This document shows positions 1 to 29,083 of a stretch of DNA of 29,083 nucleotides, in pieces (the first letter of the stretch is position 1; each line of letters opens with the position of its first letter). The DNA lies in the NCBI GenBank assembly GCA_000182565.2, contig KQ257456.1. One strand, 5' to 3'. A program made the translations under genes and the position numbers. The notes under the pieces are model-generated. The model was not told the DNA's origin. It saw only the letters and a list, made by a program, of their open reading frames with translations, and made no database searches. This DNA comes from Spizellomyces punctatus DAOM BR117. Its lineage: Eukaryota.

Positions 1-441
1 GGGTGTGATTTCTGCTGCGACAGTACATAGTATGTGTTAGTAGTTGCTAGGGTATATGTAGCTTTTGGATTGGTAGCAGCTTTCTTGTTTCTTCTTTTTT
101 AATACTTGAAAATATCATTCTCGTTACCGCATTACAATTATACAATGCATTCGGATGGCAACAGCGATTGCCTTGGCTCGCCCCATGTTGCCAACGTTGA
201 AAACCTCTGCATTCTAGCGCAAATGTCGGAAGCGAAGTGTAGGCCCTGATTTTCTATGGAACCAATGCAACCCCTTCCAATCGGTTGTTTGGTGGCGGAT
301 TGTGTTTTGATCTGTTGACATATGAACCGTCTTCAACTTTTGATTCTAATGCGAATTTCCAAGTTCATATCTAGCATCTACAGCATCCTTTTTGGATATT
401 CATTTCGTTCAAATGCATCCTTTTTGTCCTTTACCATTTTC

Positions 442-530
442 AACCTGTAGAGTACGTAGTGTAGAGGTGACAGAAACTGGCACTAGCTACTACACCAGGG
501 AATAAACCGGCGACAACCGGTTCGGAAAAG
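442..530 (-). ncRNA. Fanzor omegaRNA, divergent 'ghost'-type scaffold (530-457) plus flank-derived guide (from 456 downward, CGTACTCTACAGGTT...)
   Basis: Minus strand reads CTTTTCCGAACCGGTTGTCGCCGGTTTATTCCCTGGTGTAGTAGCTAGTGCCAGTTTCTGTCACCTCTACACTA. It aligns with the copy at 28496-28422. Stem AACCGG/CCGGTT is kept and stem GTGTAG/CTACAC covaries with the other copy. Guide length (~15 nt) is assumed from published SpuFz1 RNAs. Confidence 0.8.
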
Positions 531-1208
531 CTAACTAAGCTACTACTAGGCAATTATACACGCAATACGTAACGGTTGGTTCTAACCGGATAATTGCCCA
601 CCACCACACGCGGTCCCTACTAGGCCTTGATCTGGAACTCTTGATGGCATTGAAGCCAGACTCTTGCATCCAGGAGCGAATCGACTGGGCAGCGTCACAA
701 GCCAGAGGATGTTCAGTGACAAGGCTTGGAGACTAGAGAAAATGCATGTCAGAAGATGACCCGATGACAAGAAATAAAATGATGCAATCAGTACATACCA
801 ACCAAGCTCAACCAATGTGGCAGCATAATAGTAGGTTTTGTTATCGGATCCGATTGGTTGCCGCTGGTTCTGATCACGGTTGCTGTCGGGCGGTCGAGGT
901 CCTCGGCACCAGAGCAGTATTCTCATGATTGGACTGAGACTTGTTGGGTGGATGCTTTGAGTCGAGGATGGGTAAAGAGGAAAGAGGGAAGAGGGAGCAG
1001 GTCCCCCGTTTATAGACCTTTGGCATGCGCCTCACCGCAGTTTAAAAAAAAAGCTACATTAGCATGCCACACCGCAGTTTGGAGAACATTAGCATCCATG
1101 CCTCCTCACCGCTTTGAGCAATGATGGGGGTTCTGATTATGCGATATGATTAACCGGATTAATCCGGATAATAATGGGTCCTAGTGCCATTTTCAATCAC
1201 CTCCACAC
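459..1208 (-). mobile_element. Complete 750-bp non-autonomous Fanzor-associated TIR element (Spu-1-like 'ghost'/MITE) with TA target-site duplication
   Basis: 28-bp imperfect TIRs: 459-486 GTGTAGAGGTGACAGAAACTGGCACTAG vs reverse complement of 1181-1208 GTGTGGAGGTGATTGAAAATGGCACTAG (24/28). TA flanks both ends (457-458, 1209-1210). 1209-1212 TATG reads CATA on the minus strand, the known SpuFz1 TAM. An omegaRNA-like scaffold occupies the opposite end. No Fanzor ORF is recognisable inside. Confidence 0.92.
1023..1115. repeat. Three imperfect tandem copies of an (ACATTA)GCATG..CACCGC(AG)TTT unit inside the element
   Basis: 1023-1043 gcatgcgcctcaccgcagttt; 1056-1080 acattagcatgccacaccgcagttt; 1086-1115 acattagcatccatgcctcctcaccgcttt. 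Confidence 0.75.
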
Positions 1209-1499
1209 TATGATATTTTTGAATCCAAAAGGGCAGGAACGAATCAGGGCTTCTCCTCGAGCGGTAAGTGCTTAGTCACTGCTTACGTAACACACGACGC
1301 AACTTGTGACACTTTCATTTGAGGATTCTACAAAGCAAAATTCCCACGCTCCGGTTGACGGTCAGCGTTTTTCAAGAGCATTTTAAACATTTCTTTTTCA
1401 CGGTGGACGTTTTCGTCTGTTTTGGAGAGGGTTACAAACCCACTTGGCTCTTGGGAACTTACCTAGGCAGCATTGGTTGCGGCCGTTGCTTCCGTCAGG

Positions 1500-4400
1500 A
1501 TGCCCTTTTGGAGTAGGAACAAGAAGAGGAGAGCGAGGACGCCTCCTCCTAACCTGCAAACGCCGCCTGGACAGCACCACTCTCCTTCCGCACTGTCCTT
1601 CTTTGGCTTTAGAAAGCGGAGTCCTTCGCCGTTTACCGCACTCCGTTCTCGTGATTCTCCCTCGTCTCCAGAGTCTGGTGGACATGGAGGCAGTGCCAGA
1701 GATCTACCCTACCACCCACACCACTACAGCGAGGGATTCCTTTCTCCACCAGACCGGCGCTTTAACTTTGAATTAGAATATGATAGAGCGGCCGCCGAAG
1801 CTGCTTCTGACAAGCGTGCTCCTCGGGTACCCTCAAAGGCCCATGAGAGCGTGTCAAACAAGCCGGCAACGACACCGGTCGTCGTTGTCACGTCAACAGG
1901 ACCGTCGTGCGTAATACAGTGCGATCGTCACAAGACTGTGCAGTGGGCGTTAGAGAAGGCTAGTACATTGCTTCCAAAGGACCACTCGGAGTTGGTGGAG
2001 GCTAGAGGACCTGATGGGAAGAAGGCTCTGGGAAGCGAGAGAGTTTTGGATTTTTGTGGAGTCAATAAAGTGAGTGTTGACTGGAAGAATCGCTATACAT
2101 ATATATATGATCAGGCAGTTCTGGTAATGTTGCATATATGGATACTGATAAACTTCATTTGACGGTGTGTGTAGATTCTCGTAGTTACAGTGGCGACTCC
2201 CGAATTCAATCGACGTGCTAGTGTAGACTCGCCTGGTGGATATATAAGCGCCCGGGACGGTCGCGAAGCTTTTGATTTTGAAGATTTGCGACGCAGCTCA
2301 AAATTGGATCGAGAGGAGCGTCATTCGAGACGGCTTGCCTTGGTCGGATCGAAGGGCCGTCGGGATGCGGACGTCTCTTCGCGAACCCTTTTACCAGAGT
2401 CGCGCGAACAAAGTTTCGATGCTGGCATCGAGGCTGACATTCTTGCAGGCCATCCTTCGCGTATGCCCAGACCTGTCAGTCCCAGGTTCGATCGTGCTGC
2501 TACCCCCTCTCCTCTACCGTTTGAAGGACGTCGCTCAAGTAGGGACGAACGTGCAAGCCGGCCTAGTCGTGATGACTATGCTGAAAGGCGCGGCAGCAGA
2601 AATAGCAGGGAGGAAAGGTCAAGTAGAGATAGTCAAGATGACCGAGCAAGTCGCACTAGTCGAGATGAGAGCAGAAGCAGTCGCGAGTTTGGTCGAGCGC
2701 GTTCTCCTGTTCGGTCATCCTCTCGTCTTTCGGGACTTGACAGTGTCATGGAGGACTTGGCGAAAATGGCTGATCATGAAGGGGGTTGGGTTTCTGCTGT
2801 GAGCCCAAATCAACGTATCAGCCATGGAGATCCTTCTTCAGGTCGTGCTGGTCGTGTATTAGAGGACCAGAAAATGGTGCATGAAGCCGAGAGCTACTCC
2901 TCTCTGGCTGCACCAGCTGCCGAGGTAAGCGGCTCACAGCGATCCCAATCCCCGCTCCCGAGGCTCCTTACGCAGCCGTTGCGAAGATCTCCATCTGAGT
3001 CATCATCTTTGCTTGCGCAGGAGAGCCCTGTCTCTAGGAATCCGCTGAATCGGCACGACGTTGATCGACGCTTGACGGAGATTTTGACCTCTGGTATGCA
3101 CATGAACATCAAAATATAGCGAGTAATATTGTATTTACAGTTATGTCCTGGTTAGTTGGAATGGAGATCGATGATGCCCTGAACGAATTATCCCTTGGAG
3201 ATGGTAAGGCTGGGTACTGCTTTACACGGGTATGATTGCACGGTTAACAGTACATGCAGAACGCACAGACTCAGAACCACCCTCCCCACCGCCAACATCT
3301 CCCGTTGATGAGCTTCCGGACTTTGATGATGTGTCGGATGATAGCTCGTCGCGACGCTCTGTTCGAAAATCCCGCCGCTTGACGCGAATATCGCGTGCAT
3401 CGGCTCTCGATATTTTTGCAGCGTTAGGTATGAACGCCGAATATCTGAATGTGACATTGAGCAGAAAGGCTGATGTGTATTCAACGTATGATGCAGAGCA
3501 ACAAGCGAAGGAAGAGCCTACACCGGACCTAGATACTCCCATGCTTGCCCTACCGGTTTCCGATACCGCTTCCCGGAGAGTGAGTCGCATTTCGCGAGCT
3601 TCCGCGCTTGACATGTTCTCCAGTATGCGCAGCTCGAGCAGGTCAGATGATGGGGAAGACGAAGGATATGAACAAGTGGAACGAGAAGAACTAATAGATG
3701 CGGAACCTCGCTTGTCTTCCGTTGATGTACCTAATCCTACACCAGCACCAGCTCCGCCACCTCCTCCATCTGATAGTGTTGTTCCGTCTGCATTGGTTAC
3801 AACAGCCCCAGCTGCCCCAACGCTGCCAGTGACGAGTACGGAGGCAAAAGCGGGGCCACCTCCACCACCACCGCTCCCACCGGTGATGGTTTTCGAAGAG
3901 TCAGCAATTCCTCCTCCACCTCCACCTCCACCTGTGATGACTTTTGAACCCTCCGCGATCCCGCCGCCGCCGCCCCCACCACCTGTCATGGTTTTTGAAG
4001 ACTCTTCAATACCGCCCCCACCACCACCACCACCTGTCATGGTGTTTGAAAACTCGCCAATTCCGCCCCCTCCTCCACCACCTCCGCCCATGATATTTGA
4101 GAATGCCGGCAGCATACCTCCACCGCCGCCGCCTCCACCGCCCCCTCCTCCAGCTCTTGGGATCCCTCCGCCACCTCCTCCTCCACCTCCACCTCCCGGT
4201 GCAGGCCCCCCACCACCACCCCCGCCCCCTCCACCAGGCGGTGGGCCACCACCTCCACCACCGCCGCCATCAACAGCTGCGCCCGCATCCGCAGGAGACC
4301 TTCAATCTGCATTTTTGGCAGAGCTGCGAGATCCTAATAGAAGAAAAAAGCTTCGGAAGGTCAAAGTACCAGAGAGACCTCCTCCATCGGAAGCGGACAA

Positions 4401-5684
4401 AGCAGCGCAGGAGGCAAAGCAGAAGGAAGCGGAGAAGGGTAATGACGAAGCGGAGCGGCAGGAGCTGTATATTGAGCTTCTAGGCTACATGGAAGCACCG
4501 AATGGGAATATTGAGGAGCTCTCAGACAAAGCAAAGACTCAAACGAATTTAGTGCGAAGCTTTGTGTTCACTTTAATCCGCAAGGGATGGGTCCGTGGGT
4601 ATCGGGTCACTGACAATCTGCCAGAGGAAAAGGAGACCAAGGGCCCCAAAGGGAAGTCCAAAGGTCGCGCGCCATTGAAGGTGTGGCTGGGACGAGAGGG
4701 CATGATGTGCATCGAGCTGGAAGATTTAACGGGCGAAGAGCTGGTTGCCAAAGTTGGTGGCGAGAAAGCAGACCCACTTTCTATGCCAAATGATGATGGA
4801 AATGTGGTCAAACGCAAAGGCGAAGTGGCCCGTGTATACATGTATCGATTTGACGAGAAGTCAAAGCAACACGTCTTGGATGAAGTCGCGCTGGTCGCCA
4901 CAGGATCGTTCCCCAAAAAAACCAAGCGCTTTGATGACCCCGAACCACCCCAGGACTCGAGCTTGCATAATAGACGGAAATGGGAAGCGTGGAATGAAAA
5001 GAAACTTCAGTACCTGCAGAGTGACTGGCCGCAATTTGAGTTGATTTTCAACAAACTGGTGAGTGCCACCTGTCTTCTGCCTGAAAAAAAGTACACTGGC
5101 GCTTATTGTGTCCAATCACGTAGATGGCTACATCGTCTATTGTACAGTCCATTCACCATCAGCTCCATCAAACACTTGCTGAAATGCGGGCTATGGGTGA
5201 AGCCATGCATGACACATTTGCAGCGTTCCCTGTGACGCAAGTGCGCCGAATCGTAGAGTCCATACCGGGGCGGATCAAGGAAGTTGCAAAGAAGCTTCAG
5301 AAGCAGACTGGCATCATCATTCGCGATGAGTCTTTGAAGTTGACTCCGGAATTCCTGCGCTTGATGAATTTGGCACCTGATGGTACTGATAAGCAAGACA
5401 CGGCGACTGGTCCTGGCATTGGCGGGGCTCCGATATCCGAAACGCCATCTAACCCAATGGCGCGACCTGCCACCTTAGTTCATTCCCAGACTGCCCCGTC
5501 CTTGTCCACTGCGGCTGAACCAAACGCGACAGGTGAACAGTCGGGGAGTGCGAATATGCTCAATCCAAAGGGCATGATTACGATGGCGGGACTTCCCTTT
5601 GACGTCCTTCTCCCGTTGTTGAAGAAGTCCTTCAACAAGCAGGAGATTGGCGATGACAGGTTGTCGAGGCGTTTGACGCTATAA
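1500..5684 (+). CDS. Large (~1,300 aa) polyproline- and WH2-containing putative actin regulator, 5 exons
   Basis: ATG 1500. GT-AG introns 2070-2174, 3094-3155 (or -3140), 3204-3250 (or -3259) and 5059-5123 join ORFs 1473.., 2190.., 3232.. and 5124.. in frame. Stop at 5682-5684. Long polyproline tract, followed by a WH2-like helix+LxKV motif GDLQSAFLAELRDPNRRKKLRKV (4294-4362). Confidence 0.85.
3883..4137 (+). repeat. Five coding tandem repeats with a 51-nt (17-aa) period, VMxFExSxI-P8
   Basis: Units start at 3883, 3934, 3985, 4036 and 4087: VMVFEESAI, VMTFEPSAI, VMVFEDSSI, VMVFENSPI and PMIFENAGSI, each followed by a proline run. Confidence 0.9.
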
Positions 5685-6390
5685 CCCTATTTCGTGTGTG
5701 CTTTATCTGTGAGGTTTATTAGATGGAACGTTTTTTGGGCTCTAGAACTGCAATTGCTATTGCCACATAGACTTTTTTCTTTTTGTTACATACTATTGTT
5801 TCATCATTTTTAAATAATACTGTGCTAATCGGGGTGTTTCGTACTTTCGAACCTTCTTCTTCAAGCACCCTCATCTCTGTCAGCATGGCCAACTACATGA
5901 CAAAAAGATGCTGAGGCCACCCAACAAAAACCGGTTTCACCATATGAAAGAAGAACTGAGGCGCGTTTGGATCTCCAGTCAAACAAGCTTTGGGAGTGAT
6001 GTTTGGAGCCTAGCTCGTGCTTTTAGTCTGGCTTCCGTAATCTCATGCTTGCTAAACAGGACCATCGTTCCCAGGACAGGACACGAACATAAAATCCGGA
6101 GCCTGTAATCGATAGTTGGGTTTGGGGATTAACTCACAGGAGTAGCTTGAAGCACGTGCCTAAATAAATTAAAAACAAAAATTCCCTTCGGAGCCAATGA
6201 AGCACGAAGCCACTCTCAAGCAAGTTTTATATATTTTTCCTATTGAGTGACTGTGCCATGGCTTCCCCGTTTTATTTAACAAGAAAATTCGGGGGGAAAC
6301 GATCAGATTGGATAAGCCAGGGCCGCTCGGGATGTATATATCCAAGTTATCCCTCGTTTACCACCGTTTGGTCGACATCTGAGACTCGCC

Positions 6391-7846
6391 ATGGAGGAGC
6401 TTTCCGACTGGCATGGCGAGCAGAGTAAACCATTGCTGCTCACGCTCATAGCAAGGCAAGATGTGAGCGGCAGGAGGGAGCCAACAACGTATACGGATAC
6501 TCAGGTGGTCGATTTGAACTTGCGGGTCGCTGCTATGACTCTGATGTGTGGTGAGGAGGCCTCTGGTCCTTTGATCGTATCAAATTTAGTATTCACAGGG
6601 GGATATGTCATCTAGTCAACATTGCAGTCTACTTTATCGCCTTCAAGAATAGATCGTCCCTTGTCAGCCGTCTCATTCTCGTCTTCCTCCTTGCTCAAAT
6701 CAGTGGTGTCATTGTTCAAGCAATTCCAAAGTTTCAACAAACAAAAAAGTGAGTTTTTCCATACCAAGTTGTGATTGGATCAAGGTGCTGACTCTAACGT
6801 GGCACCCTTTCACAGTGATGTACTTACCATCTACATTGGTATCTTCCTCCTGTTGCTCGCTTCTGAAACGTTCAATTGGGTTCTCTACGTGAGATTCAAC
6901 CTCGTGGCTCCCTTCAATCGCAAGTTGAGATTGATCACGCTGACCTGGCTGTGCATCGAGACGCTATGTATTACTGGCAACTACCTCTTATGGTGTTATG
7001 GCGTCGCCTCGGGCAAGGGGGAATACAGAGTTTTATCTGCAAAGATATACTCTGGATTGAGCGTGATCCAAGCGGCCAGTGCTTTGGTCATGTCTGGATG
7101 TGAGTATCGGCCTTTTTTCAGAACCACACTCGAAGATGTTATGGCTCATTGTCAACAATCCAGATTTTGTTAGCATCTACTACTTTCCCAAACTGCTCCG
7201 GTTGCGATCGACATCGACCACCAAAATCGTCTTTTCCCGCTTCTTCACGGGCGGGCTCCTCTATCTCGCATTAGAATGTGTTCTTCATCTGGGTTACACA
7301 GTGCTTTTCTACATTACACCCGAGCATCAAACATCCGCAAATTCAGTCACAACGGCCGTCAGATACGCAATCTTCCTCGTATTCATCTTCCAGATCCGAA
7401 ATGCAACCGCAGAAAGTTCACTGGGCGATGACGAATCTGGAACAGCTGATGTCACTATGAATTTTTTTCGCACAGCAGCAGTAAAAGATGATGGATTCTC
7501 GGATGGTCCGATTTTTCATGGGCATTATACACCACCAAAGTTACCTCAAAAAACCTTTTCGAGCGTGATGTATGCGTACCGCTCCGATTTTTCCCCCGAT
7601 GATGGTGCACAGGAAGTGTCAATAGGTTACGTGCCATCGAAACAAGCTGAAGTTCAATACGCCGACGTCCACACTGTCCGTCAACATTCTGCAGAGATTG
7701 ATGATTCAAGTTCGCAGTCATCCTCCAGTCCGCGACAGTCAATGTATGCAGGATCCATTATGTCACCTCCACCAGAGGGAGGCGTGGAATGGCCTGGAAA
7801 ATATGTGTTGGGAAAGAGATATTCGAGTTCGGTTGATACAATTTGA
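6391..7846 (+). CDS. Seven-transmembrane, GPCR-like membrane protein with long Ser-rich C-terminal tail (~410 aa; 5' end uncertain)
   Basis: Exons 6452-6550, 6599-6748, 6816-7099 and 7164-7846 join in frame through GT-AG introns. Seven hydrophobic segments: WGICHLVNIAVYFIAF; LILVFLLAQISGVIV; IYIGIFLLLLASETFNWVLY; LITLTWLCIETLCITGNYLLW; IYSGLSVIQAASALVMSGYFVSIYYF; GGLLYLALECVLHLGYTVLFYI; SVTTAVRYAIFLVFIF. The start at 6391 needs a GC-AG intron and is tentative. Confidence 0.75.
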
Positions 7847-8139
7847 TCACCACGAGCTTCAGTATTCATAAGCCGCAGAAGGTTGTTGTCGGCAATGTAC
7901 AGTATGGTAGCGTTGTTATGGTTCTAGTGTATATATGTATATATGTGTGGAGTTTGTTGAGTAGTGGTTTGATGGAGTATGAGACGATCCAAGTATGCAG
8001 GCATGGTTGGGCAGACATATATTGGGATTGCATCAAAAAAGTGCATCTTTTGAAATGTAATTAAGAAACTCAAAAGTCTCACAGTGGCACGACTGCTTCC
8101 GTATAGTACTCTCTACCGCCCCCCCCCCCCCATGTCATA

Positions 8140-10433
8140 CTAGATTTCCTCCGTGTAATTGCTGGGGGAAAAAGTTTTGGTGAGCGTGCCTGAATATGAA
8201 CGGGGTGCAATTGTGAGGTGCGTAAACTCAGGCAGCTTACCCTGGTATAAAGCCTTCCAAGTTGCCGTCTGGTCGATGTACACGCGCCTTCCACCATCTA
8301 CAGGCACACAGTGTCAAACGTTGCAATGGTGATAAGCAAAAGGTTCTTTTGTACAAACCCATCGTCCTGCTTCTCCAATACATCCACCTCTTCCCCTGCC
8401 TTGACACATAGTTCATTATTGTCCGCATTTCCCTCAAAATCATACATTAGCTTCACTCGACAAATCACAGAGGTATTGCCGTCATGATTGCTGTCATGAT
8501 CGTGTGAAGATGCCAATTGGTGGGAGCTGCCATGATGCGACCTCTCTTCAACTTCTGTCGCACGAGGGCTTTCAACAATAGATGATTGTGGAATCAATCC
8601 ACCGGACGATCCTTCGCTCTTTGTAGTATGCACGCTCAATGGTCTTGCGGCACTCACAGGCGTGCCACTTCCGACGCTCGATGAATCAGAAAAGGGCGTC
8701 AAAGGACTTGATTGACCTTGTCCATAAGCCTTTCCTCCAATTTGAACCGCCGGTGGGTCGGGGGGTGCTACTCCGTCCAATGTGGAGATGTACACTTGCA
8801 ATTTATGCTTCTTGTGCAAAATGAGGGCTATTCGCTGATCCAATGCCTGATGCTGGTCATCCAAATCGCGCTGCACTTTCGGGTCTTTGGCAATCTCAGG
8901 TTTCGAAGCGTATACAGCCATGAGCGTGTCCACACCTGTTCGTTTCTTTTCCACCTCTGCAAGCTCCTTGTCGAGGACTTTGATTCTCTCTAAAGCTTTC
9001 TTTCTACCCTGCTTCCCAGGCAGGACCACAATGGCATCCTCCTTGTTATCATCTATCTCATCCCGCGTTTTCGTGAAACCTCTCGTCGACGTCTTCTTGT
9101 TGAGATTCGAAGTTGCCAAAGCTCGCTCTTCAAATGTGAAATCAGCTGGATAAGGTGAATGTGTTTGTGTCATTTTGATAAATGTTGCGGAGTCATAGGA
9201 GGGGGTGATTTTTTCAAACATGTCGACCATATTCTCGAGAGCGGTGGTGAGACTCGGCATTTGGGAAGCGAGGAGACCTGAATACTTTAGAAAGGCATTT
9301 TTCGAAAAATCTATACGGTTTTGCTCGTCTTTCGATTGGATGATCTGTGAGCGTTAGAAGGTGACGTGATGTAAGTTTGCTTTGCGAGTCGATGTCCAAC
9401 CTAAGGAGGCGGGCTTACATTAAGGACACTTGGAATGGTCTCTGTATAATACTTTTCTTTGGCGATATTTGTTTGCTCTAAAAGCACATATGGAGCCGCC
9501 GTTAGAAACCGCCAACAAAAAGCTTCAGACAAAAGGAACCCACCAATGCACTGCTTATATCCTGTCGCTGCCTCCTGCGCAAGCATTGCCTTCTTTTCCG
9601 CTTCGGTTCGCAACTATTGGAAAGATTTAACATCATAAACTTTAAGAAGTAGCACGATCCAAACCGCCACACCTTTTCAATATCCTTCGCCGTCTTATTC
9701 ATATCCTGATTTGCACTCTCATAGGCCTGTCTCGCGGCATCCATGTCCTTTGTCGCCTTGTCATACTTTTGTCGAGTCTTTTCGAGGTTGTCAACTACTT
9801 TGCGATAGTCCAGCGTATATTTACGAAGGTCGTCGAAATGCTATGCATAACGGATGCAGATGAGACCTACGAATAATAGGAAACTGACGGAGCATACACA
9901 CCTGTTTAAACACTTTGTCGTTCTCTTTAATTTGGTTTTTGATGCTTTTTCTCAAATCAGTGTCCATGTTTTCTGCCATACTGGTGTGGAATGTTGCTGT
10001 ATGTTCGGTCATTGTGAGGAGTTGAAGCCAACTTTGGGCCACCGTACTACACATTCAATCGTCAAATCTGCGATTCCCGACTCCCAAACCAAAAATTCAA
10101 AGAACAAGAAAAAGCCAGGGGACACATACCCACTTAGAACGGCCACCCCCAACCCTTTGTTACCACTGCCCTGCCCCTCCTTTTTATTCAACTCCTCCTT
10201 GTGCGCTTTGACCAGTTTTTGCAACGACCGCGCATAATCGGCCTCGATTTCGGCTCGGCGTTTAAGGAATTCATTGAAGCGTTCCAGGGATTGCGTTCCG
10301 ATTTTCGTATAGGCTTCGACATTCTCCAGCTGATCCTATATTGAAATTGCGGTATTTGTAGCTGATAACTTGGATTTTCTCACGAGGTGATACGTACCCA
10401 CAGCGTTAGACCAAAGTTTGGTTGGTCATCCAT
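8140..10433 (-). CDS. F-BAR-HR1-SH3 protein of the CIP4/Toca-1/FBP17 (Bzz1-related) family, ~582 aa, 9 exons
   Basis: Exons 10433-10398, 10335-10130, 10046-9902, 9840-9673, 9613-9544, 9477-9419, 9344-8359, 8297-8241 and 8161-8140. FCH/F-BAR start FGLTLWDQ...FLKRRAEIEADYARSLQKL. HR1-like RKKALERIKVLDKEL...VYASKP..DP. C-terminal SH3 VKLMYDF..NEL....GWW...GFIPGNY. Confidence 0.9.
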
Positions 10434-11188
10434 CGTCTGGTGTAAAGAGGTTACGAGGATGGCAGATGAGAGAAATAGAATGCAGACAGTTGAACAGTAA
10501 GGGATATCGAATCTCTGCAGATGCGCCAACAAGTTACCCGAATTTCGACTTTTACGAACCACCCAAGCACTTTATCAGGAGGTTTCGGATAACGCTCCTT
10601 TCTCGCGAATCACGCATCGGACAATTTCTGGTCACCGCATAATGCATTGCCCTAAAAATATCACAACATTCTCGAAACTGAGGGCTACATTAGGGTGCCG
10701 GTTTATCGACACGCGCGTTCTGAACATGAGCCAGTTCTCAACCAAACAGTATAGGAGCATTGATACACAAGAGATAAAAATACATTATGCTACAAAATGA
10801 GAATCCCATGGACCAGTCCGTCCGTTTTCCCCCTCACTGCATTGGAGAGCAAGGATCTATCCCAGCCGAATTACCGGTGTCCTGAGAAGGTAAAGAGAAA
10901 GTATAAGTGATCATATGGAGACTTTTCCGAAGGATTGTGTATAAATGCTGATGCGAGGAATGGGGCGACGCATCCAGTATTTAGAGAGAGAGAGAAGTCG
11001 GAGGGAAGACAAAAAGGGATTCGGGAGATGAGTACCATGGTGCCGACACAAGTCAATCTCCGTCAAGAAAAACCACGATAGTTTATTCTATAAAGACGGG
11101 GAAGCAAAGGAACCATTGATACACCTTACTTTCCCATGAACCAACATTATGATAATTCCAACCTCTTTCTCTCTCTCCGTCGATTGGA

Positions 11189-13706
11189 TCACCCCAACCT
11201 CGCAGTCCGCAACCGCTCCAAGGGCGGTGATGAATGCGCGGTAGATCCCTTACCCCATCGTGAGACAGATTCAGCAACTTCACGCAGAAAGCTATATGAG
11301 CGAAAATAATAACAGTTCCGGTCAGGCCATGGATATTCAGGACGATGATCACAGACGAACACATTTCACCCATACCTTTGTGAGTTATGCACGGTAGTGC
11401 CTCCAAGTACGATTCTCACTCCAGGGTTGCTCGCATTTAGTTTAGCTACTTCATGTGCCTCCGCATATGTGGCACCACCAATCATAAACACAATAATATC
11501 TTGAGGTCTAATCCCATATGAAATTTATCAGCGACTGTCTTCCAAGCAGATTCCAAAACAATAAAGATTCAAGTTACTCACTTATCCCGTGTGCTGCCCT
11601 CGATCAATGGATATAGTTGATCCTTTAGGCGGCCTTTGATACAATCTTGGATGGTTTCGACGAGATGGGGTGAATGTTGCGTGTACACGTTTTCAACGCC
11701 CTTCGTGGTGTGAATGAGTCACCGAGCGACAATACACAATGAGAAAGGTTCTTACCTGGAGACCTTTGAAGACATTCTTTGTGCGTGCAAACACATTCTG
11801 ATTTGAAAAGAGGTCTTCAAGACGTTGATCTGTTCCCGCAAACTGTATGAGGTGACCAACCACCTAAGACATCATAATGATCTTGTTGGTTGGCTGCTGG
11901 AATTCATGTTCAGTAATCTACACATACCGCAATCTTCTTGTCGCTCACTCCGCTTCGGGCTAATAGATCGAGCAACTGCGGGGTAGCATTACTCTGTGAC
12001 TTCTCGTATCGCAACGCGTAGAGCAGAACTAGGCGAATTCGTGCATCGTCAGGTATATCGGTACGCTCGAGCATAGAACGTAAAACCTTTGCAATTGTTC
12101 GTTAAAACTGCTCTGCAGTTTTGAGCTTTCTGGTCCATCCGACCAACCTTCAAGTCTTGGGCATGGTTATCGTTGACAGCCAAGCTCTGCTCCAATTCGC
12201 CTACTTCCATCAAATGTTGCCGGCTAACTTGTCTACTGAGCTCTCCCACCAACGTAACATGCTTCGTTACGTTTCCAGAGAGCTTTCGAAATTCTGGGTA
12301 GTCCTCCACAAACTTCTTCATATCTGCGATAGAGTTGATTTCGGCAGACGACTTATGCTTGGTTTGGTACTCGTCCACGTAGGTTTTAATGTTGCCACCT
12401 AGATCCCCCAAATTGAGATACATGCTTTTTCGGTAAAAGCTGTCCTGTTCTGGATTTAGAACCACTTCCTGATGACGTGAGAGAGGTGAACAAACAAGCT
12501 AACACAGGTGATCAGATGAAGGTTGCCATTCCGGTACCTTCATTTCTGGACGGACATCCGGTAGACCTGACAAGTCGACCCTCCCATTGCTGATCCCAAT
12601 TAGTTCGTGCACCATTGCTTGATAGGTCCATTGGAGCAGCAAGGGAGTAACAGGATCGTTGCGGCGGTCCATGATGAGAAGAATAGGAGGGGTATCTGGT
12701 CTTCGGAAGTCGAACAGAGGTCCTTCCTGCTGTATTTGATACTTATTCCAAAAGAACGTCAGATCTTCTACACATCTTGCGCTCATAAAATTCACATACC
12801 GCTAGCTCCCCTGCCAATTTCTTTGCCAGTGCTGAACTCTTCTCATATCGTATTAGCGGCTTCTTTTTTAGCGCTAAAAGTAGCGCCAAAATTCCCTCCG
12901 TGGTGCGAGAAAACGTTCGGGTATCCCAAGTATTGAGGTTTTCGACAAAAAGTGGATTCTGCGGAGCCGCCAAGTTGAGAGAAAAGAGGTCTGCATTGAT
13001 AGATAGGAAGTCCGCATAGTACTCCTGAAGATAAATGCCATGAAGTAATTTGCCTATGTTCGGGTATATTAGCGCGCCATAGTGAACGCACCTGCACTTC
13101 TCGCACGACTTCGTGCTCATCAACTTCCGCTAGCCGCTCGATATCCGATTTTCGCAAAGTATTGCTGAAATCTGTGTCACAGATCTAGCGTCAGAAGCAT
13201 GTCAAGGGCATCCCAGCAGACTCAACCTCCTTATCTCCAAGCATTCTTCTTCAACAGTCCAGGCTGTACTCACACAAGTAATAATCTCCATACCGTGGCT
13301 CCCTCAATTCCTCCACCAATGCCTGAACTGACTCCCCGGTCGGCCTCAAAAAGCAAATACATCGCAGATGCCGCATTTTCTCTCGCTGACGGTTATCTAT
13401 CCGGTCGATAAGATAAACTTCGCGTTGGAGGAGCTGCGTTTGAGTCATGACCATTGATATTATGGAAGTCTATGGATAGAGAAGATATGGACGTAAGCGT
13501 CGGGACGACAAGTATTTCTTTGGACCCAGCTGAAGGTACATACTGTCTCGGCATCCATAAGTAACACTTTCATCCCTGTAACCTCATTTATCATTTTGTT
13601 GAGGTAATTCTGTTGTGTGAAGACGATGATAATCAGCACCACAATTACAATATTATATATGATTGGCTATGAAGAACCTGACCTGGACCGCCTTTATTAC
13701 GTCCAT
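11189..13706 (-). CDS. VPS45: Vacuolar protein sorting-associated protein 45 (Sec1/Munc18 family), multi-exon
   Basis: N-terminus [26 protein letters not shown]. Internal motifs [47 protein letters not shown] and [20 protein letters not shown]-terminal [16 protein letters not shown]...LGGTTVHNS, then stop at 11189-11191. Confidence 0.96.
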
Positions 13707-14175
13707 TTTGACCGGCTTCTCAAATGTAGAATGGGAGGAGTGTACTGACCGCGGGCAATTTTACACGGTTCTCCGCGGCGTACAAAGGCACGTCGGTGTC
13801 GAGAGCCACCGGGGAAGAAGGTAGTTTTCAAAGATACCGGTATCTAATCGCTATTATCGCCCGAAAATGAGCTTTGGTTTCGCAGATGCACAATGGGTTG
13901 TAGGATTTGCAAAGACTAGTTGGCCGCCCCAACGCGTTGTCGGAGCTGTTCCCACTCACGTGCGTCCTCGATGCTCTGCCATCAAGTTGGCAATCCAAAG
14001 CACTTCAAATTATTTTTAACAGGATGAACGGATGCCATCCACGATAGCAATTTGGGAAGCATTATTTCCTTCTAAGCTAGCTAGACTAAACACCTGCATG
14101 GCAACGAGTCCGCCCAAAGAGAGGACGCTACTGTAAATGCCTATCTTGCATGTGCACAATTACATAGTGCCAATA

Positions 14176-15529
14176 TCATTTATTCGCAATTCGGACCCCG
14201 TTCACATCACATGGCGATTCCTCCCTATTTGGATCATCGGGTTTCTTCCTCAAACCGCTCAGACCTGCTTGCAGATTAGGATCCTTCGACTCCATAATTG
14301 TCGTCAGCAAGGCCTTTTCAATAATTTCCAATTCCCTCACCCTCGTTTCTAACCATTCTCTACGTCCCCTAAATTTACGCTCCACTTGCACCTCCACTTC
14401 AAGCTCTCTTACTCTATTTTCCAAGTACTCGTTCCTATCGATCAGCGCGCTCAAATCTCCGGCGGACACCATCGTTCCTTTTGCCACGCTAACTGGTGGT
14501 GGAACGGGGAGGCTTGATAAACTCGACGTGGGAGTTCCGGTGGGAGAAGCGGTCAAGGACGAATCTGCCGACCTTTCTGCTCCTATGCGAGAGACATTAA
14601 TAGCCGGTTCTCCGGGCTTATGATACATATGAAAGTGATGCGTTGACGCTGTCGGGCTCCGGACCGCGGATGTTGCCGCTGGTGATGTGACTGGCATAGA
14701 CGGAGGTGGATACATTCCAAAAGGTAGAGCTGCGGTAAGAAATGGAGGAGGGTATGGATAGTGAGTCTGCGTGGGAGGTGTTCCGGGTGCATCAGTCAAT
14801 GTCCCTGCAAATGGCTGCCCAAAAAACGCCATATTAGAATTCAAGCGCATTGAGCTATCGTGCACAGAATCATTAATACAAAATGAAGCTACGTACCGAG
14901 CCGACACTGGCCGCTGAAGAATCATCCTTAGCCTTGACCTGCGTTCCCATGCTCGTCAATCGCGAGATCCGGCCAAAGCTGTTCAGCCCACAACAAGGGG
15001 CTGATGATCCTTCTACCCGCATGTGGCGGTTCAATGCATCGAGGCGAGAGAAATCGCGATGACAATGGGGGCATTTGTATGGTTTTACTCCATCATGAAG
15101 ACGCTGATGTCTCTTTAGATCGTGCTGGCGAGAGAAGGCCTGACTGCAAACATCGCAGGTGAAAGGACGCTCGCGACTGTGAACGAATGAGTGCGACTTC
15201 AGATTATGTTGTCGTGAGAAGGTTTGATCGCATTTGTCGCAGGCGTAGGGTTTGTCGGGAGTGGCGTGAGGAAGGAGAGGAAGATGCGGACCGTCCATAG
15301 AGTCCAAGGTCACAACGTTGTTGCTCAGCGATGTGGTATTCCCGCCCTCATCTGGGTGTCCTCTGTCGTTGGTTTGCCTCTCAGCTGACAATTCTTGCTG
15401 GGCTGCATGAGCCGCATGCGCTGCGTGAGCTGCCGCCGCTGCCGCCTGCATTGCATGCATCGCAGCGACCGCGGCTGGACCTTGAGTCGACTTCGAGTTG
15501 TCTGGGAGTGTGATGATATCTGTGCTCAT
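14176..15529 (-). CDS. C2H2 zinc-finger transcription factor with three Crz1-like fingers and a C-terminal coiled coil (~423 aa)
   Basis: Fingers CDKCDQTFSRQHNLKSH, CDVCSQAFSRQHDLKRH and CPHCHRDFSRLDALNRH. Phase-0 intron 14896-14815 (GTACGT..CTAAT..CAG) joins ORF 14873..15529 to ORF 14176..14925. An extra 5' exon is possible. Confidence 0.88.
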
Positions 15530-16505
15530 ACCTTAAATTGGAAAAGACGAACCATAGTGTTAGAGACATGGCCGAGTCTTTGAGAGCAGGTAGATCGGCG
15601 GTGCAGAGATGCTGGAGAAAGTCTGACGTGCATATCTTATTCACGCCTCCGCCGCGAACGCCTCAACTCGCCCACACCAGCCCGTGGCGGGGGTCGGCAC
15701 CCACCTGGTAAGATCGGAGGATGGAGGCTCAACGTCCAGCAAGACCAAAATTCTCCTACGTGACACTCCACTGTGATTCCGATTCTGGCTGAATCGCCGC
15801 TTCTGGTGAGTATGCAAAGGTCGAATGCAGACAGTGCGGCCGACGTTGACAGTTTGCCAGGAGGCCGAACAAACGCGTGCAGTAGCTTGCCTAACGCGAC
15901 TTCGAAAGTGGCGGATCGCCACAGTGGCCACCAATGATCGAGGACTTGCGCCACGATGAGCATTAGGTAATACACTCCGATCTCCTTTTCTGCTTCAACG
16001 ATCTAGCTACATCTTGAGATAGAGCATATTAGTCGAAATAATTATGAGCATCTCTTAATTTAGGTCTGAATCACCAATGTCATGTGAAAAGACTCAGAGC
16101 TGCTGATGATACAAGCATAGACTTTGCGGAATATTCATACAGCAATGTAGACGTTTCCGAAACAGCGGCCAATCTGCCGAGTTTAGTTTTTGAACACCAA
16201 GCAACGACGGAATATTTACCAGCGATGTAAATATGGGAAGGTAAAGCATGTAGGCGGATAGCACCCAAAGGACCTGCAGCATCCCATCATCATCTTGGCC
16301 AAGCATATGGCCACCTCTCCAACAATAACCCTTAAACTGCTGATACTTGGGGAGGGTACTAACGCTGTGCTCAACACAGCTAATGTATTACTAAAAGAAG
16401 CACATCCCAAGCGACCCAAAAATAGAGCGGTCCAGGGATATCCTTCCCACAAATGGGGCCACAAATAACTCATAGAAATTCAATACCGAAGTTCTTCTAG
16501 CTTGT

Positions 16506-18069
16506 TTACTGCTTTACTTCCGCGACTGGGACGTTTGCCTCATCTGCCACCTCTTTGCCTTTATTCACGGCAATTGGCCCTTCTTGGATGAATATACAGA
16601 GAATACTTGCGAGTCCCAAACAGTATCCAGCAATCAGGAACGCCCACGGAAGACCTTCTTCACCGAGAGAGTCGCTCATTGCAGAAACGACAAAGGTAAT
16701 GATGAGTTGAGGTACTATTTGAATGGATATAATGGGATGAGTCAACCAATATACGGTTAAAGGGAAGGCGTGCTAGTTTATACGTACAGCAGATGAACAA
16801 ATTGAGGAGACCCATCCGCACGCCAATTTCATCAGATGTGTCCTCAGCAGCGTATCTTCCGACAAGGGCAAAGGGGAAGGCATTGATGGCAGAATTGGAT
16901 ATAGCCCAGAGCATGGTGACAAAGTAGGCCATGGTAACTGTCTGTGGTCCGACTTTGGCAAGGATAAAGAAGACTGCACCGACCGCAAGGCAAAGGAGGT
17001 ATGGAATACGGACTTTGGTCAGAATACCGCGAGAAACGATAAAGGCTAGGGAAAGACCGAAAACTGTTTGGATGATGGCTTGGTAAAGTGAAGAGTCGCC
17101 ATAGTTCTTTTGTCCCTCCTTGTAGAGTGCCTCTCTTTCTGCGGAGCAGCCAGTGTCTTTGGGGCAACCTTTGTACACGTTGATGCCCCACCAACTGGAA
17201 GCAGCCGGCCAGTAGGCAAAAGCGGCAGCCCATGACAAGAATTCAATAGCGCATACGACGACCATCTTTTTGTCCATCTTGAAGACGTTCCGGATGACAA
17301 CGACAAAAGGCTCGGTGACCTTAATCTTTTTAACTTCACGAGTAGTGCGCTTCTCGGTAATGACAAAGCAGGTTAAGGTAATGAAGAAGATGTTGACGGC
17401 CATGACCGTGAAAATGAGCTTGGGGAGATCCTCAGGTGAGCCTGTCCAGAAGGCCCGAGAAAGACCAAAGCCAAGCATGGAACCTGGAGAAAAGGATGGG
17501 TTCATCACATGAAGTAACCGCTTAGACTTGATGTACTGAGACACTTACCACAGCCCTGGAAAAAGGTCGCAAACAATTGCACCGTGGTCTGTTGATCTTC
17601 GGCAGCATTGTCACCAGCCAGTGCTCTCAGCGGCGTTTGCATAACATTGATGGTGATATCCAGGATGATGAAGGAGATGAAAGAAACCGCGAGTCTCGCG
17701 CTACCGTAGTTGTTCGAGAGGGCAAAGACAGTTGAGGCAATAACGGTTAAGATGAGACCTGCGATGATAAACGGTCTCCGTCGACCGAGACGACTGGTAC
17801 AGGCATCGGAAAAGGCTCCGACAACCGGGGCAGTGAAGAAGCCGGTAATGGGGCCGAAAATCCAGACTGGAAAAGCAAAGTTACATTGCATCCAAAATCG
17901 CTAAAGCGCAAAATCCGGACATACTGTTTCGCGACCAGAAAGGCCCAAGATGGTATGATTCCATGACAGGCGTGATGACACTGAACTCTGTAGACCAGAT
18001 GGCTTGAACGCCAATCCAGGGCATTGTTAACAGCGCCAGCTGGAAAAAGGATAGCCTTTGTTCCGACAT
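16506..18069 (-). CDS. Sucrose/alpha-glucoside:H+ symporter-like MFS transporter (SUT/SUC-SLC45 clade), ~455 aa
   Basis: Exons 18069-17925, 17866-17549, 17483-16788 and 16714-16506. Family motifs WIFGPITGF..PVVGAFSDACTSRLGRRRPFI, DITINVMQTPLRAL and GVRMGLLNLFICLPQL. Confidence 0.92.
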
Positions 18070-19326
18070 GTCGAATATGAGGATAACGTGAACCCAGACA
18101 AAAGCTGGAGAGAAGTCGCAGGATGGGGAGCTATTTAGCGACCTTCAAGACCCGCCCTAAACTTAATACTAGCTAGTGCTTTTTTTTCTTTCTGTCCATG
18201 CCGTCAGTAGAGCGAAATTTATGTAGAAACTTTTTGTCTCTTCTGACTACCTCCATGATTTTGCACTCTTTCGACGACCCAAGGAGAGGATTACAATCGT
18301 AACTAGGATCGTCAATCGATACTGCCATAGTGCTCTTGGGGCGCACACTTGAAGGAAGCAAAATCGGACCCAAAAAATGACAAACAGTCTGTCGCGTGAG
18401 GAAAGCAAATTTCAAGTGCACCAAAGCCTAACTGGAAGGTCGTTTAACGCAAACAGCAAAAAGCAACACCGCTCGGCCGCGCAGAAACGTGCCTGTGCGC
18501 GCTCGGCAGACTGTAAACTGCATACAATTAGCACGAAAAGGACAAAAAAAAAAGAGTAAGAAATCCCTGGGCTATCATCGCTACAGCAGATTTCATTATA
18601 GGTAGTACTTGGCCGCCCTGCCCCGCTGCCCCCATTGCGCAAAGTAATTCCACAGGAGGACTGGCACAAAGTGCTCGCTGTTCACATTAGAATCAAGATC
18701 ATATCGATCAACACGATTCAAACATATCGTTACATATGCAGGGCAACAGTGGGCGATTGCAAGTTGCAAAGACCAAAAACCTTAAACCCGGTAAAGAAAA
18801 ACCTTGACGAAAAGATCCAACATTTTTTGCCCTTCAGTAATCTGGGCGTTGTTGAAGGCCTTGCCAAGACCTTGCATGTAACGGATTTGGTGGAACTACC
18901 AGAGAAGCGTCCGTCTGCATGTCCAGACGAAAGGTCTGCTAAGTTAAGAACTGATATCGTTAGGCGATTATTCGCTGCTTGAATTAGCTTAGGCAGGCAG
19001 CCATTTGGCGAGGAGCGACTGATCGTGAAAGCTGGCATGAAACCCAGATTCTGCAATTACATGAATGAAACATAACGTTGATTAGGTGTTTTCTCAAGCA
19101 GATGTCGAGAGTGCTTTCAAGATGCCAAAGACCAAAAAATTGGGTATTCCGCATGAAATGCTCGTCAATATTCACGAGTTGCTATGACAACAAAAACTGA
19201 TCAAAGCCGTGTAATTGGGGCCTCAGAGAGACTATTGGCAAAAATGTCCTGATATCCTCCAAAGTAACTAGTTTCCCCCTACCAAAAGAATTAAATATAT
19301 GTATACATGAGTCTCTTCTCCTCCTC

Positions 19327-20638
19327 CTAGTACCCCTTGTCAGCTAGCTTTGTCACCAGCCCCAAGTAAAATCCAACAGAATCAAAATTCTCTCGTTTCG
19401 CAACCGCAGATGTAATGCCCCTCACTTTGGGTGGTATCAGCTGCCAATGATCGCAGGAAACAGTTCCCATAAACTCTCCCCACTTTGCACTGTCCAGCGA
19501 GACGAGACCATCATTGGCGCCCTCACGGGAGGAAATGATGCGGTAAGAAAAGTAAAGCGGGGCAAGCGGGCTCACGTCCGTTACAGCTGCGTAAGATGAG
19601 TAGTGCACTGTAGGATCGTCTGGAGTAACGTGGTTGAAGGCAGAGCAGTAGTCGCGTGTCAAGTTGGCGAATGCAGGAGAGTCAAGAGGAGAACAAAGCG
19701 CGCGTACAACAGGGTGTGCTTGGACCATTCTGGTTTGAGAAGCAGTATTTTCTGGAAGAGGGCGTGGCGGCTGCGTTGTAGTGTGCTCCTTCAGGTATTT
19801 TGCGACGACGTCATCCAATTGTTTGTTGACATAGTCGTGGAGGAGTCCTACACCAAAAGCATCACGGCACCAGTCCATGAATGCACTCCCTCGATGCGGC
19901 GTCGCGACTGTCGTTAGGGAATTGACCTTGAACTTGGGCGATGGAAGATGGGTGATCACATAGCGACAATCTAGTCCGCCCTGAAAAGCAAGTAGCTCGC
20001 TGTTAACTACAAACAGTGCAGGAGGTAATGTAGAAATAGGATGTATACCATTGAGTGAGCGATGAGATTGATCCGCTGCCCCTCCATGTGCGCTTCCAAG
20101 AATGCTCGGAGCTCATAGGCCCTCGTCTTGAGTGCGGCGACGGTCCCCACACGTGAAACATAAACTTTACAGCCAATATCCTTCAGCGCTTGCGCTATGC
20201 CCTTCCAGTAATGTATCTGAAGTGCTGGCAATGTTTCAGGGCCTGGATATGCACAGGATCATTTCAGCCAATCATACCTAGACCCCGACCAACTTTCTAG
20301 AACTTACCCAGCACATCGAATCCAAAAAGACCATGACACAACACTATTGGATCTCTTGGTGCTTTGTAATTCTCTTTTCCGACATAGCCTAAATGCGCTC
20401 GCTTGTTTCGGTGCTCTATGGACGATGGCAAGCCCCGATCGACGGGCCTCAAGTTGGCCCAGAGTATCCACGCCTTTGCTTTTCGTTCCTCTTGTCGTTG
20501 TTGTCTTTTGCGGGCTTGTAGTTGATCCCCTGCAGTAGCTCCAGTGAGATTTGCAGAGTTTGTGAATGAAAGTATCGGGGCAGTGAGGATGGAGGAGAGC
20601 TTTTGGCGGAGTTGAGCGGCAAAGGTTGTCAAAGACAT
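19327..20638 (-). CDS. Tgl2-like alpha/beta-hydrolase triacylglycerol lipase (~392 aa)
   Basis: Exons 20638-20308, 20242-20049 and 19980-19327. Motifs PIVLCHGLFGFD, nucleophile elbow AHSMGG, TTVATPHRGS, NDGLVS and DH. The N-terminus is basic and acid-free, resembling a mitochondrial presequence (inference). Confidence 0.92.
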
Positions 20639-22035
20639 TTATAAACGCGAAAGTGTATGCTGTAATGTGCTCTAAGAGGGCAGAGAGTAGGAAATTGTAA
20701 TAAATTGGTAAAGCAACGAGGTCCAATTCCCAAAACGAGATGGGGTCGGAGATGGGCAACTCGTTAAAAACCTGCGATGACATGCCATTTCCCCATTCAA
20801 ATGACCACATTCCCGTGATCCATCCGTTCACCCACGTGGACAAGTCATTTGAAGCCAAAAGCAGGAAAACGTGTCGCTTGAAGCATTTTTTGTTTACCTT
20901 TCAGACCCTCATGCGTTCATCAACTTTCAATGCATCGTTTAACAGGATATCGTCCTGTATGAATGTATTCGCAATGGAATCCCCGTGCAGGGAAACTGTA
21001 AGGCGTACGAAGAATGTGGATGAGAATCCGATTGAGTTGCCCTTTCCCTTTTTCGTACTTGGCGGCGGATGAATGGCAAAATTCCCAGATTTGGGGTGTT
21101 GACTTGTCTATTCACCCACTCAATCTGCAGTCGCCCTCTTTGCCAATCATAGCATATGGCATATGGCACCAGAACGGAACGGTGTATTCTGACCTCATTG
21201 GACAAAATCAAGAATTACTAGCGTGTGAGCATCTGCTTTCAGATACTCCTTCCATTGGACATTCATTTGACTAAAACAAAAGCGTCGGATCAGAGAAGCC
21301 TACAGGCATTTTCAGCACGGTCAGATCTAAGACGACCGTCGTGATATAAAGTCTCATCAGTTCCGCGCAAAAAGCTCCAGTTTCAGTCGGTGAGAATCCT
21401 ACTATTCCTCGTGTGGAACGAAACACACAAGACAGCTCGAGCCATTCCAGACTAAGAATAGTATGACCTCATAGACAAAAACAGGTTTATAGATACCCAG
21501 TCAGACGGAGCCCACCATCCTTCCTACCGGGTTGGAATATCCCAGAGGAGCAATCTTCAACGGGAGGGAGGCGACCAAAAGGCACGCCTCAAACGCTCCC
21601 CACTTCTCGTTGGATAGAGGCTCTCCGTCTCATCATCCTGGGTGATATGTGCGACTTTGTTAGAAAACAAAGCGAGGTACGACAGACTCCACATATGATC
21701 CTGAAGAGTTGGTCGATAAAGAAAACAAGAGGAGGACGAGGAACGACGGGTTTTTATAGCCCTGGAGCCGCATCACGCGAGTGGCGCAATGACAAAAAAA
21801 AGCATGAGCCAATCACCGGTGCAGCCACTGTTAACATGGAAACAGGACTGCGCAAATTCGCTTGTTCAAATCCACACGTGATCCCCTTTCAAAAATGTTC
21901 AGATATCGAACAAAAAAAACCAATGTTATCTATAAAAAAAATACAGTATGACGTCCTATAACAAGAACCCAATGTACCTGCATCAAAGATTCATCCTATA
22001 AGCCAACCATTCTATGCACCGCTCATTGAAAAAAA

Positions 22036-23667
<1,632 letters not shown>

Positions 23668-26078
23668 TATGAAGCAGCAGTTACTTGAAGTGGATATGGG
23701 TCCGTGGAAAGGGGAAAAAGGCAAGTGTTGCCTGCTTTATAATGCACACACTGGAGCGTGTGACTCTGTCATGGACAGCGAGCGTTGTACGAAACGCGCA
23801 GACCCATGTTTCCATATTTAGGTTGATGATAAGTCCAGTAGCTGAGCGCAGTCACCCCACTTCTTATCATGTGACCTCCTGTGAGAAAGTGGTCCTCTAC
23901 TGGCTTTCGATTAGCAGGCAGGTTACGCTTCAGTAAGCCAGGAAAAATCCTTTTTTCTATTTCAAGGTGTAGGCAGAAATTCTATAAACGTAGCGCAAGC
24001 TGGGGACGTGCCCACTTGACTGGTGGATACAGCACGGCAAGGCAACCCTTTTCTGGAGAGAACAGCACCGTCATTTCCACATTTGTCTATGACACATTGC
24101 ATTTATGCTTTATCAGCTTTTATTTATTTTGCGTTCAGGACTCCTGAACGACATTCCAAATATTCCATTGTCCACAGCCCAGCCAATATCTCTAGGAAAG
24201 CATAATCATTGCTCCAGGAAGCATGACTGGACAAGCTATGTTGAGAACAATTTTGGTCGAGACCTCTCTATATATATATTTGCTGCTTTGGCCAGTGATT
24301 GATAGGTCTGGAGGTCGCCGTTTGTCCATCGATCTCTCATGTCCGCTGCAATCGTCCGGATGTTGCCAGTCAACAGGGAGTGCGACACGTGACAGTGTCA
24401 GCTTGTCCAGCAAATCAGACAAGGCATGTGGCTTTAGTCGTGTCATGTGATCTCATTTTAGGCATTGATTTCGACCCTATTGCACTCGCCGTCGGTGCAG
24501 CACATCACTCTGCTCGTAATCGCACTGCATCCAAATGTTGATCTCCCGTATTGATCTACGCATGCTACCTCCTTCTTGCCTAAGTCGCACCGGGGCTTAA
24601 CTTCACAAGCACTGATGAGCAATCGGCATTAACAGTTGTCACTGCAGCATCAGATGAGGATAAAGTTAGTATGAAGAGTCGCTCGGAAAGTAAACGACGG
24701 TAAAGACTTCACACTGAGTAAGAGCGAAGAAGACGAGAGCGAGGACAAGGAAGAAGAACTTCATCGTGTATATGTAACAAATTTATGCGTGGAATTTAGC
24801 ACCGTTTAGGTCGTCGTTCCGTGCGTAATGGAGTGCTGGAGAATCCTAAAAGATGTCTTCCCCTTTACACTTCTACTTCAACCTCAAGTCTTTGATGTGG
24901 GCCATGCAGTTGACTGGTAAAGGGTTTGTTCTTGATTTTGGTTCAGGGCACTGGAAATCCGCGGCAAGGATCGCGGCTCACGGTCATGTGAGTGCACTCC
25001 ACTTGGATGAGCTGTTTGAACAGTTGTTGCTGAGATATCTCAAGGGTCGACCTATTCACCAGACACTCATTGGTTTATTGCAACTATCCCTCACCCTCCA
25101 TAACTTTAATCTTAATGCCATGGATCATAGCGTCTCTACCTATCATTTCACTAACCCTCATCTTCCTATCTTACATTCCTGTTTACCTTGCCACTTTGAC
25201 AAATACGTTGCATCCTGGTTTGAGATATGAAGAAGACAAGCCAGCCCAGCCCAACAAACAATGTCAAATCATCTTTGATGGCTCGAACAGGTCGACAAAT
25301 GTGTGCAGTTGATGTGCCATCCAGATGTGTCTCGTCCTCACCCATTCCACACTCTGAACGAGACACTTGAAAGGACGCACAACCGCGTCACAAAAATACG
25401 AAAAGTGGGACATGTTGAAGCACATCAAAGTACGATTTGACACTATCAGCGGAGAACAAGGGCGTGTTCTTCTTACATAACACCCGCCTTCCCGCCTTGG
25501 GATTTCAACGCGGGGGCGGACATCTTGGCCGAAAAAAGAAACGAAGAGGGACTGCAAACGCCAGCGCGCCGTCTTATAGATTTTGGCTCCTCTTTTGATT
25601 GGAAACGCCTCTTTCCTTTTACCCAGAAAAGGAAGGAAAAAGCATTTTTTTTTTGCCAGAGGCTGTCTTTGACCTCCCAGGCCCTCTCTTGCCATGTCAC
25701 AAAAAGGGCCAACTGTCCTCATCATGTGCATTTGTCGTTGTGTTTGTTAGCAAATCACATGACATAATACATGCTGACTGTGCCACCTCCGCGTTTCGAT
25801 GTCTCCGTCCTGACAGTTTTTTGCTTTTTCTTTCCTTTTCCGTCTTTCTTTCCACACACGTCGCAGCATTTTGGGATACAAATGCATCCGAACTTTGGAC
25901 CACAACCCGCCGCCTCCCGATCCCGCCGCCTGCTCCAAGGTTTTTTCCCACGCTCGCTCAAGTAAAGGGCTTGAACGCATCTCATCACGCATCTTACCAT
26001 CTTTTGGCAAACATCGAGCGACTACAAGTAGAAAACGGTAGAAGGAACACATTCTTGATTGATAGAGAGACAGCGAGG

Positions 26079-28164
26079 ATGGGAGAATCGTCGAATGCGC
26101 CGTCAAAACGCTTGGCGGTTCTCTATGCGTACAATGGATCGCTTTTCCAAGGCCTTGAGAGGTAGGCAGTTATATCGTATGAGAAGGAGCGCATGTGAAA
26201 TTGGATCACTGATGAGTATCTGGTCCTTTTCTAGGTCAAAGGGATTGAAAACCATCGAAGGTGTTTTGTTGAGCGCCATCGCAACAATTGTGGGTGAAGC
26301 GGACCCGACAAAGAGAGTTTCGGTAGGCTTTTCAATGCCGTTCGTTCAACACTGGAAAGTAACTGACGTTTTGGGAATCATTTTAGCTCGTCAACATTAG
26401 TCGTGCGTCTACAACAGAAGCTGGCGAACATGCTGCTCGCCAAGTTCTCTCGCTTGAAGTGGCGGCAAGCGAGAATGCGCCAATGCCAACCGCTGAATCT
26501 TTGACGCCTTTATTGCCGGACGGTATCAAGGTGTTCGATATTATCCAGCTGAACACGTCCTTCTCGGCGAGGAGGACCTGTGACACAAGGACATATGAAT
26601 ATCTTATCCCGGTACGTTTTGGAATGCTACTCATGAGTCACGGTTAATGCAGGCTGCTTATCGTATTTTTGGGGGTAGACGTATGTATTTGCACCTCCCC
26701 CGCCCGAAACGCATTACTCGTATCCTCCCCTGTCGGATACAGAATTTGAAGAGCTATGGCCCGTAAATGAAAATCTAGGTCCTCCTGGCGGTCTTTTCAA
26801 GACTATCAAGCGAGGCATGTCTCTCAAACGGAACAAGAGCCAGGCACGCTCCATGAGTCGCGCAAAAAGTGTGAACCGAAAGGCGAGCCGTAGGGATGCG
26901 TCTGGCCCGCCAGAAGACACTGTGGCGCCTCCTAAGCTCGAGCGCTCCATGTCCAGTCCTTCCCTCCCCTCTCCCCCACCATCTCCGTCGTCGCACCCAG
27001 TAGAGAAGAAGAGTGGTCTTCGCAAGTTTTTCGAAACGCTTACCCGCGGCCGCTCAAAGACAAGGAACGTGGAAGAAGAAGTGCCCGTCACAATTGCGCG
27101 TAGCAAGAGCAGAAAGGGGCAGGCTGGGGGAGTTCCATTGACAGCTTCAGGGTCAGCTCAGTCGTTTTCTAACGAGGTGTCCTACTCAACGTCTTCACCG
27201 GAGAAGGAAGATGATTTTGGCTTTATTGCCACACTCCGTCGGTCGGTATCCCGTAAATCTACTCGCAGAAGAGACCCCGAAATCGCCTCTTTGCGGGGAT
27301 CTGGGGAGGATGCTCTGGAGGAGGAGAAACCAGAGACTGCCGAACCGCAATACTTTGATCCTCTCCACTTCCCTCCGCCCAGCGAGGAGGAACTTAGCCT
27401 GACTCGCCAGTACCGAATCACCGAAGACCAAGTGAAAGCCATGAATCACATTTTGGCCATGTTCAATGGAACACACAACTGGCACAACTATATTCCTGGC
27501 GCCAAGTATGAAGATTCACGGTGCTACATGCGCATCATCAACATTGAATGCAGCGCCCCAGAGGTGCACTTTGGCATGGAATGGCTTCGAATTAAGGTCC
27601 AAGCCAAGGCTTTTGCGCGGTACCAGGTCCGCAAGATGATGGCAATGGCTATCATGGTCATTAGAACCAACACGCCACGAAGCATTGTTGCCAACTCATT
27701 TGGATATGCCAAGATTGAGATACCGGAGGCTCCTGCGATGGGATTGATTTTGGATGAGCCGCACTACGACACTTTCAACTCTGATTGCGAGAGGAGATCT
27801 GATCCAAATGGCATCCACTTTGCCAAACACCTGGTAATGTCCAACTGCTCAGAATCACTATTTACTACCATCTGAAAGCTAATTTTTTTTGTTTCAACAG
27901 CCCGCGGTAACGGAGTTCCGTCATCATTCAATTCACGACCCTGTGTACCGAGCCGAACTTGAGTCCATGAAATTCAACGAATGGGCACGAAACCTCGATG
28001 CTTATTCCTTCCTGTACACGTACTACCTCAATGAACGCGGGGTGATCAAACCAAACACCAACTATGTTACCAAGGCGGCCATTGAGCAGGAACGTGCCGC
28101 TGCTGAGGCAGCGAAGCAGGGTGTTGCTGATGGATTGTTTGTCAAAGAAGAGGCGAAAGCGTGA
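26079..28164 (+). CDS. Pus1/TruA-family pseudouridine synthase-like protein, predicted catalytically inactive, with large basic low-complexity insertion (~604 aa)
   Basis: Exons 26079-26161, 26235-26322, 26387-26611, 26679-27833 and 27901-28164. TruA-like motifs YNGSLFQG, TIEG, FSARRTCDTRTYEYLIP, GTHNWHNY, YQVRKMM and APAMGLIL. Motif II reads RASTTEAGEHAARQV instead of RAARTDKGVHA. Confidence 0.88.
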
Positions 28165-28406
28165 GCTCAGCAATTCTACATGATTTATTGACAGTTGTGT
28201 TAAGTCGTAGGTAATGGGTAGTATTGGAATAGTGTCGTTATAGGAGTTGTAGTAGTAGCGTTGTAAAGACAGGATGGAAGCCAATTTGGCATATTTTTGG
28301 GGAGCAAGGGCGGTGGCATTCAAAATTACTATTTGTATGATTTGTTTCGGTTCCTATCATTTTCTGTGTCTTAATACATTTTCATGTTTCTTTTGGGAAC
28401 TGGCTC

Positions 28407-28496
28407 TACAATTGGGGTTAGTAGTGCGGAGCCGGTGGGTATTGGCACTAGCACCCGCACCAGGGATTGAACCGCGCGACAACCGGTTCGGAAACC
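28407..28496 (-). ncRNA. Fanzor omegaRNA, SpuFz1-type 75-nt scaffold (28496-28422) plus flank-derived guide (from 28421 downward, CTAACCCCAATTGTA...)
   Basis: Minus strand reads GGTTTCCGAACCGGTTGTCGCGCGGTTCAATCCCTGGTGCGGGTGCTAGTGCCAATACCCACCGGCTCCGCACTA, nearly identical to the SpuFz1 omegaRNA scaffold as I recall it. It lies ~20 nt downstream of the Fanzor stop and ends at the element boundary. Stems GAACCG/CGGTTC and GTGCGG/CCGCAC. Confidence 0.9.
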
Positions 28497-29083
28497 TTAA
28501 TCTAACTAGTCTACGCTACGCTACCACTGGAACACCCCTCCTGAACACCTCTGGTCTACCGTGTCCATCCAACATTGATTGCATGATTGCCAGCATGTTG
28601 CAGGTTGACAGTGTATCTCGATTCCAGTAGCGCATTGTCCAGGCTTGCTGCAAACAGTTAGGGTTGGTACAACCCAGCAATCCATGGACTTTTTCAACCT
28701 TGCCTTCTTGTCATCACCAAGGTCTTGAATGAGGTCATGTTTTGAAGTCCTTTTCAAGGAAGTGTAACGACGAGGACGTCTTCGAGAGATCGCGAGTAAG
28801 CCCAAATCGGACGCGGGAAGCACGAATCGCGTGACCAACTCCACCGATTGGGTTACCGCGACCGAAAAAACCGGTTCGGAGAATGGCAATTGGCGCATTA
28901 GATTTCAGCGTGCCTCGTACAACCTGTGGAGGCCCGAGCCAGTGCGGAAAAGGAAGAGATCGGTACCGCCACCAATAAATCAGTTGCGGTGCAGCGACAC
29001 CCATTAGTTTAGTTTAGTTTAACAGTTTATCCAAGAATCTTGTATAAAAAGGATGTATTCAATAAAATAAGTCGGGGCAGAAG
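28424..29083 (-). mobile_element. Spu-1-type Fanzor element: omegaRNA end with TIR and TA; internally deleted/decayed; the other end is not visible in the window
   Basis: TA at 28422-28423, then terminal sequence GTGCGGAGCCGGTGGGTATTGGCACTAG (28424-28451), the omegaRNA scaffold and a Fanzor C-terminal relic. No matching TIR is seen before 29083, so the extent beyond ~28880 is uncertain. Confidence 0.82.
28516..28782 (-). pseudogene. Fanzor1 (TnpB-like RuvC nuclease) C-terminal pseudogene fragment
   Basis: A single frame reads KTSSSLHFLEKDFKT*PHSRPW**QEGKVEKVHGLLGCTNPNCLQQAWTMRYWNRDTLSTCNMLAIMQSMLDGHGRPEVFRRGVPVVA*. It includes the second Zn-binding pair CxxxxC and the RuvC-III WNRD motif of TnpB/Fanzor, and closely matches the SpuFz1 C-terminus as recalled. 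Internal stops at 28735-37, 28714-16 and 28711-13. Confidence 0.92.

What the first reader, a model, noticed from the sequence alone, without database searches (positions are those of the whole stretch)
437..1212. Intact nuclease-less Fanzor 'ghost' element whose omegaRNA guide is programmed against its own empty site
Seen: 28-bp TIRs, TA on both sides, CATA (minus strand) abutting one end, and an omegaRNA-like scaffold running out of the other end into flanking DNA. Precise excision would rebuild minus-strand CATA+CGTACTCTACAGGTTG, i.e. TAM + guide match. Known: TnpB/Fanzor guides come from the flank next to the element end; SpuFz1 uses a CATA TAM; Fanzor-less ghost loci exist in S. punctatus. 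Inference: this element supplies only guide RNA and borrows Fanzor and transposase in trans to cut and re-occupy vacated alleles. Its TIRs differ clearly from the copy at 28424, so it may be a separate subfamily.
Basis: partly seen in the sequence, partly recalled or inferred. Interest (0 to 1): 0.9.

Follow-up and report, generated by a model that had tools for sequence, protein, structure and literature searches.

The report
Known guide-only Fanzor "ghost" transposon copy
This is one copy of the Fanzor-less "ghost Spu-1" elements already described in 2023 in the chytrid fungus Spizellomyces punctatus: a short transposon that carries a guide RNA for the Fanzor nuclease but no nuclease gene, so it is real but not new.

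Summary
Window 457-1210 is a 754-bp element with 30-nt inverted repeats (26/30 complementary). It ends in TA on both sides, has CA outside one end (CATA on the minus strand), has no Fanzor ORF, and has a 75-nt omegaRNA scaffold at the other end that reads into the flank.

A second copy at 28422 is linked to a SpuFz1 C-terminal remnant. It matches all 18 omegaRNA nucleotides named in the published SpuFz1 structure, in one register only. That places scaffold nucleotide 75 on the terminal TA and starts the guide right after it. The ghost copy keeps 15 of 18; one of the other three is deleted and two are a compensatory pair.

So an unoccupied CA-TA-flank site would read CATA + guide match, while the occupied junction reads ACTA.

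All of this anatomy is already in print (Saito et al. 2023: 134 ghost Spu-1 loci in this genome; 126 ghost scaffolds catalogued in 2026). Cutting and re-occupying vacated alleles remains an untested inference.

One small addition: contigs of RNA-like runs and two annotated gene models show a 66-nt GT..AG intron and a TATA box inside ghost copies. This suggests a spliced precursor transcript.

Novelty: already known. Interest is low.

The parts
441..456 (-). Guide segment of the predicted omegaRNA (flank just outside the right end). The native guide is published as 14-15 nt, i.e. about 456..442.
   Evidence: Register fixed by the 18/18 match of the canonical copy to the published nucleotide numbering. 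Sequence.
457..531 (-). 75-nt ghost-type omegaRNA scaffold: stem 1, 6-nt linker, stem 2. Stem 2 contains the right-end IR and ends in TA.
   Evidence: 15 of 18 published contact nucleotides are kept, G22 is deleted, and C40-G70 is replaced by U-A.
457..486 (.). Right-end (3') inverted repeat, 30 nt including the terminal TA.
   Evidence: shuffle control.
1181..1210 (.). Left-end (5') inverted repeat, 30 nt including the terminal TA.
1209..1212 (-). CATA = SpuFz1 TAM, made of flanking CA (1212..1211) plus the terminal TA of the element.
   Evidence: TAM from PMC10432273. In X1, 5 contigs of other copies fit through 1212 and then diverge (table 7).
733..798 (-). 66-nt spliceosomal intron (GTATGT...CTGAC...TAG) in a minus-strand transcript.
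   Evidence: The joint 732->799 is seen in X16 (1 contig), X9 (3 contigs) and X10 (1 contig), and in 0 contigs of X1. Sequence. Gene models P0017 and P0018 from other copies carry the same junction.
1009..1014 (-). TATAAA box upstream of where RNA-like cover begins (candidate internal promoter).
   Evidence: Sequence. Cover in X16 and X10 starts in the 892-928 bin; X9 cover rises from about 1000. This is an inference.
582..926 (-). ORF through the interior (92 aa after splicing). It is annotated in two paralogous copies and is probably not a real protein.
   Evidence: There is no Pfam family. The reading frames of the two models diverge after the junction. Of 9 copy variants, 6 are non-synonymous, and there is one 1-nt deletion.
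1146..1175 (.). Subterminal CCGG-containing palindrome near the left end. A similar TTATCCGGTTA motif lies near the right end (about 582-593).
   Evidence: (I2). The function (transposase binding?) is a guess.
28422..28496 (-). Canonical-type 75-nt omegaRNA scaffold of a second, Fz-linked copy. Its guide would be 28421..28407.
   Evidence: 18/18 named nucleotides; 3-6 of 18 in the six other registers; 8-nt hairpin loop.
28519..28878 (-). Remnant of the C-terminal ~125 aa of a SpuFz1-family gene (partial Fz locus).
   Evidence: (8gkh_P residues 967-1032, E 9.3e-34), (tblastn, 16 of 16 queries hit here).

Best explanation
Window 457-1210 is a copy of the published, non-autonomous 'ghost Spu-1' element family of Spizellomyces punctatus (identity about 0.95). 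The sense strand is the minus strand.

Most likely mechanism, with my odds for each step:
1. An internal TATA-type promoter near 1014-1009 drives a transcript towards the right end, and a 66-nt intron (798..733) is spliced out (about 0.7 for the family; not shown for this locus).
2. The 3' part gives a roughly 90-nt omegaRNA: scaffold 531..457 plus a 14-15-nt guide copied from the flank 456..442 (about 0.6).
3. SpuFz1 made by one of the full-length Fz loci binds it in trans (about 0.6).
4. The only DNA that fits TAM CATA plus guide is the same site without the element (CA-TA-flank). The occupied junction reads ACTA and is spared.
5. A break there, repaired from an occupied sister or homologue, would keep or copy the element, as proposed for TnpB (about 0.35-0.45).

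Shown here: the anatomy, the register, the multicopy state and family-level RNA. Inferred: steps 1-3 for this locus, TA being a target-site duplication, and step 5.
For: Family features:
- 30-nt IRs (0 of 100 shuffles reach 26/30).
- CA upstream of the 5' IR.
- No Fz similarity in the element: tblastn with 16 Fz-family proteins gave no hit in 437-1212 at E<=1.
- A scaffold related to that of an Fz-linked copy.

Organism: 11 of 16 hits to the Fz remnant are NCBI proteins named S. punctatus DAOM BR117. The remnant matches the PDB SpuFz1 chain 8gkh_P at E 9.3e-34.

Register: the canonical copy matches 18/18 of the nucleotides named in PMC10432273 section 10, in one register only. The six other registers tried give 3-6 of 18.

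Ghost versus canonical: the ghost copy keeps 15/18. Predicted folds show two stems and a 6-nt linker in both. The canonical copy has an 8-nt hairpin loop; the ghost has a 3-nt bulge and loop. This matches the paper's wording.

Covariation: 2 compensatory pairs between the two copies, with 44/46 cells paired against 34-48% when slid. A third comes from another ghost copy: an X16 contig carries 518 C>T together with 509 G>A, which are the paired scaffold nucleotides 14 and 23 (G-C to A-U) (tables 3 and 8; pairing).

Multicopy state and boundary: (X1).

Self versus non-self: ACTA at the occupied junction. The paper states that mutating any TAM base abolished cleavage.

Published function: 75-nt ghost omegaRNAs from four loci worked with SpuFz1 in human cells.
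Against: - No contig or read shown is specific to this locus's guide. RNA-like cover is at family level, and contigs cannot give RNA ends, strand or level.
- X9 and X10 are labelled 'DNA?' by the tool. If that is right, the 66-nt skip could be a DNA variant of some copies.
- No empty allele and no 456->1211 joint was seen, so TA as a duplication is unproven.
- Saito et al. found no transposase for Spu-1.
- Cut-and-paste elements with TA duplications usually leave footprints (recalled), which would separate TAM and target.
- The two IRs differ at 4 of 30 positions, and scaffold nucleotide G22, a named protein contact, is missing.
- The interior is 694 nt against the 'around 550 nt' of the paper.
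- I could not check that this locus is in the paper's list, because the supplements are closed.
Confidence: 0.8

Rival explanations
1. Same element, different role. Ghost omegaRNAs form a repertoire of guides that send SpuFz1 to other genomic sites, for example to help other transposons in trans or to act on host DNA, rather than to the element's own empty site.
For: This is the scenario written in the discussion of PMC10432273. More than 100 distinct ghost guides exist.
Against: The guide is simply the flank. In the 29-kb window the TAM+guide pattern with up to 3 mismatches matches nothing except its own junction. The rest of the genome could not be searched. A 14-15-nt guide copied from a random flank has no reason to match elsewhere.
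Confidence: 0.12
2. Inert relic. This copy is a decaying miniature transposon that is no longer mobilised, and its omegaRNA has no present function. The TAM and guide geometry is only a fossil of how the family inserts.
For: 4 of 30 IR mismatches. G22 is deleted. No transposase is known. No locus-specific RNA was shown. The neighbouring copy at 28422 is clearly degraded.
Against: The scaffold keeps its fold (z -3.84) and 15 of 18 contact nucleotides. Changes between copies are compensatory. Family RNA is abundant in RNA-like runs. Ghost scaffolds are active with SpuFz1.
Confidence: 0.25
3. The terminal TA belongs to the element and is not duplicated target, so the element sits between CA and CG. 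Excision or a naive site would then read CA-CG..., no CATA would form, and the 'own empty site' logic fails.
For: Saito et al. count the TA inside the 30-nt IR. No empty site was available here.
Against: Bao and Jurka 2013 describe SPu-1 as flanked by putative TA target-site duplications. The TAM found in the biochemical screen is exactly CA+TA, which is hard to explain otherwise. A Fanzor1 element of an ascovirus likewise inserts into TTTAN with a TTAN duplication (preprint 10.1101/2023.08.09.552727).
Confidence: 0.15

Closest known systems
Ghost Spu-1 elements of S. punctatus (Saito et al., Nature 2023, PMC10432273; passages and section 10 read)
   Same: 30-nt IRs, CA upstream of the 5' IR, no Fz ORF, a 75-nt omegaRNA scaffold over the 3' IR, ghost-type stem 2, the same organism, multicopy.
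   Different: The interior is 694 nt here against 'around 550 nt'. I could not confirm that this locus is among the 134 listed (supplements closed). The intron and TATA box inside the element are not mentioned in that paper ('intron' and 'spliced' occur 0 times).
SPu-1 / canonical SpuFz1 loci (Bao and Jurka 2013, PMC3627910; Saito 2023)
   Same: Related IRs and scaffold, TA at both ends, TAM CATA. The copy at 28422 in this window is of this type.
   Different: The canonical loci are about 2.1 kb with a 633-638-aa Fanzor ORF. Between the two copies in this window, the right-end IRs differ at 10 of 30 positions (my count; the paper gives seven positions between the IR consensus sequences). Stem 2 has an 8-nt hairpin loop in the canonical type.
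[quoted passage not shown]
   Same: The guide is the flank beyond the right end and the TAM abuts the left end, so the donor site without the element is the target. A nuclease break is repaired from a copy that still holds the element.
   Different: The bacterial elements are ssDNA transposons with TnpA and no duplication. Here the ends are inverted repeats with TA on both sides, the transposase is unknown, and the nuclease acts in trans from other loci.
Fanzor1 element of Spodoptera frugiperda ascovirus (preprint 10.1101/2023.08.09.552727; passages read)
   Same: A non-autonomous TIR element whose insertion motif (TTTAN) overlaps its duplication (TTAN), like CA+TA here.
   Different: It carries the Fanzor gene and has a different host and motif.

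Membership tests
Ghost Spu-1 element (Saito 2023) | Two 30-nt inverted repeats homologous to those around SpuFz1 genes | tested here: met
   26/30; 0/100 shuffles. The right-end IR aligns with that of the Fz-linked copy.
Ghost Spu-1 element (Saito 2023) | No Fanzor ORF between the repeats | tested here: met
   tblastn with 16 Fz-family proteins gave no hit in 437-1212 at E<=1. The interior ORF has no Pfam family.
Ghost Spu-1 element (Saito 2023) | Conserved CA upstream of the 5' IR | tested here: met
   The minus strand reads ...ATATCA|TAGTG. In X1, 5 contigs of other copies fit through 1212 and then diverge.
Ghost Spu-1 element (Saito 2023) | 75-nt region over the 3' IR similar to the omegaRNA region of Fz loci, with ghost-type stem 2 (3-nt bulge, no 8-nt loop) | tested here: met
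   15/18 named nucleotides; predicted folds. The folds are predictions only.
Ghost Spu-1 element (Saito 2023) | Conserved interior of around 550 nt | tested here: inconclusive
   The interior is multicopy by X1 depth but 694 nt long here. Copies could not be aligned because no genome is held.
Ghost Spu-1 element (Saito 2023) | Listed among the 134 loci of S. punctatus DAOM BR117 | not testable with these tools
   The list is in Supplementary Data, which is closed. The organism is supported by protein names.
OMEGA (TnpB/Fanzor) guide RNA | An RNA of scaffold plus guide is made from this locus | tested here: inconclusive
   RNA-like contigs cover 479-928 at family level. Summed X9 depth peaks at 448-521. 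No listed piece crosses into 441-456.
OMEGA (TnpB/Fanzor) guide RNA | Binds the nuclease and directs TAM-dependent cleavage | not testable with these tools
   Published for four other ghost scaffolds and for a set of catalogued ghost scaffolds (gst) in 2026. Not tested for this one.
TA-duplicating cut-and-paste transposon (Tc1/mariner-like) | TA target-site duplication | tested here: inconclusive
   TA is present at both ends, but no empty site is available. Called 'putative' in PMC3627910.
TA-duplicating cut-and-paste transposon (Tc1/mariner-like) | Cognate DDE transposase with matching TIRs | not testable with these tools
   None is in the window. Saito et al. report none within Spu-1 IRs.

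The most novel reading that the evidence does not exclude
Ghost Spu-1 copies are self-transcribing, guide-only parasites of the Fanzor system. Each has its own TATA promoter and a spliced Pol II precursor whose 3' end matures into an omegaRNA aimed at the copy's own unoccupied allele. With SpuFz1 borrowed in trans, the copy is restored after loss, or copied into a naive homologue, as a natural homing drive. The splicing and promoter are not mentioned in the two papers that discuss ghost loci.
Probability: 0.3. Interest if true: 0.6.

Novelty: already known. Interest (0 to 1): 0.2.

Why it matters
As a discovery it matters little. The element family, its anatomy, its TAM and the activity of ghost guide RNAs with SpuFz1 were published in 2023 and extended in 2026.

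The locus is still a clean worked example in three ways:
- The published nucleotide numbering fixes the guide start right after the terminal TA.
- The occupied junction carries ACTA, not CATA, which explains why the element does not target itself.
- Ghost copies seem to be transcribed as a spliced RNA from an internal promoter. If that holds, it bears on the open question of how eukaryotic omegaRNAs are made and what Fanzor does in its host.

Tried and rejected
Flanks of all copies could therefore not be tabulated.
- Metagenome scan with a 19-nt scaffold word: 6 loci, all alike over 19-26 nt only, so chance matches.
- Rfam: no family at the gathering score in the element (the only hit in the window is U3), and none at E<=1 in 380-1260.
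- ARAGORN: no tRNA. A tRNA-like origin of the scaffold was considered and dropped.
- Full-text search for the scaffold sequence in papers: only chance hits to a 10-mer, so no direct comparison with a printed omegaRNA was possible.
- Interior as a deleted Fz gene: no tblastn similarity.
- Interior ORF as a real protein: only 2 annotated relatives among 9 candidates. Their frames diverge after the intron. There is no Pfam family. Of the 9 copy variants inside the ORF, 3 are synonymous and 6 are not. I used 9 of the 13 rows table 3 and dropped 509, 518, 995 and 1177 because they lie outside the ORF.
- Frames 28521-28904 and 28735-29013 of the second copy: no PDB match.
- No cover of 300-447 or of the guide in X16 and X10, and no 456->1211 joint in any run. 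Contigs cannot show absence, so this is no evidence either way.
- The shuffle control is uninformative with two sequences (135/500).

Full report
**What is in the sequence**

Window 457-1210 is bounded by 30-nt inverted repeats (457-486 and 1181-1210), 26 of 30 complementary and 694 nt apart. None of 100 dinucleotide shuffles of the first 5 kb gave an inverted 30-mer pair better than 23/30. Both arms end in TA (457-458, 1209-1210). Outside the arm at 1210 comes TG, so the minus strand reads CA|TA.

**Organism and the second copy**

A related end lies at 28422 (52 nt at 86.5% identity; alignment).

- Just inside it, 28516-28710 (minus) encodes the last 64 residues of SpuFz1 (PDB 8gkh_P residues 967-1032, E 9.3e-34).
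- A database search with that piece gave 16 proteins among 20 candidates. Of these, 11 are named S. punctatus DAOM BR117 and 5 are unnamed.
- tblastn with all 16 proteins hit only 28519-28878, i.e. the last ~125 residues, apart from three weak chance hits elsewhere (E 0.19-0.57). Nothing hit in 437-1212.
- Two other upstream frames had no PDB match.

The window therefore comes from S. punctatus or a very close relative. The copy at 28422 is a partial Fz1 locus of the canonical type. The element at 457-1210 has no Fanzor gene.

**The scaffold and its register**

Section 10 of Saito et al. 2023 (PMC10432273, read) names 18 scaffold nucleotides: U5, C6, C7, U16-G20, G22, A29, C32, C34, U35, G37, C40, G70, A72 and A75. 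It describes two stems with a 6-nt linker (A29-C34) and a guide from nucleotide 76.

- The 75 nt 28496..28422 (minus) match 18 of 18 in one register. The six neighbouring registers match 3-6 of 18.
- This puts A75 on the terminal TA and starts the guide right after it.
- The ghost copy (531..457) keeps 15 of 18. G22 is deleted, and C40/G70 become U/A, which is a compensatory pair.
- Both fold into two stems with an unpaired 6-nt linker. The ghost scaffold has z -3.84, with 0 of 200 shuffles as good. The canonical one has z -1.64, with 14 of 200 as good.
- The canonical copy has an 8-nt hairpin loop. The ghost has a 3-nt bulge and a 3-nt loop. This matches how the paper distinguishes the two types.
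- On the shared structure 44 of 46 cells pair, against 34-48% when slid, with 2 compensatory pairs. The shuffle control is meaningless with two sequences.
- A third compensatory change comes from another ghost copy. One X16 contig (479-566) differs from the window by two letters, 518 C>T and 509 G>A, apart from a 1-nt gap at 539 that lies outside the scaffold. These two letters are the paired scaffold nucleotides 14 and 23 (G-C to A-U) (tables 3 and 8).

**TAM and guide**

The published SpuFz1 TAM is 5'-CATA, and mutating any TAM base abolished cleavage. With the register above, the guide is CGTACTCTACAGGT(TG).

A site lacking the element but keeping one TA reads CA-TA-guide match, which is TAM plus target. 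In the window the only match to that pattern (up to 3 mismatches) is the occupied junction. It differs at two TAM positions (ACTA), so the element should not target its own DNA.

This logic needs TA to be duplicated target. Bao and Jurka 2013 call it a putative TA duplication. I had no empty site to test it.

**Multicopy state and RNA**

No genome is held for this window, so I used public runs.

- In X1 (same organism code as X16, genomic-like) the flanks have depth 2-4 and the element 24-571. Unique-flank contigs stop at 485 and start at 1183. Five contigs fit up to 1212 and then diverge.
- X16 (labelled RNA?), X9 and X10 (both labelled DNA? by the tool) cover mainly 448-928. They have zero depth in the 744-780 bin, where X1 has 49.5.
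- These three runs carry a joint 732->799 that skips 66 nt (1, 3 and 1 contigs). X1 has none.
- On the minus strand the skipped piece is GTATGT...CTGAC...TAG, a standard intron.
- Two NCBI gene models from other loci (P0017 and P0018, the 2 hits among 9 candidates) carry the same junction, LVELG|CLQ.
- A TATAAA box lies at 1014..1009 on the minus strand, upstream of where the cover starts.

I read this as a spliced minus-strand transcript of ghost copies that runs into the omegaRNA region.

Caveats:
- The run labels are guesses.
- Contigs give no RNA ends, strand or level.
- Cover is at family level, not for this locus.
- If X9 and X10 are truly DNA, some copies may simply lack the 66 nt.

The ORF through the region is probably not a protein. 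The two gene models leave the frame differently after the junction. There is no Pfam family. Variants among copies are 3 synonymous and 6 non-synonymous, plus one 1-nt deletion.

**Comparison with what is known**

- Saito et al. report 42 Fz loci and 134 ghost Spu-1 loci in this genome. They describe 30-nt IRs, CA upstream of the 5' IR, a 75-nt scaffold plus a 14-15-nt guide, distinct IRs for ghost and Fz loci, and four ghost omegaRNAs active with SpuFz1 in human cells. They discuss Fz acting in trans with ghost guides, by analogy with TnpB.
- A 2026 paper catalogued 126 unique ghost scaffolds.
- Only these two papers in the library hold both 'Fanzor' and 'ghost'.
- Neither uses the words intron, spliced or (in the 2026 paper) TATA in its main text.

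**Verdict**

Noticed in passing
window 28422-28878 (minus): Partial SpuFz1 locus. It has a canonical omegaRNA scaffold plus a degraded remnant of the last ~125 codons of the Fanzor gene. No left end was seen before the window ends at 29083.
   Followed up: partly
window 733-798 and 1009-1014 (minus): A 66-nt GT..AG intron and a TATA box lie inside the ghost element. The spliced form is seen in three RNA-like runs and in two annotated gene models of other copies. Neither feature is mentioned in the two ghost-locus papers read.
   Followed up: partly
window 1146-1175, 582-593, 503-525: Repeated CCGG-centred motifs (TTATCCGGATTAATCCGGTTAA palindrome near the left end; TTATCCGGTTA and AACCGGTT near the right end). 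These could be subterminal protein-binding sites.
   Followed up: no
window 1029-1043 and 1066-1080: A 15-nt direct repeat 37 nt apart (GCCTCACCGCAGTTT / GCCACACCGCAGTTT), just upstream of the TATA box in the ghost interior.
   Followed up: no
window 608-782: One X1 contig joins 608 to 782 (skips 173 nt). Some genomic copies of the family seem to carry an internal deletion.
   Followed up: no
window 21496-21716 (minus): U3 snoRNA gene (Rfam RF00012, 65.2 bits, E 2.6e-12).
   Followed up: no
window 3736-4272: Proline-rich coding repeats, including four 51-nt tandem units at 3859-4062, inside the long ORF 3208-5235. No Pfam family was found.
   Followed up: no
window 300-1400: Root and soil metatranscriptome runs hold 6-18% of the sampled words of this stretch.
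   Followed up: no
P0012, P0013, P0015: Full-length Fanzor1-like proteins from unnamed ENA/Logan assemblies, 57-77% identical to the C-terminal remnant. This suggests relatives of SpuFz1 outside the reference strain.
   Followed up: no

Follow-up and report, generated by a model that had tools for sequence, protein, structure and literature searches.

Paired base changes in the terminal hairpins of a canonical-type and a ghost omegaRNA scaffold of Spizellomyces punctatus

The locus and its two scaffold copies

The analysed stretch of DNA, hereafter the window, comprises 29,083 nucleotides of contig KQ257456.1 from Spizellomyces punctatus DAOM BR117 (assembly GCA_000182565.2). Its content is eukaryotic. 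Pfam searches of 84 window ORFs identified host genes of the F-BAR/SH3, Sec1, C2H2, MFS, glyoxalase and pseudouridine synthase types, and no TnpB or transposase domain was found among these ORFs. Two segments of the window, 456-528 and 28421-28494, are related to each other in the same orientation, with 54 nt at 70% and 19 nt at 100% identity. Read on the minus strand, they hold two scaffold copies, copy 1 at 530..457 (74 nt) and copy 2 at 28496..28422 (75 nt). The features at the two loci are as follows.

442..456, minus strand: putative 15-nt guide of copy 1 in the flank outside the right end, assigned from the published layout of scaffold and guide
457..531, minus strand: ghost omegaRNA scaffold, copy 1; 74 nt at 530..457, 75 nt with the G at 531
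457..486, no strand: right-end inverted repeat, TA included, which also supplies stem 2 with its 3' half; matches inverted 1210..1181 at 86.7% over 30 nt
532..1180, minus strand: interior of the ghost element, non-coding; ORFs without a Pfam family, no Rfam match, high depth in four of four runs
1181..1210, no strand: left-end inverted repeat with TA at 1209-1210; GTGTGG when read from outside, 5' arm of stem 2 absent
1209..1212, minus strand: CATA just upstream of the left end (the TA plus the conserved CA; TATG on the plus strand), identical to the SpuFz1 TAM as published
28407..28421, minus strand: putative guide of copy 2 in flanking DNA, assigned as for copy 1
28422..28496, minus strand: canonical-type SpuFz1 omegaRNA scaffold, copy 2; 75 nt, TA end (28423..28422)
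28516..28803, minus strand: 3' remnant of a Fanzor1 gene; last 64 codons intact, three in-frame TGA upstream of them

The positions and letters of both copies and of the left repeat agree with those given in a first-pass annotation of this DNA, and the conserved blocks that it had noticed in both scaffolds are real: CTAGTGCCA occurs three times in the window against 0.08 expected, and AACCGGTTCGG three times against 0.32 expected. A covariance model built from the two copies scored copy 1 at 93.1 bits and copy 2 at 100.3 bits, and detected no third scaffold in the window. A segment at 28827-28885 (minus strand), which carries CCGAACCGGTT and loosely resembles the 5' half of the scaffold, reached only 4.5 bits (E 9) in this model, and the likeness is therefore probably due to chance. 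Rfam returned no match for 380-1300 at E values up to 10, and only three chance-level snoRNA matches (E 7.7-8.8) for 28300-29083. When metagenomes were scanned for further scaffolds, a 24-base degenerate pattern gave no match, and a 17-base pattern gave 21 loci, none of which was scaffold-like outside the pattern. A tRNA-derived element, prompted by the T-loop-like GGTTCAATCC, was considered and rejected: ARAGORN found no tRNA gene in the window, and there was no Rfam match at the gathering threshold.

A canonical-type scaffold behind a decayed Fanzor1 gene

The identity of copy 2 follows from its surroundings as well as its own letters. On the minus strand, the product of a 64-codon ORF at 28516-28710 aligns to the C-terminus of SpuFz1 (8gkh_P residues 967-1032, E 9.3e-34) with a two-residue gap, and copy 2 begins 19 nt downstream of its stop codon. 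The three in-frame TGA codons of the remnant correspond to CGA in the SPu-1 consensus, all of them CpG transitions. ORFs further upstream gave no PDB match, and no SpuFz1 similarity was detectable beyond about 28800. The three stops and the lack of PDB matches further up indicate that the gene accompanying copy 2 is a decayed, partial Fanzor1 copy; it would be 5'-truncated and runs towards the end of the window. The Fanzor1 element SPu-1 of S. punctatus described by Bao and Jurka 2013 (PMC3627910) has a 3' end nearly identical to the minus strand of copy 2 and coding DNA that matches 28516-28803, and its 5' end bears the same repeat as its 3' end.

According to Saito et al. 2023 (PMC10432273), the SpuFz1 omegaRNA consists of a 75-nt scaffold that ends in UA and is followed by a guide of 14-15 nt, with CATA as the TAM. 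The RNA is expressed at 88-90 nt and bound by SpuFz1, a result obtained at the level of the family. Their cryo-EM structure shows two stems with a 6-nt linker between them, and in it the C40-G70 segment makes no protein contact and is dispensable in human cells. Compared by eye, copy 2 is identical to the published SpuFz1 scaffold at 73 of 75 positions, nt 2 and nt 10 being the exceptions, and it matches all nucleotides that the sections of Saito et al. 2023 cited here single out: U5, C6, C7, U16-G20, G22, A29-C34, U35, G37, C40, G70, A72 and A75. Like the canonical omegaRNA (PDB 8GKH), copy 2 follows a Fz stop codon, and the inverted repeat at its end is the same. The locus differs from canonical SPu-1 (PMC3627910) in that its gene is a remnant with three in-frame stops, besides the differences at nt 2 and nt 10. 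The omegaRNA reading of the first-pass annotation was thus right, being borne out by the match to the Fanzor C-terminus, the match to the SPu-1 3' end and the matches to published scaffolds.

A high-copy ghost element around copy 1

Saito et al. 2023 (PMC10432273) reported 42 Fz loci, 19 of them full length, and 134 "ghost Spu-1 elements", which carry the repeats and the omegaRNA region without a Fz ORF. In their account, seven positions distinguish the 30-nt ghost repeats from the Fz repeats, a CA is conserved before the left end, and a 3-nt feature replaces the 8-nt hairpin loop of stem 2. In the window, a 750-bp element occupies 459-1208, bounded by terminal inverted repeats and with a TA on either side. 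Another copy likewise begins at the TA (457); no empty site was seen, which leaves the TA a putative target-site duplication. No Fz ORF lies between the repeats, the element being only 750 bp long, and among the 84 ORFs searched, the two stop-to-stop ones that lie within 459-1208 and reach at least 90 aa have no Pfam family. Copy 1 accordingly resides in a nuclease-less element, as had been proposed, and the 3' arm of its terminal hairpin does double as a transposon end, since it falls within the 30-nt terminal inverted repeat.

The copy 1 scaffold has two stems, a 6-nt linker and a TA end (458..457). It is identical at 74 of 74 positions to "ghost1" in Supplementary Data 1 of PMC13434818 (compared by eye) and one nucleotide apart from Ghost4 as given by Saito et al. 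2023. The left-end repeat (1181-1210, plus strand) ends in CCACAC, which reads GTGTGG from outside. The first-pass annotation had these letters right; its description of them as an intermediate state is conjecture. Against the SPu-1 left end, the ghost left end differs at seven positions (by eye). In the covariance model it scores 10.6 bits (E 0.27), with a 7-nt gap in place of the 5' arm, and its terminal region is without such a hairpin (z +0.35). A palindrome at 1146-1175 within the ghost left end (AACCGG..CCGG) aligns with stem-loop 1 of the scaffold model, which gives the left end the look of an omegaRNA region that has been copied in inverted form and partly deleted.

The abundance of this family was assessed from contigs of four public runs (X1, X9, X14 and the RNA library X12) placed on positions 1-2000, where parts left uncovered are uninformative. 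In X1, depth was 2 before position 457 and about 4 after 1273, and rose to 77-528 within 457-1212; X9, X14 and X12 showed the same rise within the ghost element. Alignments of other family copies begin at 457 and end at 1212, and no variant reached 10% of depth in 457-503. The ends of the element had greater contig depth than its interior. Beyond 538 many contigs depart from the window sequence, indicating that the terminal 80 nt are common to elements with different interiors. RNA-library contigs cover 457-1005, as contigs that show neither RNA ends, strand, a discrete RNA nor transcription. Judged by its sequence, 459-1208 is one of the high-copy "ghost Spu-1 elements" of Saito et al. 2023: it has the 30-nt repeats, the CA before the left end, many copies and a stem 2 with a 3-nt loop, and nothing structural sets it apart. 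As a separate observation, 66-70 nt within 732-799 are skipped by many family copies in X9, X14 and X12, which represents an internal length variant.

Folding of the terminal hairpins and pair changes between the two copies

On the minus strand of copy 1, the 5' arm GTGTAG (complement of plus-strand 490-495) pairs with CTACAC (complement of 459-464), and in copy 2 GTGCGG pairs with CCGCAC (complement of 28424-28429). In the published numbering, C40-G70 has become U40-A70 and G41-C69 has become A41-U69. Both double changes keep stem 2 paired, and the two covarying pairs noted at the outset in the terminal hairpin were thereby upheld. The 51-nt terminal hairpins gave z scores of -2.4 for copy 1 and -2.9 for copy 2, and the whole copy 1 scaffold folded at -24 kcal/mol (z -3.0). 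The minus strand folded better than the plus strand in both comparisons (z -2.99 versus -1.40, and -1.84 versus -1.49). In the MFE folds, the loop of stem 2 measured 3 nt in copy 1 and 8 nt in copy 2.

When the two copies were aligned as two rows, 42 of 44 cells paired in the canonical register, versus 32-50% with the 3' partners slid. Exactly two pairs had changed on both sides in this alignment, and two pairs were lost in the ghost. All five one-sided transition changes stayed paired, four as G.U wobbles and one as a U.G that became U-A. The distal part of the hairpin, which the first-pass annotation took to have diverged freely, has not done so: in the ghost its three inner pairs are retained as G.U wobbles that keep to the canonical register. 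A shuffle control gave 117/500, a figure that carries no information for an alignment of two rows. As a null model, 200,000 random mutants of copy 2 were generated with 14 changes across nt 35-75, 10 of them transitions, as between the two copies; 15% had at least two double-changed pairs that were still paired, and 4.8% kept at least 13 of 15 pairs. The covariation signal from the two window copies alone is marginal.

Pair changes among published ghost scaffolds

The collation in PMC13434818 (2026) comprises 126 ghost scaffolds, representatives of which were tested there. Its Supplementary Data 1 was tallied by eye over 128 rows, namely the canonical scaffold, "ghost1" and 126 further ghost scaffolds. 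Five motif counts predicted from the tally (35, 31, 7, 6 and 1) equalled those obtained with a tool, and a sixth, unpredicted motif occurred 45 times. The rows comprised 39 of the right-end type, about 68 of the left-end type, 13 of a third repeat family, 7 odd ones and the canonical scaffold.

Pairing in the 39 right-end rows was largely kept. Pair 40-70 was U-A in 37, U.G in one (gst22) and broken in one (gst105); pair 41-69 was A-U in 36, G.U in gst22 and broken in two (gst65 and gst113). Thus gst22 holds both of these stem 2 pairs as wobbles. Another row, gst23, has a different distal stem 2 that is fully complementary, with U-A at 42-68 and 43-67. In stem 1, pair 13-23 was G-C in 29 rows, A-U in six, G.U in one (gst72), an A/C mismatch in two and absent in one. 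The same double change was seen in reads as variants 518 C>T and 509 G>A, with matching depths in X1, X9 and X14. The A-U rows may all be descendants of one event. Single changes in individual ghost rows were pair-breaking in about nine cases and pair-keeping in about seven (by eye), and numbers this similar would fit neutral decay of the copies. Taken together, the published copies lend some support to covariation through a third covarying pair, an all-wobble intermediate and another compensated variant, and the double wobble of gst22 may be read as a sign of precisely the intermediate that belongs to a route along which the stem stays intact.

Several observations concern the composition of the collation itself. 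About 68 of the 126 "ghost omegaRNA scaffolds" are ghost left ends, the same as window 1136-1210 (plus strand), with several rows identical. These rows have neither the linker nor stem 2's 5' arm, and the low-activity examples gst7, gst73 and gst98 named in PMC13434818 are of this type. It is therefore possible that the "distinct second clade" of that study represents the wrong end of the element and not a variant of the scaffold. Thirteen of the 126 rows belong to the third repeat family, which has the end CACCTGCACACTA and a different 5' part, and gst5 and gst78 resemble nested or inverted pieces.

Relation to known systems

In bacterial IS200/IS605 elements with TnpB, the omegaRNA is encoded at the right end and its guide is flanking DNA. 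Nuclease-less derivatives of these elements can use a nuclease in trans. Spu-1 elements differ from TnpB elements in having terminal inverted repeats and TA flanks, and their RNA differs from the TnpB omegaRNA in being without the TnpB pseudoknot (PMC10432273). With Tc1/mariner-type MITEs the ghost shares TA flanks, terminal inverted repeats, a short non-coding body and high copy number; unlike them, Spu-1 repeats have no linked transposase in the account of Saito et al. 2023, and one end encodes a functional RNA. A plain Tc1/mariner MITE was considered too; the match of the copy 2 right end to SPu-1 was what decided the identification.

Much of what is described here is already known: the object itself, the ghost form without a nuclease, the altered stem 2 and the use for genome editing have been in print since 2023 and 2026. 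Saito et al. 2023 (PMC10432273) reported that ghost scaffolds from four loci edit at levels comparable to improved canonical scaffolds, and PMC13434818 named gst9 and gst25, which have single stem mismatches, among the better editors. The suggestion that the ghost form is a scaffold variant of use for engineering was thus correct in that ghost scaffolds do support editing; it was not a new idea, having been tested in 2023 and 2026. Saito et al. 2023 (PMC10432273) make no mention of compensatory or covarying change in their main text, and PMC13434818 makes none of compensatory change; a literature search on Fanzor ghosts returned no paper besides these two.

Proposed mechanism and the question of selection

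The two copies are very probably two Spu-1-type right ends, copy 2 a canonical one behind a decayed Fanzor1 gene and copy 1 that of a ghost element, which would work as follows. RNA would be transcribed outward across the right end, and its 75 nt would fold into stem-loop 1, the 6-nt linker and stem 2, with the next 14-15 nt of flanking DNA serving as guide. SpuFz1 supplied by intact genes elsewhere would bind the scaffold and cut at CATA plus a guide match, and the target of the copy 1 locus would be the unoccupied insertion site. The ghost repeat would have diverged (G70 to A, C69 to U) and the internal 5' arm would have followed suit (C40 to U, G41 to A). We infer that the ghost copy 1 locus is transcribed; ghost RNA would presumably act in trans in the fungus, and selection would be the presumed cause of the double changes.

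It is plausible that the RNA stem constrains the terminal repeat, and the published copies lend this idea some support. The two double changes keep stem 2, which is present in the solved SpuFz1 RNP (PMC10432273), and the ghost's two repeats differ at repeat position 5, where only the right-end letter pairs with A41. The pairs concerned open the C40-G70 segment, which the same source reports as uncontacted and dispensable in human cells; this counts against selection as the cause. Selection acting on each copy is further spoken against by the mismatched gst9 and gst25 among the better editors, by the similar numbers of pair-breaking and pair-keeping single changes, and by the possibly single origin of the A-U rows. 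That the right-end repeat and the internal arm of stem 2 co-evolved under RNA selection, which would have shaped a transposon DNA terminus, is a tentative idea that we hold to be possible and somewhat doubtful. Purifying selection on guide function, as advanced in the first-pass annotation, is more than the double changes can carry; these amount to one canonical/ghost split with one event per pair, which is not significant alone.

The principal rival to co-evolution is that the double changes arose from mutation bias, whether RIP or CpG bias, and chance. Both arms contain CG, a self-complementary dinucleotide that is hypermutable by deamination, so that both arms would drift independently to TG and then to TA. 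All four changes are indeed C/T or G/A transitions at CG, as are the three CGA to TGA changes of the adjacent Fz remnant, and transitions make up 10 of the 14 differences across nt 35-75. The left-end repeat is in the one-step TG state, the random mutants show at least two compensated pairs in 15% of cases, in individual ghost copies pair-breaking and pair-keeping changes are about equally frequent (by eye), and the two covarying pairs stem from one lineage split without repeated events. However, the second hit in each arm is not CpG-driven, since the first hit removes the CpG, and the five of five one-sided transitions that stayed paired would have P about 0.03 if half did so by chance. The published rows also speak against drift alone: the further double change at 13-23 is found in six of 39 rows, with G.U in one row, as well as in three runs, gst22 holds the exact double-wobble state, and the stem of gst23 has been re-made in fully complementary form. 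We regard mutation bias and chance as an unlikely explanation of the double changes.

A very improbable alternative is that conservation of the hairpin serves transposition at the DNA level, as a structure or as a palindrome bound by protein, and does not concern the RNA. The 3' arm is a terminal inverted repeat, the left end has the palindrome resembling stem 1 (1146-1175), and the discussion of PMC10432273 states that no transposase for Spu-1 elements is known, all of which such a role could accommodate. Stem 2 is nevertheless confined to the right end, the left end being without the 5' arm; several pairs are G.U and would be A/C mismatches on the opposite strand; folding is better for the minus than for the plus strand; and the solved SpuFz1 complex contains the stems in RNA form (PMC10432273).

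If co-evolution under RNA selection were true, ghosts would persist as trans-acting carriers of SpuFz1 guides, a eukaryotic counterpart of the bacterial nuclease-less omegaRNA elements. The additions to what is in print are small: compensated changes with wobble intermediates in stems 1 and 2 among natural copies, and a right-end repeat that differs from its left-end counterpart at the place where a pairing partner is needed in the RNA. Compensated stem changes could guide the design of scaffolds and the testing of whether ghosts are selected as guide carriers. The significance beyond confirmation of known ghost scaffolds is little.

Other features of the window

Two further features lie between the scaffold loci. 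A U3 snoRNA gene was identified at 21496-21716 on the minus strand (65.2 bits, E 2.6e-12). On the plus strand, 3735-4270 consists of proline-codon-rich repeats that include four 51-nt tandem units, and these are enclosed by a 675-aa stop-to-stop ORF (3208-5232) without a Pfam family.

Follow-up and report, generated by a model that had tools for sequence, protein, structure and literature searches.

Pseudouridine synthases are usually described with an invariant catalytic aspartate; the known exceptions, RPUSD3 and mt-LAF4, are few, mitochondrial and outside the Pus1 branch. Mutation of this aspartate is reported to kill activity in TruA, TruB, RluA and RsuA (PMC3919597). In yeast Pus1, D134A is described as inactive and R132A as losing about 87% of activity (PMC10631681), and Arg116 of PUS3 is stated to be ‘as catalytically important as Asp118’ (PMC11258540). 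The catalytic residue is given as Asp in every E. coli, yeast and human pseudouridine synthase except RPUSD3 (PMC13473875). In the literature searched, a D-to-E change turned up only as D146E, an uncommon variant of human PUS1 that is predicted to be damaging; no report of TruA D60E was found, nor was a dead pseudouridine synthase of the Pus1 branch or in chytrids. Huang et al. are said to have found in 1998 that TruA D60 substitutions, including Glu, are inactive.

The locus described here lies in a 29,083-nucleotide stretch of the Spizellomyces punctatus DAOM BR117 genome (contig KQ257456.1, assembly GCA_000182565.2), hereafter called the window. It encodes a Pus1 copy found across a fungal class, in which the catalytic Asp is replaced by a conserved Glu and which is under the same constraint as the active enzyme, expressed and equipped with linear motifs of its own. 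With a probability of about 0.6, we read the protein as a repurposed, probably non-catalytic Pus1-derived paralogue.

The gene model and the features discussed below are collected in Table 1. Transcript evidence came from four public runs (X1 to X4) compared letter by letter to the window. The X1 contig (2133 nt, depth 165) has all four GT..AG introns spliced out exactly and no other letter that differs from the window, with the caveat that X1 is possibly the window's own assembly sample. The unspliced contigs of X2 (26000-26594) and X3 (26000-26424) show no difference to the window across motif II, and run X4, from a different study, covers the exon junctions at introns 3 and 4. The gene is transcribed and correctly spliced. 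The first-pass annotation, made from the letters of the window, had described an open reading frame intact over five exons, and this description holds, with a single stop and all four introns accounted for in the X1 contig. The assembly error that it had considered, with RTD in the transcripts, does not appear in the X1, X2 or X3 contigs (0 differences to the window, X1 possibly being its assembly sample). In the database, P0006, ‘hypothetical protein [Spizellomyces sp. palustris]’, is identical to the window protein at 579 of 604 residues. Downstream, the tRNA-like look of the region around 28420-28500 was not confirmed: ARAGORN predicted no tRNA gene anywhere in the window.

Table 1. Features of the Pus1-fold gene and of the protein that it encodes (positions in the window).
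Feature	Position	Strand	Description
Pus1-fold gene	26079..28164	+	five exons, 604 aa; CDS join(26079..26161, 26235..26322, 26387..26611, 26679..27833, 27901..28164), 1815 nt, one terminal stop
Exon 1	26079..26161	+	Met1 to first two bases of codon 28; contains motif I
Exon 2	26235..26322	+	residues 28-57; joints 26161/26235 and 26322/26387 seen in X1 contig
Exon 3	26387..26611	+	residues 58-132; altered catalytic loop and conserved Tyr motif FSARRTCDTRTYEY
Motif II	26402..26446	+	RASTTEAGEHAARQV; Thr66, Glu68 and Glu71 substitutions
Exon 4	26679..27833	+	residues 133-517; carries the disordered insert and the larger part of the second, C-terminal half of the fold; matched by PF01416
Short motif copy 1	26793..26822	+	LFKTIKRGMS
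Core of family-specific disordered insert	26811..27275	+	residues 177-331, pLDDT below 50; Ser/Arg/Lys/Pro-rich
Short motif copy 2	27027..27056	+	FFETLTRGRS
Short motif copy 3	27222..27251	+	FIATLRRSVS
Motif III	27603..27638	+	AKAFARYQVRKM versus canonical GQSFMLHQIRKM
Exon 5	27901..28164	+	residues 518-604, TGA stop 28162-28164; C-terminal helical extension

The catalytic loop of the window protein reads SRASTTEAGEHAARQV, to be compared with RAARTDKGVHA in Pus1. Thr66 (ACA, 26411-26413) takes the position of the RTD Arg, Glu68 (GAA, 26417-26419) that of the catalytic Asp and Glu71 that of the Val of GVHA. In phmmer alignments to PDB chains, the query ‘rastteageha’ lies over ‘raartdkgvha’ of yeast Pus1 (7r9f), which places Glu68 on yeast D134; in 7r9g, the D134A mutant of yeast Pus1, an Ala occupies the column of Glu68. 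Motif I, YAYNGSLFQGLE, ends in GLE, Glu27 (26157-26159) occupying the position of Gln in canonical Pus1. Further losses concern the Lys following the catalytic Asp and several conserved surface Lys. On the other hand, two active-site residues are kept: Tyr127 (26594-26596), within FSARRTCDTRTYEY, and Arg450 (27630-27632), which corresponds to R362 of yeast Pus1 and R205 of TruA. The glutamate of motif II, the Thr for Arg, the GLE ending and the altered motif III noted in the first-pass annotation are thus all found where it had placed them.

These changes are shared across the family. Among 353 proteins, the Asp column contains D in 274, comprising 271 canonical proteins and 3 family members, and E in 45, all from the family; S (2 proteins) and V, M, H and Y (1 each) also occur in family members only. 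Within the family, this amounts to E in 45 of 54 members, D in 3 and S, V, M, H or Y in 6, the non-acidic variants coming mostly from partly truncated database proteins that may not all be functional genes. In P0067, P0074 and P0077, which carry M, H and Y, respectively, the adjacent GEHA is intact. The Arg of RTD (position 66) is absent from all family rows (0/35) and present in all canonical ones (32/32). Position 27 is E in 31 of the 35 family rows, the other four being gaps, versus Q in 31/32 canonical rows; positions 68 and 71 are E in 29/35 and 32/35. Position 127 is Y in 30 family rows, F in 3 and W in 2, and position 450 is R in 32/35 family and 32/32 canonical rows. Read together, positions 27/66/68/71/127/450 spell ETEEYR in 24/35 family rows and QRDVYR in 31/32 canonical rows. 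The loss of the catalytic Asp proposed from the single window sequence, and its TTE motif, are accordingly seen in orthologues as well as in transcripts. His72 is kept, and S62, S117, R119 and R120 are new invariant residues of the family. The loop SRASTTExGEHAxRQV ranks among the most conserved segments of the protein. Such extreme conservation is unusual for a dead site and also fits an altered catalytic centre; like the carboxylate that Glu68 still provides and the retention of Tyr127 and Arg450 in most members, it runs against a non-catalytic reading.

The pseudouridine-synthase fold itself is well predicted. In the AF2 model, both half-domains (residues 10-160 and 350-590) have pLDDT values above 90, and Foldseek ranks structures of yeast and human PUS1 (7r9g, 7r9f, 4nz6 and 4iqm) highest, with target-normalised TM-scores of 0.76-0.87 and E-values of 7e-29 to 8e-19. 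Phmmer against Pus1 PDB chains gave E-values of 2e-45 and 4.5e-39. PF01416 (PseudoU_synth_1, cutoff 23.3 bits) matches P0006 with 33.7 bits and exon 4 of the window with 32.8 bits. Pfam on the full-length protein and the Atlas search returned no match other than Pus1/PF01416. The helical extension encoded by exon 5 is common to fungal Pus1 (W..R..D..YSFLYTYYLNxRGVI).

A canonical Pus1 was sought among named database proteins of Spizellomyces and other chytrids. P0313, from S. punctatus DAOM BR117, has all motifs intact (GMQ, RTDKGVHA, FHAKNACDARIYEY, GTHNFHNF and FMLHQIRKM), and both the canonical and the Asp-less form occur in at least ten further chytrid species, which supports the earlier view of the window gene as a Pus1 paralogue. 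Within one species, the two proteins are just 29-35% identical. The Asp-less form constitutes one clade (25 family rows, SH-aLRT 100, stem of 1.21 changes per column), six of the family members P0064-P0078 being assigned by tree position alone. This clade has been seen only in Chytridiomycetes, with orthologues bearing the same motif in at least seven chytrid orders. In a metagenome scan, 62 pattern matches yielded 8 confirmed loci, all distant relatives only; the best, L001, is 39% identical and has an ITE loop. The free tree places the Asp-less family as the sister group of fungal Pus1 as a whole, and the alternative topology joining it to chytrid Pus1 as a clade was not rejected (AU p = 0.32); long-branch effects on this placement are likely. 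In 10 species, mean pairwise identity across 273 columns of the domain is 0.635 for the Asp-less family versus 0.647 for canonical Pus1. Judged from these protein alignments, purifying selection on the Asp-less paralogue is about as strong as on the active enzyme.

Outside the core fold, the family departs from canonical Pus1 in its linker, N-terminus and charge. The whole linker (residues 136-371) has a median length of 209 aa in the family versus 44.5 aa in canonical Pus1. Its short motif, ΦΦxTΦ(K/R)R(G/S)xS, was found in 29/35 family members and in 0/234 RTD-bearing Pus1 proteins. The N-terminal extension is absent in the family (median of 17 aa ahead of motif I versus 99.5 in canonical Pus1). 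In addition, the median net charge of the domain is -1 in the family versus +6 in canonical Pus1, a loss of about 7 positive charges, and several conserved Lys have become Glu. This shift makes a simple retention of the RNA-binding mode of Pus1 doubtful. The putative RNA-binding or scaffold role proposed in the first-pass annotation is therefore partly questioned.

Taken together, these data favour a protein that would have arisen by duplication of a fungal Pus1 and been remodelled early in Chytridiomycetes. Key catalytic residues being replaced, pseudouridine formation has probably been lost, and a pseudo-enzyme is the most likely reading of the alignments, in which the Arg of RTD is gone too and the Asp column contains M, H, Y, V or S in some members. 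The ability to isomerise uridine has most likely disappeared. The former cleft would have been rebuilt as a new, highly conserved surface comprising S62, T67, E68, E71, R75, S117, R119, R120, R436 and the segment RTNTPRS, which is probably a binding site and not a catalytic one. The one to three basic Arg-x-x-Ser motifs of the insert may serve as linear binding sites or as sites of phospho-regulation.

A bolder view is that the rebuilt cleft (Glu27, Glu68, Glu71, His72, Tyr127, Arg450, Ser62, Ser117, Arg119 and Arg120) is a working active site. The protein would then be the first pseudouridine synthase in nature to depend on Glu, or it would use the Pus1 fold for a new kind of RNA-directed chemistry, under the control of phosphorylatable Arg-x-x-Ser motifs in the insert. 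We consider this unlikely. A first rival reading, an active synthase in which Glu68 replaces Asp and the cleft is rebuilt for a new RNA substrate, agrees with the presence of a carboxylate in 48/54 members (45 E, 3 D), with the retention of Tyr127 and Arg450, and with a loop that is extremely conserved under a constraint equal to that of the active enzyme. However, Arg66 is missing in 35/35 rows, its PUS3 counterpart being described as no less important than the Asp (PMC11258540), S, V, M, H or Y occupies the Asp column in 6/54 members, and the natural E. coli, yeast and human enzymes are reported to be all Asp, bar the presumed dead RPUSD3 (PMC13473875). Taken on its own, such a Glu68 synthase appears rather improbable.

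In a second rival reading, the changes of Gln27, Asp68 and Val71 to Glu near His72 would create a new, possibly metal-dependent site for a chemistry other than isomerisation. Three independent changes to Glu have been fixed (E27 in 31/35, E68 in 29/35 and E71 in 32/35 rows) beside the kept His72 and the new invariant S62, S117, R119 and R120, and the loop is conserved beyond the apparent need of a mere scaffold. Yet Foldseek, Pfam and the Atlas gave no match to other enzyme families and E68 is absent from some members, so that we would grant this reading only a small chance. An equally slim chance goes, by analogy, to a role without catalysis, in which the protein would pair with or regulate canonical Pus1 or some other RNA-modifying enzyme. 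RPUSD3 with RPUSD4 and TRUB2 has been proposed as a case of this kind (bioRxiv 10.1101/2023.02.23.529727), and a more acidic domain could face a basic partner. Both paralogues occur together in 10/10 species compared, but with Pus1 being near-universal this would be so in any case. Against a partnership, Pus1 is described as a monomer. Finally, an artefact or decaying gene (assembly or annotation error, pseudogene) is hardly credible, given the intact ORF, the spliced contig of depth 165 with 0 differences, and orthologues that share the motif, span at least seven chytrid orders and are as well conserved as the active paralogue.

The preferred reading, a repurposed and probably non-catalytic paralogue, would make this family a clean example of an RNA-modifying enzyme repurposed after duplication. 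The family also offers a natural test case of whether Glu can support the pseudouridylation reaction, and transformation methods are reported for S. punctatus (PMC7213984). The database name ‘tRNA pseudouridine synthase 1’ given to Asp-less proteins is probably wrong on function.

With Pus1 itself (yeast 7R9F/7R9G; human 4IQM/4NZ6), the chytrid family shares R.YEY, GTHN(F/W)HN, the Arg-Lys-Met of motif III, the position of the linker and the fungal-type C-terminal helices. It differs by RTDKGV becoming TTExGE, GMQ becoming GLE and GQSFMLH becoming AKAFAR(Y/F), and by Lys58, Lys81 and Lys482 being lost or reversed.

Precedents for non-catalytic PUS-fold proteins are reported for RPUSD3, for mt-LAF4 and for human PUS1 in an rRNA-scaffold role. 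Human RPUSD3, which belongs to the RluA family and is regarded as a pseudoenzyme, is likewise a PUS-fold paralogue described without catalytic Asp and base-flipping Arg, beside active paralogues (PMC12710931; PMC13473875). In contrast to the chytrid protein, it belongs to another PUS family, is mitochondrial, has Gly in place of Asp and has lost the Arg of motif III (Q248); its catalytic column is reportedly relaxed, whereas the chytrid family has Glu in 45/54 members and keeps the motif III Arg. The kinetoplastid mt-LAF4 is a PUS homologue whose active-site residues are described as not conserved and which is repurposed as a structural placeholder (PMC7703582), and mt-LAF3 is reported to function without its Asp (bioRxiv 10.1101/2023.02.23.529727). 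The Foldseek hits of the chytrid model also include TruA-like chains of the T. brucei assemblosome (6sga_FB and FC). Nevertheless, mt-LAF3 and mt-LAF4 help to assemble mitochondrial ribosomes in a distant lineage, whereas the chytrid protein has no presequence-like N-terminal extension. Human PUS1, in the assembly of the mitoribosomal small subunit, is described as using the Pus1 fold as an rRNA scaffold with the catalytic pocket facing away (PMC13294482); there, an active enzyme moonlights, unlike the dedicated Asp-less paralogue of chytrids.

The gene encodes an intact Pus1-like protein. Splicing its five exons by script yields an ORF of 1815 nt (604 aa) with one stop, the terminal one, and the product is identical, without gaps, at 579 of 604 positions to P0006 ('hypothetical protein [Spizellomyces sp. 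palustris]'). This match points to a Spizellomyces-like chytrid (Chytridiomycetes, Spizellomycetales) as the source of the window. The motifs, the Glu and Thr substitutions, the GLE end of motif I and the intact ORF described in the first-pass annotation were all found at their positions. Contigs of four public sequencing runs (X1-X4) were compared with 26000-28250. A 2133-nt contig of X1 (depth 165), possibly the sample behind the window assembly and thus not completely independent, omits exactly the four predicted GT..AG introns, with no other differing letter; it represents a transcript with every intron removed. In X2 and X3, unspliced contigs (26000-26594 and 26000-26424, respectively) span motif II without a difference, and X4, from a separate study, contains the exon-exon junctions at introns 3 and 4. 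The gene is expressed, the contigs being informative on splicing and silent on expression level. The contigs of X1-X3 all match motif II of the window, and Glu68 is not an assembly error.

Features of the Pus1-like gene and of the rest of the window
Feature	Position	Strand	Details
Pus1-like gene	join(26079..26161, 26235..26322, 26387..26611, 26679..27833, 27901..28164)	+	five exons, GT..AG introns
Motif I end GLE, Glu27	26157-26159	+	
Motif II	26402-26446	+	encodes RASTTEAGEHAARQV
Thr66 codon	26411-26413	+	ACA
Glu68 codon	26417-26419	+	GAA
Linker motif copy	26793-26822	+	LFKTIKRGMS
Linker motif copy	27027-27056	+	FFETLTRGRS
Linker motif copy	27222-27251	+	FIATLRRSVS
Motif III	27603-27638	+	AKAFARYQVRKM
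U3 snoRNA, full-length match	21496-21716	-	Rfam RF00012, 65.2 bits (gathering score 34), E 2.6e-12
Stop-to-stop ORF	21467-21961	+	overlaps U3 snoRNA match
ORF	14873-15532	-	C2H2 zinc fingers, Pfam E 4e-17
ORF	8298-9353	-	TOCA-family HR1 domain, Pfam E 5e-8
ORF	22036-22788	-	glyoxalase/dioxygenase-superfamily domain, Pfam E 3e-11

Elsewhere in the window, the stop-to-stop ORF is probably not a gene, because it overlaps the U3 snoRNA match. A Pfam search of nine further long ORFs gave no match.

Sequence and predicted structure both lead to Pus1. A phmmer search of P0006 against all PDB chains retrieved yeast Pus1 (7r9f, E 2.1e-45), human PUS1 (4iqm, 4.5e-39) and TruA (1vs3, 6.2e-12), and P0006 matches Pfam PF01416 at 33.7 bits, above the gathering score of 23.3. 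The AlphaFold2 model of P0006, built on a 67-row alignment (mean pLDDT 78.8, pTM 0.73), has both half-domains above 90 and residues 177-331 below 50; a Foldseek comparison with the PDB ranks yeast PUS1 (E 7e-29) and human PUS1 (target-normalised TM-score 0.82-0.87) highest, with TruA and PUS3 next. In the phmmer alignment, 'rastteageha' of the query lies opposite 'raartdkgvha' of yeast Pus1, and the Ala of the D134A mutant (7r9g) occupies the same column as the query Glu. In sequence alignment, Glu68 is placed on the catalytic Asp of Pus1.

The substitution is shared by a family of chytrid relatives, which we compared by column profiles with canonical, RTD-bearing Pus1 proteins.

Column profiles of canonical Pus1 (32 rows) and of the family (35 rows), numbered on the 604-aa protein
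Position	Canonical	Family
27	Gln 31/32	Glu 31/35, 4 gaps
58	Lys 31/32	hydrophobic
66	Arg 32/32	Thr 26/35, Arg 0
67	Thr	Thr (kept)
68	Asp 32/32	Glu 29/35, D 3, also V, M, S
69	Lys 28/32	variable
70	Gly	Gly (kept)
71	Val 32/32	Glu 32/35
72-73	His-Ala	His-Ala (kept)
75	Gly 29/32	Arg 32/35 or Lys 3/35
81	Lys 31/32	Glu 30/35
119-120	Lys / Asn	Arg-Arg 35/35
127	Tyr 32/32	Tyr 30/35, F 3, W 2 (kept)
436	Ser	Arg 34/35
450	Arg 32/32	Arg 32/35 (kept)
482	Lys 30/32	Glu 26/35
Motif III	GQSFMLH	AKAFAR(Y/F)

The family likewise keeps the C-terminal helices and GTHN(F/W)HN. Read across positions 27/66/68/71/127/450, the signature is ETEEYR in 24/35 family rows and QRDVYR in 31/32 canonical ones. Among 353 proteins (27 of which lack the region or score too low), the Asp column holds D in 274, three of them family members (P0058 from Synchytrium endobioticum, P0066 and P0078), and E in 45, all family; the other family residues are S (two) and V, M, H and Y (one each). 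The single I, in the canonical-type P0246, was set aside, the local alignment being doubtful. The loss of Asp extends to the orthologues, with Glu in 45 of 54 family members and Arg66 in none of 35, and every aligned member lacks at least one residue of the catalytic set. Arg450 is gone in the D-bearing P0058 and P0066 and in the Val-bearing P0063, a hint of covariation among Glu68, Glu71 and Arg450. P0058, P0063 and P0066 carry V, L and Q at 450 and D, V and D at 68; Glu71 has reverted to Val in two of them.

A separate canonical enzyme exists in the genus, in agreement with the first-pass description of a Pus1 paralogue. Protein searches led from a canonical Mucoromycota Pus1 (P0079) through the Pus1 of Geranomyces variabilis (P0282) to P0313, 'tRNA pseudouridine synthase A [Spizellomyces punctatus DAOM BR117]' (524 aa; five of five checked motifs present), and to many chytrid Pus1 proteins. 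Each of the 27 canonical proteins checked from chytrids and early fungi has RTD(K/R)GVHA as well as F(M)(L/I/M)HQIR(K/R)M. Both forms were found in ten species, with just 29-35% identity between them within one species over 273 shared domain columns. Across the 45 pairs of these species, family members share a mean identity of 0.635 over the same columns and canonical Pus1 proteins one of 0.647, with the family better conserved in 16 pairs; tip branch lengths agree with these identities. Judged from these values, the paralogue went through a fast stem and then slowed to the rate of the active enzyme; such a course fits a new function, not decay.

With exon 4 as query, 58 proteins were retrieved at E ≤ 1e-3 among 5800 candidates, and all organism-named ones are chytrid, including Spizellomycetales, Rhizophlyctis, Cladochytrium, Batrachochytrium, Chytriomyces, Polychytrium and Synchytrium. 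When 1.84 billion representatives were searched exhaustively with a profile, 8860 matched at E ≤ 1e-3; within the best 150, approximately the first 36 (at least ~300 bits) are family members, followed by canonical RTD proteins. In a quick-search maximum-likelihood tree of 46 chosen rows (25 family, 20 fungal canonical, 1 animal; 395 columns), the family forms a single clade (SH-aLRT 100; stem length 1.21 changes per column), its internal branching approximates the chytrid orders with Synchytrium basal, and its sister is the fungal canonical clade (support 88). Long-branch attraction may affect this placement. Since a topology uniting the family with chytrid Pus1 was not rejected (AU p = 0.32), the duplication may be confined to chytrids or may predate them, with the copy lost in other lineages.

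Thoreauomyces, Phlyctochytrium planicorne, Rhizophlyctis rosea, Physocladia and Entophlyctis luteolus have two Asp-less members each (P0012/P0015, P0025/P0032, P0017/P0018, P0052/P0059 and P0054/P0055), which may reflect additional gene duplication or else duplicates from alleles or assembly; the motif-II region is absent from P0032, possibly through a gap in the gene model. A very divergent sub-group of the family (P0069, P0070, P0075, P0076, P0078), with GE(F/Y) replacing GEH, GTHDWHNY and inserts of up to ~500 aa, has a long stem (0.94) and nests beside Chytridiales.

The two half-domains are joined by a linker, predicted to be disordered, with a median of 209 aa in the family (range 110-341), as compared to 44.5 aa in canonical Pus1. 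The family's linker contains a short motif, [FLIMV][FLIMVA]x[ST][FLIMV]x[RK]x(1-3)S, with 54 occurrences in 29/35 family members and none in 32 aligned canonical or 234 RTD-bearing proteins; 200 shuffles gave a mean of 1.67 and a maximum of 6, a somewhat flattering contrast as the pattern was built after viewing the alignment. Its Arg-x-x-Ser core resembles basophilic kinase sites and may be a kinase target or a docking site. Upstream of motif I the family has a median of 17 aa (canonical, 99.5), and this near-absence of an N-terminal extension argues against a mitochondrial presequence. The net charge of the folded domains also differs, with medians of -1 (-6 to +6) in the family and +6 (0 to +14) in canonical proteins.

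In a 1998 study of TruA, the D60E mutant was reportedly inactive. Loss of pseudouridine synthesis, all non-catalytic variants included, is the most likely state of the paralogue (probability about 0.6 to 0.7), because Asp and Arg are both gone and some members tolerate M, H, Y, V or S at the Asp position. The published accounts describe Asp replacement as abolishing the activity of TruA, TruB, RluA and RsuA (PMC3919597), and yeast Pus1 D134A as inactive, with an RNA oligo still stably bound according to the S4 Fig legend; R132A loses ~87% of activity and R362A is badly impaired too (PMC10631681). Arg116 of PUS3 is presented as being as catalytically important as Asp118 (PMC11258540), and TruB as needing a basic residue in motif III (PMC3973310). 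An active site based on Glu or otherwise altered is an unlikely alternative that deserves some weight: a carboxylate is present in 48/54 family members, which mostly retain Tyr127 and Arg450 too, and the catalytic loop is among the best-conserved regions of the sequence. Overall, the paralogue status and the loss of Asp described at first pass are supported; that the protein is a pseudo-enzyme is itself probable, not proven. A role as an RNA-binding scaffold is only an inference. Given the charge loss and the change of conserved Pus1 Lys residues to Glu, any RNA binding would probably not be in the manner of Pus1.

No report of a chytrid Asp-less Pus1 was found in the open-access literature searched. 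Precedents exist for dead or catalysis-independent homologues of pseudouridine synthases: RPUSD3 (PMC12710931), given as the only Asp-less enzyme among those of E. coli, yeast and human (PMC13473875); mt-LAF4, described as 'an inactive pseudouridine synthase' turned placeholder (PMC7703582); and mt-LAF3, which is stated to work with D211A (bioRxiv 10.1101/2023.02.23.529727). Human PUS1, an enzyme of the same branch, is described as an rRNA scaffold with its pocket facing away (PMC13294482). Unlike the known dead homologues, the chytrid family belongs to the Pus1 branch, is spread across one fungal class and has its own insert motifs, and its Asp-to-Glu change is conservative and conserved, without loss of the side chain. 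The paralogue does not represent a new kind of system; its value is that, as a natural experiment, it allows a clean test of the 'invariant' Asp of this enzyme class.

Follow-up and report, generated by a model that had tools for sequence, protein, structure and literature searches.

Evidence for a CpG-decayed SPu-1 Fanzor1 element interrupted by a chromovirus LTR in Spizellomyces punctatus

The Fanzor locus described here is best explained, with a probability that we put at about 0.78, as a single SPu-1 Fanzor1 element that underwent CpG decay, was later hit by a Gypsy LTR retrotransposon and was then trimmed by a deletion. It lies at the end of the window, by which we mean the whole 29,083-nt stretch of S. 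punctatus DNA that was analysed (C7:248001-277083); comparisons were made within the 24.1-Mb assembly of 38 contigs (G000), with loci labelled L001-L140. As we reconstruct its history, a full-length SPu-1 Fanzor1 element inserted at a CATA in the interval that separates a pseudouridine-synthase gene from the following one (both TIRs, the CA and the TA are present) and would then have been silenced by CpG methylation; its ORF decayed by C-to-T changes until nine arginine codons read TGA. Much later, a chromodomain Ty3/Gypsy element, whose LTR has no differences from another copy, inserted near codon 555, most likely steered by its chromodomain to the silenced island. A deletion with 2 nt of microhomology, which is present in the assembly and unbridged by reads, would have reduced the Gypsy element to one LTR plus 69 nt and removed 68 nt of Fanzor. 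The scaffold would have stayed intact because SPu-1 ends generally escape CpG decay, and the omegaRNA, if it is still made, would carry a guide that directs another copy's nuclease only to an empty allele of its own site.

The element on both sides of an assembly break

A minus-strand frame at 28710-28519 matches the C-terminus of SpuFz1 (PDB 8gkh; E 9.3e-34, 64/64 query residues aligned). The Fanzor1 3′ piece that contains it spans 28516-28762 on the minus strand (residues 556-638 plus the stop), ends with a TAG at 28518-28516, has three in-frame TGA codons at 28737, 28716 and 28713, and is 81% identical to the intact copy L054 over residues 556-638. Our residue numbering is that of L054, a 638-aa copy with D, N, E and D at 383, 385, 541 and 606; D383, N385, E541 and D606 are the residues named for SpuFz1 in the sections of PMC10432273 available to us. 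Both the WNRD and the CxxxxC (CTNPNC) reported by the initial annotation are indeed kept in the frame that matches PDB 8gkh, as is D606. Neither of the two Fanzor pieces was assigned to a Pfam family. Next to this piece lies a 75-nt omegaRNA scaffold of the Fanzor type, not the ghost type (28422-28496, minus strand), in which 0/7 CpGs have decayed. It differs from L054 at 2/75 positions and from L056 and L063 at 1/75, and by 1-4 positions from 6 of the 15 TIR-to-TIR Fanzor copies in an ungapped comparison; its predicted fold has two stem-loops (-29.5 kcal/mol, z -1.69, with 14 of 200 shuffles equally good). The 30-nt right TIR of SPu-1 (28422-28451, minus strand) ends in TA and is identical to the right TIRs of L037, L054, L056 and L063. 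Host flank immediately outside the right end supplies the predicted 15-nt guide, CTAACCCCAATTG (28407-28421, minus strand), its length following the 14-15 nt given in PMC10432273. With a scaffold only 1-2/75 from other copies, the earlier description of an intact 75-nt scaffold, right TIR and TA beside this guide holds, and the structural match, the TIRs and the scaffold likewise bear out the assignment to SPu-1/SpuFz1 with an omegaRNA. A tRNA pseudouridine synthase gene (PF01416; window 26679-28163, plus strand), convergent with the omegaRNA, seems to stop about 260 nt short of the element's right end.

Fanzor sequence begins at 28762 and not at 28782 as first annotated, since 28763-28782 belongs to the end of an LTR and translates as KTSSS by chance. 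From 28763 to 29083, on the plus strand and opposite to Fanzor, the window contains the initial 321 nt of a Ty3/Gypsy chromovirus LTR of 600 nt (TG...CA) and ends inside it. The 79% resemblance of 28864-28882 to the scaffold start raised the possibility of a second scaffold or left end, which was dismissed because these positions fall within the LTR. A genome search with 28300-29083 gave at least 44 matches (40 of 167 candidates being scored), most of them covering only 28763-29083 and often paired 8,291 nt apart, and the 600-nt LTR has more than 30 copies in the genome. From the end of the window onward, C7 continues as a run of 6,313 N, right past which window 28399-29083 recurs at C7:283397-284082 with 685/686 identity, the sole difference being a G in a homopolymer that lies 10 nt from the end of the contig (and of the window). 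Because both stretches carry identical host flank, they do not represent two transpositions, and to judge from the sequence the 686-nt recurrence is most likely an unmerged contig overlap rather than a real duplication or two alleles. The Fanzor 5′ half, the left TIR and the CATA lie on the same contig as the window, past the N run; only the 3′ part falls in the window, since the assembly is broken within the LTR and the overlap appears again across the N run.

Past the N run, the insert is 669 nt long (C7:283761-284429) and consists of the LTR followed by a TGG primer-binding site and leader, 69 nt beyond the LTR. Fanzor residues 1-534 follow at C7:284430-285993 (minus strand), with six TGA stops and 78% identity to L054, and then the left TIR with CA in front at C7:286125-286154, which is the partner TIR with CATA that had been predicted to lie beyond the window. 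The whole SPu-1 element, C7:283420-286154, thus measures 2,735 nt including the 669-nt insert. Its left flank ends in CA and the element starts and ends with TA (CATA TAM); its left and right TIRs differ at 4/30 positions and are of different subtypes, whereas the two TIRs are identical in 8 of the 15 other copies. Residues 1-534 and 556-638 are each in one frame and about 97% of the ORF length is present. At the joint, which shows a TC microhomology, 68 nt are missing relative to the intact copy L057, and with them the E541 codon and the first CxxC. The codons for D383, N385 and D606 are retained and that for E541 is deleted; nine stops together with this deletion confirm that the nuclease is dead. 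The first CxxC was rightly reported as absent, its codons falling within the 68 nt missing at the LTR joint. The statement that everything upstream of it is unrecognisable is correct within the window but not beyond, where the 5′ part of the gene, the left TIR and the CATA are found on the same contig. Nor do only the last ~88 codons remain, as had been stated: about 82 are in the window, with residues 1-534 past the N run, and the gene has not been eroded away but is interrupted by the LTR and cut by the window edge.

The LTR is identical at 600/600 positions to a copy at C10:449714, and a family copy, L075, matches the 669-nt insert at 99.7% identity. In L075, a frame of 2,528 residues encodes RT, RNase H, integrase and C-terminal Chromo domains, all above Pfam cut-offs; genes for RT, RNase H, integrase and the chromodomain are absent at the Fanzor locus. 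Other family copies have 4-nt target duplications, for example at C17:446 kb, C8:488-497 kb and C22:318 kb, and no target-site duplication survives at this LTR insertion. Several smaller observations concern the same family. L075 (C22:45853-47055) contains a 603-nt tandem duplication that takes in the 3′ half of the LTR together with the primer site and the leader. At C10:450374-450973, a second remnant of LTR, primer site and short leader lies inside a Fanzor copy and resembles the window locus. In RNA run X22, the LTR in L076:457-912 has a depth of 300-470, its halves being covered on opposite strands.

The alternative that survives best, though we consider it unlikely, is that the assembly misrepresents the locus, which would then contain a longer or full-length Gypsy element, or two alleles of which one is deleted, or the halves of two SPu-1 copies that recombination or mis-assembly brought together at the retrotransposon. 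The 6,313-nt N run flanked by the 686-nt repeat and the different TIR subtypes on the left and right are both compatible with this, as are mismatched target duplications or mosaic flanks at other Gypsy-hit Fanzor loci (C9:1020/1035 kb, C11, C21, C5). However, a random join of two copies would be unlikely to leave just 68 nt of Fanzor missing between the halves, and CpG decay is alike in both halves (48/72 and 6/10), as expected of one element. A similar remnant of LTR, primer-binding site and short leader at C10 also argues for a genuine structure. The leader/Fanzor joint itself is spanned by no bridging contig or read among those listed, which leaves room for the misassembly explanation, and the loose ends listed there continue into normal retrotransposon leader, as expected from other copies; reads from 4 of 24 sequencing runs on L076:1-3400 did not span the joint but were not at odds with it either, and they yielded no RNA ends. 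The decayed 5′ half, on the other hand, is confirmed in part (L076:1459-1685) by low-depth contigs that match it with 0 differences.

Decay of the reading frame and sparing of the ends

All nine in-frame stops are TGA, at positions where the eight intact copies mostly have CGN (arginine). Among ORF CpGs conserved in the intact copies, 54/82 are now TG or CA, and at other sites only 104/1,404 positions have changed. CpG observed/expected is 0.47 in the left half versus 1.2 in the LTR, and this latter value, together with the identity to C10:449714, indicates that the LTR, a very young insertion, arrived after the ORF had decayed. CpG methylation is the probable cause of the decay, by analogy with the report that 5mC in Spizellomyces is confined to transposons (PMC12695648, in the part available to us); Spizellomyces TEs are also described as carrying H3K9me3/H3K27me3 in the accessible part of bioRxiv 2025.03.17.643675. 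The contrast between a decayed ORF and a near-pristine scaffold, to which the initial annotation drew attention, is real (CpGs decayed 54/82 versus 0/7, Fisher p 0.001).

This contrast would also be expected if the omegaRNA were kept by selection and donated its guide in trans to the nucleases of intact copies, an explanation that we regard as very unlikely. It recurs across copies: of 53 fragments examined, 32 had both regions, and in the nine that are heavily decayed, the window locus included, 4/61 scaffold CpGs have decayed versus 282/602 in the ORF. There is also a possible source of protein in the 8 intact ORFs among the 15 TIR-to-TIR copies, and the relevant passages of PMC10432273 state that SpuFz1 can work with the omegaRNAs of ghosts and discuss action in trans. 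The left end of the element provides a control. Across SPu-1 copies genome-wide (L036-L064 plus fragments), CpG decay is 2/89 in the first 150 nt and 1/93 in the last 50 nt, compared with 0.12-0.14 in the 300 nt before the last 50 nt and 0.23-0.32 in the interior, which suggests that methylation spares the edges of SPu-1 elements. Since the left end encodes no omegaRNA and is spared as much as the right, end sparing explains the scaffold without any guide function, and we reject the idea that the scaffold is conserved solely through selection on the omegaRNA. End sparing itself may reflect low methylation at the edges or selection on transposon ends, and going by the sequence patterns either would account for the scaffold. 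An intact scaffold beside a dead ORF would thereby be the default outcome of end-sparing CpG decay.

The guide points in the same direction. The genome search that had been proposed for trans targets consisting of CATA plus the guide found none in the assembly: with 10 guide bases after CATA there were 0 exact and 3 one-mismatch sites, and 144 sites with at most two mismatches versus 191 for the control. As a 14-nt sequence, the guide has no exact match apart from the two copies of its own locus; its 6 one-mismatch sites do not include any of the three CATA sites. The only natural target of the guide would thus appear to be the empty insertion allele of its own site. In RNA run X22, of which about 6 in 100 reads were read, the scaffold bins had depths of 11 and 22 with reads that are not locus-specific, and at a diagnostic scaffold base 18/29 minus-strand RNA reads carried the letter of other copies, the remainder not being locus-specific and no RNA ends being called. 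With no CATA+guide site and with the left end spared equally, guide donation in trans is left unsupported, and the preferred reading of a single decayed, LTR-interrupted element needs no such function.

Ghost elements and previously described systems

The initial annotation had placed the locus on a route from full element to ghost, and for this idea the window offers its own comparator, a 754-nt ghost Spu-1 with its own TIR type and its own guide (457-1212, minus strand; element 457-1210, CATA at 1212-1209). A further ghost, 84% identical to it, lies at C7:295721-296481. Compared with the 15 TIR-to-TIR Fanzor copies, the window ghost has DNA matches in the TIR and scaffold only, where ghost and Fanzor types are 76-79% and 82-90% identical, respectively. 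A tblastn search with the Fanzor protein against 23 ghosts (those of 30 fetched in which both TIRs were found by pattern) gave no significant match, the best E value being 0.54. According to the consulted part of PMC10432273, ghosts possess an IR and a scaffold type of their own, and their interior of ~550 nt is conserved; the window Fanzor locus has a Fanzor-type TIR and scaffold, an ORF and no ghost interior, and so is not a ghost. That the locus is an intermediate between full element and ghost is hardly credible, since a dead ORF next to an intact scaffold, and TIR-like ends and a scaffold common to ghosts, have to be set against ghost interiors unrelated to the Fanzor ORF in DNA or protein, a separate ghost TIR and scaffold type with its conserved ~550-nt interior (PMC10432273, same passages), and an element that still has about 97% of its ORF length. 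Ghosts are also CpG-decayed (122/595). We see in the intact scaffold beside a dead ORF no step toward a ghost.

SPu-1 was defined by Bao and Jurka in 2013 (PMC3627910, cited from its accessible part), and the window element agrees with SPu-1/SpuFz1 in being an element of ~2.1 kb with 30-33-nt TIRs, CA before the left TIR and a TA duplication, in having a 75-nt scaffold over the right TIR with the flank as guide, and in its 78-81% protein identity to L054. Unlike intact SPu-1, it is a pseudogene with nine stops from which E541 and the first CxxC have been deleted. It resembles ghost Spu-1 in carrying an omegaRNA scaffold and its own flank-derived guide without a working nuclease, but differs from it in having a Fanzor-type TIR and scaffold and a nearly whole ORF, to which the ghost interior is unrelated. 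Saito et al. 2023 reported 42 Fz loci, of which 19 were full-length, and found genes embedded in 11, among them Gypsy/Ty3 within the Fz gene, which they read as past Ty3 transposition (PMC10432273, as far as the consulted text goes). The window locus belongs to this already described class of Gypsy-interrupted Fanzor, although here a 669-nt LTR remnant takes the place of the retrotransposon genes of their embedded-gene loci. Neither Gypsy enrichment in Fanzor nor CpG decay of the ORFs is quantified or described in the parts of PMC10432273 and PMC3627910 available to us, and a literature search on Fanzor with Gypsy/Ty3 insertion or chromodomain, covering few subscription papers, found no paper that quantifies the preference. 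By itself the locus is of little weight, being one more broken SPu-1 copy; the insertion bias described below is of more interest.

Chromovirus insertions in Fanzor elements

Pattern searches gave 43 LTR 5′ ends and 72 3′ ends, of which 4/72 were not this LTR. From these we discarded the ends oriented toward the polypurine tract or primer site, a flank consisting entirely of N, the C7 end that is present in duplicate and an LTR in tandem; with the 5′ flanks of 15 variant LTRs added, this gave 76 host-side ends. Fanzor-element sequence adjoins 25 of these, retrotransposon interior 6 and a ghost 1, the remaining 44 adjoining none of these; the 44 include some other repeats and flanks inside Fanzor composites or near contig ends. 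After setting aside C9:774106, where the stretch concerned occurs only in the 5′ UTR of some copies, 24 ends in 14 Fanzor elements were left, with junctions at positions 119 to 1998 of 2,150 and in both orientations. This is a ~70-fold excess over the 0.45% of the genome taken up by Fanzor, a share that assumes ~50 Fanzor loci as a round figure (there are 57 protein matches, and 42 loci in the consulted part of PMC10432273); 40-60 random insertions would be expected to give 0.2-0.3. Ghosts, a target of similar total length (225 TIR matches, ~115 elements), received 1 insertion (14:1, p 0.002), and there are 2 clean nested insertions in the chromovirus family's own copies. A binomial p on ends is overstated, because an insertion contributes two ends that depend on each other, so the per-element count is to be preferred. 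A candidate second insertion at C4:456290 was rejected, the match being to leader and not to a new LTR.

CpG decay is greater in hit Fanzor copies (median 0.37, n=14) than in unhit ones (0.14, n=23; Mann-Whitney p 4e-5), a comparison that leaves out 5 composite loci and gives p 6e-5 with them. Insertions into genes will have been purged, and age, survival bias and methylation are inseparable in such data. The family is otherwise like chromoviruses as described in the part of PMC2864245 available to us, with the order RT-RNase H-integrase-chromodomain, TG...CA LTRs, a TGG primer-binding site, a polypurine tract and 4-nt target duplications (in family copies; lost at the window locus); unlike chromoviruses generally, its favoured target here is the Fanzor DNA transposon (24/76 host-side ends versus 1 in a ghost). 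Chromodomains are reported to direct integration to heterochromatin (same source, citing Gao et al. 2008), and targeting of silenced chromatin through the chromodomain is likeliest as the simplest cause of the Fanzor bias. A bolder proposal, which we hold possible but doubtful, is that this Gypsy family seeks Fanzor specifically, beyond any preference for heterochromatin. It would then be a hyperparasite with Fanzor as its main landing pad, knocking out nuclease ORFs while leaving omegaRNA ends intact and so shifting the guide:nuclease ratio. The grounds for proposing it are the ~70-fold excess itself, spread over positions and both orientations in 14 elements, against a single ghost insertion and two nestings in the family's own copies. 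If the chromovirus prefers silenced Fanzor, the system would offer a clean natural test of chromodomain targeting with ghosts as the internal control, and host methylation and a second transposon would jointly limit a eukaryotic RNA-guided nuclease.

Several further features of these insertions were observed. Variant LTRs (L096, L098, L099, L103, L105, L091, L131) share only positions 276-600 with the LTR described here, and both variants occur inside Fanzor copies. At C21:335288, C5:368981, C11:899446 and C3:1334413, a filler of 108-223 nt separates the LTR from Fanzor; parts of it are identical to short segments from the flanks of other insertions, and it may represent templated repair or assembly mosaics. 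C8:555992 and C8:600154 are two ends of one insertion, with the same 4-nt duplication at Fanzor position 809; they lie 44 kb apart in opposite orientation, suggesting an inversion or a scaffolding error. Finally, C9:618291-618935 and 623251-623895 are divergent Fanzor copies, 53% identical to the window copy, that probably belong to another SPu family.
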